From Candidatus Multivorans sp. (GTDB taxonomy: Bacteria > Acidobacteriota > Thermoanaerobaculia > Multivoradales > Multivoraceae): a DNA stretch of 64,000 nt. The first letter of the stretch is position 1. Each line of letters starts with the position of its first letter. Location: the NCBI GenBank assembly GCA_965247095.1, contig OZ251997.1, positions 2,752,001 to 2,816,000 on the forward strand, read 5' to 3'. The position numbers and the translations under genes are program-made. This document shows, piece after piece, positions 1 to 64,000 of the stretch. A model generated the notes under the pieces. It searched no databases and was not told the DNA's origin. It worked only from the letters and a program-made list of their open reading frames with translations.

Positions 1-504
1 CGCCGCGTCGAGCTCGGCTAGCGGCACCGACTCGAAGTCCTCCAGCGTGGGCCGGCCGTGGATCGCCTTGCGCGCCGTCCTGAGCGCGGGTTCCGGTTCG
101 CCCTCGAGGTAGGCGAAGAAGGCTGGCGGGTCCAGATCGCGCTTCGGCCGCAGCACCTGCAGGTGGTCCGCCCGGAAGCGGGCCTTCGTCTGCCGGCAGT
201 CGACCATCGGGTCGGAGAAGCCGCCGACGTGGCCGCTCGCCTCCCAGGCCCGGGGGTTCTGGATGATAGACGAGTCGATGCCGACGATGGACAGCGGAGC
301 GCCGTCCGGGCCGATCGGGGGGCACTCGACCATGTCGTGCCACCAGGCGTCGCGCAGGTTGTTCTTGAGCTGGACGCCGAGTGGGCCGTAGTCCCAGAAC
401 CCGTTGATGCCGCCGTAGATGTCGGACGCCGGGAACACGAAGCCGCGGCGCTTGGCGAGCGCCACGATGCGTTCCATCCGTTCGCTGCCTGTGGGTTGGG
501 ACAT
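1..504 (-). CDS. glyQS: glycine--tRNA ligase (homodimeric GlyQS type), N-terminal part; runs off the window start
   Basis: Manual translation from ATG at 504: MSQPTGSERMERIVALAKRRGFVFPASDIYGGINGFWDYGPLGVQLKNNLRDAWW...WEASGHVGGFSDPMVDC. These are class II GlyRS N-terminal motifs. Not in the ORF track because the gene is truncated. Confidence 0.92.
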   Translation of the reverse strand, partial: MSQPTGSERMERIVALAKRRGFVFPASDIYGGINGFWDYGPLGVQLKNNLRDAWWHDMVECPPIGPDGAPLSIVGIDSSIIQNPRAWEASGHVGGFSDPMVDCRQTKARFRADHLQVLRPKRDLDPPAFFAYLEGEPEPALRTARKAIHGRPTLEDFESVPLAELDAA

Positions 505-611
505 CCGCTGCTCCTTCCGCCGGGCCGGCGAGGAAGCGGAACGGTAGCACTGCCGCGCCTGCTCGACGTGCCGAACCCGGACGGCGGCTTGCTACGATCC
601 GCCCTTCCTCC

Positions 612-743
612 CGCCAGCCCGCCCTGGCGCGCGGCCTGCCGATCTGGATCTCGCCGCCCCTTTCCATCAACTCCGACGAGGTCGATGAGATGATGCGGAG
701 GCTGCTGGCGATGCTCTCCGAGTGGGAGAGCCTGGTCCTGTAG
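612..743 (+). pseudogene. possible remnant of the C-terminus of a class-III PLP aminotransferase
   Basis: Frame reads RQPALARGLPIWISPPLSINSDEVDEMMRRLLAMLSEWESLVL*, resembling the PPL-x-I-x-x-x-E-I-D C-terminal motif. No start codon and no rest of the gene. Confidence 0.35.
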
Positions 744-764
744 CGGCGCTGCCGACGGTCCCTG

Positions 765-1712
765 TCAGTTGTTGTCGGCGAGGCCTCTCTCTTCCAGCAT
801 TCGTTCTAGGTCTGCCAGACGCTCCTTCAGGCTCTCCAGGCGTTCCTCGAGGGCCTTCATGTCGGGGCGCCGCTCTTGGAGGAAACGTTGCACGTGTTCG
901 TGGCGCTCCTTCCACTCGTCGCCGTTGAAGTACTCCTGGATCTTCTCGTGCACGTCCTCGGGTCCTACGAACACGTCGACCTCGCCGTCGCCGTCAAGAT
1001 CCTCCCGGCCACGCAGGAAGAAGGAAAAGGAACCGGGCTTCAGGTCCTGACGCGGCCGTTCGTCCAGGGTCGTACTGAGGATCTCGACCTTGCCGTCCCG
1101 CCAGATCTCGAGATCGGCCGGATCTCCGGCTTCGGCGCGCCGAACCATGGAGGTCAGCCGCCGAGAACTGGGCACGTCCTCGCCTTCGAACCGAGTGAGG
1201 ATGTCGCCCACCTGAATGCCGGCGCGGGCCGCCGGGCTGTTCTCGGCAACGTTCGAGACCAGGACTCCGCTGTCCTCGGGCACCCCGAAGTGGGCGCGTA
1301 GCGGCTCGTTGAGATTGACGAGTTCAACGCCGAGATAGGCGCCGCCGAACAAGCCCACGGAATGTCCGCTCTCCATGGTGTTCCGAAGTGCCTCCTCCAG
1401 GGTCGCCCCGGCGCCCCTCGCGCTGATGCGGGCATTTGCCAGATCCTCAGCAGCGGGAATCTTGTCTCCTAGCACGAACACGAACGAGGGCTCGTCTCGA
1501 CCAAGCGCGCGGGCCAGACTCGCGGCTTCCTCCCCAGAGAGGACCTTGGCTCCGGACTCGCTGAGAACCCTGATCTCGGGCGGAATCTCTGGTGTCTCCT
1601 GGGCGAAGGCGCCCGGCGCCCAAGCCAGGGCCAGCGCTGCTGTCAAGGTGAGGACAAGGGGGCGGAAGCGATTGCCGGTTGCATTGCGAGCGGGAAGGCT
1701 GTTCGTGGTCAT
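765..1712 (-). CDS. exported PDZ-domain protein (no protease domain)
   Basis: Signal peptide ending in AFA; PDZ motifs YLGVEL and GVLVSNVAENSPAARAGIQVGDIL; C-terminal coiled coil. Confidence 0.8.
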   Translation of the reverse strand: MTTNSLPARNATGNRFRPLVLTLTAALALAWAPGAFAQETPEIPPEIRVLSESGAKVLSGEEAASLARALGRDEPSFVFVLGDKIPAAEDLANARISARGAGATLEEALRNTMESGHSVGLFGGAYLGVELVNLNEPLRAHFGVPEDSGVLVSNVAENSPAARAGIQVGDILTRFEGEDVPSSRRLTSMVRRAEAGDPADLEIWRDGKVEILSTTLDERPRQDLKPGSFSFFLRGREDLDGDGEVDVFVGPEDVHEKIQEYFNGDEWKERHEHVQRFLQERRPDMKALEERLESLKERLADLERMLEERGLADNN

Positions 1713-1724
1713 TGCGTGAATCTC

Positions 1725-2156
1725 CTATTGAATCCTGCGGCCGGCAACGGCGGTGTACCGCACCGGTAGTGGTTCGATGTCCCGCAGATCGAAGAGGACT
1801 TCGGTCTGGGGGTCGATGGACACCGGTACGAAGGGCTGGGAGTCCAAGGCCAGTCGGCGCAGCGACTCCAACTCCTCAATGAGTTCCCGGTGTTCGGATT
1901 TCAGTTGCTCGATGCTCTCCGCCGTCATCGGCGCCGGTTCGGGCGCCGACTGCCGGGCCCACCAGGCACCGGCGGCGGCCGAGGCGATGACTACAGCGAC
2001 GCAGGCCGCGGCGAAACGCAGTCGTGCGACTGGCGGGCGGGCCTCATCGGCCCGGACGCGCCGGAGAACGTCGGCCGTGAAGTCCGCCGAGGCTTCGACG
2101 CGGGGCAGGCGCTTCAGATCCGGGAGCGCGCGAGGGGTTCCGTCAGAGTCCTTCAT
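1725..2156 (-). CDS. putative membrane anti-sigma factor
   Basis: Overlaps the ECF sigma stop by 4 nt; short cytoplasmic N-terminus, one TM helix, then a coiled coil. Confidence 0.65.
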   Translation of the reverse strand: MKDSDGTPRALPDLKRLPRVEASADFTADVLRRVRADEARPPVARLRFAAACVAVVIASAAAGAWWARQSAPEPAPMTAESIEQLKSEHRELIEELESLRRLALDSQPFVPVSIDPQTEVLFDLRDIEPLPVRYTAVAGRRIQ

Positions 2157-2818
2157 CTTTGTCCTCCGTTCCAGTACTCGCTCAGGTCGTCGCGAAGCAG
2201 ATTCTTGCCGCGGTGGACCCTCGACTTGACCGTTCCTTCGCTGTACCCGAGCGTCTTGGCGATACGCGCGTAGGGCCAGCCTTCGATCTCCCTCAGCACG
2301 ACGGGTGCACGGTAGTGAAGTGGCAGGCGGCTCAGGGCTCTGGTGACGGCGTCTGCCGCCTCGGCGCCCAGGGCGGTTCTCTGCGGCGAGGGGACCGGCG
2401 CACGCTGCCGGTGCTCCGCGGTCAATGACGGCAGCAGTCCGCGCCAGCGGGCGGCCTTGCGTTCCTCGCTGCGAAGCTGGTTCGTGGCGATGCGGAACAG
2501 GTACGCTTGGAACTGGCCTCGTTCCCGGTAGCGGCTCGCCGAACGGTAGACGCGCACGAACGCGTCCTGAGTCAGATCTTCGGCGCGTTCGCGGTTGCGG
2601 GTCATTTGGGTCAAGTAGTTCACTAGGGGGTTCTTGTAGCGCTCCACGAGCTCGGCGAAGGCCTGCTCGTCGCCCTGATTGACGCGCGCCATGAGCCGTC
2701 CGTCGTCCGCGGCGCGGGCCACGTGGGCCGCGTCCGCAGGGGCGGTCATCTGCGCCGCGGTGCTTCGGAGCTTCGTCGGCACCGCCAGCGGGTCGGGCCT
2801 GAGCGCGGCCACGGGCAT
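2153..2818 (-). CDS. ECF (sigma-70 family) RNA polymerase sigma factor; start at 2818 or 2749
   Basis: Region 2 (AFAELVERYK...AEDLTQDAFVRVY...YLFRIATN) and region 4 (LPLHYRAPVVLREIEGWPYARIAKTLGYSEGTVKSRVHRG). The ORF-track extension to 3013 only runs through repeat DNA. Confidence 0.9.
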   Translation of the reverse strand: MPVAALRPDPLAVPTKLRSTAAQMTAPADAAHVARAADDGRLMARVNQGDEQAFAELVERYKNPLVNYLTQMTRNRERAEDLTQDAFVRVYRSASRYRERGQFQAYLFRIATNQLRSEERKAARWRGLLPSLTAEHRQRAPVPSPQRTALGAEAADAVTRALSRLPLHYRAPVVLREIEGWPYARIAKTLGYSEGTVKSRVHRGKNLLRDDLSEYWNGGQR

Positions 2819-2829
2819 TTCACTCTTAC

Positions 2830-2854
2830 AACGCGCGAGCGCGTGAAGTGTTCC
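2830..2854 (-). promoter_or_regulatory. putative ECF-type (autoregulatory) promoter GGAAC-N16-CGTT
   Basis: Minus strand reads GGAAC acttcacgcgctcgcg CGTT, 11 nt before the ATG at 2818. Confidence 0.55.
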
Positions 2855-2860
2855 AGCAGA

Positions 2861-2988
2861 GCGCCCGATGACGGGCGTTCTGCTGGTTCGCGTGTGGCGC
2901 GGAACGCGCCACCCGGGTTCCATCCGTGCGCCCGATGACGGGCGTTCTGCTGGTTCGCGTGTGGCGCGGAACGCGCCACTCGGGTTCC
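2861..2988. repeat. two tandem copies (period 67 bp) of a palindromic repeat element
   Basis: gcgcccgatgacgggcgttctgctggttcgcgtgtggcgcggaacgcgccac(c/t)cgggttcc at 2861-2921 and 2928-2988; internal hairpins cgcccg-atga-cgggcg and gtggcgcg-gaa-cgcgccac. Confidence 0.9.
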
Positions 2989-3034
2989 CGGTAGACTCCG
3001 CTTTTCCCGGCAATCAAGAACAGGAGAAGCGCGA

Positions 3035-3922
3035 ATGACCGTAGCCGAGATGAAGAGCACCCCCGAACCCGGAACCCGGGCGGCGCGTTCCGCGCCGCAC
3101 GCGAACCAGTCCGCGGGCGAGTCAACGAGCCCGCGGATGGAGTTGCGGGTCGATGTCCAGGACCGCGTCGCCCTGCTGACGTTCAACCGTCCCAAGAAGC
3201 TGAACGCCCTTTCCGCCGAGATCACCAGCGGCCTCCAGGAAGAGCTGCCGCGGCTGGCCGCCGACCCCGATGTCGGCGTGATCGTTCTCACCGGCGAAGG
3301 TCGCGCCTTCTGCGCCGGCGGCGACGTCTCGGGCATGGGCAAGTCGGGCGGCGCTCCGGCGACGCTCGAGCAGCGGATCGACAGTCTGCGGCGCGGCCAG
3401 GAGGCGGCGTGGCTCGTTCATTCCGTTCCCAAGGTCACGATCGCCCTGGTCAACGGCTTCGCCATGGGCGCCGGCCTCGGCCTGGCGGCAAGCTGCGATC
3501 TGCGGCTGGCCTCGAGCGCGGCGAAGTTCGGCACCGCGTACTCCAAGGTCGGCTACGGCGGCGACTGGGGCACGACCTGGCAACTGACCCGGCTGGTCGG
3601 TCCGGCGGTGGCCAAGGAGCTGTTCTTCACGGCCGACATCATCGATGCGGAGGAGGCGCGGCGCATCGGCCTCGTGAACCGCATCTACGACGCGGAGAGC
3701 TTCCACGCGGAGGGGATGGAGTTCGCGTCGCGGCTCGCCCACGGGCCGCTGGTGAGCTATCGCTGGATGAAGGAGAACGTGAACCTGGCGGTGACGCAGG
3801 ACTTCCGGACCATCCTCGACCGGGAAGCGATCTCGCACATCCGTTGCGGCGAGACCGACGATCACCGCGAGGGCGTCGCGGCCTTCATGGAGAAGCGGGC
3901 GCCGCAGTTCACTGGGCGCTGA
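3035..3922 (+). CDS. enoyl-CoA hydratase/isomerase (crotonase superfamily); alternative start 3137
   Basis: LTFNRPKKLNALS, GRAFCAGGD, VNGFAMGAG and EGVAAFMEKRAPQF motifs; AGGAG RBS before 3035. Confidence 0.9.
   Translation: MTVAEMKSTPEPGTRAARSAPHANQSAGESTSPRMELRVDVQDRVALLTFNRPKKLNALSAEITSGLQEELPRLAADPDVGVIVLTGEGRAFCAGGDVSGMGKSGGAPATLEQRIDSLRRGQEAAWLVHSVPKVTIALVNGFAMGAGLGLAASCDLRLASSAAKFGTAYSKVGYGGDWGTTWQLTRLVGPAVAKELFFTADIIDAEEARRIGLVNRIYDAESFHAEGMEFASRLAHGPLVSYRWMKENVNLAVTQDFRTILDREAISHIRCGETDDHREGVAAFMEKRAPQFTGR
3071..3109. repeat. inverted partial copy of the same element, inside the 5' end of the enoyl-CoA hydratase ORF
   Basis: The reverse complement ctggttcgcgtgcggcgcggaacgcgccgcccgggttcc matches the 2861-2921 unit with 2 substitutions. 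Confidence 0.85.
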
Positions 3923-3963
3923 GCAGACGACGTCGCCGGTATGGCGGCGCCGGGGCAGGCAAG

Positions 3964-3998
3964 AGCGCCCGAAGCTCCTTCGAGCCTCGGGCGCTTTG
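3964..3998. terminator. hairpin between convergent genes, probable terminator
   Basis: AGCGCCCGA-A-GCTC-cttc-GAGC-C-TCGGGCGCT followed by TT. Confidence 0.55.
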
Positions 3999-4044
3999 GC
4001 TGTGTGTTGGAACGGCCGACTGTGCCGTTTCGTGGTGAGCGCGT

Positions 4045-4737
4045 CTAGAACGAGAAGCCGATGCCGGCCAGGAAGTCGACGGGCTGTTCCGGCAGGGCGT
4101 CGCTGTCCAGGGCGTCGATGTAGCTGACGAACGCCGCCCAGGCGCCGCCGGAAAGGCCGAAGGTGACGTTGCCGTCGTACATGCCGCCGGCGAGGCCGTC
4201 ATAGGCGGCGGCGAAGTCGTCGCCGGCGTAGCCGGCCGAGATCGAGACGCTCCAGGCCAGCGCGCCGCTGGCGTCGCCGCCGAACGAGACGCCGAAGTTG
4301 GCGTAGAAGTCCTTGACCTCGTCGATGTCGTAGTACAGGGAGAAGCTGGGGGCGGCGACGATGTCCCAGCCGACCGTGGCGTAGATCTCGCGGGTGCCGT
4401 CGAAGGGCGTGTTCGGGAACAGGTACTCGATGAAGCCGACCTCGGCAGAGACCGCGTCCGTGCCGAAGCCGTAGGAGGCCGTGAGATCGATCTCGTTGAA
4501 CTCGCCGCTCATGTCGTTCGCGTCGTCGATGTCGAGGCTGCCCCAGACGTTGATGGCGAAGCCGCTGTCGTTCGAGGCGGTGACGGAGGGCTGGAACACC
4601 GCGCCGTCGGTGAAGGTGATGCCCCGCCAGACGTAGGCCGACGCGAAGTCGAGGGCGTATTCAGCGTCGGCCGACGCCGGAGCGGCGGCCAGGCTGAGCA
4701 GAGCGAGTACAACGAAGGTTGCTGATTTCCGGATCAT
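4045..4737 (-). CDS. TorF/TIGR02001-like outer-membrane beta-barrel (putative porin)
   Basis: Signal peptide; S-x-Y-V-W-R-G motif (FASAYVWRGI), QPS, EIDL; terminal Phe; GGAGG RBS. Confidence 0.8.
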   Translation of the reverse strand: MIRKSATFVVLALLSLAAAPASADAEYALDFASAYVWRGITFTDGAVFQPSVTASNDSGFAINVWGSLDIDDANDMSGEFNEIDLTASYGFGTDAVSAEVGFIEYLFPNTPFDGTREIYATVGWDIVAAPSFSLYYDIDEVKDFYANFGVSFGGDASGALAWSVSISAGYAGDDFAAAYDGLAGGMYDGNVTFGLSGGAWAAFVSYIDALDSDALPEQPVDFLAGIGFSF

Positions 4738-4781
4738 TGGTGACCTCCCTTAGGGCATGGTTGCCGGTAGCGCGTGGAGTT

Positions 4782-4798
4782 AGCAACACGGGTGCCAA
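4782..4798 (-). promoter_or_regulatory. sigma54 (RpoN) -24/-12 promoter for the TorF-like gene
   Basis: Minus strand TTGGCACCCGTGTTGCT matches TGGCAC-N5-TTGC. Confidence 0.85.
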
Positions 4799-4900
4799 CC
4801 GCGGCCGGCGCCGGCTGTTCCGGTGTCAAACCGTTGCGAGTCAAGGGCTTCGACCCTATGGTGTTGCGGCCGGTCTTGGTCGCGAATCCCAACCCGTTCG

Positions 4901-4913
4901 TACAATTTTGTTG
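4901..4913. promoter_or_regulatory. candidate upstream activator site for the sigma54 activator
   Basis: AT-rich near-palindrome tACAAttTTGTtg about 105 bp upstream of the sigma54 promoter, in otherwise GC-rich DNA. Confidence 0.35.
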
Positions 4914-4954
4914 CAGGCCGCATGAAGGGCAGACAAACGTGGGCGCACCCGGCG

Positions 4955-6478
4955 CTAGCCGGCGTAGCGGTTCGGGTCGATGCCGTACTTCTGGATCTTG
5001 TAGCCGGTGATCCGCGGCGTGGTGTGCAGCTTGCGCGACGCGGCCGCGATGTTCCCGCGGGCGCTCTTCAGGGCGTCGCGCAGGAGGTCGCGCTCGTAGT
5101 TCTCGACCAGGTAACGGAAGCTGCCCGGCGGCTCGGTGCCGGAACTCTCCGCGGTCTGAAGGGTCGGCGGCAGGTGGTGGGGGTGGATCACGTCGTTCCT
5201 TGCCACCAGGACCGCGCGTTCGATGCAGCTCTCGAGCTCCCGCACGTTGCCGGGCCAGTGATAGCTCATCAACATGTCGATCGCGGCGCTTGAGAGCCGG
5301 CGCACATTGGCGCCGTTGGCGCGCACGTAACGCTCCAGGAAGAAGTCGGCCAGTTGGACGATGTCCGACTTGCGCTTGCGCAGCGGCGGGACGTGGATGG
5401 GGAACACGTTCAGGCGGTAGAACAGGTCCTCCCGGAACTCGCCGTGCGCGGTCATGTCGGACAGGTTCTTGTTGGTGGCGGCGATGATCCGCACATCCGC
5501 CTTCAGGGTGCGGCTGCCGCCGACTCGTTCGAACTCCCGCTCCTGCAGCACCCGCAGCATCTTGATCTGGATCAGCAGGGGCACGTCGCCGACTTCGTCG
5601 AGGAAGATGGTGCCGGTGTGGGCCAGCTCGAAACGGCCCTTGCGTTGATTGATCGCACCGGTGAATGCGCCGCGCTCGTGGCCGAAAAGCTCGCTCTCGA
5701 TCACGCTCTCGGGAAGCGCCGCGCAGTGGACCTTGACGAAGGGCCGGGTGGCGCGGGCGCTGCTGTAGTGGATCGCCTGCGCCACGAGTTCCTTGCCGGT
5801 GCCCGTCTCGCCGGTGATCAGAACGCTCGTGTTGCTGCCTGAGACGATGGCGATCTGGTCGTACACCTCCTGCATCTCGTGCGAGTTGCCGACGATGTTG
5901 GCGGGTCGGAAGCGGTCGCGGAGTTGGACGCGCAGGCGCTCGTTCTCCTCCTCGAGCTGCTCCTTCTCCTCCTCGGCAGTGCGGCGCAGCTTGACCGCCT
6001 GGGCGATCAGGGCGCCGGCGATCAGGAGCACGCGGACGTCACCCTTCAGATCGTGGTCCGGGTCGTAGGACCGATCGACGCTGAGCGCGCCGTAGGTCTC
6101 GTTGCCCGTGCGAATGGGCACGCAAACGAAGGAGACCTCCGCGTTCGTGCCGCGACGGGTGCGGTCGAGGAAGATCTCGGACTCACTCGTCTTCGGGATC
6201 ACTTGGGGCTCGCCGGTCTCGATCACCTTGCCGGTGACGCCCTCGCCCAGGCGATAGCGGACCTGGGAGGTCTGCTGGCCGCTCAGTCCGTGGGCGACCT
6301 CGATGTGGATCTCGCCGGTCTTCCGGTTGAGCAGCGTGATCGTGCCGTGCTTCAGATTCAGGTGCTCGGCCAGCGTTGCGAGCGCGGGGTGGGTCACGTC
6401 ACGCAGCTCGAGGCTCCCGCCGAGCGTCTGGCTCAGGCGGTAGAGGAGTTCCAGTTCCCTGGGTTCGCGCGAGTTCAC
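4955..6478 (-). CDS. sigma54-dependent enhancer-binding protein, GAF-AAA+-Fis HTH (NifA-like architecture); alternative ATG start 6517
   Basis: N-terminal GAF; Walker A GETGTGKE; ELFGHERGAFTGA; FLDEVG; WPGNVRELE; C-terminal HTH. Confidence 0.92.
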   Translation of the reverse strand: MNSREPRELELLYRLSQTLGGSLELRDVTHPALATLAEHLNLKHGTITLLNRKTGEIHIEVAHGLSGQQTSQVRYRLGEGVTGKVIETGEPQVIPKTSESEIFLDRTRRGTNAEVSFVCVPIRTGNETYGALSVDRSYDPDHDLKGDVRVLLIAGALIAQAVKLRRTAEEEKEQLEEENERLRVQLRDRFRPANIVGNSHEMQEVYDQIAIVSGSNTSVLITGETGTGKELVAQAIHYSSARATRPFVKVHCAALPESVIESELFGHERGAFTGAINQRKGRFELAHTGTIFLDEVGDVPLLIQIKMLRVLQEREFERVGGSRTLKADVRIIAATNKNLSDMTAHGEFREDLFYRLNVFPIHVPPLRKRKSDIVQLADFFLERYVRANGANVRRLSSAAIDMLMSYHWPGNVRELESCIERAVLVARNDVIHPHHLPPTLQTAESSGTEPPGSFRYLVENYERDLLRDALKSARGNIAAASRKLHTTPRITGYKIQKYGIDPNRYAG

Positions 6479-6480
6479 AA

Positions 6481-6516
6481 CTGTCCAGCCCACTGTCCAG
6501 CCCACTGTCCAGCCCA
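6481..6516. repeat. 12-bp tandem repeat (ctgtccagccca)x3
   Basis: Directly visible; would encode (GWTV)n if the activator starts at ATG 6517. Confidence 0.9.
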
Positions 6517-6693
6517 TCGCCGCTGCAGTCGGGACGCAACTCGCCTATGCCGGAAACGGGATCCGAGATGGTAGGGCGCCAACCTCGGAATCGCGGCCGA
6601 CGTCTCCCTCCTTCGGCGGCGAACCTTCGTTGCCTTCGGCGCGAATCCTGTCACAGCCTGAGTGCGGGCCGCGATAGTTTCGGATCGAGCTTC

Positions 6694-7809
6694 ATGAGTA
6701 ATCGACCCTCCCATCCTGCCGGCAGCGTGCGCCGCCCGACCGAGTTCGCCGACGGGCAGGGACTGGAACCCCTCGAACCGCTCGATCTCGGCGCCGTCGG
6801 GTCCTTCTCGGATCTGCTCGCGGCAATGAAGTCGACTTCCTTCGGAGGCCGTCAGCTTGGCGAGGCGGCGGACGTGCTCCATGACATGGCGGCGGACCCG
6901 GACTGCCTGGTGGTCGGCACCTTCACCGGCGCGATGACCGCGGCCAAGCAGGGGCTCGTCCTCTGCGACATGATCGACCACGGGCTGCTCGACGCGATCG
7001 TCTGTACCGGGGCCCTGATGGTCCATGGCTTCGTCGAATCCGCCGGGATGATCCACTTCAAGGTTCCGGCGGGCGATGGCGCCCTCGATGACCGCTCCGC
7101 GTACTACGCCGGTTTCGACCGCATCTACGACACGCTGGAGCTGGAGAGCAACCTGGACCGCGTGGAGCTCATCGTCCACGCGATCCTGGAGCAGTGGCTT
7201 GAAGGCGAGGTCGCCTGTTCGCGCACCCTGAATAGGGCGTTCGGGCGGTGGCTGAGCGAGGGCGAGGGTTCGCCGGCAAAGGCAGAGCCGGGGGAGAGCC
7301 GGCCGGTGCGCGGTGTGCTGTCCTCAGCCTGGCGCCGCGGCGTCCCGGTCTACGTGCCCGCGTTCACCGACTCGGAGATCGGTCTCGACTTCGCGCTCTT
7401 CAACCGCGTGCGCCGCCGGCGCGGGCGGGCGCCGGTCCAGTTCGATCCGTTCCTGGACCTGGAGCACTACACGGAGCTCGTCGCGGGTGCGAAGCGGCTC
7501 GGCATCTTCACGATCGGTGGCGGCGTGCCGCGGAACTGGGCGCAGCAGGTGGCGCCGTACCTCGAGGCCGCGGCGCGCCGGGACGGCGAAGAAGCCGAGC
7601 CCCAGCGTTTCCGCTACGGCGTCCGCATCTGCCCGGAACCGGAGCACTGGGGCGGCCTTTCCGGCTGCGGCTACAGCGAGGGCGTGTCCTGGGGCAAGTT
7701 CGTGCCCGTCTCCGAGGGCGGCCGCTTCGCGGAAGTGCCCGCCGACGCCACCCTGGTGTGGCCGCTCCTCGTCGCCGGGGTGCTAGAGCGCCTGGGCGTG
7801 CGCAGCTAG
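6694..7809 (+). CDS. deoxyhypusine synthase-like protein (DHS/homospermidine synthase fold)
   Basis: SFGGRQLGEA, VYVPAFTDSEIG, IGGGVPRNW, WGGLSGC-x-Y-S-E-G-V-S-W-G-K (catalytic Lys motif), ADAT. Confidence 0.88.
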   Translation: MSNRPSHPAGSVRRPTEFADGQGLEPLEPLDLGAVGSFSDLLAAMKSTSFGGRQLGEAADVLHDMAADPDCLVVGTFTGAMTAAKQGLVLCDMIDHGLLDAIVCTGALMVHGFVESAGMIHFKVPAGDGALDDRSAYYAGFDRIYDTLELESNLDRVELIVHAILEQWLEGEVACSRTLNRAFGRWLSEGEGSPAKAEPGESRPVRGVLSSAWRRGVPVYVPAFTDSEIGLDFALFNRVRRRRGRAPVQFDPFLDLEHYTELVAGAKRLGIFTIGGGVPRNWAQQVAPYLEAAARRDGEEAEPQRFRYGVRICPEPEHWGGLSGCGYSEGVSWGKFVPVSEGGRFAEVPADATLVWPLLVAGVLERLGVRS

Positions 7810-7894
7810 CGCAGTTTCGTTGCGCGCCCTAGTCGAGCTTGACGGCGGTGCCGATCGCCGGAGTCCGCCATCGTCTTCTCCCTTGTTGCCGCTC

Positions 7895-8560
7895 TCAGAC
7901 CGCCTGGCTCGCCGGTAGCTCGTGTCCCGTCTGACAGGTCACGCCGGTACCGCCGAGGCCGCAGTATCCGCCGGGGTTCTTCGCCAGGTACTGCTGGTGG
8001 TAGTCCTCGGCGAAGTAGAAATCGGGCGCCTTGAGGATCTCGGTCGTGATCCGGCCGAAGCGGGCGGCGGAGAGCCGCTCCTGGTAGGCCCCGAGGGACG
8101 CCTCCGCGGCCCGCCGCTGGTCCGCAGAGTAGACATAGACGCCGGAGCGGTACTGGGTGCCGATGTCGTTCCCCTGGCGCATGCCCTCGGTTGGGTCGTG
8201 GCTCTCCCAGAAGATGCGGAGCAGCTCCTCGTACGAGGTCCGTTCGGGGTCGAACACCACGCGGACGACCTCGTTGTGACCGGTCATGCCGCTGCAGACC
8301 TCGCGGTAGGTGGGGTTCGGCGTCGCCCCGGCGGCGTAGCCGACCGCGGTCGTCATCACGCCGGGAGCCTCCCAGAACTTGCGCTCGGCGCCCCAGAAGC
8401 AGCCGAGGCCGAACATCGCCAGCTCGCTGCCTTCCGGGTACGGGGGCCGCAGTGGCGCGTCGAGCACCCAGTGGCGTGGGGGGACGGGCACGGTCTCGGC
8501 GCGGCCCGGAAGCGCCTCGCCCCGCTTGGGTATGCGGGTCTTGTCGAAGAACCAACTCAT
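7895..8560 (-). CDS. msrA: peptide-methionine (S)-S-oxide reductase
   Basis: GCFWG active site, [46 protein letters not shown]. Confidence 0.96.
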
Positions 8561-8598
8561 GGGAGGGGATTGTAGCCCCCGCGGCTCAGGCTGGCGCG

Positions 8599-9309
8599 CT
8601 ACTCGCCGGCCGGCGACGTCTTCCCGAACAGGTGCTTGCGGGCCTCCTCGTCGGGCCCCTTGCCGGCGCCGCTGCCGAGACCGCGAGTGTCGCGGCCGAC
8701 CTCGAAACCTCGGCGGAGCGCCGGCCGCCCCTTGAGCGCGTCGTACCAGCGGCGCAGGTGACGGTACTGATCCAGGTCGATCCCCTGGCTCTTGTAGGTC
8801 AACACCCAGGGCCAGCTCATCATGTCGGCGATCGAGTACTCGCCGCAGATGTGTTCGCGGCCGTCCAGTTGGCCGTCCAGCACGGCGAAAAGGCGTAGCA
8901 CTTCGTTCCGGTAGCGCTCGATCGCGTAGTCGAGCTTTTCCGGTGCGTAGCGTATGAAGTGATTGTGCTGGCCCAGCATCGGGCCGAGATTGCCCGTCTG
9001 CCACATCACCCACTGCGTCACGTCGTAGCGCTCGCGGGCGCCCCGGGGCAGGAACCGGCCGCTCTTCTCCGCCAGGTAGAGGAGGATGGCGCCGGACTCG
9101 AACATCGCCAGCGGCTCGCCGCCGCCCAGAGGTTCGTGGTCGATGATCGCCGGCATCCGGTTGTTCGGGCTGATGCGCAGGAACTCCGGTTTGAACTGGT
9201 CCCCGCGACCGATGTTGACGGGCACGACGCGGTAGGGCAGTTCCATCTCCTCGAGCGCTATCGAGGCCTTCCAGCCGTTCGGAGTGGGCCAGTAGTAGAG
9301 GTCGATCAT
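8599..9309 (-). CDS. glutathione S-transferase, YfcG/YghU (Nu-class) like
   Basis: [43 protein letters not shown]. Confidence 0.9.
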
Positions 9310-9408
9310 GCGGCGCAAGATAGCAGCGGCGGCGCGCTCTCCGGCGGAGCGCCCGCCTCCACTAAGGGGAGTGGTACCGTCTGATGCTGCCTTGGAGGTA
9401 ACCAAGTA

Positions 9409-11172
9409 GTGACAGAGCCGCCAGCACCACTCGACGAACGGGTGCTGGCTCTTGAAGCCCGCGTGCTCGAACTGCAGCGCGAGGTGGCGGCCCTGCGGAG
9501 CGCCGGCGAAGAGGGGCCGTCGCAATCGGCGCCGGCGGCGTCGGACATTCCCGACTCGGCTGCCGCGCGGCCATGGGGCACCTCGAAACCCAAGCCCGCT
9601 GCAAGGCGCAACGTCGACCTGGAGGCTCTCATCGGCGGCCGCTGGCTGAACCGTCTCGGCATCCTCACGCTCCTCCTCGCCGCCGCCTTCTTCCTCCGCT
9701 ACGCGTTCGAGAACGAGTGGATCGGGCCGACGGGAAGAGTCCTGATCGGCCTGGTCAGCGGCATCGCTTTTGCCGGCTACGGAGAGTGGCTCGCGGCGCG
9801 GGGCATGCGCTACTTTTCCGAGGGGATGACGGCCCTCGGCGCCGGTGTCGTCTACCTCTCCGGCTACGCCGCCTGGGAGTTCTATGCCCTGGTGCCGCAG
9901 CCGGTGGCGTTCGCCTTCCTCGCCCTGGTCACGGCGGGCGTCATTGCGCTGTCGGTGCGCCGCGACTCCCAGCGCCTGGCGGCCCTCGCGCTTGCCGCCG
10001 GCTACCTGACGCCGGCCCTGCTGAGCACCGGCGAGGACGCGCAGGTCGTGCTCTTCAGTTACCTCGCGCTCCTCAGCGCCAGCCTGCTGACCCTGGCTCT
10101 CGTGCGCGGCTTCCACGCCTTGGCGCCGGCCGCTCTGACCGCGACCGTCGTCTACTTCGTTGCCTGGTCGCTGCAGTTCTACGACCCCGATCGGCTGGTC
10201 TCGACCGCTCTCTTCGGGACGCTGTTCTACGCCATCTACACCGCGCTCCCGCTTGCCCGAGCCCGGCTGGCCCGCCGCCTGCGCCCGAGCGAAATCGGTG
10301 TGCTGGCGGCGACGCTCGGCTTCTACGTGCTGCTGCTCCAGCAGCTTCTGTACGACGAGCACCGCTGGCTGCTGACCGGCGCCGTTCTGCTCCTGGCGGC
10401 GCTCCATCTGGCGATCCCTCGCGCGCTCGGAAGCTGGAACGCGGCCGAAGGGCGCCGTGCCCTTCACCTGCAGCAGCTCTTCGGCGTCCTGGCCGCGCTC
10501 CTGGCCACGATCGCCTTCCCGATCCGGCTTGAAGGCGACTGGATCACGATCGCGTGGACCGCCGAAGCCGTCGCGCTGGCAATCGCCGGGGCGCGCCTGC
10601 CGTCGCTGTGGATGCGCGCGTTCTCGGTTGTGCTCTTCGCCGTCGTCCTGTTGATGACGCCGCAGGCCCTCCTCGGTTCGGCCGATCGGGACCTGCTCGT
10701 CAACCTCCGCTTCCTCACCCTGGCCGGCGCGGCGACCGGGCTCGCCGTTGCCGCGCTCTACGTGCGCCGCCGCCTGAAGGTCAAGGTACGGATGGAGGGT
10801 GGGCTATGGGCTGGCGCTCTGGTCATCGCCAATCTGCTCGCGCTGGTCGGCGTGTCGCTCGAGGCTTGGGACTTCGTCCAGGGACTCAGCCTCGATCTCG
10901 ACCTGGACCTCGCCGCCCAGGTCGTCCTGTCGGCGCTGTGGCTGCTGTGGGCGGCCGCGCTGATCGCCGCCGGCATCCGTCGCAGCGCCCCCGGCCTGCG
11001 CTGGCAGGGTCTGGCGCTCCTTCTGGTCGTCGTCGCCAAGACCTTTCTCGTCGACCTGTCCTTCCTGGACCAGGGCTACCGGATCCTCTCCTTCCTGATC
11101 GTCGGCGCGCTGCTGGTGGCCGTTTCCTTCCTCTACCAGCGCATCCGGCGGGGGGATCCCTCGATAGAATGA
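9409..11172 (+). CDS. DUF2339-family predicted membrane protein
   Basis: LEALIGGRWLNRLG...FENEWIGP..R motif, many TM helices, C-terminal K...VDL...YRILSF. Confidence 0.85.
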   Translation: MTEPPAPLDERVLALEARVLELQREVAALRSAGEEGPSQSAPAASDIPDSAAARPWGTSKPKPAARRNVDLEALIGGRWLNRLGILTLLLAAAFFLRYAFENEWIGPTGRVLIGLVSGIAFAGYGEWLAARGMRYFSEGMTALGAGVVYLSGYAAWEFYALVPQPVAFAFLALVTAGVIALSVRRDSQRLAALALAAGYLTPALLSTGEDAQVVLFSYLALLSASLLTLALVRGFHALAPAALTATVVYFVAWSLQFYDPDRLVSTALFGTLFYAIYTALPLARARLARRLRPSEIGVLAATLGFYVLLLQQLLYDEHRWLLTGAVLLLAALHLAIPRALGSWNAAEGRRALHLQQLFGVLAALLATIAFPIRLEGDWITIAWTAEAVALAIAGARLPSLWMRAFSVVLFAVVLLMTPQALLGSADRDLLVNLRFLTLAGAATGLAVAALYVRRRLKVKVRMEGGLWAGALVIANLLALVGVSLEAWDFVQGLSLDLDLDLAAQVVLSALWLLWAAALIAAGIRRSAPGLRWQGLALLLVVVAKTFLVDLSFLDQGYRILSFLIVGALLVAVSFLYQRIRRGDPSIE

Positions 11173-11241
11173 GCCCGTGCGCTTCCCTGCAGCGGTCGAG
11201 CGGCTAGGCACGGAAGCGCGAAGCCGCGTGGAGGCTGCGCG

Positions 11242-12666
11242 TCACGACCTCACGTTGCGTGCGGCCTCGAGGACGCCGAATTCGGTCCCGAGCACGCGAT
11301 CCGCGAGGCGGAAGGCACGGGCTGCTTCCGGGGCCGAGGGTAGCCCGGGCTCGTTTCGATCCTGATCCAACGTGAAACTCACGAAGCCGCCGATGGGGCC
11401 GGGTCCGAACAGGATCGAGGCGTCCGCTTGTTCGCCGCGGGCGGCCTTGCGGTAGTCGTCGCCGTCTCTTCTGAGGTCGATCGTGCCGGTCTCCGTGAGC
11501 CTCCTGCGGATCGCCCTGCCGCCGCCGCATACGCGGTGGGCGTCGGTGGCCTCGACCACCGAGCGTTCGAGGAGTTCCGGCCGGTAGTCGAGCGGTTCGC
11601 CTTCGGCGATGGCCAGGCAGAGCGGCGTGAGCGGGAAGTCGCCGAGCGCGCCGGCCAGGGTGCTGATCCCGGCGCCGAGCCGTGGGTTGAGTTCCGTCGG
11701 AAGGAACCCCTCTTCGGCCAGGACGCCGTCGATGCTGAACGATCCGCGGAAGCCGACCCGGTCGCGCAACGCGGCGCCAACGCGGCGGGCGAGTTGGCGC
11801 ATGGTCTCGCGGTCTTCGGGGCTCGGGTCGAACCAAGTGGAGCAGCCGGCGTAGAGCAGGCGGTCGCCTGCCGCCGGACGGAGCACCAGCATCTCCACGG
11901 GGCGAAAGGTCGCCACTGCTTCCGGGAACACGATGCCGTGGATACTCGCTGAAATCCCCTCCAGGAAGGGCATGACGCGCACGCGGTCCGCAATCCGCGA
12001 CAGAGACGCCGCTGCCTCCCGTCCGTCGTCGCCGGGTCGGACCCAACGTAGCCCGATGGCGCCGGCGTGCGTGCCGTCCCGGGCGTCCGCTGCCCACACC
12101 GTGCCGTTGCCGCGATCCAGGGCGGCCGCCGCGGCTCGGAGCGCCTCGTACTCGGCGGGGACGATCCGCAACGGCGCGCGCGGCACCCCGACCGTGTCCC
12201 AGAAGGCGTCGATCGCCACCTTGTCTTCGAGTGCCCTCCATGCCTGTGGGCGGGGTGCGTAGGCACTTCGCCCGGCCACCGGCTGAGGGTCGGCGAGCGG
12301 GTCCGTGTGCAGGGTCCGGGCCGTGCCGTCCGGGTCCCAGGCGTCGACGGCGCGCTGGACTTCGGGCGGGAGGTCTGCCAGCGCGCGGTCCAGTCTTCGC
12401 TGGTGATCGACGGGATCCTCGCCGGTGACTTCGAGCACCCGCAGTTCCGCTTCTTCTCTCGGCGGCACGGCGCCTGTTCCTCTGCTGCCCGCGATCAGAA
12501 ACGGTCGTGCCACGCCGAGCGGTCCGAGTTGACGGGCCACGTTGCCGAGGAGGACTGCGATGATCCCCGGTAGGACGAACTTGTGGCCGGCGAAGACCGG
12601 CCGGAGCAGTTGCTCGTAGTACGCCCTCGCCTCGTCAAGGAGGGGCGGATTCTGCGTGTCGCTCAC
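11242..12666 (-). CDS. uncharacterised ATP-grasp-fold protein
   Basis: GTG start with AAGGAG RBS; VMPFLEG and FRGSFSIDG...PTELNPRLGAG (ATP-grasp D...E-x-N-P-R signature). Confidence 0.6.
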   Translation of the reverse strand: MSDTQNPPLLDEARAYYEQLLRPVFAGHKFVLPGIIAVLLGNVARQLGPLGVARPFLIAGSRGTGAVPPREEAELRVLEVTGEDPVDHQRRLDRALADLPPEVQRAVDAWDPDGTARTLHTDPLADPQPVAGRSAYAPRPQAWRALEDKVAIDAFWDTVGVPRAPLRIVPAEYEALRAAAAALDRGNGTVWAADARDGTHAGAIGLRWVRPGDDGREAAASLSRIADRVRVMPFLEGISASIHGIVFPEAVATFRPVEMLVLRPAAGDRLLYAGCSTWFDPSPEDRETMRQLARRVGAALRDRVGFRGSFSIDGVLAEEGFLPTELNPRLGAGISTLAGALGDFPLTPLCLAIAEGEPLDYRPELLERSVVEATDAHRVCGGGRAIRRRLTETGTIDLRRDGDDYRKAARGEQADASILFGPGPIGGFVSFTLDQDRNEPGLPSAPEAARAFRLADRVLGTEFGVLEAARNVRS

Positions 12667-12926
12667 GATCAAGCTCCTTCGGTGCCGGACGATCAAGAAC
12701 CGGAGGACTCATCGACAGGACGGCCACTCCGGCAGCGGAGAGGTCCGTCGGTGGATGTTCAGGATGTCGGACGGTGGCCGACGGGACGGACCTCTTCCCT
12801 GGCGCCGCACATCTGCATGGCGCCGGAAGTCAGGTTCTGCGTCGCGTGGGCCCTATCCATGGGCGGCGGACGTTAGCACGCGTGAGGCTCGATGGCGCGA
12901 GGATTCGCCGGAGCGTCGCTCCGCAT

Positions 12927-12954
12927 CGGATGCGGGCGAGACGCCCGCGTTCCC
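12927..12954. repeat. REP-like palindrome cggatGCGGGCgagacGCCCGCgttccc
   Basis: Hairpin; the same cggatgcgggcgagacg sequence recurs at 15118-15134 and, inverted, at 15229-15243. Confidence 0.7.
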
Positions 12955-13068
12955 TGAGCCGGAGGCGCCTACTCCGGCACCACGCCGACGTCTGCCGCGC
13001 ATCAATCCCGTGACGACGTTGCTGAACCCGATCGTATACTCGGCGCTCATGGCACATTGCTGACCAGC

Positions 13069-13761
13069 GTGCGCGAACAGACCCTCTACCCGCCGGTCAA
13101 GGCGTTCCTCGAGGCACAGGGCTATGCCGTCAAGGGAGAGGTCAACGGTTGCGACCTCGTCGCGATCCGGGGCGAGGAACCGGCGTTGGTTGTCGAACTG
13201 AAAACGAGTTTCTCCTTGCCGCTGGTGTTCCAGGGGATCGCGCGACAGGGCCTCTCCGACAACGTCTACCTCGCCGTTCCACCGTTCTCCGGCCGCACGA
13301 CCCGCCGCAAGGATGCACTGGCGCTGTGCCGCCGGCTCGGGCTCGGGCTGCTGACGGTCCGGCTTGAGCCCTCGCCGTTCGTGGAGGCGCTGCTCGACCC
13401 GGCGCCTTACCGGCCGCGCCGGCGCAAACGCAGCATCGAACGGTTGCTGCGGGAGTTCCAGCGCCGGGTGGGCGACGCGAACCAGGGTGGCTCGACCCGC
13501 CGTCCGATCATGACTGCCTACCGGCAGGACGCCCTGCGCTGCGCCGCCCATCTTCGCCTCAACGGTCCGACCAAGGCTGCCGTCGTCGCCAAGGCGGTCG
13601 GAGTCGCCCGGGCCAGGGCGATCATGTACGCCGATCACTACGGCTGGTTCGAACGCCCCGCCGATTCGCCTCGCGGTGTCTACGGCTTGACGCCGATGGG
13701 CCATGCGGCACTTGAGCGGTACGCCGATACCGTGGCGGCGCTGGAGCACGGCGACGAGTAG
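13069..13761 (+). CDS. DUF2161-family putative PD-(D/E)XK protein
   Basis: RE..LYPPVKAFLEAQGYAVKGEV..CDLVA, VELK, RQ, TAYRQDAL, NH/DHYGWFER family motifs. Confidence 0.8.
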   Translation: MREQTLYPPVKAFLEAQGYAVKGEVNGCDLVAIRGEEPALVVELKTSFSLPLVFQGIARQGLSDNVYLAVPPFSGRTTRRKDALALCRRLGLGLLTVRLEPSPFVEALLDPAPYRPRRRKRSIERLLREFQRRVGDANQGGSTRRPIMTAYRQDALRCAAHLRLNGPTKAAVVAKAVGVARARAIMYADHYGWFERPADSPRGVYGLTPMGHAALERYADTVAALEHGDE

Positions 13762-13764
13762 CCT

Positions 13765-15117
13765 ATGAAGGTGACCAGCAAGCCCAGGAGCGGCCGGCTG
13801 TTCGAGGATGCCGGGGCATCGGGGACCGGGTCTGCCGCGCCGCTCGCCGACCGAATGCGGCCGGCCGCGTTCGACGAGTTCGTGGGCCAGCAGCACATCC
13901 TCGCCGAGGACAAGGTGCTGCGGCGATCGATCGAGGCGGACCGGGTGCCGTCGCTTCTGTTCTGGGGGCCGCCCGGCTCTGGCAAGACGACGTTGGCGCG
14001 GCTGATCGCCACCGTGACGAGCGCCCACTTCGAGCCGGTGAGCGCGGTATCGGCCGGCGTGGCGGACTTGCGCCGGGCCGTCGCCGGCGCACGGGAACTC
14101 CGGTCGCTCTACCAGCGCCCGACGATCCTGTTCGTCGACGAGATCCATCGCTTCAACAAAGCGCAGCAGGACGTGATCCTGCCCCACGTCGAGGACGGCA
14201 CGATCACCTTCATCGGGGCGACGACGGAGAACCCGTCCTTCGAGGTCAACGCGCCGCTCCTGTCCCGCTGCCGCGTGTTCACTCTGCACGCGCTGCACGC
14301 CGACGCGATGACCAGCATCGTTCAGCGTGCACTGAGTGACGAGAAGCGCGGGCTGGGACTACTGGCCCCGGAGTTGGACGCGGACGCCCTGTCGCACCTG
14401 GTGAACATCGCGAACGGAGACGCCCGCGTCGCCCTGAACGCCCTCGAGATGGCGGTCGTCGCGGCCGAGCCGGACTCCGACGGCGTGCGCCGGATCGGCG
14501 TCGAGGCCATATCGGACGCCCTGCAGCGACGGACCCCGCAGTACGACAAGGCCGGCGACAGCCACTACGACACGATCTCGGCCTTCATCAAGTCGGTGCG
14601 CGGCTCCTCGCCAGACGGCGCGCTCTACTGGCTGGCCAGGATGCTGGAGGCGGGCGAGGACCCTCTGTTCATCGCGCGGCGCCTGGTCATCCTGGCCGCC
14701 GAGGACATCGGGCTCGCGAACCCGGGAGCGCTGCCGGTCGCGGTCGCCGCCCAGCAGGCGGTTCATTTCATCGGGCTGCCCGAGGGCCGCATTCCCCTGG
14801 CCGAGGCGACTGTGTACCTGGCGACCTCGCCCAAGAGCAACGCCGCCTACGTGGCCCTCGGGCGCGCAACGGAGGACGTGCGGAACGCCCCGAACGAACC
14901 GGTGCCGCTGCACCTGCGCAACGCGCCCACGGGGCTGATGCGCAACATGGGCTACGGCGCGGGATACAAATACGGCCATGATGCCGAAGGGCACTTCGAG
15001 GCGCAGGAGTACCTGCCGCCCGGCCTGTCAGACCGCCGCTACTACGAGCCGTCGGACCAGGGTTCCGAGGCCGCCATTGCCGAGCGCCTGCGCCGCTGGT
15101 GGGGCGACGACGAGTAG
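13765..15117 (+). CDS. rarA: replication-associated recombination protein A (RarA/MgsA AAA+ ATPase)
   Basis: [71 protein letters not shown]. Confidence 0.95.
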
Positions 15118-15243
15118 CGGATGCGGGCGAGACGTGTCGGTCGTATGCACCCCTGGGAACCCGTGTGGCGCGACCCGCGCCACACGCGAACCACTCCGTG
15201 CGCCCGTCATCGGGCGCACGGATGGCACGCGGGCGTCTCGCCC
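15118..15243. repeat. composite repeat: copy of the 2861-2988 element nested between REP-like ends
   Basis: Reverse complement of 15155-15225 is ccatccgtgcgcccgatgacgggcgcacggagtggttcgcgtgtggcgcgggtcgcgccacacgggttccc; flanked by gcgggcgagacg and gcgggcgtctcgccc. Confidence 0.85.
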
Positions 15244-15572
15244 AGGGCGTCCCTGAGGGCCGTGAAGTCCGTGTGGGAGATGCCGTCGGCCAAGGGGTTC
15301 TGCCGCGCGAAGTTGACGGCGATGCGCTGGGGATCCCGCTCGGCCACGAAAGCGCCGATCACGGGCTGCCAGCCCGGATCGCCTTCGATCACGATCCACA
15401 TGTCGATGTCGTTACGGCGCATGGCGCCCGGCAGGACGTAGTCGAACTTGTCGTGCCGGATCATGCACGAGGTTCCCATCTCGAGCGCACATCGTCGGTG
15501 ACGGCGGTCTGAGCCGGCGCGTTGACGGCAACGGAGGGCTGCGGTGAGAACGATCGGCAGCGGTGAGTGCAT
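15240..15572 (-). pseudogene. degraded N-terminal fragment of an M24 (Xaa-Pro) metallopeptidase-like gene
   Basis: IRHDKFDYVLPGAMRRNDIDMWIV...FVAERDPQRIAVN...ADGISHTD resembles the N-domain of secreted M24 peptidases; frameshifted, internally deleted and ending in the repeat. Confidence 0.55.
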
Positions 15573-15738
15573 CTTCTTCTCCTGGAACTGGATCGGGCCA
15601 CTACAGCCACCGGCCCCGGCCCTTGGTCTCGCCGGCTGCCGGGACCGCTTGCCGCTCGCGGGTCGGACGCACAGCCGATAGCGTCGGGCGCCGTTCCGAA
15701 GCCGAGCCCTTCACCGCACCGCTCCAGGGAGACACTGC

Positions 15739-17766
15739 ATGAGAATCGAGTCGTACCGCGTCTTGCCGCTACCGCTGTTGCTACTGCTCTCCGGGGCTGC
15801 CTGCGGTGGCCCGCCGGCGGAGCAGGCGGCCCCGGACGCGGCCACCCTTGGCGCCACCGTCTCCCGCACCGAGGAGCGGCCCGCCTGCCGGGACGCCACG
15901 CCGCTCCGCCAGGCGCTCTTCGGCGACCTGCACGTCCACACCAGTTTCTCGTTCGACGCGGCGGCCAACAGCACCGGCGCCACGCCCGCGGACGCCTACC
16001 GCTTCGCCAGGGGCGAGGCGATCCCGTTCTTCCCGATCGGCGCCGGCGGCGAGCCCGAGGGCAGCATCTCCATCGATCGTCCGCTCGACTTCGTCGCCGT
16101 CACCGACCACGGCGAGTTCCTGGGCGAGCGACGCCTGTGCCGGGATCCGGAGTCGCCCCGCTACGACACGGAGTTCTGTCGCGAAGCGCGCACGAGCGAG
16201 CGCCGGGGCATGCAGATGCTCGGAGCGGTGATCACGACCGAGACGCCGCGCCGGATCGCCGAGGTGTGCGGCGAATCGGGCGAGTTGTGCCTCGAGTGGG
16301 CGAAGAGCCCGTGGCAGAGGATCATCGAGGCAGCCGAAGACGCGTACGACCGCACCGAGGAATGCAGCTTCACCAGCTTCGTCGGCTACGAGTACACGGG
16401 CACCCCCGGGATCTCCAACTACCACCGCAACGTCATCTTCCGGGGCTCGGAGGTGCCGGACCTGCCGGTGTCGTACATCGACGCGCCGACCGACAGTCAG
16501 CTCTGGCAGGGGCTGGACGCGGTCTGCGGCGAGGGCAGCGCAGACCCAAACTGCGACTACCTGACCATTCCTCACAACAGCAACCTGGCGAACGGCCGGA
16601 TGGGCCCGTACCGCGGCCTGGAGGCGACACTCGAGAACCGCCGCGCCTACTCGCGCAAGCGCCTGGAGCGCGAGCCGATCATCGAGATCTTCCAGCACAA
16701 GGGCGGCTCGGAGTGCATCAACGGCCTGTCATCAGTCTTCGGCGAGCCCGACGAGCTCTGCGACGTCGAGGCGGTGCGGGTCATGGGACGCGAGGAGGTC
16801 TTCAACACCCTGGACCAGACGGAGCAGCGCATGGTGACCACGGAATGCGCCCCCGGTGAGAACGGGAGCGCCGGCATGGTCGGCGCCGGCTGCGTCGCCC
16901 GGTCGGACTACGTGCGTTCCGCTCTGCTCGAGGGCCTGGAAGAGGAGATGGCGACCGGCCTCAACCCGGCCAAGCTCGGAATCGTCGCCTCGACGGATAC
17001 GCACACCGCGACTCCCGGCGCCGTCTCGGAACGGGACTGGGAGGGCCACGTCTCCGTCGAGTCGACGCCGGAGGAGCGCCTCCAGCCGGGGCTGCTGACC
17101 AGCGGCATCGACGGCAACCCCGGCGGTCTGGCCGGCGTGTGGGCGGTCGAGAACTCCCGCGACGCGATCTTCGACGCCATGGAGCGCCGCGAGGTGTTCG
17201 GCACCTCGGGGCCGCGGATCAAGCCCCGCTTCTTCGGCGGCTGGGACTACCCGGCGAACCTCTGCGACCAGACCGACCTGCTCGAGCGGGCGTACGGCGG
17301 CGGCGTTTCGATGGGCGGCGATCTGCCGGGGACGGGACCCAGGGAGGCGCCGACCTTCCTCGCGTTCGCCGCCCGCGACCCGGCGGACGGCGCCGGGCTT
17401 CTCCAGCAACTCCAGCTCATCAAGGGCTGGATCGCCGCCGATGGAACCGGGCGTTACGAGGTGATCCCGATCGCCGGGTCGCCCAACAACGGAGCGAGCG
17501 TCGACCCGGTGAGCGGCGAACGCTCCGGCGACGGCCACGACAGCCTCTGCACCGTCTACCGCGACGAGGAGTTCGATCCTGGCCTGCACGCCTACTACTA
17601 TCTTCGGGTGGTCGAAAACCCCAGCCTGCGGTGGAGCGTCCACGATTGCCTGCGCCTGGCGCCGGAAGCCCGTCCGGCGGTGTGCACCGACGGTTCCTAT
17701 CCCGAGGCGATCCAGGAGATGGCCTGGACATCGCCGATCTGGTACCGGCCGGGGGACACAGAGTGA
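15739..17766 (+). CDS. DUF3604-family PHP-fold metallohydrolase, lipoprotein
   Basis: Lipobox-like GAAC; FGDLHVHT, LDFVAVTDH, GYEYT, HRNVIF, IPHNSN, STDTH, GTSGPRI, AWTSPIW. Confidence 0.88.
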   Translation: MRIESYRVLPLPLLLLLSGAACGGPPAEQAAPDAATLGATVSRTEERPACRDATPLRQALFGDLHVHTSFSFDAAANSTGATPADAYRFARGEAIPFFPIGAGGEPEGSISIDRPLDFVAVTDHGEFLGERRLCRDPESPRYDTEFCREARTSERRGMQMLGAVITTETPRRIAEVCGESGELCLEWAKSPWQRIIEAAEDAYDRTEECSFTSFVGYEYTGTPGISNYHRNVIFRGSEVPDLPVSYIDAPTDSQLWQGLDAVCGEGSADPNCDYLTIPHNSNLANGRMGPYRGLEATLENRRAYSRKRLEREPIIEIFQHKGGSECINGLSSVFGEPDELCDVEAVRVMGREEVFNTLDQTEQRMVTTECAPGENGSAGMVGAGCVARSDYVRSALLEGLEEEMATGLNPAKLGIVASTDTHTATPGAVSERDWEGHVSVESTPEERLQPGLLTSGIDGNPGGLAGVWAVENSRDAIFDAMERREVFGTSGPRIKPRFFGGWDYPANLCDQTDLLERAYGGGVSMGGDLPGTGPREAPTFLAFAARDPADGAGLLQQLQLIKGWIAADGTGRYEVIPIAGSPNNGASVDPVSGERSGDGHDSLCTVYRDEEFDPGLHAYYYLRVVENPSLRWSVHDCLRLAPEARPAVCTDGSYPEAIQEMAWTSPIWYRPGDTE

Positions 17767-19316
17767 TGCGGTTCGGCAACCAGGCCGCCCAGCGGATCGC
17801 TCTCGCTGCCGCTCTCCTCGCCGGCTGCGTCGATGCCGGCGTGAACCACACCGCGGCCGCCGGCGAGGAGTTGACGCTGGGCGAGAGCCTGGTGGCGCGT
17901 GGCCAGGAACTCGAGCTCGACACGGTCCGGACGCCGCCGCCGGGTGACTTCATCGAGCACGAGGCGGCCGGGTTCGCCAAGGTTCTGTGCTCCGCGGTCT
18001 TCCTGACCGGGCTCGACTTCGAGGACGCCCAGCGCCAGATCGGCGGGTTCACGTCCCGCCACCGGTACCGGGACCGGCTGCCGGGACGCCGGCTCGACCG
18101 GGAGAACCGGCGGGTTCACATCACCACGGACACGGGAGTGACCCGGACCGCGGTGCTGCACGGTGACCAGGGCTGCGTCGCGCTCCCCCAGGGCGAGGAC
18201 GCCCCCTTCTACGAGACGGTTCCGGTCACGACCGCGCTGCGCGAGGATGCCCCCTGGCCGATGGGCGACCGCTTGCCCGACGAGCCCCTGCCCGAGGACG
18301 TGGACGCGGCGAAGCTGCAGGCGGCGGTGGACGCTGCCTTCGAGCCGGAGGCGATGACGCTCGCCTTCGTCGTGCTCCACCGCGGCCGCCTGATCGCCGA
18401 GCGATACCGCGAGGGCATCGACAAGGACACTCCCCTCGAGAGCTGGTCGATGAACAAGAGCCTGTCGGCGACGCTGATGGGGGTGCTCATCCAGCAGGGC
18501 GCGTACACGCTCGACCAGTTGGCCCCGGTCGACTCCTGGCACGAGGACCCCGACGACGTGCGCGGCACGATCCGCATCCAGGACATCCTCCGGATGTCGA
18601 GCGGCCTACGCTGCGTCAACGCAGGCGACCCGGAGTACGACGAGGAGGAGATGGGCTATCCGGACCACCTCTACCTCTACACCGGCACGGTCGACTCCCA
18701 CATCTGGGCCAGCCAACGCCCGCCGCAGTGGCCGCCGAACACGGTCGGCCGCTACCGGAACTGCGATCCGATCCTGATCAACCACCTGGTGCGACTGGCG
18801 GTCGAGGGTCGCGGCGAGAACTACCACCAGTTCCCGCAGCGGAACCTCTTCGACCGCATCGGCGTCCGGCGCTTCGTGGCGGAGACGGACCCCTACGGCA
18901 ACTTCCTGCTGAACGGCTACGGCTTCGGGGCCGGCCGCACCTGGGCACGTCTCGGCCGGCTCTACCTCGACGACGGCGTGTCGCCGACCGGAGAGCGGGT
19001 GCTGCCGGAGGGCTACACGGACTTCGTGAGCACCCCGGCGCCTTCGTGGGTCGCGGATGGCCGGCCGATCTACGGCGGCTTCTTCTGGGTCAACCAGCCG
19101 CCTCGGGGCGGCGGGAGACGCTACCCCTCACTGCCTGAGAGCGCCTTCAGCATGCAGGGCGCGGGCGGCCAGAGCACGATCATCGTGCCGTCCCACGAGA
19201 TGGTGGTCGTCCGCCTCGGTCTGTACGAGGGGTCTTTCGGCGGCTATGCCGACGAGGCGCTGCAGAACGCGCTGGCCCTGCTGGTGGAGGCGATTCCGGA
19301 AGCCGTCGACGACTGA
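17766..19316 (+). CDS. serine hydrolase, beta-lactamase/class C esterase fold, lipoprotein
   Basis: ATG overlaps the upstream TGA; LAGC lipobox; S-x-x-K (SWSMNKS); Y-x-N (YRN); GAGGQ...IVPS..MVVVRLG. Confidence 0.85.
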   Translation: MRFGNQAAQRIALAAALLAGCVDAGVNHTAAAGEELTLGESLVARGQELELDTVRTPPPGDFIEHEAAGFAKVLCSAVFLTGLDFEDAQRQIGGFTSRHRYRDRLPGRRLDRENRRVHITTDTGVTRTAVLHGDQGCVALPQGEDAPFYETVPVTTALREDAPWPMGDRLPDEPLPEDVDAAKLQAAVDAAFEPEAMTLAFVVLHRGRLIAERYREGIDKDTPLESWSMNKSLSATLMGVLIQQGAYTLDQLAPVDSWHEDPDDVRGTIRIQDILRMSSGLRCVNAGDPEYDEEEMGYPDHLYLYTGTVDSHIWASQRPPQWPPNTVGRYRNCDPILINHLVRLAVEGRGENYHQFPQRNLFDRIGVRRFVAETDPYGNFLLNGYGFGAGRTWARLGRLYLDDGVSPTGERVLPEGYTDFVSTPAPSWVADGRPIYGGFFWVNQPPRGGGRRYPSLPESAFSMQGAGGQSTIIVPSHEMVVVRLGLYEGSFGGYADEALQNALALLVEAIPEAVDD

Positions 19317-19389
19317 AGCACCGGGAACTCCTCGTCCTCGCACTCAGCAGCAGCTTCAACTGCCGCAACTGTTTCCCTTTCAGGATTTG

Positions 19390-19406
19390 TTATACGGGAG
19401 TATAAT
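19390..19406 (+). promoter_or_regulatory. TA operator palindrome overlapping a -10 box
   Basis: TTATAC-ggga-GTATAA inverted repeat containing TATAAT (19401-19406), 7 nt before the antitoxin ATG. Confidence 0.7.
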
Positions 19407-19413
19407 CTCGCGC

Positions 19414-19671
19414 ATGCACACCACCAATCTGCGCAAGGTCGGCGGCTCGGTCATGCTCGCGGTGCCCCCGGTGCTTCTCGATCTCCTGAAACTCGGCGCT
19501 GGCGCCAGAGTGGATATCGGCATCGAGGGCGACCGCCTGATCGTTGCGCCCAGAACCCGTCCAAGCTACTCGCTCGACGAGCTGCTGGCGCAGTGCGACG
19601 AGACCGCCCCGGCCGACGACGAAGATCGGGCATGGCTCGATGGCCGGCCTGTCGGCAACGAACTGTTGTAG
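19414..19671 (+). CDS. AbrB/MazE (PemI-like) antitoxin
   Basis: MHTTNLRKVGGSVMLAVPP...YSLDELLAQCD...W...PVGNELL. Confidence 0.9.
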   Translation: MHTTNLRKVGGSVMLAVPPVLLDLLKLGAGARVDIGIEGDRLIVAPRTRPSYSLDELLAQCDETAPADDEDRAWLDGRPVGNELL

Positions 19672-20003
19672 TGCGCCGCGGCGAGATCTGGCTCGTCAGC
19701 CTCGATCCCACCGCTGGCCATGAACAACGGGGGACACGGCCGGTCGTAATCGTGTCCCCCGCACGCTTCAACGAGCTGACCAGGACGCCGGTCGTCCTTC
19801 CGATCACTACAGGTGGAAACTTCGCGCGTCAGCGCGGCTTCACGGTCTCGCTCGACGACGTGGGTACCCGAACGGTCGGCGTGATCCGTTGCGACCAGCC
19901 GCGCACCCTGGATCTCGCCGCCCGGAACGGGAAACGTCTCGAATCCGTCTCCGAGCAGATCATGCACGAGGTGCTGGCTCGCCTCGCCGCAATCCTGACG
20001 TAG
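19671..20003 (+). CDS. PemK/MazF-family endoribonuclease toxin
   Basis: GTG overlapping the antitoxin stop; RGEIWLVSLDPTAGHEQRGTRPVVIVS...PITTGG...CDQPRTLD. Confidence 0.92.
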   Translation: MRRGEIWLVSLDPTAGHEQRGTRPVVIVSPARFNELTRTPVVLPITTGGNFARQRGFTVSLDDVGTRTVGVIRCDQPRTLDLAARNGKRLESVSEQIMHEVLARLAAILT

Positions 20004-20066
20004 ACGGAGCCTCATCGGGATGTAAAGGGCGCCGGTGTCCGCTTGTGACACCTATACTTGGCCCCG

Positions 20067-20402
20067 ATGGATCGTCGCGTTCTGCTGGACAACGTTCGCC
20101 GCACCAGACTGCCGCCGGGCGGCCGGGACAGAGCGAAGAGCGACGCGCGACGAATCGCCGCGTTCCTCAAACGCCACGGCGCCCGCCGTGTCGTCGGCAT
20201 CGGTTCCGCATTCGTACCGGGACGCCGCTTCACCTGGCGTTCCGACATCGACCTTGCCGTGGCCGGTCTCCGGGCGGACCGCTTCTTCGAACTCTCCGCC
20301 CGGGCCGCGGAGTTGACCGAGCTGCCGCTCGACATCATCCCGATCGAGTCGGCTACGGAACCGATGCGGAAGGCGATCCTCGAAGAAGGGGTCGACCTGT
20401 GA
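20067..20402 (+). CDS. minimal nucleotidyltransferase (MNT) antitoxin
   Basis: GARRV.GIGSAF...SDIDLAV (GS...DxD) in a ~110-aa protein, coupled to a HEPN gene. Confidence 0.8.
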   Translation: MDRRVLLDNVRRTRLPPGGRDRAKSDARRIAAFLKRHGARRVVGIGSAFVPGRRFTWRSDIDLAVAGLRADRFFELSARAAELTELPLDIIPIESATEPMRKAILEEGVDL

Positions 20403-20911
20403 AGCTGGATGAGGCGTTCGCCCGCCGGCTCGCCGCCGAGATCCGCGGTGAGTTCGTCAGTCTCGGACTTCTTGAGGAACAGAGCGCTGCGGCGCCGCAG
20501 GAGAACGACACCTTCTCGCTGCGAGCCCGCGGGTCGATTCTCCACGACTTCTACAACGGCATTGAGCGTGTCTTCGTTCGCATCGCGGAGGAACTCAACG
20601 GAGGGGTTCCCAAGGGCGACCAGTGGCATCGTCAACTCGTCAAGGACATGAGCCTGGAGATTCCCGGTGTCCGCCCAGCGGTGATCGACGAGGATCTGGC
20701 GCGGTCTCTCGGGGACTTCCTGCGGTTTCGCCACGTCTTCCGTAACGTCTACGGCTTCGCCCTGGAGGAGCAGCGGATGCGGCCGCTGGAAGACCGGCTG
20801 CCGGCGGTTCTCCGCGCCTTTCGCCGACAGGTGGGCGAGTTTCTTGCCTGTATGGTGGGCGACGTTGGCGTCGGTCTCGACCCGGCGTCGGGGGAAGAGC
20901 CTGAGGCATGA
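20399..20911 (+). CDS. HEPN (HepT-like) RNase toxin
   Basis: GTG overlapping the MNT stop; LHDFYNGIERVF, WHRQL, RPAVI, FRHVFRNVY. Confidence 0.8.
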   Translation: MKLDEAFARRLAAEIRGEFVSLGLLEEQSAAAPQENDTFSLRARGSILHDFYNGIERVFVRIAEELNGGVPKGDQWHRQLVKDMSLEIPGVRPAVIDEDLARSLGDFLRFRHVFRNVYGFALEEQRMRPLEDRLPAVLRAFRRQVGEFLACMVGDVGVGLDPASGEEPEA

Positions 20912-21040
20912 TGGGAGCGTTCGCGGTCGTGATCACGGCTGCGTAGTCGTCACTAGCGCATAGAGGAGTTCCTCCGGTAGTTCTACTAGAGGGGCACCGG
21001 AGTATCAGCGAAACGGTCAAGTCAGTACTGAGAATCGCCA

Positions 21041-21246
21041 ATGCCTGCGAGGAAGCATCACTACGTTCCGCAGTGGTATCTGCGACGATCTCGCCAAGCG
21101 GGACTTCTATGCGGCCCCTACTTTGACCGTTGACGACATCGCTTGGCTTTCGAGGTTTGTCATGAGCCAGAACGCAACGGCACGACCCATGTCGGAATCC
21201 ATCCTGGAAAGAGCGTTGTTCCAGTCCACGATGAGGACTCAGGTGA
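21041..21246 (+). pseudogene. DUF4238-like gene remnant
   Basis: ATG 21041 gives MPARKHHYVPQWYLRR, the characteristic HHYVPQxYL N-terminus, after which the frame is lost; lower-GC context. Confidence 0.6.
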
Positions 21247-21249
21247 TGC

Positions 21250-21933
21250 ATTCGCCGTCAGCCGGACATCGGCCAGGCCGAGTTGATTCGTTGGCTGAGC
21301 GAACTCGTGAATCACCTGACCGTCACCCGCGGGATGCGTATCGCCGCCTTGATGCAGTGCAAGTTCATCCTGGCCCGAAAGGTGCGCCAGAAGATTGCAG
21401 GCATTCGCCAGATGGAGCGGAAGCGGGTTCACCGGCGATACCTGTTCGATCCCGGTGCCAGAGTCGAGGTTTCTTTCGAGCACCGATTCGCCTTTCGGGA
21501 TGGCATGTACCACGGCCAACGCCTCTATCGCGGCCGGTGGAAGCCGAATCGGCATTTCCTCGGACCCGACCAGGTTCCGGCTTTCGACGGCGCGTCAGAC
21601 GGCGAGGAGTTCCAGTGCGCCCAGGCAATCGACAACCTGCCCGGTGTGCGCTTCTGGGTCCGCAACGCTGCGAACCACCCGGAGTCTTTCTGGCTGCCCA
21701 CTGCGACGGGCAGGTTCTACCCCGACTTCGTGGTCCAGTTGGAGGATGGCCGGCTCCTTGTCGTCGAGTACAAGGGCGCCCACCTTGCCGAGGGCTCAGA
21801 TACGGCCGAGAAGAGAGCCATCGGTGAACTCTGGGAGCGCTGGAGCGACGGCAGGGGGTTGTTCCTCATTGCCGAGAGATCGCGCCAAGGCAGGGACGTG
21901 ACGTCCCAGCTTCAGGAGAAGATAGGGCGGTGA
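21250..21933 (+). pseudogene. C-terminal nuclease fragment of a type III restriction-modification Res subunit
   Basis: EEFQCAQAID...FWVRN...FWLP...FYPDFVVQLEDGRLLVVEYKG (PD-(D/E)XK); helicase domains and mod gene absent; stop codon directly upstream at 21244. Confidence 0.75.
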
Positions 21934-21985
21934 GGGCGGACCGCAGTCGGCCCGAGACCCCGCGGCCCGCTTCCGGCCTGGTTGG

Positions 21986-24100
21986 CTACGCGTCAGGCTT
22001 GGCGGTGATCAGCACGTTGCCGAGAGACTCGGCATCGACTCCGAGTTCCTCGTCGCCCGCGGGGAACTCGTTCGCCTGCATGATGTAGGTGACGATGTTC
22101 AAGTAGGTCTGCCGCGGCAGACTTCCCGGGTCGTCGGTCGGCATGGTGGTGCGGATCGCCTCGAACAGCTCGTGGACCGTCTTGTTCCCCCACAGGAACT
22201 GGAAGCTCACGCCGACCAGGCTCGCAGAGTTGCTGCCCCCGCCCAGGTCCTCGGCGTGGCAGGAGGCGCAGGTCTCGCGGTAGGCCGCGGCGCCCAGTTG
22301 CGCCTGCTCCGCCGTGTAGACGCCGTCCCAGACCGTCGCGCCGACCTCGGTCGCCGGCGCGACCTGGTCTGCTACGGCGGTGCGCGCCCGCGCCGTAGCC
22401 GCCGGCAGGTCAGCCGGTAGCGCAAAGACGTGGATCGAGTTGCCGTTGTTCGGGCGGCGGATGTGGGGGATGAGATCCCGCGGCAACATCGTCGCCCAAC
22501 TGGCGCCGCCGGTTCCCACCGGGATCGCGATGAACTGGCGGCCGCCCGCGAGGTAGGACACCGGGAAGCCCTGGGCGGAGGTGGGCAACCGCGTCTGCCA
22601 GAGGATCTCTCCGCTTCGCGCGTTGTAGGCGTAGACGTTGCGGTCGTAGTCGCCCGCGAAGGTCACGCCGCCGGCCGTCGACATCGCGGCGGTGTTGATC
22701 GGTGATGCCGTCCGGTGGCGCCACATGATGTCGCCCTCGACCACGTCGATCACGAGCAGCTCGCCGAGGTTGCCGTCCGAGTACGGGTGCAGGGTGTTGA
22801 CGCGCTTGACCGGACCCACGCCGCCGCCGCCGAGGACGCGTTCGACGGGGCCGAAGGTCGCCAGCTCGCAGTTCATCGTCATCGGGATGTAGAGGGCCCG
22901 GGTGTTCGGGTCGTACGACATCGCCCGCCAGCTCTTGAACCCCGACGTGCTCGGGCACATGTTGATCTCGACGCCGATCTCGGGGACCATCCCCTCGCGG
23001 TACGTCACTTCGCCGGTCTCGCGGTCGACGTCGACGATGTTCTGATAGCCGACGTCGGTGGCGCCGAGGAACTCGCCGGTTTCCCGGTCGAGCTGCCAGA
23101 GGATGCCGAGCTTGCCCATCTTGAAGAGCCGCTTCCTGCCGTCCACATCGATGAGGAGCGACTCGAACACCTCATCCATGTCGTGGGTTTCGCCAGGCAG
23201 GTACTGGTAGTACCAGAGCAGTTCGCCGGTGTCGGGATCGAGCGCGAGGCTCGAGTTCGTGTACAGCGCGTCGCCGTCGGTGCCGCGCACAGCTCGGGCC
23301 CACGGCTTGGCCTGGGCGGTGGCCCAGTAGACGATGTTCAGTTCCGGGTCGTAGCTGCCGGCGATCCAGGCGTCGCTGCCGGCCCGGAAGCGCAGGGGCA
23401 GATCGCCCCAGGTGTCCCCGCCCGGATCTTCCGGGCGCGCGATCGTCGAGGTGCGCCAGATCTCTTCGCCGGTCGCCGGATCGTGGCCGGTGATGAAGCA
23501 GACGTCGTCCTTGTAGCGGTCGCAGCCGGTGATGCCGGTGACCAGTTTGCCGTTGGCGATGATGGGGCCGGCGGAGTAGCGGTAGCCGAGGGCCGGGTCG
23601 GCGGTCCGGGTCTCCCAGACCAGTTTCCCGTTGCGCGCGTCGAGCGCCAGGATCGTCGCCCGGCTGGTGGCGGCGAAGATGCGGTCGCCGAAGATCGCGA
23701 TGTTCTTCTGCACCCCGCTGCCGAACGAGCCCTGCTGCTCGGCCTCGAGGTCGGGCCGGTACTCCCAGATCAGGTCGCCGTTGGCGGCGTCGAGCGCCTG
23801 GACCACGCCGCCGGGATGCGGCAGGTACATGACCCCGTCGTGGATCAGCGGCGCCGCCTCCTGGGGGCCGGTGTCGTCCATCGCCCACGCCCACACCAGT
23901 TGGAGCTGGCCGACGTTCTCGGTCGTGATCTGGTCGAGCGGGCTGTAGCCCCAGGCGTCCTGCGTCCCACGCCAGTGGAGCCACTGCCCCGGTTCCGGGT
24001 TGCGCAGCATCTCCTGGGTGACCGGCTCGAAACCGGTTTCCTGGGCCGCGACGCCGGTCGCTGCGAGCAGCACCGCGACAAGACAGTTCAAGCACCTCAT
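21986..24100 (-). CDS. PQQ-dependent dehydrogenase with C-terminal cytochrome c domain (quinohemoprotein)
   Basis: Signal peptide; WGYSPLDQIT..NV..L..VW; Trp-docking repeats; SYDPELNIVY; GRQFIAI; C-terminal VYTAEQA..G...CASCH heme motif. Confidence 0.88.
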   Translation of the reverse strand: MRCLNCLVAVLLAATGVAAQETGFEPVTQEMLRNPEPGQWLHWRGTQDAWGYSPLDQITTENVGQLQLVWAWAMDDTGPQEAAPLIHDGVMYLPHPGGVVQALDAANGDLIWEYRPDLEAEQQGSFGSGVQKNIAIFGDRIFAATSRATILALDARNGKLVWETRTADPALGYRYSAGPIIANGKLVTGITGCDRYKDDVCFITGHDPATGEEIWRTSTIARPEDPGGDTWGDLPLRFRAGSDAWIAGSYDPELNIVYWATAQAKPWARAVRGTDGDALYTNSSLALDPDTGELLWYYQYLPGETHDMDEVFESLLIDVDGRKRLFKMGKLGILWQLDRETGEFLGATDVGYQNIVDVDRETGEVTYREGMVPEIGVEINMCPSTSGFKSWRAMSYDPNTRALYIPMTMNCELATFGPVERVLGGGGVGPVKRVNTLHPYSDGNLGELLVIDVVEGDIMWRHRTASPINTAAMSTAGGVTFAGDYDRNVYAYNARSGEILWQTRLPTSAQGFPVSYLAGGRQFIAIPVGTGGASWATMLPRDLIPHIRRPNNGNSIHVFALPADLPAATARARTAVADQVAPATEVGATVWDGVYTAEQAQLGAAAYRETCASCHAEDLGGGSNSASLVGVSFQFLWGNKTVHELFEAIRTTMPTDDPGSLPRQTYLNIVTYIMQANEFPAGDEELGVDAESLGNVLITAKPDA

Positions 24101-24146
24101 TCGGAAGGCGCGAATGCTACTTCACGGCCGGAGGCGGTGTTGGAAC

Positions 24147-25457
24147 TCACCGCGGGAGCCGGTGGTCGAGGACCATCTCCTCGGTGAGCGCGGTGCCGAA
24201 GCCCGGTTCCTCGGGCGCCAGGAAGTGACCGTCGTCGAACGGCGCCTGCATCGCGTCGAGGATGGCGGAACCGGTGGCGAAGCTCTCGGCCATGGTGCAG
24301 CTTGGGGCCGTCAGCGAAATCGGCAGCCCCCACAGGCTGCCGCCGCGGTGGGGCACCAGTTCGAGACCGGCCGCTTCGACCTGCGCCGCGATGCGTCGTG
24401 CAGCGGTGAGCCCGCCGCACCACGTGATGTCGGGCTGCAGGACTTCGGCGGAACCGAGACGCACCAGCACCTCGAAGCCGTACTCCGTGTACTCGTGCTC
24501 GCCGCAGGCGACCTTGGTCCAGCCGGGGCCGCCGCCGCCGATCTTCTCGACCAGTTCGGCGTACCCGAACACGTTGTCCGGGGAGAGCAGCTCCTCCATG
24601 AAGTAGAGGTTCGCCGGTCGCAGGCGATCCGCGATGCCGACCGCCCAGTCGACGGTGCCGTTGCGCGAGACGCAGTCGGTCATCAGGTTGCCTTCCGGTC
24701 CCATTGCCTCGCGGGCGGCCAGCACGTCCTCGATGCCCCGGTCGGTGTCGGCCTTCGTGCTGTGCGGACCGATCGGCAGGATGCGCTTGAAGTGGCGGAT
24801 GCCCTGGCTCTTGCCTGCGGCGATGTCGCCGCCGGTCTGGTAGACGGCGATCCGGTCGTCCGGCTTGCCACCGAGCAGGGCGTGAACCGGCTTGCCGGCG
24901 TGCTTGCCCGCGATGTCCCAGAGCGCGTTGTCGATGGCGCTGAGCGCCATGGCGAACACGCCGCGCCGCCCGTAGAGCAGGGCCGAGCTGTACATCTGGT
25001 CCCAGAGTTGTTCGACGTTGAGCGGATTGGCGCCGACCAGAAGGTGCCGCAGATGGCCGTCGATGATCTCGACCGCCGCGCTGCCGCCGGCGCCCATACC
25101 GAAGCCTGTGACGCCGGCGTCCGTCTTGACGATCGCGATGATCGCCGACGGGAGCTGCTCGAAGGGTCCGCCGTAGCGCCAGCGTCGCGGATCGTCGTCG
25201 CCGGAGAAGGCGGGCGGGTCGAGCAGGCCCTCCGAGCGTTGGTTGATGTAGACGGTGTAGGCGTCGACCGAGCTGATCCGGATCCGGCTTGGGTCGTCGT
25301 TTTCCTGCCGTGTTGTGCGGGCACGCGCGACCCCCGCTGCCGGAGTGGACGGGCCGGCGAACCCTGCGGATGCCGCAACCGCGGCCAGACCGGCGCCGCG
25401 GCCGAGGAAGTCTCGGCGACTCGATTGTCCAGGCCCGGCGGGGTAGTGCTGACTCAT
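24147..25457 (-). CDS. enolase-superfamily (mandelate racemase / L-rhamnonate dehydratase-like) enzyme with Tat signal
   Basis: SRRDFL twin-arginine; LYGRRG...SAIDNALWDI; LMTDC, FMEE, GEHEYT, QPDITWCGGLT. Confidence 0.85.
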   Translation of the reverse strand: MSQHYPAGPGQSSRRDFLGRGAGLAAVAASAGFAGPSTPAAGVARARTTRQENDDPSRIRISSVDAYTVYINQRSEGLLDPPAFSGDDDPRRWRYGGPFEQLPSAIIAIVKTDAGVTGFGMGAGGSAAVEIIDGHLRHLLVGANPLNVEQLWDQMYSSALLYGRRGVFAMALSAIDNALWDIAGKHAGKPVHALLGGKPDDRIAVYQTGGDIAAGKSQGIRHFKRILPIGPHSTKADTDRGIEDVLAAREAMGPEGNLMTDCVSRNGTVDWAVGIADRLRPANLYFMEELLSPDNVFGYAELVEKIGGGGPGWTKVACGEHEYTEYGFEVLVRLGSAEVLQPDITWCGGLTAARRIAAQVEAAGLELVPHRGGSLWGLPISLTAPSCTMAESFATGSAILDAMQAPFDDGHFLAPEEPGFGTALTEEMVLDHRLPR

Positions 25458-25644
25458 GACGGATGCTCCGATGTGTTGGCTGTGACGAAGTCCGTGAAGA
25501 TCTCGGTGGCGAGGTCGGATTGGTCGATGATGTCACTTGGAAGGCCGGTGCGGGCGACAGGTCCGAGCTTCCGGAGTCGGCCCCGTTGCGGCTGCTACAG
25601 TCCCCGCCTTGTCCTGAAGACGGCGAGGAAACGGAGGCGCTGGA

Positions 25645-27438
25645 GTGAAGAGTACTGGCCGGCTCGAACGCGGGTTGGTGGTTGTGACCCTTACTCTGAG
25701 CGTCGGGTTCGGCGCCGCATTGTCAGCCCAGGGGGCGTCGGGGTCGACGTTCGTGCCCGTGACGGACGAGATGCTCCAGAACCCGCCGGCGTCGGAGTGG
25801 CTGATGTTCCGTCGCACGCTGGACAGTTGGGGTTACAGCCCGCTGGACCAGATCGATCGCGAGAACGTGCAGCGGTTGAGCCTGGTCTGGGCACGCGAAG
25901 TCGGCGTGGGGACATCCGAGATCACACCCCTGGCGTATGACGGCGTGCTCTACATTCCCTCGGTCGACGATGTGATCGAGGCGGTGGACTCGGCGACCGG
26001 GGACTTCATCTGGCGCTACACGCGCGAGCTGCCCAGCGACCTCTACGCGCAGGTGGGCTTCAACGCGAAGAACAACCGCAACATCGCGATCTACGACCGC
26101 CTGATCCTGAACAACAGCGACGACAACTACGCCTTCGCGCTGGACGCCGAGACCGGAGAGATGGTCTGGGAGACGCAGATCCTGGACTGGCAGGTCAATC
26201 CCGCCACGCACAGTTCGGGTCCGATCGTCGCCGGTGGACGGGTGGTTTCCGGAAGAAGTTGCCGGCCGTGGGGCGGCCCGGAATCCTGCATCATGATCGC
26301 GCTCGACGCGCTCACCGGGAAGGAACTCTGGCGGCGGCGGACGATGCCCGCGCCCGGCGAGCCCGGCGACGAGACCTGGGGCGACGTGCCCTTCGAGAAG
26401 CGGCGCCACGTCGGCACCTGGATGGTGCCCAGCTACGACCCGGAGCTCGAACTCATCTACTTCGGCACTGCCGTCACCTCGCCGGCGCCGAAGTTCATGC
26501 TCGGCGGCGTGGACTTGACCCACCTGTACCACAACTCGACCCTGGCGCTTGAGGCCGACACCGGCGAGATCCGGTGGTACTTCCAGCACCTGAACGACCA
26601 CTGGGATCTGGATCATCCCTTCGAGCGGATCCTGGTCGACCTCCCGGTGTCGCCCGATCCGGAGGCGGTGCGCTGGATCCGGTCGGACCTCGAGCCCGGA
26701 GAGACGCGCAAAGTGATGACGGGAATCCCCGGCAAGACCGGCCTCGTCTACACGCTGGACCGCGAAACGGGCGAGTTCCTCTGGGCCAGGCCGACGGTGC
26801 CGCAGAACGTGGTGGTCGACATCGACGAGACCACGGGGCGCGCGGTGGAGAACACCGAGATCATCTTCACCGAGCTGGAGCAGGAGATGCTCGTGTGCCC
26901 GACCTGGATCGGCGGCAAGGACTGGGAGGCCGGCGCCTACAGCCCCCTGACCCAGACGATGTATTACCCGCTGCGCAACCAGTGCGCGAGGATGCTGGTG
27001 ACCGGGGATGTGGAGAGCCCGCGAGCCCAGGCGATGCAGCAGCAGGTCGCGATCTACAACCTGGCCGCGGATCACATCCAGGCGCCCGGCGAGGAGTACC
27101 TCGGCACGGTCTACGCGATCTCGGCCATAACAGGCGAAACGAAGTGGCTGTTCGAGACCGAGGCCTCGACCTACTCGGTGGTCGCCACCGGCGGCGGCCT
27201 GATCTTCGGCGGCGACGCGAGTGGACGCTTCCGCGCCTTCGACCACGAGACCGGCGAGGTGCTGTGGGAGGTGAACCTCGGGGCCCCCGCCATGGGCTAC
27301 CCGATCTCCTACGCCGTCGACGGTCGCCAATACGTGGCCATCTCGACCGGGCCCGGAAGTCTCAGGAACACTCCCGCCGGCGCCGCGCGCGCCCGCGGCG
27401 GCAACCTGTACGTCTTCGCTCTGCCCCAGCGCCGCTGA
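25645..27438 (+). CDS. PQQ-dependent dehydrogenase (alcohol/methanol-dehydrogenase-like fold)
   Basis: WGYSPLDQI, PSYDPELELIYFG, HWDLDH, GKTG, GGKDW, ISYAVDGRQYVAI. Confidence 0.88.
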   Translation: MKSTGRLERGLVVVTLTLSVGFGAALSAQGASGSTFVPVTDEMLQNPPASEWLMFRRTLDSWGYSPLDQIDRENVQRLSLVWAREVGVGTSEITPLAYDGVLYIPSVDDVIEAVDSATGDFIWRYTRELPSDLYAQVGFNAKNNRNIAIYDRLILNNSDDNYAFALDAETGEMVWETQILDWQVNPATHSSGPIVAGGRVVSGRSCRPWGGPESCIMIALDALTGKELWRRRTMPAPGEPGDETWGDVPFEKRRHVGTWMVPSYDPELELIYFGTAVTSPAPKFMLGGVDLTHLYHNSTLALEADTGEIRWYFQHLNDHWDLDHPFERILVDLPVSPDPEAVRWIRSDLEPGETRKVMTGIPGKTGLVYTLDRETGEFLWARPTVPQNVVVDIDETTGRAVENTEIIFTELEQEMLVCPTWIGGKDWEAGAYSPLTQTMYYPLRNQCARMLVTGDVESPRAQAMQQQVAIYNLAADHIQAPGEEYLGTVYAISAITGETKWLFETEASTYSVVATGGGLIFGGDASGRFRAFDHETGEVLWEVNLGAPAMGYPISYAVDGRQYVAISTGPGSLRNTPAGAARARGGNLYVFALPQRR

Positions 27439-27448
27439 GGCGCCGGAT

Positions 27449-27467
27449 TTCTTAAGAAGCGTTAGGA
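27449..27467. promoter_or_regulatory. candidate binding site upstream of the wHTH-TPR regulator
   Basis: Perfect palindrome TTCTTAAGAA and 10-bp-spaced direct repeats cTTAaGA/gTTAgGA. Confidence 0.4.
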
Positions 27468-27497
27468 TTCGGCCCTTGAAATCACCGGTGCCGTCGA

Positions 27498-29234
27498 ATG
27501 TCCTCGCTTCCTGACCGCCGCTCCTACGGCTTCGGCCCGTACCTGCTCGATGTGGGTCAGCGCCGGCTGCTCCGGGACGGGCGCCCGATAGGGATGCGCC
27601 CGAAGATCTTCGACACCCTGCGGGCGCTGGTCGAGAACAACGACCGCCTCCTCCACAAGGAGGAGTTGATGGCGATGGTGTGGCCCGGTACCACGGTCGA
27701 GGAGAGCAACCTCACGCACAACCTTTCCGTGCTGCGGAAGATCCTGGGGCAGAGCAAGGAGACCCAGTACGTCGTCACGGTTCCCGGCCGGGGCTACCGA
27801 TTCACGGCCCCGGTCGAGGTCTCTCTTGAAGGGTCGATCGCGGTCCGGCCCTTCGCCAACATGAGCCCCGACCCGGATCAGGCCTTCTTCTGCGATGGGG
27901 TGGCGGAAGAACTGATCGACACGTTGGCCGCGGTCGAGGGCCTGAGGGTTGTGGGCCGAACATCTTCCTTTGACCGCCGACTGAGGAAACTCAGCGCTTC
28001 CTCGGTTGGCGAGAAACTGGGGGTATCGGCGATTCTCGAGGGTAGCCTGCGGAAGGCGGGGGACCGGCTGCGGGTCTCGGCACAGTTGATCCGGACGTCG
28101 GATAGCACTCAGCTCTGGTCCGAGCGCTACGATCGGGAACTGGGAGACGTCTTCGAGATCCAGGAGGACATCGCGCGCGCGATCGTGGATCGCGTGCGCA
28201 CGAAGCTGCTGGATCCGCACCCGGGTCCGGTGGTGGCGCGTCACACGCAAAACCCGGACGTCTATCGCCTCTACCTGGAGGCGCGGTATTGCGTCAATCA
28301 ACAGACCGAGAGCCGTATCCAACAGGCGATCGGGTTTCTGGATCGGGCGCTCGAGATGCAACCGGAGTTCGCCCGCGGCCACGCACTACTCGGGGTGTGC
28401 TACGCGAACCTCGTGGCCTACGGCTTCCTGCCGGTGGACGAGACGGTGGTCAAGGCGAGGGAAGCAGTGCAGCGGGCGCTGGAACTCAACGACTCGAGTG
28501 TGCTCGCGTACCGGGCCTTGGGTCTTGTGAGCACGTTCCAATGGGACTGGTCAACAGCGCAACGGGCTTTCCTGCGGGCTCTGCAGCTCGATCCAGATAA
28601 CTCGACCGCCCACTACTCGTACGGAAACCATTTCCTGTCGCCGGTCGGCCGTGTCGAGGAAGCGGAACGCCAGATCAGAGCTGCCGTAGAGTTGGATCCT
28701 CTGGCGCCCCTGTTCAGCCAGGGTCTATGCCAGATCCTCTACTACACGCGCCGCTACGAAGAGGCCATCGACCAGGCTCGTCACACACTCGCCCTGGAAG
28801 GGGACTATCCAATAGTGCGCTCGCTGCTGGCGGCCTGCTACAGCGCCATGGGTCGCACGGACGAGGCGATCCATGAGCGCCAGGTGCACCTGCGGAATAC
28901 CGGCGGCGAAGAGGAAGCGGAGGCAATCGGGAGGATCTACGCGCAGAAGGGCGAGCCGGGAGTGCTTCGCTGGATGGTCGATCAGCGATTGGAGCAGGTG
29001 AATGCCAGGAATGTCCGTTCTGCCTCCCTGGCGATCCTCTACGGCTGGCTCGACGAAAAGGAACCTGCTCTGTTCTGGTTGGAAGACGCCGTGAAGGCGA
29101 GGCTTGGCGCCGTTCTATGGACCAAGGTGCATCCAGCGTTCGACTGCCTGCGCAACGAGCCGCGGTTCAACGAGTTGGTGGACAGTATGGGCGTGAACGA
29201 TCCCCGCGTGGCGATGCCCGGCGCGGTCGCCTAG
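27498..29234 (+). CDS. transcriptional regulator: OmpR/CadC-type winged HTH + TolB-like domain + TPR repeats
   Basis: FGPYLLD...L..LVEN..RLL.KEELM..VWPGT.VEESNL...LRKILG...TVPGRGYRF; SIAVRPFANMS; LWSERYDR; TPR helices. Confidence 0.88.
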   Translation: MSSLPDRRSYGFGPYLLDVGQRRLLRDGRPIGMRPKIFDTLRALVENNDRLLHKEELMAMVWPGTTVEESNLTHNLSVLRKILGQSKETQYVVTVPGRGYRFTAPVEVSLEGSIAVRPFANMSPDPDQAFFCDGVAEELIDTLAAVEGLRVVGRTSSFDRRLRKLSASSVGEKLGVSAILEGSLRKAGDRLRVSAQLIRTSDSTQLWSERYDRELGDVFEIQEDIARAIVDRVRTKLLDPHPGPVVARHTQNPDVYRLYLEARYCVNQQTESRIQQAIGFLDRALEMQPEFARGHALLGVCYANLVAYGFLPVDETVVKAREAVQRALELNDSSVLAYRALGLVSTFQWDWSTAQRAFLRALQLDPDNSTAHYSYGNHFLSPVGRVEEAERQIRAAVELDPLAPLFSQGLCQILYYTRRYEEAIDQARHTLALEGDYPIVRSLLAACYSAMGRTDEAIHERQVHLRNTGGEEEAEAIGRIYAQKGEPGVLRWMVDQRLEQVNARNVRSASLAILYGWLDEKEPALFWLEDAVKARLGAVLWTKVHPAFDCLRNEPRFNELVDSMGVNDPRVAMPGAVA

Positions 29235-29314
29235 CCCGCTAGCAGCTACGCTACGAGTAAGGGACCACGACCCGCAGGCGTCGCGCGTGGCGCTGAGAGG
29301 AACGTCTGGACGCG

Positions 29315-30121
29315 ATGACCACTCGACTTTCGCAACGCTACGGCGGCGCCGCCCTGATTACAGGCGCCTCCAGCGGTATCGGGGAGGCCTACGCGCGGCG
29401 GCTTGCCGATGAGGGCATGGAACTGGTGTTGGTCGCACGGCGCACCGACCGGCTCGAGAAGCTGGCGCGGGAACTGCGCTCGGCCTCGGGTGTGACGGTC
29501 CATGTCGTTCCCCAGGACCTTGGGGAGCGCGCCGGCCCGCGGCTCGTCTTCGAGGCCGTCGACGATCTCGGGATCGAGGTCGGCATGCTGGTGTCGAACG
29601 CCGGCTTCGGCACTTACGGCCCCTTCGTCGAGCAGGATCCCGAGCTTCAACTGCAGATCGTCGAGGTCAACAACCGGGCGGCCGTGGGGCTGGCGACGAT
29701 TCTCGCTCCGCGGCTCGTTGAGCGCGGTCGCGGCGCGCTGATCTTCCTGTCGAGCACGGCGGCCTACCAGCCGGTGGCGTTCGAGGCGGTCTACGGTGCG
29801 TCGAAGGCGTTCAACCTGATGTTCGGCGAAGCGCTCTGGGCGGAGCTCTCGGAGCACGGAATCGACGTCATCGTGCTGTCGCCGGGATTCACGCCCACCG
29901 AGTACCAGAAGAAGGCCGGCATGGGCGAGCCCGAGCCGGTGACCGGTTGGACGAGCCCCGAGCAGGTGGTGGACGCCAGCCTGCGTCGGCTCGGCCGCGC
30001 CTCCTCGGTCGTACCGGGCTGGCGCAACCGCGTCGTCATCTTCCTGATGCGCATCCTGACGCGGCGCGCGGCGGCGCGCCTAACCTACCGGGTCAACAAC
30101 CCGGCCGGCCGATCAGGGTAG
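29315..30121 (+). CDS. short-chain dehydrogenase/reductase
   Basis: TGASSGIG, NAG, YGASK. Confidence 0.9.
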   Translation: MTTRLSQRYGGAALITGASSGIGEAYARRLADEGMELVLVARRTDRLEKLARELRSASGVTVHVVPQDLGERAGPRLVFEAVDDLGIEVGMLVSNAGFGTYGPFVEQDPELQLQIVEVNNRAAVGLATILAPRLVERGRGALIFLSSTAAYQPVAFEAVYGASKAFNLMFGEALWAELSEHGIDVIVLSPGFTPTEYQKKAGMGEPEPVTGWTSPEQVVDASLRRLGRASSVVPGWRNRVVIFLMRILTRRAAARLTYRVNNPAGRSG

Positions 30122-30141
30122 AGCAGTGACGGCGCAAGCCC

Positions 30142-30825
30142 CTAGCTCGCGGTGGCTTCGCTCCCCTCGCGCAGCCCGGCGTAGTTGTCCTCAAGGAACT
30201 CCTCGAGTTCGTCGGTATCGAAGTTGAACGGTCCCATCCCGCCCTTGTAGGCGATGATGCCGCCCCTGTCGATCACGTAGATGCGCTCCGGCCAGCCGGC
30301 GTAGCAGGCATTGGCGGTGTTGGCGATGTCGTCCACCAGGGTTCGCGTCTTGACATCCATCGCTTCGACGAACTCCTTGGCGAGGTCCATGCGGTCAACC
30401 ATCGTCTTCGGCTGATTGAAGATCAGTTCGTTGGTCACGTTCTTGGGCGCTTGCCACTCGTCGTCGGGGTGGGCTTCCTTGATGTAGATGTAGCTGAACT
30501 CGACCGCCGGGCTCCACTCTTCTCGCACCTCTTCGAGCCGGGCCACACGGGCCCGGAAGGGCGGTCACGTGTAGCTGCCGAAGACGAGCACGAGGGGCTT
30601 GGCAGCCCACAGGGCGGAGAGGCGCATCGGATCGCCGCCGACCAGGTCCAAGGGCAGGTCGGGGGCGAAGTCGCCGACCTGGAGGATGCCCTCCGTGCGA
30701 ATGTCGTACTCGTTGAGCCGGATGAGTCCGCGCTCCGCCAGGAAGCGGTAGGTCTTGAAGCCACCCCATCCGAGGACACCGAGGATGACCAGACTGACAA
30801 CGACTATCGTGACCCAGCGGTTCAT
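30142..30825 (-). CDS. iodothyronine deiodinase-like thioredoxin-fold selenoprotein (in-frame UGA at 30565-30567 read as Sec)
   Basis: The two ORF-track pieces (30565-31188 and 30142-30546) are in one frame: TM anchor, VGDFAPD, KPLVLVFGSYT-U-PPF, YIYIKEAHPDDEW, VDDIANTANACYAGWPERIYVI, YKGGMGPF. These match DIO-family motifs (FGSCTUPPF, YI.EAH..DGW, Y...PERL, YKG..GP). Confidence 0.88.
30531..30564 (-). promoter_or_regulatory. putative bacterial SECIS element immediately 3' of the UGA
   Basis: UGA-CCGCCCUU-CCGGGCC-CGUGU-GGCCCGG: 7-bp stem whose apical loop begins 16 nt after the UGA and carries GU; possible lower CUUC/GAAG pairing. Confidence 0.65.
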
Positions 30826-30872
30826 GGCGGACTCTCCTCGTGGTATGGGGCGGAAACTATAGCGGAACCGCG

Positions 30873-32054
30873 CTAGGCGGCCTTTCCGACCACGGAGACG
30901 CAGCTCACGCAGTTGCCGGGAAGTCCTCCGAGGTTGTGGGTCAGTCCGATGCGCGGGTCGGCGACCTGCCGTTCGCCGGCCTCGCCGCGCAGTTGTAGCC
31001 AGATCTCGTACATCATGCGCAGGCCGCTGGCGCCGATCGGGTGGCCGAAGCTCTTGAGTCCGCCGTCGGAATTGATCGGCTGGCGACCGTCGAGTTGGAA
31101 GCGGCCGTCCAGGCAGTCTTTCCAGGCCTTGCCGCGCTCGGAGAATCCGAGGTCCTCCATCAGCACCAGCTCGGTCGGAGTAAAGCAATCGTGGACCTCC
31201 GCCAGACTGATTTCCTCGCGCGGGTTGGTGATGCCGGCCTGCCGGTACGCGTCCTCGGCGCTCGCGACGACTTCGGGGAAGGTGGTGAAGTCATAGTCCG
31301 GTTTCTTGACTCCTTCGGCCGGCCCGACGACGAATCCGACGCCCTTCAAGAGAAGCGGGTCGTCGCAGTAGCGGTGGGCGTCCTCGGCCCGGCAGAGGAC
31401 CGCGGCGGCAGCGCCGTCGCTTACTCCCGAGCAGTCGAAGAGCCCGAGCTTGCCGGCGATCGCAGGAGAGGACTTGATCCGTTCCAGCGGTACCTCGCGC
31501 CGGAACTGGGCCTTGGGGTTCTTGGCCCCATTGGCGTGGTTCTTGTACGCGATCCGGGACAGCACGTCCTTCAGCGTGTCTTCGCTGACGCCGTACTTCT
31601 CGGCGTAGGCCGGCACGATCATGGAGAACGCCGCCGGCGGCGTCATCTCGAGTTCGGTGCCGTCTGTCGTCGGATTCAGATCGAAGAGCCCGGAGTAGCC
31701 CGAGTCCTTCAGCTTCTCGACACCGAGGGCCATGACGATGTCGTAAGCGCCGCTGGCGACCGCATAGGCCGCGTTGCGCAGAGCTTCGCTACCGGTGGCG
31801 CAGAAGTTCTCCACGTGGGTGACCGGCTTGTAGCGAATCTTCAACGGCTCGGCGAGGAGCAGACCCGAGGCGAGGGTGCCGGCGCTGCCGAGCCAGAAGG
31901 CGTCGATCTCGGCGAGATCGAGCCCCGCCGAAACGAGTGCCTCTTGCGACGCCGTCAGGGAAAGATCGCCGATGCTCTGATCCCAGTGCTCTCCGAAGGA
32001 AGTGCATCCCATCCCGATGATCGCGACCCGATCCTTGATTCCATGACTCGGCAT
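30873..32054 (-). CDS. SCP2/SCP-x-type thiolase (acetyl-CoA acyltransferase)
   Basis: VENFCATGSEA, EVHDCFT (HDCF), KSFGHPIGASG. Confidence 0.9.
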   Translation of the reverse strand: MPSHGIKDRVAIIGMGCTSFGEHWDQSIGDLSLTASQEALVSAGLDLAEIDAFWLGSAGTLASGLLLAEPLKIRYKPVTHVENFCATGSEALRNAAYAVASGAYDIVMALGVEKLKDSGYSGLFDLNPTTDGTELEMTPPAAFSMIVPAYAEKYGVSEDTLKDVLSRIAYKNHANGAKNPKAQFRREVPLERIKSSPAIAGKLGLFDCSGVSDGAAAAVLCRAEDAHRYCDDPLLLKGVGFVVGPAEGVKKPDYDFTTFPEVVASAEDAYRQAGITNPREEISLAEVHDCFTPTELVLMEDLGFSERGKAWKDCLDGRFQLDGRQPINSDGGLKSFGHPIGASGLRMMYEIWLQLRGEAGERQVADPRIGLTHNLGGLPGNCVSCVSVVGKAA

Positions 32055-32090
32055 GACCTTCTCCTTCGCAAGTCCGATCGGCCCTCTTCT

Positions 32091-33473
32091 TCAGCGCCGC
32101 GGTCTGGCCTTCCAGAAGTAGTTGTGAATGCCTTCAGCGGAGTGCAGGCAGCGAAACGTCATCTCGACCCGGTCCCCGATCCGCACGTTGTGCGGGTCGA
32201 TGTCGGTGAGTTGGCAGGGTAGCCTGCCGCCTCGATCGAAGTCGAGCATGGCGACGACCACCGGCGGCTGCAGGGAATAGGCGAGATTGTCCTGCGTGTA
32301 GGTGGCGATTGAAGCCGCCCTGTCGGCGAAGGACTCGGGCTCGGTCTCGTCGATCGAGTCGCACTCGACGCACACTCTCTGGGGCGGCAGGTTCGCCGTG
32401 CCGCAGTTGGCGCAGCGCGATCCGACGAAGCCGAATTTCCAGCGCTTGGCGCGATACGACGGCGGCGCTGCCGGCCGCTTCGGGTCGGGACGGCGAGGCT
32501 TCTCGAATGGAAGCACGCCGCGCCACTTGAGGTAGGTGTTGTATTGCAGGTCGTTGCGCTTGGCCTCGATCCATCGTCCCACGCTCCGCTCGGGGCGGTT
32601 GGCGGCGATCGCGTCGGTCACCTCGAAGATGATCGCGTCGGCGCCGTCGATGCCGGCGATGACCGCGATCCGGTCGCCGGGCTCGGCCCGGTCGAGAACG
32701 TTTGCCAGGGCAAGGCCCACATGCGCGGTGCCGGCCCGCCCGACGGAGGCCGCGAGATCGTCGGCCAGGCGATCGGCGGGAATGCCTGCCTTGGCGACGA
32801 AGCTCCGCACCGCGCGCGGGTTCGTGCTGTCCACGATGACCCTGGTCAGGCTTTCCGCGGCAACGCCGGCGCCGGTCAGGGCCTGCTCCAGCGCGCGCAG
32901 CATGAGGGGAACGATGATCTGAGTCCCGAACCGCTCCTCCCATTGATTGGCGAAAGGCTCATTCGGCGCCCGCCACACGTCCATGAACTCGTCGGTCGCT
33001 GAGCCGCTGCCCAGAACTTCCGCGCAAGCTTCGACGCTGGGACCGAAGCTGAAGGCCGCGGCCCCGTCGCCGCCGGTCGCTTCACGCGCACCGCCTGGGG
33101 CGCCGACCATCACTTCGCTCAGGCACACGAGCGGCCGTCGTCCGCCGAGGGCCAGGTCATTGCCAAGCGCCAGGGAAGACAGGCCGGCCCGGCTCGAGCC
33201 GCCGAAGTCGTGCCCCCCAACGCCGGGCGGCAAGTCGAGCGCCGCATGGATGGTGGCGGCGTCCAGTTTCTCGGCGTAGGCGGGCGTTGTCGTTGCGAAG
33301 CAGAGAGTGTCGATCCGGGCGCCGCCGCGCAGAGCCTCGCGCGCCGCCTCGACCGCCATCGACACCGAGCTCTCGTCGTAGCTCGCCGCGGCGCGCTCAC
33401 CGCGGCCGCCGAACACGGCGCGGTTGAGGCGGTTGTACGGTACGTAGGCGCCGTAGGTGACGATTCCAGCCAA
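32091..33473 (-). CDS. HMG-CoA synthase-like domain fused to a DUF35 (Zn-ribbon + OB-fold) domain
   Basis: AGIVTYGAYVPYNRL, DESSVSMAVEA, GDGAAA; C-terminal CANCG...PPQRVCVEC and VRIGDRVEMTFR...NYFWKA. Confidence 0.85.
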   Translation of the reverse strand: MAGIVTYGAYVPYNRLNRAVFGGRGERAAASYDESSVSMAVEAAREALRGGARIDTLCFATTTPAYAEKLDAATIHAALDLPPGVGGHDFGGSSRAGLSSLALGNDLALGGRRPLVCLSEVMVGAPGGAREATGGDGAAAFSFGPSVEACAEVLGSGSATDEFMDVWRAPNEPFANQWEERFGTQIIVPLMLRALEQALTGAGVAAESLTRVIVDSTNPRAVRSFVAKAGIPADRLADDLAASVGRAGTAHVGLALANVLDRAEPGDRIAVIAGIDGADAIIFEVTDAIAANRPERSVGRWIEAKRNDLQYNTYLKWRGVLPFEKPRRPDPKRPAAPPSYRAKRWKFGFVGSRCANCGTANLPPQRVCVECDSIDETEPESFADRAASIATYTQDNLAYSLQPPVVVAMLDFDRGGRLPCQLTDIDPHNVRIGDRVEMTFRCLHSAEGIHNYFWKARPRR

Positions 33474-33496
33474 CTTCGTGCTGCTCCCTGCCGCTG

Positions 33497-36088
33497 CTAG
33501 CGATCCCCGACCCAGAACGGACTCGACCAGGCCCGGCCGCCGTCGAGTTGGGTTACCCGAACATAGTAGTAGTCGCCGTCCGCAACGTCCTCGAAGTCCA
33601 CGAACTGAACCTCCCGGTCGAGGGCGCCGCTTGGATCGACCGCCTGCAGGTGGAGGCGGTCCAGGTGAGGTCCGACCGGCAGCTCATGATGGAGGCGGCC
33701 GGCCTCAAGCTCGCCGAGCCGGACTTCGAAGTCGGCGGCGGCGATCCGGGCGGCGGGCCTGACCGCCGGTGCGAAGCCGAACTCCGTGGTCGCCTCCAGG
33801 CGGAAGCGGAGCCGGGTTTGAGGACCGGCGCCATCGAGTTCGACCAGGAACGAGTCGGCGCGGCCGCGAGTCAGGATGCGGAACCTGGCGCCGTCCCGCG
33901 ACCTCTGGTCGAGCCGCGAGACTTGATCGCGAAGCGGGTTGTCGAGGCCGGTCGGTGCGATGCCGATAACGCGCGCTCCCTCGACTTCGAGGGTACCTTC
34001 CCACTGTCGGTAGCCGCGGGGGTTGTCGAGCTGCTCGCCGAAGACCTCGGAAGAGGATTCGAAGGACACCTGCAGCCAAGTGTGCGGCTTGAGCGGTTCG
34101 GCAAGGTAGTGCTTGCTGAGGATGATGTCGCCGTTGCGCACCACGTCGATTCGATCGATCGGCGAAGTGCCGTTGACCTTCACCCGGATCTCGCGCCGCC
34201 CGGCGCTCTCCTGCCGGCGCCCCATGCCGGCGCCGTTCAGAGTCGCCTCGAGCAGAATGCGTTGCCCGGAAGTGGCGTAGCACGAGAGGTTACGCAGCGC
34301 CGAGAACACGGCGTCTCTGCTGAGTTCGGGGGCCAGCACGGCGGCCAGACCCCCGGGCTGGGAGACGCTCGAGAGGGGTCCCGGCGCCAGTCCCGGCTTG
34401 GCATGGTGGTCGTCCGAGGCGGCCACGAAGCCGAGTTCGAAGCCGTTCTTGAGGTAGCGGTTGGCAAACCACTCGAAGCTGCCGTGAACCGAGTAGAGCT
34501 CGACCAGCTTCTCCAACTCGGGATCGCTGCGGGTCCAGTCGCCGGCGCGATGGGCGTGCGGAATGACCAGGACCTCGTCGGGATCGTAGATCGCATGCAG
34601 TTGGCGATAGAGATCGGGCAGCCGGGTCGCTTCCTGAACGGAGACTCGACGGCTCCAGGGATCGCGAAAAAAGACGTTGTGGTGCCCGCCACGGTTGCTG
34701 AACGCCGTCCATTCGTAGCCCAGGATGCCGATGAAGCGACCCTCTTCGCTGAAGTCGCGGGTCAGCTCCCCGAGGTGAAGCCACTCGCTGTCGTCCATCC
34801 AGATGTCGTGCTCCGAGAGCGTCGCGAAGTCGAGGCGGGCGTCCCGGCTGGCGTACTCGAAGAACGCCCGCGCCGAGCCGGTTCCCTCCGCCAGTCCGGT
34901 GTGGCCGTGGGTGTCGCCCCAGAGAATGCGCTCCGCCGGTTCATGCTCGACGCGAATCGGGTTGCTGGTGGCGCGCAACCGGCCATCGACCGAGCGCACC
35001 TCGAGGCGGTGGACTCCGGGCGCTTCGATCACCAATTGGTCGACCACCGTCAGGGCATCGTGGCCGGCCTCGACCCTCGCCATGGCGTCCCCGTTCAGGA
35101 ACACCTCGTAGGCGGGAATCGCGCCGCTGGCCCGATTGATGGCCCGGTCTTCGCTTCGCACTGTGATCTCGAAGGCTTCGCCGACACCGACGACGGAGGG
35201 CGCCAGGATCCGAACGCCGTGGACTTCGGCCTCGCCGACGACCTCGATTCCCGGCAACTCGGGAGTCAGGTACGTCCCGCTGCCGTCGATGTCCACGTAG
35301 ACCGGTAGCAGCAGCTCGTCACTGCTGAATGCCGGCACCGCGAGACGGCTCGATTCGCCGCCGTAGGTGAACGTGACCGTTTCCCCCGGTTTGAGCGCGG
35401 CCCCCTCAAGCCGGAAGCCGGGCAGCGGACGTTTGCCTGGGACGTGCGAGTGGACACCGTTCCATTCCACCTGGACGGGCTCGAACAGAGCCGAGGGGTT
35501 GGAACTGCGCACCGAGACGAAGTTCTCGGCGGCCGGATCCTGGTTCTGGGGTCGGGTTTCGTTACCGGTCCCCGACTTGCCGACCAGGAATCCTCCGCCG
35601 AGCGCGAGGCCGCGGGCGCCGGCGGTGTACGTCTGCTCGACGATGACCCGGGTGCCGGAGACCAGGGGGCCGGCCGTGGTCATGCGCAACGCGCCCATTG
35701 CCTGCGGATCCGACTCCTTCAACTCGAGTTCCCGCACGTACTGATCGAACCGCTCCACTTGTGTCTGAAGGTACAGATCGATAGCTGGCGGCAGGCGAAC
35801 TTCACCGCCGTCCGCTTCGGCGAAGCGAACCAGGGCCACCGTGAGGGGTAGATCCGCCGGCAAGACGCCTCCGTCGAGGGCGAAGCTGTTGGCCCAGTCC
35901 CACAGCGTGTCGGTGCGGCGGAAGATGTTGTCCGCCGACGTGGGCTCGCGCTCGATGTCCGCGATCAGCTTCTCGACCCGGTCGCGAAGGTCTTCGGCAG
36001 TCTGGACGGACTCGGGCGCGGGAGAGCAGCCAATCCACAGCAGTGCCAGCGCGACCAGCGCGGCCGCGCTTTGACGCCGGGACGGCAT
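33497..36088 (-). CDS. large PHP-fold (DUF3604-like) metallohydrolase lipoprotein, paralog 1
   Basis: Lipobox WIGC; WGDTHGHT, LDFATLSEHD, GYEWT, GGHHNVFF, IPHAH, ASDDHH, YATSGQRI, YYYVRVTQLDGGRAWSSPFW. Confidence 0.8.
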   Translation of the reverse strand: MPSRRQSAAALVALALLWIGCSPAPESVQTAEDLRDRVEKLIADIEREPTSADNIFRRTDTLWDWANSFALDGGVLPADLPLTVALVRFAEADGGEVRLPPAIDLYLQTQVERFDQYVRELELKESDPQAMGALRMTTAGPLVSGTRVIVEQTYTAGARGLALGGGFLVGKSGTGNETRPQNQDPAAENFVSVRSSNPSALFEPVQVEWNGVHSHVPGKRPLPGFRLEGAALKPGETVTFTYGGESSRLAVPAFSSDELLLPVYVDIDGSGTYLTPELPGIEVVGEAEVHGVRILAPSVVGVGEAFEITVRSEDRAINRASGAIPAYEVFLNGDAMARVEAGHDALTVVDQLVIEAPGVHRLEVRSVDGRLRATSNPIRVEHEPAERILWGDTHGHTGLAEGTGSARAFFEYASRDARLDFATLSEHDIWMDDSEWLHLGELTRDFSEEGRFIGILGYEWTAFSNRGGHHNVFFRDPWSRRVSVQEATRLPDLYRQLHAIYDPDEVLVIPHAHRAGDWTRSDPELEKLVELYSVHGSFEWFANRYLKNGFELGFVAASDDHHAKPGLAPGPLSSVSQPGGLAAVLAPELSRDAVFSALRNLSCYATSGQRILLEATLNGAGMGRRQESAGRREIRVKVNGTSPIDRIDVVRNGDIILSKHYLAEPLKPHTWLQVSFESSSEVFGEQLDNPRGYRQWEGTLEVEGARVIGIAPTGLDNPLRDQVSRLDQRSRDGARFRILTRGRADSFLVELDGAGPQTRLRFRLEATTEFGFAPAVRPAARIAAADFEVRLGELEAGRLHHELPVGPHLDRLHLQAVDPSGALDREVQFVDFEDVADGDYYYVRVTQLDGGRAWSSPFWVGDR

Positions 36089-36936
36089 CAGCTATTGATC
36101 ACCTGGTCGATCACGTGCCGGATGGCGGCCGGATCCCAAGGGTCGTCGCTCGTGTACTGCTTGACGCCTACGGTGCTCATCATGCGATAGGCGAAGATGT
36201 GTGTCCCCTCGACTCCCAGCGTCTGACCGGTGATGTGAGCGGCGTCGTCCGATGCCAGGAAGACGACCAGGGGTGAAGCGTGTTGGGGACCGTAGCGAGC
36301 GCCGAAGCTCTCGGTGACGCCCGGATTGTCCGCGGTCATGCGGGTGTAGGCGGTGGGCGAGATCGCGTTGACAGTGATTTCGTAGCGCTGCAGCTCCATG
36401 GCGGCGGTGCGCGTCAGGGCGTAGATGCCGGCCTTGGCGGCGGCGTAGTTGCTCTGCCCGAAGTTCCCCTGCATTCCGGCAACGGATGTCGTATTGATGA
36501 TCCGGCCGCCTCGGCCCTGCTCGCGCATCACGCGCCCGGCCGCCTGCAGGCAACTGAAGGTGCCGCTGAGGTGCACCGCCAGGACCGCCTGCCACTCCGC
36601 TTCGCTCATCTTGAGAGCCGTTCGATCGCGCAGGATGCCGGCGTTGTTGACCAGGACGTCGACGCCGCCGAAGGCATCGACCGCCTGCTGGACGAGTTGG
36701 CCGGCGGCATCGAAGGCGCCGACCGCGAGCTTGCTGGCGACGGCATCCCCGCCATCGGCGCGGATCCGGGCGACGACCTCGTCGGCAACGTCACTCTCGC
36801 CCGAACCGTCGCGCGCGCAGCCCGGGTCGTTGACCAGGACGCGCGCTCCTTCCCTGGCGAGGAGAACGGCGTGGGATCTGCCCAGGCCGTTGCCCGCGCC
36901 TGTGACGATGGCTGTTTTTCCGGCCAGCAGTCCCAT
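36088..36936 (-). CDS. SDR, MFE-2-type 3-hydroxyacyl-CoA dehydrogenase-like
   Basis: TGAGNGLGR.HA, VLVND, NNAGILRD, GNFGQSNYAAAK. Confidence 0.9.
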   Translation of the reverse strand: MGLLAGKTAIVTGAGNGLGRSHAVLLAREGARVLVNDPGCARDGSGESDVADEVVARIRADGGDAVASKLAVGAFDAAGQLVQQAVDAFGGVDVLVNNAGILRDRTALKMSEAEWQAVLAVHLSGTFSCLQAAGRVMREQGRGGRIINTTSVAGMQGNFGQSNYAAAKAGIYALTRTAAMELQRYEITVNAISPTAYTRMTADNPGVTESFGARYGPQHASPLVVFLASDDAAHITGQTLGVEGTHIFAYRMMSTVGVKQYTSDDPWDPAAIRHVIDQVINS

Positions 36937-37067
36937 GGGCCTCCTCTCTTGAGTCTCGATCTCTGGCGGTGCACTCTAGCGCCTCCGTAACTCGTCTCGG
37001 CGCCGCCGTGCTAACTTGACCTCGACCGTCCAGCCGCCGTCCCAGCCTGAAGGAGCGTGGTACGCGA

Positions 37068-39674
37068 ATGCGGAGTGTTCCTCTCAAAAGAGTTCTCCTG
37101 GCTGTGTGCGCCGTCGTTGTCGCCTGCGCGCCGCCGCCGGGTGACGACTATCTGGACGCGGATCTGAGATTGCGGGTGGAGGCGCTCAAGGTGGAGGTCG
37201 AAGCGGCGCCGGCGACCCGGGAGAACGCGGTGCAGCGCGCCCGAGTGTTCTGGGAGTGGTTGAACGCCTACGCGCTCACCGGTCGAACCCTGCCCATGGA
37301 CAGCACCACAACGGTGATGCGGGTCATGAGCCGGAACGAGCTCGGCCGGGGCATCTCGCCAGCAATCCTCAGGACTCTCGACGACAAGATCCACGAACTG
37401 GCGATTCGCGACGCGCGCCCGGACGCCATCGGCGACGTTACGGCCAAGGCCGACGAGCTATTGGTCGCCGGCAGTTGGGCGCAACTCGAACAGACCTATA
37501 CCGTCGGCTCGATGGGGATGGCCACCGGAGGCTCGTTCCTTCTCGGCGCCCAGATCATGGCCGACCAGGCGTCGATGCAGCACGAGGATCCTGCGGCGGA
37601 CAACTACGTTTCGGTCCGTTCGTCGAACGCCGATGCACGTTGGGAGAAGCCCCGCATTCCTCTGTCGGGGAAGCACGGCGGCTTCAAGGACGAAGCGGAG
37701 ATGGTGGTCTTCCGGCTCGCGGAAGCCACGCTCGAGCACGGCGACACGGTGACCTTCACCTACGGTGACAGGTCGCAGGGCTCCTCGGGCCTGAGGTTGC
37801 AGACGCTGACGACCGAGAAGCTGGTGCTGCCGATCTACGTCGACCTTGTGGGCGCCGGGGTCTTCTTTACGCCTCGCTGGCCGCATCACGAGATCGTCGG
37901 CCGGAACGAGGTCGAGTCGTTGGCGGTCTTCGCTCCCTCCGTGGTCGCGGCGAGCGAGGAGATCGACTTGGTGGTGCGCAGCGAGGACCGGCACTTCAAC
38001 CGCTCGCGCGGTGTCACCGTTCAGGAATACGAAGTGTTTCTAGACGGTGAGGCCGTCGCCACGGTACCCGCGGGTTCGGAGTCGGTGGCCGGCGTCGAAG
38101 GCTTGTCCGTGAGCAGCCCGAGGGTCGCCCGCTTCGTCGTCCGTTCGGCGGACGGCCGGCTCGAAGCCCGGAGCAATCCGGTCTGGGTCGAGAGCGCCCC
38201 CGAACAGCGAATCTATTGGGGCGAGTTGCACGGCCACGCCGGCTTCGCGGAAGGTCAGGGCGGCGGCGAGCAGTTCTATCGCTACGCCCGCGACGACGCG
38301 CGGCTCGACTTCGTTGCCCTCACCGATCACGACTCGTCGATGGACGACTTCGAGTGGCGTTACGTGCAGGAGCTCAGCCGGGACTTCAACCGGGAAGGAG
38401 AGTTCCTCGCCATTCTCGGCTACGAGTGGAGCGCCACCCGGGATCTCGGAGGGCACCACAACGTCTTCTTCCGCTCCCGCGATCGTTCGCGGGTGCCGAA
38501 TCAGGAGGCGCCGACCCTGGCCGAGATGTACGAACGCCTGCGGAGCGAGAACCAGCCGTCCGAGGTGCTGGTCATTCCGCATGCCCACCAGGCTGGCGAC
38601 TGGAATCAGAGTCCCGCGGATCTCCAGCCGCTGGTGGAGATCATGTCTCAGCACGGGACCTTCGAGTGGTTCGGCAACCGGTACCTGCAGAACGGTTTCG
38701 AGGTCGGCTTCATCTCGGCCTCGGACGATCATCGCGCCAAGCCGGGCTACAACCCCGGGCTCTTCTTCTCTCCCCACGTTCAGGGCCCCGGCCTGGCGGC
38801 GGCCGTGGCGCCGTCAAAGACCACTGACGCGGTCTTCGACGCTCTACGCTCACGCCGCGCATACGCCACTTCGGGCCAGAGAATCCTGCTCTCGGCCACC
38901 CTGAACGGCGAGCCCATGGGAACCCGGCAGCCGTACACAGAGCGGCGCGAGTTCTCTTGCCGGGTATCGGGTACTTCTCCCATCGACCGCATCGACCTGA
39001 TCAAGAACGGGCGCGTCCTGCGCAGCCGCAGCTACCTGTCGGCGCCGCTCGAATCGAGTGCCTGGGTGCAGATCGGGTTCGAGTCGTCTTCGGAGGTCTT
39101 CGCTCCCGACCGCGACAATCCACGCGTCTACAGAGTCTGGTCGGGCGTACTCGAGGTGGCGGGCGCCCGGCTTCTCGGCGTTGAGTCTCCGGGTCTGAAG
39201 AACCCCTATCTCGAGTGGGCCGAGATCGACCCGGAGCAGCCGCAGCGGGTGCGCTTCTACACCGAGACCCGCGGCCGGATGAACACGCTCTTGCTTCGTC
39301 TGAGCGGCGCCAGCAGCTCAACGCGGGTCACGCTGCATCTGGATGCGGCGCGGGAGAACGGCTTTGCGCCGCCACTGGTTCGGGCGCCGGTGGACATTCC
39401 CGCCGCCGAAGTGGCGTTCCAACTCGACGATCTCGAGAACAGCCGCATCGAGCACGTGCTGCCGGTCGGCCGCCATCTCGATCGTCTCAGCCTGCAGGTG
39501 ATCGACGCGGATGCCGCCCTCGACCGGGAGTTCGACTTCGTCGATCTCGGGTCGACTGCACCGGGCGACTACTACTACTTCCGAGTGACACAGCTCGACG
39601 GTGGTCAGGCATGGTCGAGCCCCTTCTGGGTCGGCCGCCGCGATGCCGGCGACGGCGTGACAGCGGGCGGTTAG
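37068..39674 (+). CDS. large PHP-fold (DUF3604-like) metallohydrolase lipoprotein, paralog 2
   Basis: Lipobox VVAC; WGELHGHA, LDFVALTDHD, GYEWS, GGHHNVFF, IPHAH, ASDDHR, AWSSPFW. Confidence 0.8.
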   Translation: MRSVPLKRVLLAVCAVVVACAPPPGDDYLDADLRLRVEALKVEVEAAPATRENAVQRARVFWEWLNAYALTGRTLPMDSTTTVMRVMSRNELGRGISPAILRTLDDKIHELAIRDARPDAIGDVTAKADELLVAGSWAQLEQTYTVGSMGMATGGSFLLGAQIMADQASMQHEDPAADNYVSVRSSNADARWEKPRIPLSGKHGGFKDEAEMVVFRLAEATLEHGDTVTFTYGDRSQGSSGLRLQTLTTEKLVLPIYVDLVGAGVFFTPRWPHHEIVGRNEVESLAVFAPSVVAASEEIDLVVRSEDRHFNRSRGVTVQEYEVFLDGEAVATVPAGSESVAGVEGLSVSSPRVARFVVRSADGRLEARSNPVWVESAPEQRIYWGELHGHAGFAEGQGGGEQFYRYARDDARLDFVALTDHDSSMDDFEWRYVQELSRDFNREGEFLAILGYEWSATRDLGGHHNVFFRSRDRSRVPNQEAPTLAEMYERLRSENQPSEVLVIPHAHQAGDWNQSPADLQPLVEIMSQHGTFEWFGNRYLQNGFEVGFISASDDHRAKPGYNPGLFFSPHVQGPGLAAAVAPSKTTDAVFDALRSRRAYATSGQRILLSATLNGEPMGTRQPYTERREFSCRVSGTSPIDRIDLIKNGRVLRSRSYLSAPLESSAWVQIGFESSSEVFAPDRDNPRVYRVWSGVLEVAGARLLGVESPGLKNPYLEWAEIDPEQPQRVRFYTETRGRMNTLLLRLSGASSSTRVTLHLDAARENGFAPPLVRAPVDIPAAEVAFQLDDLENSRIEHVLPVGRHLDRLSLQVIDADAALDREFDFVDLGSTAPGDYYYFRVTQLDGGQAWSSPFWVGRRDAGDGVTAGG

Positions 39675-39708
39675 GCGAGGATCGCGAGGCGTTGCGGGCG
39701 GAGAACGG

Positions 39709-41289
39709 ATGTCGCTGAAGGAGTCCTACTGGCCGGCCGATACCAGCCAGCCGGTTCTCGACTGGACCGTCGGAAGACTCTTGGTCGAGGCTGCAGCGGC
39801 GGCCCCCGAAGGAATCGCCCTGGTGGAGGGCGTCCCCGACCGCGAGTCGCGCCGCCGCTGGACGTTCGCGCAACTGCACGCCTGTGCCGAGCGCGTCGCG
39901 CGCCGGCTTCTGCGGTACTTCGAGCCGGGGGAGCGGCTTGCGGTCTGGGCGCCAAACCTGCCGGAGTGGGTGCTGGTCGAACTCGGCGCCGCCCTTGCCG
40001 GGCTCACCCTCGTGACCGTCAACCCCGCCTACCGCGGCAGCGAACTCGAGTACGTCCTCGGCCAGTCGCGCGCCGCCGGTCTGTTCCTGGTGCGCGACCA
40101 TCGCGGCAACTCGATGGCCGCTTCGCTGGACGAGGTGCGCCCGCGGTTGGAACGCCTCAGGCACGTCTTCTTCTTCGAGGAGTGGGACGATTTCATGGGC
40201 GGCGCACCGGGCGACCGCGAGCTACCTCAGGTGAGCCCCGAGGCGCCGGTCCAGATTCAGTACACCTCGGGCACCACCGGCGTTCCCAAGGGCGCGTTGC
40301 TGCACCACCGCGGCATGGTCAACAACGCCCGATTCGTCGCGCAGCGCGGCCGGCTGGGCAAGGTGTGGGTGAACGCGGTACCGCTGTTCCACTCGAGCGG
40401 CGGCGGCCTGGCGATCTTCGGCCCGCTGTTTACGAAGGCGACGGTGGTTCTGGTCGAGCAGTTCGATCCGGGCCTGATCCTGGAGTTGATCGAGAGCGAG
40501 CGGGTGACCTTCCTTCCCGGCGTGCCGACGATGCTGATCAGGATCATCGAGCATCCCGACTTCGAGCGCCGCGACCTCTCGTCGCTGACCAGCGTGTGCT
40601 CGGGCGGCACCTCCGTGCCACCCGAGTTGGTGCGCCGCATCGAGGACTCGCTGGGGGTCAGCTTTTCGATCTCCTACGGTCAGACCGAAGCTTCGCCGGG
40701 AGTGACGCAGAACCATCCGGACGACAGCGTCGAAGACAAGGCGGCGACGGCCGGGCCGCCGCTGCCTCAGACCGAGGTCAAGATCGTCGATTGCGACAGC
40801 GGCAACGTCCTTCCTGTCGGCGAGGCGGGCGAGATCTGCACCCGCGGCTACCTGGTCATGCACGGCTACTTCGAGATGCCGGAGGCGACGGCGGCCGCGA
40901 TCGACGACCAGGGGTGGTTGCACACCGGCGACATCGGATCGATGGACGAGCGCGGCTACTGCAGAATTCGCGGGCGGCTGAAGGAGATGATCATCCGCGG
41001 CGGCGAGAACATCTACCCCAAGGAGATCGAGGATGTGCTCCTCGAACGCCCCGACATCGCCGAGGCGGCGGTGATCGGCGTTCCCGATCCGAAGTGGGGC
41101 GAGCAGGTGGCGGCGGTAATTCGACTGGCCGGGGACGAGCGCCCCAGTGAGGAAGATCTCTTCGACTACGTGAGGGAACGCCTGGCGCCCTACAAGACGC
41201 CGAAGTTGTGGCGCTTCATCGACGAGTTTCCGCTCAACGCCTCGGGCAAGATCCTCAAGACGGATCTGGCCGCGACCCTGTCCTTGTAG
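39709..41289 (+). CDS. acyl-CoA synthetase (AMP-binding)
   Basis: YTSGTTGVPKG, YGQTE, WLHTGD, GRLKEMIIRGGENIYP, SGKILK. Confidence 0.92.
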   Translation: MSLKESYWPADTSQPVLDWTVGRLLVEAAAAAPEGIALVEGVPDRESRRRWTFAQLHACAERVARRLLRYFEPGERLAVWAPNLPEWVLVELGAALAGLTLVTVNPAYRGSELEYVLGQSRAAGLFLVRDHRGNSMAASLDEVRPRLERLRHVFFFEEWDDFMGGAPGDRELPQVSPEAPVQIQYTSGTTGVPKGALLHHRGMVNNARFVAQRGRLGKVWVNAVPLFHSSGGGLAIFGPLFTKATVVLVEQFDPGLILELIESERVTFLPGVPTMLIRIIEHPDFERRDLSSLTSVCSGGTSVPPELVRRIEDSLGVSFSISYGQTEASPGVTQNHPDDSVEDKAATAGPPLPQTEVKIVDCDSGNVLPVGEAGEICTRGYLVMHGYFEMPEATAAAIDDQGWLHTGDIGSMDERGYCRIRGRLKEMIIRGGENIYPKEIEDVLLERPDIAEAAVIGVPDPKWGEQVAAVIRLAGDERPSEEDLFDYVRERLAPYKTPKLWRFIDEFPLNASGKILKTDLAATLSL

Positions 41290-42868
41290 CGGCCAGCGCG
41301 GCCTCGGCCGGCCCCACGTGAGCGCGCGCCCGCCAGAGGAAGGCCACCGAGACCGTCCAGAACAGCATGCTGATCATCATCGCGTAGCGCAGGGAGTCGG
41401 CAGGCGACTGGCCGGCCGCGGCCAGGACATCGCTGATCTTGCCGACCGCGAACGGCCCGAGCGCGAAACCGATCAGAGTGTTCAGCAGCAGATAGACCGC
41501 CGACGCCGTCGAGCGCATTCTCGGCGGCACGAGTTCGTTGGCCGCGGCTGCTCCGGGACCGATCCACAGAGATACGAAGGCGACGGTCAGGAGAAAGTAG
41601 ATGAAGGCCGCCGTGAGGCTGGCGGCGGTGAGCATGAGAATCATCGCCGGCACGGACAGGACGACAGTAGCCAGACCGAGAATGACCCGGCCGTTCGGTG
41701 TCCTCTGCTTCAGGCGATCGGACACCAGGCCGCCGGCAGTGACGCCAATCCAGCCGCCGACCGCGACGCCGATGCCCATCAACGCCCCCACCCGGGTCGG
41801 ACTGGCGTCGAAGCTGCGGATCAAGAGCGGCGCTGTCCAGAACGCGAGGCCGTTGGTGACGAAGGACAGGCTGGCGAAGCCCACACTGCTGTACATGAAG
41901 GCGCGGTTGCCAAGAATGCAGCCGAAAGTGGTGGGGTCGCGATAGGCCAGTCCCTGACCCCAGGAGAAGGCGGCGTAGATGCCGATGGCCAGGGCGATCC
42001 ACTGGGCCGGCTCGCCCACCGAGGCGACCATCGCCCATGCCACCAAGGCCAGCGCGGCGGCACAGCCGGCGTGGATCAGCAGCCCCTTCCGGTCACACCC
42101 GGATCGCCACAGACTGATGACCGTGAAGGGCGGTATGACGGCCCCGAACTCCTGGAGCGGCTGCGGACGACCCACGGTTTCGACCGCAACTCCCTCCTGC
42201 TGGCCCTTGGCGGGCTCTCGCAGGGTCCACACCCAGAGGGCCATGATCAGCCCCGGGATACCGACCGCGAGGAAGGCGGCTTGCCAGGCGGCGAGCCCCA
42301 GCGGCGCCGATCCGTCGGGGTACCTGCCGCTCCAGAAATCGACGATCCAGCCGCCGAGGGCGAAGCCGGTGGCGGCGCCGAGATAGATACCGCCGGAGTA
42401 GAGAGCCAGGGCCGTGGCTCGCAATCTCTGAGGAAAGTAGTCGACGATCAACGAGTACGCCGACGGACTGAGGCTGGCTTCTCCGACGCCGACTCCGACG
42501 CGGTACGTGCCCAGCATCGCGAAGCTCCGGGCAGTGCCTGTCAGGGCAGTCATCAGGCTCCAGAAGAAGAGCCCGATGGCGATCAGGTTCTTGCGGATCC
42601 AGGCATCGCCCAGACGACCGAAGGGGATGCCGAAGACGGCGTAGAACACCGCGAAGGCGGTGCCGTAGAGAAAGCCGATCTGGGCGTCCGTGAGACCCAG
42701 ATCGCGCTTCACGTCCTCGGCGAGAATCGAGAGGATGTTGCGATCGACGTAGTTGAAGAGATAGCAGAGGACGAGAACGGCGAGGACGTACCAGGAGTAA
42801 CCGCTGAACGCCCGCCTCTCGCGAGAAGTCGAACGCTTCGGCTCGGCGCCGTTCCCGCTCTCGTGCAT
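41255..42868 (-). CDS. MFS transporter, spinster-like
   Basis: FNYVDRNILSIL, LTDAQIGFL..FAVFY, GRLGDAWIRK, RVGVGVGEA. Confidence 0.88.
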   Translation of the reverse strand: MHESGNGAEPKRSTSRERRAFSGYSWYVLAVLVLCYLFNYVDRNILSILAEDVKRDLGLTDAQIGFLYGTAFAVFYAVFGIPFGRLGDAWIRKNLIAIGLFFWSLMTALTGTARSFAMLGTYRVGVGVGEASLSPSAYSLIVDYFPQRLRATALALYSGGIYLGAATGFALGGWIVDFWSGRYPDGSAPLGLAAWQAAFLAVGIPGLIMALWVWTLREPAKGQQEGVAVETVGRPQPLQEFGAVIPPFTVISLWRSGCDRKGLLIHAGCAAALALVAWAMVASVGEPAQWIALAIGIYAAFSWGQGLAYRDPTTFGCILGNRAFMYSSVGFASLSFVTNGLAFWTAPLLIRSFDASPTRVGALMGIGVAVGGWIGVTAGGLVSDRLKQRTPNGRVILGLATVVLSVPAMILMLTAASLTAAFIYFLLTVAFVSLWIGPGAAAANELVPPRMRSTASAVYLLLNTLIGFALGPFAVGKISDVLAAAGQSPADSLRYAMMISMLFWTVSVAFLWRARAHVGPAEAALAATRTGSRPDPS

Positions 42869-42875
42869 GGCGGCG

Positions 42876-43364
42876 CTAACTCGCGTCTTCTGCTGTCGAT
42901 GGCATGAAGAGAACCAGGGGCCGGGCGACGAAGACGAGGCGATCCTCCCCGGCCAGGCGTACACGCACTTCCCGCGCCAGCAGGGTTCCGCGGCCTTTTT
43001 TCTGAACGTCGACCAACCGGACGCTGGCCTGCAAGTGGGCGCCGGCCGGCACCGGGGCGAGGAAACGAACCCGGTCGATGCCGTAGTTCGTCGAATTGCC
43101 GAATCCCGTGACCCGGAAGTCGGCGCCGTCCGGGAGGTTGGCGAACAGGCTCAGGGTGAGCATGCCGTGGGCGATAGGCCGTCCGAAGGGACTCTCGCGG
43201 CGCGACCGCTCGACATCGACGTGGATCCAGTTGTGGTCTCCCGAGAGTTCGGCGAACGCGTCGATCATCGCCTGCTTCACTTCAAGGGAGTCGCTCCAGG
43301 GGCCGAACTCCTCGCTGATCTCGCCGCGGAGGGCGTCGATGTCGTCGAAGCGGATCGTCCTCAT
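42876..43364 (-). CDS. MaoC-family (R)-hydratase
   Basis: FAELSGDHNWIHVD...PFGRPIAHGMLTLS, NYGIDRVRF. Confidence 0.88.
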   Translation of the reverse strand: MRTIRFDDIDALRGEISEEFGPWSDSLEVKQAMIDAFAELSGDHNWIHVDVERSRRESPFGRPIAHGMLTLSLFANLPDGADFRVTGFGNSTNYGIDRVRFLAPVPAGAHLQASVRLVDVQKKGRGTLLAREVRVRLAGEDRLVFVARPLVLFMPSTAEDAS

Positions 43365-46021
43365 GGGCGGGCGCCGGCGGCGGACTGCGAGGCGGCGGTT
43401 CTCCTGCCTACCCAGAACGGGCTCGACCAGGCCTGACCGCCGTCGAGCTGGGTGACGCGTACGTAGTAGTAGTCGCCGGGCGCTGCCGGTCCCATGTCCA
43501 GGTACTCGAACTCGCGGTCGAGCGGGGCGTCCGGCTCGACGACTTGCAGGGTCACGCGGTCGATGTGCTCGCCGAACGGAACTTCGCGTTCGAGTCGGTT
43601 GTCCCGAAGGCCGGCGAGCCGGAGCTCGATGCTGGCGCCGGGAATGTCCATCGCCGGCCGCTCGTGTCCCTGGCCTATGCCGTACTCGCGGGTGGGTTCG
43701 AGCTCGATCTCGAGCGTGGTCGATGCGGTGGCGCCGGCGAGTCCCAGCAGAACGGTGTCGCTGCGGCCGCGGGTGCGAATGTCGAAGCGAAACACACCGG
43801 CGTCTTCGGTCTCGATCCAGTCGAGTACCCGGTTGTCGAGGCCTACCGGGACCACGTCCAGAACCCGCGCTCCGCGCACCCGCAGCGTGCCGCGCCAGAC
43901 GCGGAAGGGGCGTGGGTTGTCGACCGCGTCCAGTGTGAAGACCTCGGAGGAGGACTCGAAGCCGAGTTGAAGCCAGGACCGGTCGCTAAGCGGCGCCGAC
44001 AGGTAGCTGCGGCTGAAGGCGACTTCGCCGTTCTTGATCACTTCCATGCGGTCGATGGGGGAGGTGCCGGATACCCGGGCCACGATGCGGCGCTGTTCGG
44101 CCTGCGGCTGGCGGACCCCCATCGGATAACCGTTCAGCTCGGCGTCGAGCAGGATGCGCTGACCGGAGACGGCGTAGACCGAGCGCTCGCGGAGGGCGTC
44201 GAAAATGGCGTCGGGCGTCTTCTCGGCGGCGCTGACCGCGGCGAGGCCGGGAACTCCGATCAAGGAAGCCTGGAAGTGACCCTGGGGAGCTCCGGGCTTG
44301 GCGCGATGGTCGTCGGAGGCGGCCAGGAAGCCGACTTCGAAGCCGTTCTTCAGGAACATGTTGCCGAACCACTCGAAGGTGCCGTGCTCGCTGTAGATCT
44401 CGACGACGCGCTCCAGCTCGCCGTCGCTCTGCGTCCAGTCTCCCGCGGAGTGCGCGTGCGGGATGACCAGGACGTCAGCCGGGTCGTTGGCGGCGCGAAG
44501 CCCCTCCCACAGCAGCGGCAGCCGATGCGCTTCCTGGACCGGCACCCGCTCGCGGTCGGGGCTGCGGAAGAGCACGTTGTGGTGGCCGCCGCGTTTGCGG
44601 GTCGGGGTCCATTCGTAGCCCAGGAAGGCGATCGCCCGGCCCGCCTCCGTGGTGCGGCGGCTGAACTCCTGCAACTGTTGCCACTCGTAGTCGTCGAGCC
44701 AGAAGTCATGCTCCGAGAGGGTCAGGAAGTCGAGGCGCGCGTCCTCTACACCGTAGCGGAAGTACCCCGCAGGCGATCCCTGGCCCTCGGCGAAGCCGGT
44801 GTGGCCGTGGGTTTCTCCCCACAGGATCCTGCGCTCGGGCTCGGCTTCGACCCAGATCGGGTTGCTCGTGGCCTCAAGCGTGCCGTCGGTCGAACGGACC
44901 ACGAAGCGGTAGGTCCCGGGCTCCTGGATCGTCAGCCCGCCGGCGATGGCGACGGCGCTTTCGGGCGCCGCGACCTCAGCCACCACTTCGCCGTTCAGGA
45001 GGATCTCGTAGCCGGGCAGTGGGCCGCTGGCGCGGTTCAGGCCGGCGTCCTCGCTGCGAACCGTCAGGTCGAAGGTCTCCCCGGCCGCGACCACCGACGG
45101 CGCCAGCACTCTCACGCCCGCCACAGCGCCGCCGATCACCGTCAGACTCGGCCACTCGGGAGTCAGCCAGCTGCCGTTGCCCTGAAGATCGATGTAGAGC
45201 GGTAGCAGCAGGGCGTCGGTTTCGAAGGCCTGGACTCCGATTCCGGCCGAGCCGCCGGATCGATCGCCGTACGTGACGGTGATCGTGTCGCCGGGCTCGA
45301 GGGGGGCGCCGACAAGGCGGAAGGCCGGCGTCGGTTTCGGGAAGCGCTGCGAACCGTGCGGCCCCACGAGGGGAACCATGACCGCTTCGAGCCAAGCCTC
45401 GGGCTTTGAGGTTCGGGCAGTGAGGTAGTTGGGGCCTGCCGGATCCTGGTTCTGGAAGTCGTTCGTGTCGGCCAGCCACTGGCGTCCGGCCAGCACGCCG
45501 CCGCCGATCTGCATCGGCATGTTGCCGACCTCATAGACGAGCTCGACGGTCGCCTTCGAACCAGCCAACAGCGGCTCGTCGGGCACCACTCTCAGACTGC
45601 CGAGAGCGTGAGGGTCTTCGTCCTTGATCAGCAGCTCTTCGAGATAGCGATCAATGTACGGAACGTAGTCCTCGACGGTGTTCAACTCGACATCGGCGAC
45701 CAGGCGTACGTCCGGGGGCGAGCCGTCGGCCTCAGCCCAGCGCATGATCGCGGTATCGAGAGCGAAGTTCACCGGCAGAGGACCTCCGGTCAGGGCGTAC
45801 GCGTTCGCCCATTCCCAGAGGATGTCGACACGCTCGTAGACGTTGGCCGAACTGGTCGGCGCCGCCGCGCGGTCGATCTTCAGTTGTTCAACCTTTGCGC
45901 GGAGGTCGGGCGAGAGGTAGTCGCCGCCGACCGTGGGGGCGGCCTCACAGCCCAGCAAGAGGACGGCGACCAACCCGGCCTGCAAGGGGGCCGAGATCCG
46001 GAAGCTTCGGCGTTGGTTCAT
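43361..46021 (-). CDS. large PHP-fold (DUF3604-like) metallohydrolase lipoprotein, paralog 3
   Basis: Lipobox LLGC; WGETHGHT, LDFLTLSEHD, GYEWT, GGHHNVLF, IPHAH, ASDDHR, AWSSPFW. Start placed at ATG 46021. Confidence 0.8.
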   Translation of the reverse strand: MNQRRSFRISAPLQAGLVAVLLLGCEAAPTVGGDYLSPDLRAKVEQLKIDRAAAPTSSANVYERVDILWEWANAYALTGGPLPVNFALDTAIMRWAEADGSPPDVRLVADVELNTVEDYVPYIDRYLEELLIKDEDPHALGSLRVVPDEPLLAGSKATVELVYEVGNMPMQIGGGVLAGRQWLADTNDFQNQDPAGPNYLTARTSKPEAWLEAVMVPLVGPHGSQRFPKPTPAFRLVGAPLEPGDTITVTYGDRSGGSAGIGVQAFETDALLLPLYIDLQGNGSWLTPEWPSLTVIGGAVAGVRVLAPSVVAAGETFDLTVRSEDAGLNRASGPLPGYEILLNGEVVAEVAAPESAVAIAGGLTIQEPGTYRFVVRSTDGTLEATSNPIWVEAEPERRILWGETHGHTGFAEGQGSPAGYFRYGVEDARLDFLTLSEHDFWLDDYEWQQLQEFSRRTTEAGRAIAFLGYEWTPTRKRGGHHNVLFRSPDRERVPVQEAHRLPLLWEGLRAANDPADVLVIPHAHSAGDWTQSDGELERVVEIYSEHGTFEWFGNMFLKNGFEVGFLAASDDHRAKPGAPQGHFQASLIGVPGLAAVSAAEKTPDAIFDALRERSVYAVSGQRILLDAELNGYPMGVRQPQAEQRRIVARVSGTSPIDRMEVIKNGEVAFSRSYLSAPLSDRSWLQLGFESSSEVFTLDAVDNPRPFRVWRGTLRVRGARVLDVVPVGLDNRVLDWIETEDAGVFRFDIRTRGRSDTVLLGLAGATASTTLEIELEPTREYGIGQGHERPAMDIPGASIELRLAGLRDNRLEREVPFGEHIDRVTLQVVEPDAPLDREFEYLDMGPAAPGDYYYVRVTQLDGGQAWSSPFWVGRRTAASQSAAGARP

Positions 46022-46067
46022 GAGTGGGCATAGTCTAGGAGACTGCATCGGAAAAGGGGGATAGGAG

Positions 46068-47570
46068 ATGTTCCGATCGACGCGACGCGAGTTCCTCACG
46101 GGTTCACTGGCGACCGGAGTTCTGTCCGCGGCCTACGGGTGTCGCCCGTCGGACCCGGCGACGCAGGCGCCTTCGCGGCCCAACATCCTGTTCCTGTTCC
46201 CCGACCAGCATCGTTGGGATTGGATGCCCGGGAACCCGGCTGTCCCTGTGCCGATGCCCCATCTCGAGGCGCTGGCGGCACGGGGGCTGACGTTGGAGCG
46301 GGCCTACTGCGCGGCCCCGGTCTGCGGGCCTTCGCGCGCCTGCCTGGCATTCGGACGCGAGTACGACGATTGCGGTGTGCCGACGAACAGACAGAGCCTG
46401 CCCCTGGACCGGACGACGTTCTACCGCCGGCTTCGGGACGGCGGCTACCACATGATCGGCTGCGGCAAGCTGGACCTGGCTTCGGGCGCGCTATTCGAGA
46501 TTATCGAGAACTCCGGGGCGCCCGGGGCGCCGCTTGGGCTGGGCCTCGACGGGCGTCGCTTCGCGGAACAGTGGGGCTTCAGCGACGCGATCAACAACGC
46601 CGGCAAGGGCGCCGGTGCGATGATCTACAGCGCACAGCCGCTGGGCGCCAAGGATCCGTACTATGCCTATCTCGACGCGCTCGACCCGGGTCAGGGGCTG
46701 ATCTGCGCCGAGGACATGCTCGAGCGGCGGACTCCGGAGAAGGTGGAGCAGTGGGGGAAGACCCGCGTCTCACCGCTTGCCGACGCGGACTACTGCGACA
46801 ACTGGATCGGTCGCAACGGCATGTCGCTGCTCGACGCCGTTCCGGCCGGCGAGCCGTGGTTCATGGCTGTCAACTTCGCCGGCCCCCACCCGCCGATGGA
46901 CATCACCGCGCGCATGGAGCGCCTCTACAGGGGGCCGGATCGCGTGATCGACGACTTCCCGCAGCCGCACGGTTACGACGGCCCGTGGGACGCGGACCAT
47001 CACATCCGCATTCGCCAGAACTACGCCGCGATGATCGAGAACATCGACCGCTGGATCGGCCTGTTCGTCGAGCGCCTTCAGCAGCGCGGCGAACTCGAGA
47101 ACACGATCGTCGTCTACTCGAGCGACCACGGCGAGATGCTGGGCGACCGCTCGCGCTGGGGCAAGCAGTTGCCCTTCGAGGCTTCGGCGGCGGTACCCCT
47201 GGTGATCGCCGGACCCGGCGTGGCGCCGGGCCGGCGAACCCGCGCCATGGTCAGCCTGATCGATCTCACGGCTACGTTTCTCGACCTCGGCGGCGTCGGC
47301 GTTCCAGAGGACATGGACGGTATCTCGCTGCGTGGGCTCCTTGCCGGGGAGACTGACCGGCATCGAGAGTACGTGCTGTCGGGCCTCTACGACTGGAGGA
47401 TGGTCTACGACGGCCGCTACAAGCTGATTGTGGGCTTCGAGGGCGCGAACCGGCGCCTCTACGATCTCCAGGAAGATCCCCGGGAAGAGGTCGATCTGAG
47501 CGCCGATCATCCACGCCGTTGCGGCGAGCTGGAGGCCATGATGCGCCAGGGCAGCTACCGGGTCGGCTAA
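46068..47570 (+). CDS. formylglycine-type sulfatase, Tat lipoprotein
   Basis: TRREFL plus lipobox AYGC; PNILFLFPDQH; C-x-P-x-R (VCGPSRA); SSDHGEMLGD. Confidence 0.9.
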   Translation: MFRSTRREFLTGSLATGVLSAAYGCRPSDPATQAPSRPNILFLFPDQHRWDWMPGNPAVPVPMPHLEALAARGLTLERAYCAAPVCGPSRACLAFGREYDDCGVPTNRQSLPLDRTTFYRRLRDGGYHMIGCGKLDLASGALFEIIENSGAPGAPLGLGLDGRRFAEQWGFSDAINNAGKGAGAMIYSAQPLGAKDPYYAYLDALDPGQGLICAEDMLERRTPEKVEQWGKTRVSPLADADYCDNWIGRNGMSLLDAVPAGEPWFMAVNFAGPHPPMDITARMERLYRGPDRVIDDFPQPHGYDGPWDADHHIRIRQNYAAMIENIDRWIGLFVERLQQRGELENTIVVYSSDHGEMLGDRSRWGKQLPFEASAAVPLVIAGPGVAPGRRTRAMVSLIDLTATFLDLGGVGVPEDMDGISLRGLLAGETDRHREYVLSGLYDWRMVYDGRYKLIVGFEGANRRLYDLQEDPREEVDLSADHPRRCGELEAMMRQGSYRVG

Positions 47571-47627
47571 GAGCTTGTGCGGCAGAACGGGCCTCCTCCG
47601 TTCCTGGAATCTCCGCCCAATCAGCGT

Positions 47628-47656
47628 TTGAAATTCTAACTGCGTTGTCGTAGGCT
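47628..47656 (+). promoter_or_regulatory. sigma70-type promoter for the TonB-dependent receptor
   Basis: TTGAAA-N17-TAGGCT, followed by a GGAGG RBS before ATG 47696. Confidence 0.55.
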
Positions 47657-47695
47657 CTGCCGATTCCGCGTCACAAACCAGTTCGGAGGCGAGTC

Positions 47696-50413
47696 ATGAA
47701 GGATCGTACGTTGCACCCGTTGCCTTGGATCTTCGCGATCGCTCTCTGTTGCCCCTTGTCGTTGTGGGCGGACGGTGTTCAGACCGGCACTGTGGACGGC
47801 ATCGTTCGCGACAACGCCGGCGCCGGAGTTCCCGGCGCTACCGTGACACTCGGCGGTGACCGTGGCGACATGGCCGCCATCACTGACGCCGAAGGCGGTT
47901 TCAGATTCCTCCTGGTTGCTCCGGGCTCCTACCGGCTCAGCGCGGACCTCGAGGGCATGGGAACCGCGGAGGCGGCCGTGCAGGTCGAATCCGGCAGTCG
48001 CCGGACCCTCGACATGACCCTGATTGCAGCGACGGAGGAGACGATCACCGTGGTCTCCAATGCGGTGAGAATCGACAGGTATGCGGTCGGCTCGCAGACG
48101 AGTCTGGAGGCCGATCTCGCCGAGCAGTTGAGCTTCAAGGGCCGCAACTACCAGGCGTCGATGGAGGTCCTGCCGGGCGTGGTGCATGACGCCACGTCCC
48201 GCTTTCAGGGCGACATCAAGTTCGCCGTCAACGGGGGCCAGGATGTCGAGATGGCCGGGTTCGTCGACGGCGTCGACATCAGCTTCATGCGCTTCGGAGG
48301 CAGCCCGCGAGCGATGCTGCCATCGAGTTCGCTGGAAGAGGTGCGGCTGGAGGACGCCGGGTTCGGCGCCGAGTACGGCCGGGTGGTCGGCGGCGTCACC
48401 AACGCGGTGATCAAGTCGGGCACCAACGACTTCCACGGTCAGGCCTTGGTGATCCCGCAGAGCCAGAAGTGGAAGGCGACCTCGGATGTGGCGCCCGGAC
48501 ATCCGCGATCGAGTGATGTCGACAACAGCTACGAGGCCAACCTCGGCGGCTACCTGAAGCGCGACAAGGCCTGGTTCTTCGCCGCCCACTCGAAGCAGAA
48601 CACGAACGCTCTCGACATTCTCGGGGACGGCAGCTTTGAGGACATCAGCTTCAAGGCCAACGTGGCGACGCTGAAGCTCAGCTTCCAGCCCAACCAGCGC
48701 CACTACTTCACTGTCACCGGGGTGGACAGCCCGATCGACAAGAACCACGCCAACGTCTCGACGGGCGATCAGTTCGCCGTCTGCAAGTGCGACCTGCCGG
48801 GCGAGTTCTTCTCCGCTACGTGGAGCGCGAGTCTCAGTTCATCGTCCTTCCTGGAGCTCAAGATCGCATCGCAGGAGAACACGGTCAACCGGGGCATCAT
48901 CCGTTCACGAACTCTCAGCCCGGGCGCCGACTCCCACACTCCCCTGGGCAACAACTTCTCGTACGAGGACCGGGGATCGCGCGTTCGTTACAACACGATT
49001 GGCCACCCCGCGGGACAGGGCTACATCACGATTCCGCGCGAGCAGGCGAATCTGTCGATCGGCACGTTCCGCGGCAATCACCAGTTCAAGTTCGGCGCCG
49101 ACTACCAGGACTTTTCGATCGAGGCAGTGAACGAGATCGGCCATCGCTTCTACGGCATCGGCTATGCCCCGAACTTGCCGGGGGGCTTCGCTCGACCGCA
49201 GTTCCTCAACGTCTTCGATCCGCCGAGTCCGACCGTCAACGCCGACGAGATCCTGTCTGTCTATGCCGACGATCGCGTGGCGGCGTCCGACCAGTGGAAC
49301 ATCTACTACGGCCTGCGCCTGGACAGCCAGAAACAGAACAACGATGTCGGTACCAAGATCAATGACTGGAGCGAGGTGGCGCCGCGGCTGGCGGCCAACT
49401 ACGACATCAGGCGTGACGGCACACTGGTCTTCAAGCTGAATGCCGGGCGCTACTACCAGATTCTTCAGGGCGATCTGGTAACCCGGGAGTTCAGCACCCT
49501 GCCCAATGGCCGCAACCTCTACAACCAGTACAACTGGAACCCGGCGAGCCAGCGCTACGACCGCTTCGCGCGGCGGGCAACTCCGGCCAATCCGAACGCC
49601 GTGCAGGCGGTGAACCCCTACTACAAGGACGAGTTCACGGTCGGAATCGCGGCGCAGTTCGGCGACATCTGGCTCTTTGAGGCTACGGGCATCACCTGGG
49701 AGCTGAACGACCTCTACCTGGCAACCCATCAGTACGACGACGCGGGGCGGATCTTCCGTGAAGTGCGGAATCGACCCGACGCCTTCCGCGAGTACGAAGG
49801 CCTGCGCCTGACGCTCCGCCGCGCCATGCGCAACGACTGGACGATGCAGGCGAACTACACCTGGTCGAACAACAACGGCAACAACTTCGGCCGCAACGAC
49901 AACGCCGTTATCTACGACGACGATCTCGGTGAAGGTCTGGGCGGGATCGAACTCGGCACCGGCGCCACCGACGCGACCGTCGTCTTCCGCGAAGGCCACG
50001 GGTTCCTCGATCGCACCCACAACCTGAACGTCGTGGCTCTGCGGAGCTTCGTTCTGGGGAGTCACAACATCTCAGTGGGCGGATACTACGGTTTCCGCAG
50101 CGGCGAGCGCTGGGGGCGCCGGCAGGCGACCCGGCTCGTCCACCCGGTCACCGGCGCCAGGATCAACACGTCGTCCTACCGGGAGCCGCGAGACGTCAAC
50201 CAGCTCGAGGACACCCACACCGTCAACCTGACCGGAATGTGGGACTTTCCTCTCGGAGGCCGGATCCACGGCAGGGTGGGCCTCGAACTGGTGAACATCA
50301 CGAACGCGCAGGAGATCATCGGCATCAACCGCGCCAACGGCCGCCAGCTTCCGGGCACGGCGGCCCTGCAATCGCCGCGCGAGTACCGCATACACGTCGG
50401 CATCCGCTTCTGA
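47696..50413 (+). CDS. TonB-dependent receptor, Oar-like, with N-terminal carboxypeptidase-regulatory-like domain
   Basis: TGTVDGIVRD...PGATVTL; AEYGRVVGGVTNAVIKSGTNDFHG; APRL; C-terminal GIRF. Confidence 0.9.
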   Translation: MKDRTLHPLPWIFAIALCCPLSLWADGVQTGTVDGIVRDNAGAGVPGATVTLGGDRGDMAAITDAEGGFRFLLVAPGSYRLSADLEGMGTAEAAVQVESGSRRTLDMTLIAATEETITVVSNAVRIDRYAVGSQTSLEADLAEQLSFKGRNYQASMEVLPGVVHDATSRFQGDIKFAVNGGQDVEMAGFVDGVDISFMRFGGSPRAMLPSSSLEEVRLEDAGFGAEYGRVVGGVTNAVIKSGTNDFHGQALVIPQSQKWKATSDVAPGHPRSSDVDNSYEANLGGYLKRDKAWFFAAHSKQNTNALDILGDGSFEDISFKANVATLKLSFQPNQRHYFTVTGVDSPIDKNHANVSTGDQFAVCKCDLPGEFFSATWSASLSSSSFLELKIASQENTVNRGIIRSRTLSPGADSHTPLGNNFSYEDRGSRVRYNTIGHPAGQGYITIPREQANLSIGTFRGNHQFKFGADYQDFSIEAVNEIGHRFYGIGYAPNLPGGFARPQFLNVFDPPSPTVNADEILSVYADDRVAASDQWNIYYGLRLDSQKQNNDVGTKINDWSEVAPRLAANYDIRRDGTLVFKLNAGRYYQILQGDLVTREFSTLPNGRNLYNQYNWNPASQRYDRFARRATPANPNAVQAVNPYYKDEFTVGIAAQFGDIWLFEATGITWELNDLYLATHQYDDAGRIFREVRNRPDAFREYEGLRLTLRRAMRNDWTMQANYTWSNNNGNNFGRNDNAVIYDDDLGEGLGGIELGTGATDATVVFREGHGFLDRTHNLNVVALRSFVLGSHNISVGGYYGFRSGERWGRRQATRLVHPVTGARINTSSYREPRDVNQLEDTHTVNLTGMWDFPLGGRIHGRVGLELVNITNAQEIIGINRANGRQLPGTAALQSPREYRIHVGIRF

Positions 50414-50456
50414 GTCGGGGCTACCGCCACTCCGTCCTGGGGCCGCGGAAGCCTGG

Positions 50457-51635
50457 CTAAGCCCAGGGCGGCGCGCCGTAGGGATCCCTGCACAGGCGCC
50501 GCGCCACAACCATGCGGTGGACTTCGTCCGGCCCGTCGTAGATGCGGGCGTAGCGAGCCTCACGGTACATGTGCTCGAGCGGCGTGTCGCCGGTGACGCC
50601 GAGGGCGCCGTGTACCTGGATGGCTCGATCGATCACGTTGTGAAGCATGCGCGCGCCCCAGAACTTGATCAGGGAGACCTCCACCCGAGCTTCCCCTCCC
50701 TGATCGAGAGTCTGGGCCGCTTGCAGGGTCATCAGCCTGGCCGCCTGGATCTCCGCCGCCGACTCGGCGATGAAGCGCTGGATCTCTCCCTTCTCGGAAA
50801 GCAACGAACCGTGGGCGTAGCGGCTCGAGGCCCGCTCGCACATGAGTTCGAAGGCCCTCTGGGCCTGTCCCAGCCATCTCATGCAGTGGAAGATCCGGCC
50901 CGGTCCCAGGCGCTTCTGGGCGATGAGGAACCCCTTGCCGCGCTCGCCGAGAAGGTTGGCCCTGGGTACGCGTACGTTCTCGAGCCGGATCTCGCAGTGA
51001 CCGCTGCGCCGGTTCCCCATGGTCGGGATCACGCGCACGATCTCGTAGCCAGGGGTGTCGGTCGGAACGATGATCGAGGAGAACTTCGCGTACCGATCCG
51101 CCTCGGGCTCGGTGATACAGAAGAGGGTGGTGAATGCGGCGATGTCGGCGCTGGAAGTAAACCACTTGTGGGCGTTGATCACCCATTCGTCGCCGTCGAG
51201 AACCGCGGTCGCCTGCATCAGGGTCGGATCCGAGCCGGCGACCTGTGGCTCAGTCAGGCCGACCGAGGGATAGATGTCGCCCGCCACCAAGGGCTTGAGA
51301 AAACGCTCTCGTTGCTCTTCGCTGGCATAGAGGTCGAACATGATCGAGTCCTGCATCGAGACGCTGCCGACGCAGACCTGACCCCAATAAGACCGGCCGA
51401 TGATCTCGTTCAGATAGACGAAGGGCATGAAGCCGAGACCGCCGCCGCCGAGTTCTCTTGGGTGGCCGATGGCCCACAGGCCTTGACGCTTGGCCTCTTC
51501 CTTCAGACGCGTGAAGGTCGGGCCGGTCGGATCGTACTCCTCGGCCAACGTCGCCTCTTCGGGAATTACGTAGTCGTTGATGAAGGTGCGAAAGAGTTCG
51601 CGGCCCTCGCGCACTTCGTCCGTTAGACCGTACAT
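50457..51635 (-). CDS. acyl-CoA dehydrogenase
   Basis: LTEPQVAGSD, INAHKWFTS, RLGPGRIFHCMR, QVHGALG, RIYDGPDEVH. Confidence 0.93.
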   Translation of the reverse strand: MYGLTDEVREGRELFRTFINDYVIPEEATLAEEYDPTGPTFTRLKEEAKRQGLWAIGHPRELGGGGLGFMPFVYLNEIIGRSYWGQVCVGSVSMQDSIMFDLYASEEQRERFLKPLVAGDIYPSVGLTEPQVAGSDPTLMQATAVLDGDEWVINAHKWFTSSADIAAFTTLFCITEPEADRYAKFSSIIVPTDTPGYEIVRVIPTMGNRRSGHCEIRLENVRVPRANLLGERGKGFLIAQKRLGPGRIFHCMRWLGQAQRAFELMCERASSRYAHGSLLSEKGEIQRFIAESAAEIQAARLMTLQAAQTLDQGGEARVEVSLIKFWGARMLHNVIDRAIQVHGALGVTGDTPLEHMYREARYARIYDGPDEVHRMVVARRLCRDPYGAPPWA

Positions 51636-51742
51636 GGGATGGTCTCCTTCATTCCGACTCGGTTTGGGCGCCGAGTGACGGGTTCTCGCGGCGGGCTGTT
51701 ATCGTAGCCGAAGCAAGCAACGCCGCCGCCTTGGAGGAGCAG

Positions 51743-52579
51743 ATGCCGGAACCGGGCCTTGCCGATCTCATCGGTCTGGAGACCGCGCCGAGGTCGGTTG
51801 ACTACGGCTGGAAGGACGTTGTTCTCTACGCCCTTGGCGTGGGAGTACCCGTCGAAGACCTTGGGCTTCTCTATGAGGGCGCCTCGGGCGGACTCCAAGT
51901 GTTGCCGAGCTACTGCGTGATTCCGGAGTACGAGGCGATGAAGGAATTGGAGGGGCGTTTCGATCAGTCGCGGATGCTGCACGGCGAGCAACTGATCCGG
52001 ATGTTCCGACCGATCCCGCCCGAAGGGCCGCTGGTCGTGACCGGAAAAGTCGTCAACATCTTCGACAAGGGCAAGGCGGCGGTCATCCACTCCAGCGCCG
52101 CCGGCTCGACAGCAAGCGGCGAGAAGGTCTTCGAGACGCTGAAAGTCGGCTTCTACCGGGGAGGCGGCGGATTCGGCGGCGACCCCGGGCCCAGGGCCGA
52201 GGTCCTGGATCCGCCTCTGGACGTGCGGCCCGATCTCGACATCACGTACAGGATTCCCAAGGGACAGGCTGCCCTGTACCGCCTCAACGGCGACTACAAC
52301 CCGCTGCACATCGACCCCGAGTTCGCCTTGAAGGCTGGTTTCGAAAGGCCGATCTTGCACGGCCTTTGTACGTACGGTTTCGCTGTGCGAGCAATCGTCG
52401 AGGGCCTCTGCGACGGCGAGGTGGGTCGCTTCCGCGAGTTCAAGGCCCGCTTCTCGGATGTCGTGTTTCCGGGCGAGGAACTCACCACGCGGGGTTGGAA
52501 GGAGAACGGCCGTACCCTGATCCAGGTTTCGACTCCCCGGGGAGTCGTCATCAGCAACGCCTACGCCGTCACCGACTGA
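51743..52579 (+). CDS. MFE-2-type (R)-2-enoyl-CoA hydratase, double hot-dog fold
   Basis: DVVLYALGVG, LHGEQ, DKGK, GGFGG; canonical hydratase-2 motif YRLNGDYNPLHID; PILHGLCT. Confidence 0.88.
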   Translation: MPEPGLADLIGLETAPRSVDYGWKDVVLYALGVGVPVEDLGLLYEGASGGLQVLPSYCVIPEYEAMKELEGRFDQSRMLHGEQLIRMFRPIPPEGPLVVTGKVVNIFDKGKAAVIHSSAAGSTASGEKVFETLKVGFYRGGGGFGGDPGPRAEVLDPPLDVRPDLDITYRIPKGQAALYRLNGDYNPLHIDPEFALKAGFERPILHGLCTYGFAVRAIVEGLCDGEVGRFREFKARFSDVVFPGEELTTRGWKENGRTLIQVSTPRGVVISNAYAVTD

Positions 52580-53430
52580 TGGCGGCGAGGCCTCCCAAGG
52601 CCGATCTCGCGGACATCGGGCGCCAGGCCGGCCCCCAGGTGTTCGCCTATGACCGGCGGGATGTCGGCCTCTACGCTCTGAGCGTCGGCGCGGGCGCCGA
52701 GGATCTCCGCCTCTTCGTTGAGGATCGGAATCGAGGGATGCGCGTTCTGCCGACGTTCTGCTTGGTCGCCATGCACTCTCTGAGCCCGCACTTTGTGGAC
52801 CTGGTGCGGAACTACCATCGGGTGGAGGCCGGCGAGAGCCTGCGCATGCACCGTCCGCTGCCGGTGTCCGGCCGGTTGCACGTGTCGGCGGAGGTGACCG
52901 ATATCTGGGACAAGGGTTCGCTGGCGATCATGCAGACCCGGGTCGAGGGCCGTGCCGACGACGGGCACTTGGTCTTCGAGCTGATTGCCAGCTCCGCGCT
53001 GCTGGGATCGGGCGGATTCGGGGGCGATCCGGGGCCTGCGTCGGTGCCGAAGCGTCGTCCGCCGGATCGTCCGCCGGATCTCCGCTGGTCGACGCCGATT
53101 CCCGAAACCCAGGCGATTCTCTACCAACTCAACGGTGTCGCCGATCCGATCCACGTCGATGAGGAGTTCGCGCGCAGTCGCGGTTTCGAGAGGCCCGTCC
53201 TGCAGGGGCCCGCGACCCTCGGCTACGCGGCTGTTGCCCTCGTTCGCGAGTTCTGCGACGGCAACCCGGAGCGGTTGACGGAGATCGAGGCCCGGTTCTC
53301 CGCGCCGGTTGTGCCGGGCGACACGCTGACCGTCGAGGCATGGCGTGTCGACAACGGGGAGGTGCTGTTCTCTGCCTCCACCGGGGAGGCGACGGTTCTT
53401 ACTCAGGGCCGGGCGTTGATCGATGGTTGA
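52579..53430 (+). CDS. second MFE-2-type double hot-dog protein with degenerate catalytic motif
   Basis: ATG overlapping the upstream TGA; DVGLYALSVG, DKGS, GGFGG; motif reads YQLNGVADPIHVD. Confidence 0.8.
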   Translation: MAARPPKADLADIGRQAGPQVFAYDRRDVGLYALSVGAGAEDLRLFVEDRNRGMRVLPTFCLVAMHSLSPHFVDLVRNYHRVEAGESLRMHRPLPVSGRLHVSAEVTDIWDKGSLAIMQTRVEGRADDGHLVFELIASSALLGSGGFGGDPGPASVPKRRPPDRPPDLRWSTPIPETQAILYQLNGVADPIHVDEEFARSRGFERPVLQGPATLGYAAVALVREFCDGNPERLTEIEARFSAPVVPGDTLTVEAWRVDNGEVLFSASTGEATVLTQGRALIDG

Positions 53431-55171
53431 CGATCCCGTGCGCCTGGAGGCCGAACTCGCGCGCGACGGCGTGCTCGTCCTCGACAAGCTCGACGAATGG
53501 GCGGTCAGCCGGGGCGATCGCACCTTCATCCACTACGGCGAAGAGGATCGCTCGATCTCGTTCGCGGAGATGGACCGTCTGTGTTCAGGCATCGCCGGCG
53601 GGCTGCGTCAGCTCGGTGTCGGCGCCGGGCACCGGGTTGCTCTCTTCCTCACCAACCCCCTGGTCAGCGCGCTGTCGATGTTCTCCCTGTGGCGTATCGG
53701 CGCCGTCTACTGTCCGATCAACTACAGCCTGACCGGCCGCCTTCTCGGGCATCAATTGCGCGACCTGAAACCCCGCCTCGTGATCTGCGAGGAGAGCCTG
53801 CTGCCCCGGTTGGCGACCGTCGCCGACGTTCTGGCTGGGCCGGATCTCGTGGTGCATCGACCAGCTCGGGACGACCACGACTTCGATCAGGCCGTATCCG
53901 GTACTACGGCCGAAGGCTGCCGAACCGTCTGCGGCTTCGCCGAACTGCTGGCGGCACGCGGCGAGGGATCACGCGCGCCGCAGAAGCCGACCGACCTAGC
54001 GAACATTCTCTACACATCGGGCACTACAGGACCGAGCAAGGGAGTGCTGCATTCCCATCGCTGGATGAACCAGTTCAGCTACAGCCCCCGCGGCCTGATC
54101 GACTGCGACGACGTGGTCTACAACGATCTGCCGCTCTACCACGCCGCGGGCGCGATCAGCAATGTCGTGCGCGCCGCCTGGGTGGGGTGCGAGGTGGCGA
54201 CCTGGGACCGCTTCAGCGCCCGCGACTACTGGCGGCGGATCGCCCGCCGGGGCGCCACGACGGCGATTCTGATCGACGTCATGATCTCCAGGCTTGTAGC
54301 GGCTCCCGAGAGGGCGGACGACGCGCGAAACACGCTCCACTGCGTCAACCTGACGCCGCTGCCGGAGAAACACCACGAACTGGCTCGCCGCTTCGGGTTG
54401 GACATCTGCGCCACCGCCTACGGTCAGACGGAGACGGGACTCGGCGCCCTCGCCCTGATCGATCAGTTCCCGGACGGTGGCGGAACGCCCCCGGATCTCT
54501 ATCGCGGCTGCCCCAAGGAGGAGATGATCGAGTTCGCGCGCCGCTCGGGATACCCGATCTTCCGGGGCGACCGGGAGATCCGCAAGGGCCTGATGGGCGC
54601 GCCTTCCATCTTCGTTGAGGCCGCGATCCTCGGCCCCAATGACGACGTGCTGCCGCCAGAGAGCTATGGCCAGCTCGCGTTCCGACCGCGGCTGCCCGAC
54701 CTCTTTACTTCGGGCTATTGGGGCCGGCCCGAAGCCACCTCCGAGCTTCTCGCCAACGGCTGGCTCCACACCGGTGACGCCGCGGTCATGGACGGCGACG
54801 GGTTGCTCTACTTCGCCGACCGCATGGGGAGTTTCATTCGCTGCAAGGGCGAGAACATCTCATCGTACGAGATCGAGGAACTGGTTGCCGAGCATCCCGA
54901 CATAAGCCTCTGCGCTGCGGTCGGGGTGCCGGCCCGCGAGGGTGATGAGGAGGAGGTCGCCATCTTCGTGGTGACCCGACCGGACGCCGAGGTCAGCGCG
55001 GAGGAGCTCGGAGATTGGCTGCACGGGCGCATGCCGCGCCACATGCGCCCCGGTCATGTCCGTTTGCTAGACGACCTGCCAAGAACGCCCACCAACAAGG
55101 TCGAGAAGTACCGCCTGCGCGACTCGCTGCTCGTCGAGCTCGGGGTGGCGCCCGCCGGAGCGGGGCGATGA
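53423..55171 (+). CDS. acyl-CoA ligase, CaiC/crotonobetaine-CoA ligase-like
   Basis: YTSGTTGPSKG, LPLYH, RFSA, YGQTE, WLHTGD, GENISSYE, LPRTPTNKVEK. Confidence 0.88.
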   Translation: MVDDPVRLEAELARDGVLVLDKLDEWAVSRGDRTFIHYGEEDRSISFAEMDRLCSGIAGGLRQLGVGAGHRVALFLTNPLVSALSMFSLWRIGAVYCPINYSLTGRLLGHQLRDLKPRLVICEESLLPRLATVADVLAGPDLVVHRPARDDHDFDQAVSGTTAEGCRTVCGFAELLAARGEGSRAPQKPTDLANILYTSGTTGPSKGVLHSHRWMNQFSYSPRGLIDCDDVVYNDLPLYHAAGAISNVVRAAWVGCEVATWDRFSARDYWRRIARRGATTAILIDVMISRLVAAPERADDARNTLHCVNLTPLPEKHHELARRFGLDICATAYGQTETGLGALALIDQFPDGGGTPPDLYRGCPKEEMIEFARRSGYPIFRGDREIRKGLMGAPSIFVEAAILGPNDDVLPPESYGQLAFRPRLPDLFTSGYWGRPEATSELLANGWLHTGDAAVMDGDGLLYFADRMGSFIRCKGENISSYEIEELVAEHPDISLCAAVGVPAREGDEEEVAIFVVTRPDAEVSAEELGDWLHGRMPRHMRPGHVRLLDDLPRTPTNKVEKYRLRDSLLVELGVAPAGAGR

Positions 55172-56643
55172 AGGGCGCCAGGCCAGGGATCGGCCTGCTG
55201 TCTCTCGCGGTCCTGCTAGCGGCCTGCGAGAGCGGGGATGGAGCGCCGTCGCCGGCTGATCCCCAGCCGCCGCCCAACGTCGTGCTCATCCTCGCTGACG
55301 ATCTCGGCTATGGCGATGTCTGTGCCTACGGTTGCGAGGGCGGACGCACGCCCCATCTGGACGCGTTGTCGGCCGCGGGCATTCGTTTCACCGACGGCTA
55401 CGTCAGCGCACCACTGTGCAGCCCGACCCGAGCCGGTCTGCTCACCGGCCGCTATCAACAGCGTTTCGGCCACGAGTTCGGCGCCGGCGCCATGCAACGC
55501 GTCGAGGAGGCGGGACTCGGCACGCCGACTTCCGAGGTCATGCTGCCGGAGCTGTTCAAGAGCGCCGGCTACGCCACCGGCATGGTGGGGAAGTGGCACC
55601 TCGGCTCGCAGCCGCGGTTTCAGCCGCGGCAACGCGGCTTCGACGAGTTCTTCGGATTCCTGCACGGTGGCAACCTCTACATGGACCCCGCGGATCAACC
55701 GGGAGTCCGCACCGTCGCCTCAGGGTCGATTGCCGGTGGCCGCCGACCCCACGAGTTCCGGCATCGACCCGAGATCAACCCCATTCAACGCGGCAGCGAG
55801 GCGGTCCAGGAGACCGACTACCTGACCGACGCCTTCACCCGTGAGGCGGTTGACTTCATCGACCGCCGCCAGGGTGAGCCCTTCTTTCTGTACGTCGCGT
55901 ACAACGCGCCGCACACGCCTCTGCAGGTGACGGAGGAGTACTACGACCGCTTCCCCGACATCGGCGACGAGCGCAAGCGAGTCTTCGCGGCCATGGTCAG
56001 CGCCCTCGATGACGGCGTCGGCGCGATCATGGCCAAGCTGCGCTCGACAGGGGTGGAGGAGCGCACCCTGGTGCTCTTCCTGTCGGACAACGGGTGCGCC
56101 ACCTATGTGCAGGCCTGCTCCAACGATCCCCTTCTGGGCGGCAAGCTGCTGCACTTCGAGGGCGGCGTGCGAGTGCCGTTCCTGGCGTCGTGGCGCGGCC
56201 GGATCGAGGCCGGACGAGTCGAGTCGACGCCGGTGAGCTCTCTCGACATCCTGCCCACGGTGCTGGGCCTTGCGGGTGTCTCGCTGCCGACCGGCGTGAC
56301 GCTCGATGGCGTCGACCTGACAGCCCTGCTGAGAGACGCCGAGCCGCCTCCGGCAAGGCCGCTCTTCTGGCGCAATGCCGAGAACTTCGCGGTGCGCAGT
56401 GGTTCTTGGAAACTGGTGAGCGTCAACGAGCGCCACCTCTACCTCTTCGATCTCGGGGCATCACCGGGCGAGGTCGAGGACCTTGCACACCGCGAACCAG
56501 CGCGCGTCGAAGCCCTCCTGGAACTCTACCGAGGCTGGGAGGCGGAAATGAAGGAACCCTTGTGGACTCCGGTCAACAGGGGGCCGATCGACATCCTGCT
56601 CCCCTGGCTGGGGGTGAAGGAAACCTTCGATGCGACCGTCTGA
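55168..56643 (+). CDS. formylglycine-type sulfatase, lipoprotein
   Basis: LAAC lipobox; PNVVLILADDLGY; CSPTRAGLLTGRY; GKWHLG; SDNG; EGGVRVP. Confidence 0.92.
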   Translation: MKGARPGIGLLSLAVLLAACESGDGAPSPADPQPPPNVVLILADDLGYGDVCAYGCEGGRTPHLDALSAAGIRFTDGYVSAPLCSPTRAGLLTGRYQQRFGHEFGAGAMQRVEEAGLGTPTSEVMLPELFKSAGYATGMVGKWHLGSQPRFQPRQRGFDEFFGFLHGGNLYMDPADQPGVRTVASGSIAGGRRPHEFRHRPEINPIQRGSEAVQETDYLTDAFTREAVDFIDRRQGEPFFLYVAYNAPHTPLQVTEEYYDRFPDIGDERKRVFAAMVSALDDGVGAIMAKLRSTGVEERTLVLFLSDNGCATYVQACSNDPLLGGKLLHFEGGVRVPFLASWRGRIEAGRVESTPVSSLDILPTVLGLAGVSLPTGVTLDGVDLTALLRDAEPPPARPLFWRNAENFAVRSGSWKLVSVNERHLYLFDLGASPGEVEDLAHREPARVEALLELYRGWEAEMKEPLWTPVNRGPIDILLPWLGVKETFDATV

Positions 56644-56649
56644 ACGCGA

Positions 56650-57612
56650 GTGAGCGTGGCAGTCCTCCGCGAGATCACCACCGGGTTGGACTTTCCCGAG
56701 GGGCCGATGGCGATGGACGACGGCAGCGTCATCGTGGTCGAGATCGCCGGCGGCAACCTCACCCGCGTCCGAGCGGACGGCCGCCACCAGGTCCTGGCGC
56801 GTTGCGGCGGCGGGCCGAACGGCGCCGCCTTCGGGCCCGACGGCAGGGTCTACGTCTGCAACAACGGCGGCTTCGACTACCAGCGCCTGAACGTCGGGCC
56901 GCTGCCGGTGGCCGGTTTTCCCGGCGGCCCGTTGCAGGTCCCCGGGCGCCAGCATCCGGACTACATCGGCGGTCGCATCCAGCGCGTCGATATCCACACC
57001 GGCAAGGTCGAGGATCTCTACACCGAGTGCGACGGCAGGCCGCTGCGGGCGCCGAACGACATCGTCTTCGACGACTGCGGTGGATTCTGGTTCAGCGACC
57101 ACGGCCAGACCCGGGAGCGCGACCGGGATCGCACCGGCGTCTTCTATGCCAGGGCGGATGGCGCCTTCATCGAGGAGGTGTTGTTTCCGCTCGACGGGCC
57201 CAACGGCATCGGGCTGTCTCCCGACGGCGCGACGCTGTACGTGGCCGAGACCTATCCGACGCGTCTGTGGAGTTGGCCCATTCCGTCGCCGGGCGCCGTC
57301 ATCCAGGACACGACCATCCTGCCCCTCAGCGGCCGCCTGGTCGTCGATCCGCCCGGCCTCCATCTCTGGGACTCTCTGGCAGTCGAGGCGGGCGGCAACA
57401 TCTGCATCGGCACCCTGATCACCGGCGGCATCACCGTGGTCTCGCCCGAGGGCGAGATCGTCGAGATCGTGCCCGCTACGGACCCTCTGACGACGAACAT
57501 CTGCTTCGGCGGCGCCGATCTGCGCACCGCCTACATCACGCTGTCGGGAACCGGTTCGCTGGTCGCCTGCGACTGGCCGCGGCCGGGGTTACGGCTGAAC
57601 CATCAACAGTGA
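56650..57612 (+). CDS. SMP-30/gluconolactonase-family lactonase
   Basis: GLDFPEGP, GPNG, PNDIVFD, PNGIGLSPDG, TTNICFGG. Confidence 0.9.
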   Translation: MSVAVLREITTGLDFPEGPMAMDDGSVIVVEIAGGNLTRVRADGRHQVLARCGGGPNGAAFGPDGRVYVCNNGGFDYQRLNVGPLPVAGFPGGPLQVPGRQHPDYIGGRIQRVDIHTGKVEDLYTECDGRPLRAPNDIVFDDCGGFWFSDHGQTRERDRDRTGVFYARADGAFIEEVLFPLDGPNGIGLSPDGATLYVAETYPTRLWSWPIPSPGAVIQDTTILPLSGRLVVDPPGLHLWDSLAVEAGGNICIGTLITGGITVVSPEGEIVEIVPATDPLTTNICFGGADLRTAYITLSGTGSLVACDWPRPGLRLNHQQ

Positions 57613-57680
57613 ACGCGCTGCCGGCGCTAGGAGTATCCACAGCGGTGGTCCGCTGCGCATCCGCGCCGGTCTGGCCGGCC

Positions 57681-58490
57681 CTAGCGCCCCGTGAACACCG
57701 GCTCGCGCCTCTCGGCGAAGGAGCGCACGCCCTCCTCGCCGTCCTCGCTGGCCTCGCAGACGCTCTGGGCGAAGGCTTCGTAGGCGGTGAGGCTCTCCAT
57801 GCTGTCGCCTTCGAACGTGCGATAGGCAATCTTCTTCATGAACTCGATCGCGAGGGAAGGACCGGCGGCGATGTTGGCGGCGATCTTCCGGCAGGTCGGC
57901 ATCAGCTCGTCGTGGGGAACAACCCGGTTCGCCAGACCGAGTTCGACCGCCTGCCGCGCATCGATGATCTCGCCCGAGTACATGAACTCGAGCGCCGGCC
58001 CTAACCCCATGATCTTGACCAGCATGTAGACGCCGCCGTTGTCGGGGACCCGGCCGCGCTTGACGAAGAGGGCGCCGAACTTCGCGCGTTCCGAGGCGAT
58101 CCGAAAATCCGCCATGAGCCCTGCCGAGAAGGCGCCGCCCAGCATGTGCCCGTTGACCGCGGCGATGATCGGCTTGCGACAGCGCCAGAGGGCGAACTGC
58201 AGACGCCCGCCGAGAGACAGCGGCAGCAGTCGCGTGCCGCGGGGGAACTCGGGGCCGTAGGGCGCCACGCCCGCGAGCTTGGGGTCGGAGAAGTCGCGCC
58301 CCGACGACCAGCCCCTGCCGGCGCCGGTCCAGATGGCGCACTTGATGTCGTCGTCGCGCTCGATTTCCTCGAAGGCGGCGATCAGGGAGTCCATCATGTC
58401 CATCGACTGGGCGTTGAGCTTCTCCGGCCGATTCATGGTCAGAGTGACCACTCCACCGTCGCGCTCCCAAGTCACATCCTTGAGATCCAT
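57681..58490 (-). CDS. enoyl-CoA hydratase/isomerase (crotonase superfamily)
   Basis: LTMNRPEKLNA, KPIIAAVNG, GLANRVVP, EEGVRSFAERREPVF. Confidence 0.88.
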   Translation of the reverse strand: MDLKDVTWERDGGVVTLTMNRPEKLNAQSMDMMDSLIAAFEEIERDDDIKCAIWTGAGRGWSSGRDFSDPKLAGVAPYGPEFPRGTRLLPLSLGGRLQFALWRCRKPIIAAVNGHMLGGAFSAGLMADFRIASERAKFGALFVKRGRVPDNGGVYMLVKIMGLGPALEFMYSGEIIDARQAVELGLANRVVPHDELMPTCRKIAANIAAGPSLAIEFMKKIAYRTFEGDSMESLTAYEAFAQSVCEASEDGEEGVRSFAERREPVFTGR

Positions 58491-58537
58491 GGACGCTCCT
58501 TTCCCGCCGCTCCGCGGCGTGTCTATCCGCCGGCCGT

Positions 58538-61324
58538 CTACTCGAACTGAACCCAGATCGGCGAACTCCAGGCCATCTGGCCGTCTTCCTGAATCAAGCG
58601 AACATAGTAGTAGTTCAGTCCCGGCGCCGGCGACAGATCCGCATAGCGCAGATCGATCTCGGCGCCGGTGGGAGCACTCTGGTAGATCGAGGTTCCGTTG
58701 CGCAGGATCTCGACGGTCGAGAAGGGTCTGGTGCCTACCGCGACGATCCTCATCTCCGGCAGTTCGTCCGTGCCGCTCAACTCAGCGCCCATGAAGTGCT
58801 CACCCATCCAGAACTCGAGCACGATGTTGTCGGTGGCGCCGTACGTCCGTCGCTGGCGCATCGCCTCGAGGACGGCATGGCGCGAGCGCTCCGGCACGAA
58901 GACCATGGCGTAGGAGATATGGGTCGACAGGTGGTCCGAACTGGCGATGACGCCGAGGCGGTAGCCCTTCTCCCAGGCATTCGAGACGAAGCCCTCGTCG
59001 TGCGGCCGCGTGAGCTCCGACTGCGCCTGCGACGCGCGGTCGGTCAACGGCGCGCCCGGGGCCTCGTAGCTGTGACGATCGCCCTGGTAGATCTCGACCA
59101 GGGGTTCGATTTCGGGATCGTTGTCGCGCCAGTCGGTGCCCATCGTCGTAGCGCTGGTGTGGGGGATGGTGATGCCGCCGGTGCGCCGCACCTCTTCGTA
59201 GAGCATCTTCGTGTCGTCGTCCTGAACGATTCCGGCGCCGTTGTGGTAGCGGATGTTCGGATACTCGACGTAGCCCGTCTTCTGGAAGAAGGGCACCGGC
59301 ATGTGGCCGCGCTCGGCGTGGAGGATGTTGCGGTGCCCCATGGGGAAGTTGATCGAGCGCTCGTAGCCGAAGAGTGCTATGTAACTCTGCGGGGCGTGGA
59401 AGAGATCGGCCAGTTTCTCTTCCAGCCACCACCAGTACTCGAGTTCGCCGCCGTACTGGTGGTCGCTGATGAGCCCGAAGTCCATCGCCGCGGCGTCGAT
59501 CATGTAGCGGTAGAAGTCGAGCACGGAGCCATCCGGAACGCCGCGCAGATCGAGTGACATCTCGGTGTGGCGATGGGTGTCGCCGCGCAGGATCCGCAGG
59601 TCCTCGCCGTCGACTCGAGTCCTCCACCCGCGGATACGCTCGATGTCCTCGGCCTCTCGCTCGTGGCCGGCGGCGCGCTGCGGGAAGGGCGGTGGCCGCG
59701 GGGCCTCAGTCTTGAGCCCGGGCGCGGTCGCCGGCGCCCACCTCGCCGCGTAGACGTTCTCGACCACGGTCTCTTCGGGCAACGTGAGAATGGCCGAGAA
59801 GGTGGGGAAGTTGTCGCGCGGCCAGCCGAGCCACAGGCCGCCGCCCGCCGAGGGCGTCGCCGAGGCCGACATCGACAGGCGGCCGATGCTCCACGGCACG
59901 GCGGCGGGAGCGCTCCAACCGTTCGCGGCCATCGTGGTGACGTAGAGCCTCCAGTACTGGGCGTAGGCGCCGGAGCTCTCCATCGCCCGCACCAGAAGAC
60001 TGACCCGGCCCCGATCGTCGACGGCCAGCTCCGGGCCGCTGAGGGAAGGGTTCGGCGTCTTCGTGTAGTGCAGGCGCCGGCGAGCCGGGAAGAGCGTCCC
60101 GAGTTCGGGAGCGGCGGCGGTGAGCTCGTCGCCATCGAAAACGCGGACCGCCACCGTGCGCTCGCGGTTGAGCATCGAGCCCGGCTGACGCTCCTGGTCG
60201 ATCAGAAGTCCCTGGTCCTTGCCCCAGCCGGCCTCGCCGACCTCGTAGGCGATCCAGACCCGGTCGGCGCCATCGACGGCGACGCTGGGCCTGGCCTCGA
60301 AGAACGGCGTCGCCGCGATCGTCTGCACCGGTCCCAGGCGGTCGCGCTGGAGGCGGCGGAGGAAGACGTCGTAGTCGCCGCGGTCGTAGCTGTCCCAGGC
60401 GATCCAGGCGGCGCCCTCCGAGTCGAGAGCCAGGGCGGGCGTCCAGTCGTTGCGTGGGCTCTCGGATATCCGTCGCTCCGCTGACCACGAAGTACCGTCG
60501 TAGCTCATGTAGAGGATGTCGGCCTGTCCCTCACGGGTTCCCTGCCAGACCAGATGCAGCGAGCCATCCCGGCCGCGCGCCAGGCGGTGGTTGAAGTCGC
60601 TTCCAGGGGCCGAAGTCAGACGCTCCAGACGGCCCCAGTGCTCGCCGTCGAACCAGCGCCCGTAGAGGTCGAAGTTCGGCTCGTCTTCGAACAACCGCTC
60701 CGGCTGCGCCCACACGACCCACAGCCGTTTGTGACTGTCCAAGGCCAGGCTGGGACGCCAGACGTCGCCGGTGACGCCGGGAACCGGATTCCATGGTCCC
60801 CACACACCGGTGGCCGGGTCGCGGCGGGCGAGGTGAAGCCGGTCGCGCCGTCCAGAGTAGCTGGTCCACACCATCCAGACGTCGTCGCGGTCGTCCGGGT
60901 CGGAGAGGATGAAGGGGTAGTCGTCGTTGCGAAAGTCGCCGGACAGACGGATCGGATCGTGGAACCTGGCGTCGACCGGTGGCTCGGGGTCGGTCTGCCG
61001 GGGATGGAGCAGAGGCCCGACCCAGGAGGGCAGGGTCGGATCGACGTGGTTGAGTTCGTGCCATGCAGGTGCATCGCTGCGCACTCTGCCCGGCGCCATG
61101 GGGTGGGCTGCCGACCCCGGGTTCCGCCCCGGCGCGTCGAAGTGCCTGTCTTCCGGGCTCTGTTCCGAACGCAGAGGCGGAAACACCCGTGGCTCGGGCG
61201 CCGGAGCATGGTCGCTGGAAAGCAGGGGCCGCACCGTTTCCTGAACTTGCGCCGGGCTCCAGACCAGGACTGTCGCCAGCACGATCGCCGAGATGAACCC
61301 GGACCAGCGAAGGCGCTTCTTCAT
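58538..61324 (-). CDS. exported protein: N-terminal repeat (beta-propeller-like) domain fused to a C-terminal PHP-fold (DUF3604-like) metallohydrolase
   Basis: Signal peptide MKKRLRW...; repeats P.LA.D..G..WV.W; then RGDTHRHT, MDFGLISDH, GYER, GHRN, IPH, VEIYQG, ASSDH, YYYVRLIQEDGQMAWSSPIW. Confidence 0.75.
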   Translation of the reverse strand: MKKRLRWSGFISAIVLATVLVWSPAQVQETVRPLLSSDHAPAPEPRVFPPLRSEQSPEDRHFDAPGRNPGSAAHPMAPGRVRSDAPAWHELNHVDPTLPSWVGPLLHPRQTDPEPPVDARFHDPIRLSGDFRNDDYPFILSDPDDRDDVWMVWTSYSGRRDRLHLARRDPATGVWGPWNPVPGVTGDVWRPSLALDSHKRLWVVWAQPERLFEDEPNFDLYGRWFDGEHWGRLERLTSAPGSDFNHRLARGRDGSLHLVWQGTREGQADILYMSYDGTSWSAERRISESPRNDWTPALALDSEGAAWIAWDSYDRGDYDVFLRRLQRDRLGPVQTIAATPFFEARPSVAVDGADRVWIAYEVGEAGWGKDQGLLIDQERQPGSMLNRERTVAVRVFDGDELTAAAPELGTLFPARRRLHYTKTPNPSLSGPELAVDDRGRVSLLVRAMESSGAYAQYWRLYVTTMAANGWSAPAAVPWSIGRLSMSASATPSAGGGLWLGWPRDNFPTFSAILTLPEETVVENVYAARWAPATAPGLKTEAPRPPPFPQRAAGHEREAEDIERIRGWRTRVDGEDLRILRGDTHRHTEMSLDLRGVPDGSVLDFYRYMIDAAAMDFGLISDHQYGGELEYWWWLEEKLADLFHAPQSYIALFGYERSINFPMGHRNILHAERGHMPVPFFQKTGYVEYPNIRYHNGAGIVQDDDTKMLYEEVRRTGGITIPHTSATTMGTDWRDNDPEIEPLVEIYQGDRHSYEAPGAPLTDRASQAQSELTRPHDEGFVSNAWEKGYRLGVIASSDHLSTHISYAMVFVPERSRHAVLEAMRQRRTYGATDNIVLEFWMGEHFMGAELSGTDELPEMRIVAVGTRPFSTVEILRNGTSIYQSAPTGAEIDLRYADLSPAPGLNYYYVRLIQEDGQMAWSSPIWVQFE

Positions 61325-61452
61325 GGATGGCCCTCCTCCTGCTGCTGCGCGCCGGCTTGCGTGCCGCCGCCGCCGACTCTCTATCTCTACCATGGCCCAG
61401 TGTAGGTGAGAATGGGCCGGGCGATCGTCGATCAGCACGGAGGTCCATCGAG

Positions 61453-62961
61453 TTGAACGCAGCCAATCTGGCCCTGGAGAACATCGAGCAGTTCGGCGAA
61501 TACCCGATCCTCCATTGGCGCGGCGAGATCATCTCGAACGTCGAACTGGACATGCGGGCGCGCAGGCTGGCGAGGGTGCTGCGGGATCGCGGTGTCATGG
61601 CCGGTGATCGCGTTGCCGTGGTGATGCCCAACGGCCCCGAGGTCTTCGAGGCATTCCAGGCGGTGTGGAAGATCGGCGCCGTCATCCTCCCGATCAGGCC
61701 TCAGCTCACGGTCCCTGAGATTGAGCACATGCTGAGGGACTCCAGGGCCCGGGCAGTGATCACCGCCGGCGAACTCGTGCCGCTGATCCGCCGGGCCTGC
61801 CCCGAACTGCAGTTGCTCCTCGCGGCCGACGGTCCGGCTGGGGACGAGGCGGTCGACCTGTCTCTGGAGATGGCCGGCGCCGAGCCCCTGGTGGAGATGA
61901 CCGACCGGGCAGGGGACGATCTGGCGCTGCTGCTCTACACCTCCGGCACCACCGGCAAGCCGAAGGGCGTGATGCTGACGCATGAGAGCGTCGTCTCCAT
62001 TCCGCACCCGAGGATGGTCGACCTGCCGCCCTTCATGCCGACCCTGCACGTACTCCCGCTGTCTCATTCGTTCGGGGTTCTGATGATGAATCTGGGCTTC
62101 ATCAAGGGCATGCAGGCGGGCCTTCTTGTGCACTGGGATACTCGCGGCGTCTTCGAGGCAATTCAGGACTTGCGGGTGGTTCGTTTCTCCATGGTCCCCA
62201 CGATGCTGACCTACATGCTGGAGTTCCCGGAACGGGACCGCTTCGACACCTCGAGCCTGGAGGGCGTGTGGACCGGCGGCGCCCCGCTTCCGGACCCGGT
62301 GCGCCGCGAGTTCGAGCAGGTTTTCTCGTGCCGTGTGCGGGACGGCTACGGCATGACCGAGTCGGGAGGGGCAGGCGCCGCCTACTACGATCAGGATGCG
62401 TTTCGGCCCGGCTCCGTCGGCCGCGCGCAGCCCACCATGTCGATTCGCGTGGTCGACGACAGCGGCGCCGACGTGCCCGCCGGCGTGCGCGGCGAGATCC
62501 TGATGTCCGGGCCGACGCTGATGGCGGGTTACTGGCGCAACCGGAAAGCGACGGACGAGACCCTGGTCGACGGGTCGCTCTACTCGGGAGACATCGGCTA
62601 TCTGGACGAAGACGGCTACCTCTACCTCACCGACCGCAAGAAGGACCTGATCATCAAGGGCGGCGAGAACATCTCGCCGCGCGAGATCGAGGAAGCGCTC
62701 TACCAACACCAGGCCGTCGGCGAAGCGGTCGTCTTCGGCGTACCGGATCCACGGTTCGGCGAGAACATCTGGGCGGCGGTGGCGCTCAGCGGCGACAGCC
62801 AGGCGAGCGAGCAGGATCTCCTGCGGCACCTGGCGAGCTACGTCACCCGCTTCAAGGTTCCGGCACGACTCTTCGTGCTGGACGAGATTCCGAAGAACGC
62901 CACGGGCAAGCTTCAGAAGCGCGCCGTGCGCGACCTTCTTCTGGGAGCAGACGGCGCCTAG
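61453..62961 (+). CDS. long-chain-fatty-acid--CoA ligase-like
   Basis: GGAGG RBS then TTG; YTSGTTGKPKG, GYGMTE, SGDIGYLDEDG, DRKKDLIIKGGENISP, TGKLQK. Confidence 0.9.
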   Translation: MNAANLALENIEQFGEYPILHWRGEIISNVELDMRARRLARVLRDRGVMAGDRVAVVMPNGPEVFEAFQAVWKIGAVILPIRPQLTVPEIEHMLRDSRARAVITAGELVPLIRRACPELQLLLAADGPAGDEAVDLSLEMAGAEPLVEMTDRAGDDLALLLYTSGTTGKPKGVMLTHESVVSIPHPRMVDLPPFMPTLHVLPLSHSFGVLMMNLGFIKGMQAGLLVHWDTRGVFEAIQDLRVVRFSMVPTMLTYMLEFPERDRFDTSSLEGVWTGGAPLPDPVRREFEQVFSCRVRDGYGMTESGGAGAAYYDQDAFRPGSVGRAQPTMSIRVVDDSGADVPAGVRGEILMSGPTLMAGYWRNRKATDETLVDGSLYSGDIGYLDEDGYLYLTDRKKDLIIKGGENISPREIEEALYQHQAVGEAVVFGVPDPRFGENIWAAVALSGDSQASEQDLLRHLASYVTRFKVPARLFVLDEIPKNATGKLQKRAVRDLLLGADGA

Positions 62962-63008
62962 CTGCCTGCGCGCATCCCGTCCAGCAGCGTCCGCGAAGGA
63001 GCGAGGGG

Positions 63009-63052
63009 TGTTGACAACGTCAACACGAGTGTGTATGTTGACGCCGTCAACA
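63009..63052 (+). promoter_or_regulatory. two 17-bp palindromic operators TGTTGAC-N3-GTCAACA overlapping a sigma70 promoter
   Basis: tgttgacaacgtcaaca (63009-63025) and tgttgacgccgtcaaca (63036-63052); TTGACA at 63011, 17-bp spacer, TATGTT at 63034. Confidence 0.8.
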
Positions 63053-63076
63053 ACCTTTGGAGCAAGGAGAAGCACC

Positions 63077-64000
63077 ATGACGAAGCGACAGACGACCCGC
63101 GGCCGGAGGCGCCATCCATCGAGCCGGATCGCCATGCTCGCTGTTCGAGTGTGTCTGTCGGGATGCATGATGCCGGCCGCCATGCACTCCGGTTCCGAGC
63201 CGGCCGCGGCGTACGCGTTCGAGCGCTACGAAGTCGCTATCGGCGCCGCGGAACGCCAGACGGTGCTGACGGGGTTCCTTGTGGGAGATTCGGTGGCGGA
63301 CCTCGCGGTCGTGCATATCGATGAGAACGACGACCGGCGCTTGCGCATTCTCGCGTTCACGGACGGGGACTGGACGCCGGAAGTCGAAACCACGCTGCGC
63401 CCCGAGGCCTCCTTCGTCGACGTGGCCAACATCGACGGCGGGGACCGGCTGGTCATCTACGGCGACGGCCGCCTGACCTGGTTCGATCCCGAGACCGGAA
63501 CGGAACGCGAACTCGCGGCGGTGACCTCCGACTTCAGTCCGCCTCCGCGGGGCGAAGTTCTCCACGTGGACATCACGCGTGACCTGAACGGCGATGGCCG
63601 CGACGACCTGGTCGTGCCGCGCGGCCACGGCTTCCAGGTGCTGGTCCAGATGAGCGGCGGCGCGTTCGCCGAGCCCGTGGCGGTCGGGCCGTCGACCGGG
63701 CTTGACCGGGCCTACGGCGCCGACGGCTACCGGTACCGGCCTTGGGAGGAGGGCGGCCGCGTCCACGAGATGGACTACGACCTGGACGGACGCAGCGACC
63801 TGGTGTTCTGGAATGACGACCACTTCGTGGTCCATCTCCAGGACGAGCGCGGTCTATTCGCCGCGGAGGCCAGCACGACCTTCACCACCGACGTCGCGTT
63901 CGACTCGGACGAGCTCCGCTCGCTCGCGGCGCCGCAGGAGGTTCGCCGCCGGCGTATTGACGACAGCCTGACCGGAAGCCCGACAGGGAGGGTGCTGCAT
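63077..64000 (+). CDS. FG-GAP/VCBS repeat protein, runs off the window end
   Basis: AAGGAG RBS; ATG 63077; DLNGDGRDDLVV and DYDLDGRSDLVF repeats. Not in the ORF track (no stop in window). Confidence 0.8.
   Translation, partial: MTKRQTTRGRRRHPSSRIAMLAVRVCLSGCMMPAAMHSGSEPAAAYAFERYEVAIGAAERQTVLTGFLVGDSVADLAVVHIDENDDRRLRILAFTDGDWTPEVETTLRPEASFVDVANIDGGDRLVIYGDGRLTWFDPETGTERELAAVTSDFSPPPRGEVLHVDITRDLNGDGRDDLVVPRGHGFQVLVQMSGGAFAEPVAVGPSTGLDRAYGADGYRYRPWEEGGRVHEMDYDLDGRSDLVFWNDDHFVVHLQDERGLFAAEASTTFTTDVAFDSDELRSLAAPQEVRRRRIDDSLTGSPTGRVLH

Follow-up and report, generated by a model that had tools for sequence, protein, structure and literature searches.

Deiodinase-like selenoproteins were found in bacteria two decades ago. 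A bacterial "deiodinase-like protein" family belonging to PF00837 was described from Sargasso Sea data (Zhang, Fomenko and Gladyshev, 2005; PMC1088965), was met again in a 2008 analysis of the GOS data (PMC2398784) and is listed in reviews (PMC9312934; PMC13188914). A search of the openly accessible literature found no experiment showing selenium in any bacterial deiodinase-like protein. Much more detail is available for the vertebrate enzymes, Dio1–3. They carry a proximal cysteine at position −2 and a distal cysteine 69–76 residues after selenocysteine (Sec; PMC9141512), and for Dio2 a proton relay Ser-Thr-Tyr-Glu-His-His, comprising residues 127, 129, 157, 160, 162 and 182, is proposed (PMC11592359).

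Here, we describe a deiodinase-like gene from Candidatus Multivorans sp., found in a window of 64,000 nucleotides (the whole stretch of DNA analyzed; contig OZ251997.1). The locus shares with the bacterial family the PF00837 domain, a predicted active-site Sec, cysteine in homologs and a putative SECIS hairpin that immediately follows the UGA and has a G in its small apical loop. It differs from the published family in its source, a complete genome of an acidobacterium (class Thermoanaerobaculia) instead of a marine read set, and in carrying an N-terminal membrane helix. The two reviews give UxxC as the family motif, whereas the present protein has U-P-P-F with no cysteine at +3, as in the animal enzymes. 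With vertebrate Dio1–3 it shares the fold, 30% identity over the catalytic core (4tr3, 9h48), a predicted N-terminal membrane anchor and the motifs FGSxT-U-PPF, YIxEAHPxDxW, the ERxY strand and GGxGP. In contrast to the vertebrate genes, the SECIS-type element lies inside the reading frame (bacterial type) rather than in the 3′UTR, and thyroid hormone is not expected in the host organism.

The gene and its reading frame

The gene is encoded by the minus strand (30825..30142) and runs through 227 codons, from an ATG at 30825-30823 to a TAG at 30144-30142, with a single in-frame TGA (Table 1). When TGA is translated as Sec (U), a product of 227 amino acids is obtained, in which U87 lies within VFGSYT-U-PPFR. 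The initial annotation had proposed that two apparent ORFs join in one frame across the TGA in FGSYT-U-PPF, and direct reading of the minus strand bears this out.

Table 1. Features of the deiodinase-like locus (positions in the window).
Feature	Position	Strand	Basis
Complete gene for a predicted deiodinase-like selenoprotein	30142..30825	-	Translation with TGA=U; PF00837; Dio3/Dio2 matches
Start codon ATG (30825-30823) and GAGGAG (30839-30834), 8-base spacing	30823..30839	-	Direct sequence reading
N-terminal hydrophobic segment, residues 5-23, VTIVVVSLVILGVLGWGGF	30757..30813	-	Kyte-Doolittle mean 2.34 over 19 residues
Thioredoxin-fold catalytic domain with deiodinase-type insertion, residues ~45-203	30217..30693	-	AlphaFold2 model and Foldseek
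UGA, very probably read as selenocysteine U87, in FGSYT-U-PPF	30565..30567 (plus-strand "tca")	-	TGA in 37/37 related loci; aligns with Sec-to-Cys position of Dio2/Dio3 crystal constructs
In-frame SECIS-type hairpin, 7-bp stem CCGGGCC/GGCCCGG, loop CGUGU, 8 bases between UGA and stem	30538..30556	-	Conservation and covariation
Cys174, the only cysteine of the protein, +87 from U87	30304..30306	-	Cysteine table on alignment A3

The family assignment crosses the UGA. Pfam T4_deiodinase (PF00837) matches residues 74-214, spanning the TGA, with 112.5 bits against a cut-off of 27 (E 2.5e-32), and the alignments with mouse Dio3 (4tr3; E 2.8e-23) and mouse Dio2 (9h48; E 4.8e-23) likewise run through it. 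The NCBIfam model deiodinase_rel (NF038285; 347 positions) scores 163.3 bits, below its cut-off of 250, and is matched at model positions 177-338 only: the C-terminal 160 residues align, and the N-terminal ~175 model positions have no counterpart here.

Gene callers divide such a locus into two small genes, one for a membrane peptide of 86 residues and one for a C-terminal ORF of 134 residues from a GTG at 30546; a nonsense pseudogene is the other form of this rival reading. Most public gene calls of relatives do comprise no more than a C-terminal stretch of 124-130 residues, as do 9 of 150 representatives, and copies damaged by frameshift or by truncation after the catalytic core occur elsewhere (L050, L053 and L055). 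However, all 37 related loci, the most distant at 39% identity, have TGA at the same codon and conserve the protein on either side of it, the Pfam, Dio2 and Dio3 alignments cross it, a stop at this point would split the thioredoxin fold, and a co-varying hairpin and complete Sec machinery accompany it, as detailed below. A pseudogene or a pair of small genes is therefore scarcely credible. The reading of 30825..30142 as one intact gene, which would encode a membrane-anchored, selenium-containing relative of the thyroid-hormone deiodinases, is well supported by the sequence. It is highly probable that the product is a 227-residue selenoprotein of the iodothyronine-deiodinase family (PF00837), deiodinase-like in outline, that its UGA is recoded through an in-frame hairpin, and that the gene is an accessory, stand-alone one.

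The in-frame UGA, its hairpin and the selenocysteine machinery

The 37 related loci with TGA at the U87 codon share 39-98% identity with the present gene and come from Acidobacteriota, Planctomycetota and others. Within the same genus the gene is carried by 10 of 42 genomes, with exactly one TGA inside the match in each of the ten; in a sample of the phylum the family is present in 33 of 301 genomes, and in 30 of these the match again contains a single TGA. Cysteine occupies the position of U87 in more distant homologs (P0032, P0112, G279 and G280). Thus, the alternation of Sec and Cys that the initial annotation had proposed to look for is seen in the alignment, and every one of the close homologs that could have carried another residue carries TGA. 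Contigs from RNA libraries bridge the TGA; being contigs only, they leave strand, ends and level unreadable, may contain DNA and are uninformative where a stretch is uncovered.

Could an alternative code or near-cognate suppression instead turn the UGA into a codon for Trp, Cys or Gly? Among 141 representatives covering the site, the residue is Cys in 125, W in 8 and S, A, R or L in 8, and W is also present in P0013; the simplest explanation for the W residues is that these genes were called with a TGA=W table. Against such a reading, TGA is the commonest stop codon of the genome, ending 646 of 1143 ORFs of at least 500 codons, homologs have Cys and the animal enzymes Sec at the aligned site, and a dedicated hairpin is present together with a full Sec system. 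A non-Sec reading is barely conceivable.

All components of that system were detected in the same 4.6-Mb genome, each above its curated cut-off: selA (439.5 bits), selB (339.3 bits; positions 2-578 of 581), selD (260 bits) and a tRNA-Sec with the anticodon tca (74.1 bits). A search of the genome for these genes had been suggested at the outset, their absence counting against a selenoprotein. Four other AhpC/TSA-type genes of the genome also have an in-frame TGA followed by a hairpin.

The hairpin downstream of the UGA is as initially annotated, a 7-bp GC stem with its loop 16 nt downstream: counted from the UGA, the loop opens at the 16th base, and its second base is a G. In 37 of 38 sequences there is a stem of at least 6 bp whose loop starts 14-28 nt from the UGA, as compared with about 0.23 per locus expected from the rest of the genes; in L054, no stem of at least 6 bp follows the UGA. 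The hairpins comprise ten different stem sequences in four registers. In alignment A4, 96.1% of the stem cells are paired (at most 48% in slid controls), three of the seven stem pairs are changed on both sides, and the covariation score is 0.379 versus 0.124 ± 0.039 in shuffles. One of the compensatory pairs, CGG/GCC to CGA/GCU, is synonymous.

Folding energy is less telling. Among 198 windows within the gene, the 30 nt that follow the UGA form the most stable one, but the 66-nt fold is not more stable than its shuffles (z 0.22) in this 68% GC DNA. Across the 38 genes, the post-UGA window is the most stable in 5 and among the top three in 8, and it is not unusually stable in about 20 loci, mostly of a clade with an AU-richer stem. 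Because the energy criterion failed, position-specific presence of the hairpin and covariation were used instead, and support for the hairpin comes from conservation. An Rfam scan of 30100-30900 with E values up to 10 yielded nothing beyond a chance snoRNA match.

Together, conserved TGA, Cys in distant homologs and Sec machinery uphold the original proposal of a hidden deiodinase-family selenoprotein with a SECIS-type hairpin. Judging from sequence and conservation, codon 87 would be recoded as follows: the hairpin, which starts 8 bases downstream of the UGA, would serve as a bacterial SECIS element, to which SelB carrying Sec-tRNA(Sec) would bind, so that Sec is delivered to the ribosome.

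Fold, catalytic residues and possible substrates

The protein is predicted to combine an N-terminal membrane helix with a thioredoxin-fold, peroxiredoxin-like catalytic domain that contains a deiodinase-specific insertion. In the AlphaFold2 model (mean pLDDT 88.7), a helix occupies residues 2-31, and U87 is preceded by a thioredoxin-fold strand (78-83) and followed by a helix (88-104). Residues 5-23 may be a membrane anchor or an uncleaved signal, and a comparable N-terminal hydrophobic segment is present in 25 of 31 aligned homologs. The positive-inside count in these 25 sequences (mean K+R 1.8 in the short N-flank versus 3.0 in the 15-residue C-flank) is ambiguous as to orientation. A Foldseek search with the model ranked 9h48 (Dio2; E 3.5e-13, TM 0.79) and 4tr3 (Dio3; E 3.4e-12, TM 0.75) first and second, with TM scores by target length and 30% identity, followed by ResA, TlpA-like proteins and 1-Cys peroxiredoxins.

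Two sequence motifs of the deiodinases had been claimed for the product. YI.EAH is present, as YIKEAH at residues 114-119; PERL is not, the corresponding sequence being WPERI here and FERL and FERV in mouse Dio3 and Dio2, respectively. S84, T86, Y114, E117, H119 and W124 show little or no variation among the aligned homologs. On a residue correspondence derived from motif spacing in the Dio alignment, the first five of these match five of the six residues of the proposed Dio2 relay, and the sixth, His182, is aligned with Pro139, a residue that does not vary across 31 sequences. Other positions also depart from the vertebrate enzymes. The basic residue of the carboxylate clamp (Dio3 Arg275, Dio2 Lys241) is absent, as it aligns with Met197 of GGMGPF; Dio2 Phe224 aligns with Pro179, so that the thioredoxin-fold cis-proline (WPER) is retained; the proximal cysteine is replaced by Tyr85; and there is no cysteine at 156-163, where the distal one would lie. 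Elsewhere among the bacterial clades, a cysteine is found at −2 in 13 of 31 sequences and at +75 in 4 of 31. Cys174 is shared by 11 of 31 sequences, those of its own clade (alignment A3), and other clades have cysteines at 85, 135 or 152/153 plus 162 in its place. Cys174 is a candidate for the partner (resolving) thiol.

A reaction that is deiodinase-like in outline may be envisaged. The selenolate of U87 would attack an electrophilic atom of a small substrate, the network of Ser84, Thr86, Tyr114, Glu117 and His119 would donate a proton, and the oxidized selenium (Se-X or Se-OH) would be re-reduced via Cys174 or an external thiol. The substrate is probably not a thyronine, because the residues with which the vertebrate enzymes bind thyronines are not conserved here.

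A peroxide or disulfide-type redox substrate is a serious possibility, if short of an even chance. In that case the selenoprotein would act as a thiol peroxidase or thiol-disulfide oxidoreductase in the style of peroxiredoxins or ResA/TlpA, with no halogen chemistry, a reading to which we give the same weight. ResA, TlpA-like proteins and 1-Cys peroxiredoxins, with which the protein shares a thioredoxin fold behind an N-terminal anchor, are the closest structures after Dio2 and Dio3; AhpC-TSA (PF00578) scores 25.8 bits, just below its cut-off of 26; the cis-proline is kept while the thyronine clamp is missing; at least four other Sec-type AhpC/TSA-like proteins are encoded by the same genome; and a redox function was also proposed by the 2005 authors (PMC1088965). 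However, the invariant residues concentrate in the deiodinase-specific insertion (EAHPDDEWQ...N...QP), which peroxiredoxins and ResA do not have, and neither CxxC nor UxxC is found in the active site, U-P-P-F. The likeness to these oxidoreductases is structural only, with Redoxin (PF08534; 18.8 bits against 26.6) as well as AhpC-TSA below the cut-offs.

Reductive dehalogenation of some halogenated phenolic, named beside thiol oxidoreduction in the initial annotation, ranks only slightly behind, and chemistry of yet another kind accounts for what is left. A more far-reaching version is unlikely: that the membrane-anchored Sec enzymes of Acidobacteriota and Planctomycetota act as genuine reductive dehalogenases on naturally occurring bromo- or iodo-phenolics, for example of the sponge bromotyrosine type, that they represent thyroid-hormone deiodination chemistry in bacteria and may even be where it arose, and that the recycling cysteine has moved among −2, +48, +75 and +87 by clade. 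A 301-base piece, 98% alike, is present in an RNA library labeled "sponge metagenome."

Genomic neighborhood and meaning of the locus

On the same strand, a thiolase gene (30873-32054) precedes the deiodinase-like gene with a gap of 47 bases and is itself preceded by an HMGS-like/DUF35 fusion (32091-33473) and, farthest upstream, a DUF3604/CehA-McbA-type metallohydrolase (33497-36088). The initial annotation took this cluster as a hint that a Sec-dependent dehalogenase feeds halogenated lipids or aromatics into a thiolase/HMGS-DUF35/hydrolase pathway as an operon partner. The arrangement itself, same strand and directly downstream of the thiolase, was confirmed. It is also kept in seven close relatives, no terminator-like site lies between the two genes (a scan of 29900-31100 found neither promoter nor terminator), and one difference-free RNA-library contig spans 30740-30913, joining the end of the thiolase gene with the start of the deiodinase-like gene, although a contig over two genes is not proof of a single transcript.

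The functional link is another matter. Only 7 of the 37 related loci have the gene next to the thiolase cluster; these seven are 81-98% identical and belong to the same named genus, and the neighborhoods of the 30 more distant loci are mutually unrelated. Already in L028, of the same genus at 77% identity, the downstream SDR and regulator genes are kept but FG-GAP genes stand upstream in place of the cluster. Conversely, the HMGS-DUF35/thiolase pair occurs without the deiodinase-like gene (58-59% and 72-73% identity) in all three of the gene-less genomes of the genus that were examined, the gene itself being carried by a minority of the genus. A scan of the neighbors covered 104 of 106 flanking ORFs at 31 of the 37 loci (30 without the cluster), setting aside near-identical L022-L024, L026, L027 and L030 and two ORFs of L025, and revealed no recurrent partner family among them beyond closely related genomes. 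An adjoining AhpC was seen at a single locus (L042), and an adjoining Trp-halogenase-like protein at one other (L044). A functional link to the thiolase cluster is thus not supported, because adjacency is confined to these close relatives and the other neighborhoods are unrelated, and an operon partnership of this kind is quite improbable. The stand-alone, accessory selenoprotein gene remains the preferred reading.

Bacterial deiodinase-like genes have been known since 2005; the locus adds a member to a known family, and the gene itself is unsurprising to a specialist. What the enzyme does has been an open question for as long, which the conserved core relay, the absent thyronine clamp, the retained cis-proline and the clade-dependent position of the cysteine do not answer, but they narrow the functional tests. 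As an example from a complete genome with a clear SECIS-type hairpin, a single cysteine and a predicted membrane anchor, the protein lends itself to expression and assay. Public gene calls split or truncate the genes of its relatives in almost all cases, and therefore a predicted 25-kDa selenoenzyme is missing from the proteomes of a widespread group.

Reading frame, fold and family

The gene under study is interrupted in an ordinary ORF listing, which yields a 134-residue ORF (30142..30546) and several upstream pieces. When the single in-frame TGA is translated as selenocysteine (Sec, U), one frame of 227 residues results, with U87 within VFGSYT-U-PPFR. Pfam T4_deiodinase matches residues 74-214 of the product, spanning the TGA (E 2.5e-32, 112.5 bits, cut-off 27); AhpC-TSA (25.8 against a cut-off of 26) and Redoxin fall slightly below their cut-offs, and NCBIfam deiodinase_rel scores 163 against 250, only the C-terminal half of the model being covered. 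The nearest solved structures by sequence are mouse Dio3 (4tr3, E 2.8e-23) and Dio2 (9h48, E 4.8e-23). In the AlphaFold2 model, for which an alignment of 31 sequences was used (mean pLDDT 88.7), residues 2-31 form a helix that a linker of low confidence joins to a thioredoxin-fold domain, and the chain closes with a C-terminal helix. The best Foldseek matches of the model are 9h48 and 4tr3 (30% identity, with target-length TM-scores of 0.79 and 0.75); ResA/TlpA-like oxidoreductases and 1-Cys peroxiredoxins come next. Of the deiodinase motifs named in the initial annotation, YI.EAH is present as YIKEAH; the supposed PERL reads WPERI here and FERL or FERV in mouse Dio3 and Dio2.

Bacterial deiodinase-like selenoproteins were described in 2005 from the Sargasso Sea in four Sec and six Cys forms, with bacterial SECIS elements, and a redox function was suggested for them (PMC1088965). 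A count in the GOS data gave 22 forms with Sec and 21 with Cys (PMC2398784), and a 2026 review still lists the family, with function unknown (PMC13188914). The present gene belongs to this already known family.

An N-terminal hydrophobic segment occurs in 25 of 31 homologs, and the charge bias of its flanks does not fix the membrane orientation. The N-termini of two Planctomycetota members (L052:98-817 and L057:3818-4537) resemble a lipobox (..MAGC.., ..VAGC..), and about 20 additional residues are inserted ahead of the domain, which hints that this clade may be exported as lipoproteins. At the other end, the frame of the three closest relatives (L022-L024, 4001-4741) extends 19 codons beyond the stop of this gene, giving 246 rather than 227 residues, and library protein P0003 has the same tail. 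Past the catalytic core, three homologs (L050, L053 and L055, with match regions beginning at 4001) lose the frame or terminate early, possibly through pseudogenization or an error of assembly; one genome holds L032 and, as a second copy, L050.

Coordinates of features in the window and, where prefixed, in the whole genome (G000, contig C1) or a related locus
Feature	Position	Strand	Remark
Start codon ATG	30825-30823	minus	GAGGAG upstream, 8-base spacer
In-frame TGA	30567..30565	minus	
Hairpin CCGGGCC-CGUGU-GGCCCGG (stem-loop-stem)	30556..30538	minus	starts eight bases past UGA
Stop codon TAG	30144-30142	minus	
Thiolase; HMG-CoA-synthase-like/ChsH2/DUF35 zinc-ribbon and OB fusion; DUF3604/CehA-McbA-type metallohydrolase	30873-36088	minus	thiolase NF004810, 596 bits; hydrolase 863 residues
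OmpR/CadC-type winged-helix regulator with TPR repeats	27498-29234	plus	578 residues
RNA-library contig	30437-30737		301 bases, 5 differences
RNA-library contig	30400-30656		267 bases, 10 differences
RNA-library contig	30202-30625		437 bases, 36 differences
RNA-library contig	30740-30913		no differences
AhpC/TSA-type match, one in-frame TGA	G000:C1:931984-932361	minus	outside window
AhpC/TSA-type match, one in-frame TGA	G000:C1:776298-776738	minus	outside window
AhpC/TSA-type match, one in-frame TGA	G000:C1:2459503-2459901	minus	outside window
AhpC/TSA-type match, one in-frame TGA	G000:C1:2592395-2592727	plus	outside window
Molybdopterin-enzyme match	G000:C1:3128550-3129884		no in-frame stop
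Molybdopterin-enzyme match	G000:C1:78632-79840		no in-frame stop
Molybdopterin-enzyme match	G000:C1:2342315-2343463		no in-frame stop
FAD protein, Trp_halogenase match	L044:1483-3930	plus	816 residues, E 4.6e-14

Probable selenocysteine at the in-frame TGA

TGA is otherwise the commonest stop in this genome, ending 646 of the 1143 ORFs that reach 500 codons. Within FGS[YCFW]T-U-PPF, the same codon is TGA in each of the 37 related loci, which are 39-98% identical and come from public genomes of Candidatus Multivorans, other Acidobacteriota, Vicinamibacteria, Planctomycetota and one 'Xenobia'. In a sample of the phylum, PF00837 matches above the cut-off in 33 of 301 genomes, with exactly one TGA in 30 of these matches; the counts refer to the number of TGAs in the match, not to codon position, and include three unpublished genomes (G024, G049 and G152, all with TGA), without which they are 30/298 and 27/30. 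The alternation of Cys and Sec anticipated at this site was found in G279 and G280, two strong matches without a stop, which read VFGSYT-C-PKL and VFGSYS-C-PNF C-terminal to a TPR domain. Among the best 150 representatives from a library of 1.8 billion proteins, 141 span the site (C 125, W 8, S 5, A 1, R 1, L 1) and nine are C-terminal pieces beginning past it; the eight Trp cases are probably TGA called as Trp. No residue other than Cys or Sec was seen among close relatives. The distant homologs of Cys type, L060 (G280:C8) and L061 (G279:C1), carry the TPR domain as an N-terminal fusion; many of the library representatives are longer fusions too, and P0123 has two domain copies.

The first loop base of the hairpin is the 16th past UGA, as initially annotated. 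The folding energy of the 66 nt is not distinctive (z-score 0.22 in DNA of 68% GC), and the post-UGA window, which tops all 198 windows of this gene for stability, takes first place in only 5 of the 38 genes; it is position and conservation, not energy alone, that set the hairpin apart. Of 38 sequences, 37 (all except L054) have a stem of 6 bp or more, counting G-U pairs, whose loop measures 3-6 nt and begins 14-28 nt from the U of UGA; the frequency of such stems in the rest of these genes would predict about 0.23 per locus. The stems comprise ten different sequences in four registers, and G occurs in 36 of 37 loops (GGC, GGU or CGUGU in 27 cases, and GGUC, CGGGU, GUG, GUC and CCAG in the others). 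Across 17 same-register sequences (11 distinct), pairing holds in 96.1% of cells, with both-sided changes at three of seven pairs; it falls to 48% or less with slid partners. The covariation score of the same-register alignment is 0.379, against 0.124 +/- 0.039 in shuffles (0/500 reach it). Of the compensatory changes, one pair (CGG..GCC to CGA..GCU) is silent on either side, with R-A-R-V-A-R kept, and a second replaces two amino acids at once (A..A to S..D); these changes are not independent events because the sequences are related. Such a pattern is what a SECIS element within a reading frame should show.

The Sec machinery, which the initial annotation had left to be sought, is encoded in the same 4.6-Mb single-contig genome: selA (439.5 bits), full-length selB (339.3 bits) and selD (260 bits), each above its curated cut-off, and tRNA-Sec (74.1 bits; tRNA-SeC with anticodon tca by ARAGORN). 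A second RF01852 match scores 52.9 bits. Taken with the conserved TGA and stem-loop, this makes the proposal of a hidden selenoprotein correct and well supported at the sequence level. The genome probably encodes four more thioredoxin-fold selenoproteins, namely AhpC/TSA-type matches with the TGA motifs TSG-U-T, W-U-PYC, W-U-PPC and Y-U-GC and a hairpin downstream of each. Its three molybdopterin-enzyme matches include no Sec-type formate dehydrogenase, though the full Sec system is kept.

The first three RNA-library contigs of the table, from two studies, bridge the TGA, and none of the differences listed falls at 30565-30567. They give weak support for expression, since such libraries can hold DNA and the contigs show no strand. 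From other organisms come long RNA-library contigs, up to 325 in depth, that match just the 40 bases at 30554-30593, coding FGSYT-U-PPF and the first 13 bases past UGA, a hint that those libraries are rich in other deiodinase-like genes.

Active site and possible chemistry

The proton relay of Dio2 consists of Ser127, Thr129, Tyr157, Glu160, His162 and His182; Trp167, Phe224 at the substrate site and Lys241 (Dio3 Arg275) as the carboxylate clamp are named as well (PMC11592359). Mapped through the Dio alignment, with numbering derived from motif spacing, Ser127, Thr129, Tyr157, Glu160, His162 and Trp167 correspond to S84, T86, Y114, E117, H119 and W124, all invariant or nearly so. His182 is replaced by an invariant Pro139, and Lys241 by Met197, so that the clamp is lost. 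Phe224 corresponds to Pro179, which lies inside an invariant WP-R; therefore the thioredoxin cis-Pro is kept.

Human DIO1 is recycled through a selenenyl-sulfide with a proximal Cys at -2, and a distal Cys lies 69-76 residues past Sec (PMC9141512). The present protein has Tyr at -2, no distal Cys and a sole Cys at 174. Every one of the 31 aligned sequences has at least one Cys besides the Sec/Cys at 87, at clade-specific places: 174 in 11, 85 (-2) in 13, 135 in four, and 152/153 with 162 (+75) in four. As a lead only, from about four lineages, this Cys may be a recycling thiol that has moved. Residue mapping and Cys pattern suggest a peroxiredoxin-like selenol cycle acting on a non-thyronine substrate, candidates being halogenated phenolics on the one hand and peroxides or disulfides on the other.

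Genomic setting

The thiolase gene ends 47 bases upstream on the same strand, followed outward by the HMGS-like/DUF35 fusion and the hydrolase, and a functional tie to this cluster had been proposed. It does not hold up: these neighbours are shared in seven of 37 loci, all 81-98% identical. L028, at 77% identity and within the same named genus, retains the regulator and SDR remnant downstream and has FG-GAP genes upstream; in the remaining loci the flanking genes are unrelated, with no recurrent partner. The OmpR/CadC-type regulator accompanies the gene even at L028, where the thiolase cluster is absent. In a single case, an Acidobacteriota MAG (L044), an FAD protein with a Trp_halogenase match ends 14 bases upstream on the same strand. 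Within the genus, the deiodinase-like gene occurs in 10 of 42 genomes and a selA match in all 42 (41 above cut-off), and an HMGS-DUF35/thiolase pair (58-59% and 72-73% identity) was found in all three gene-less genomes examined. Judging from this distribution, the deiodinase-like gene behaves as an accessory, stand-alone unit.
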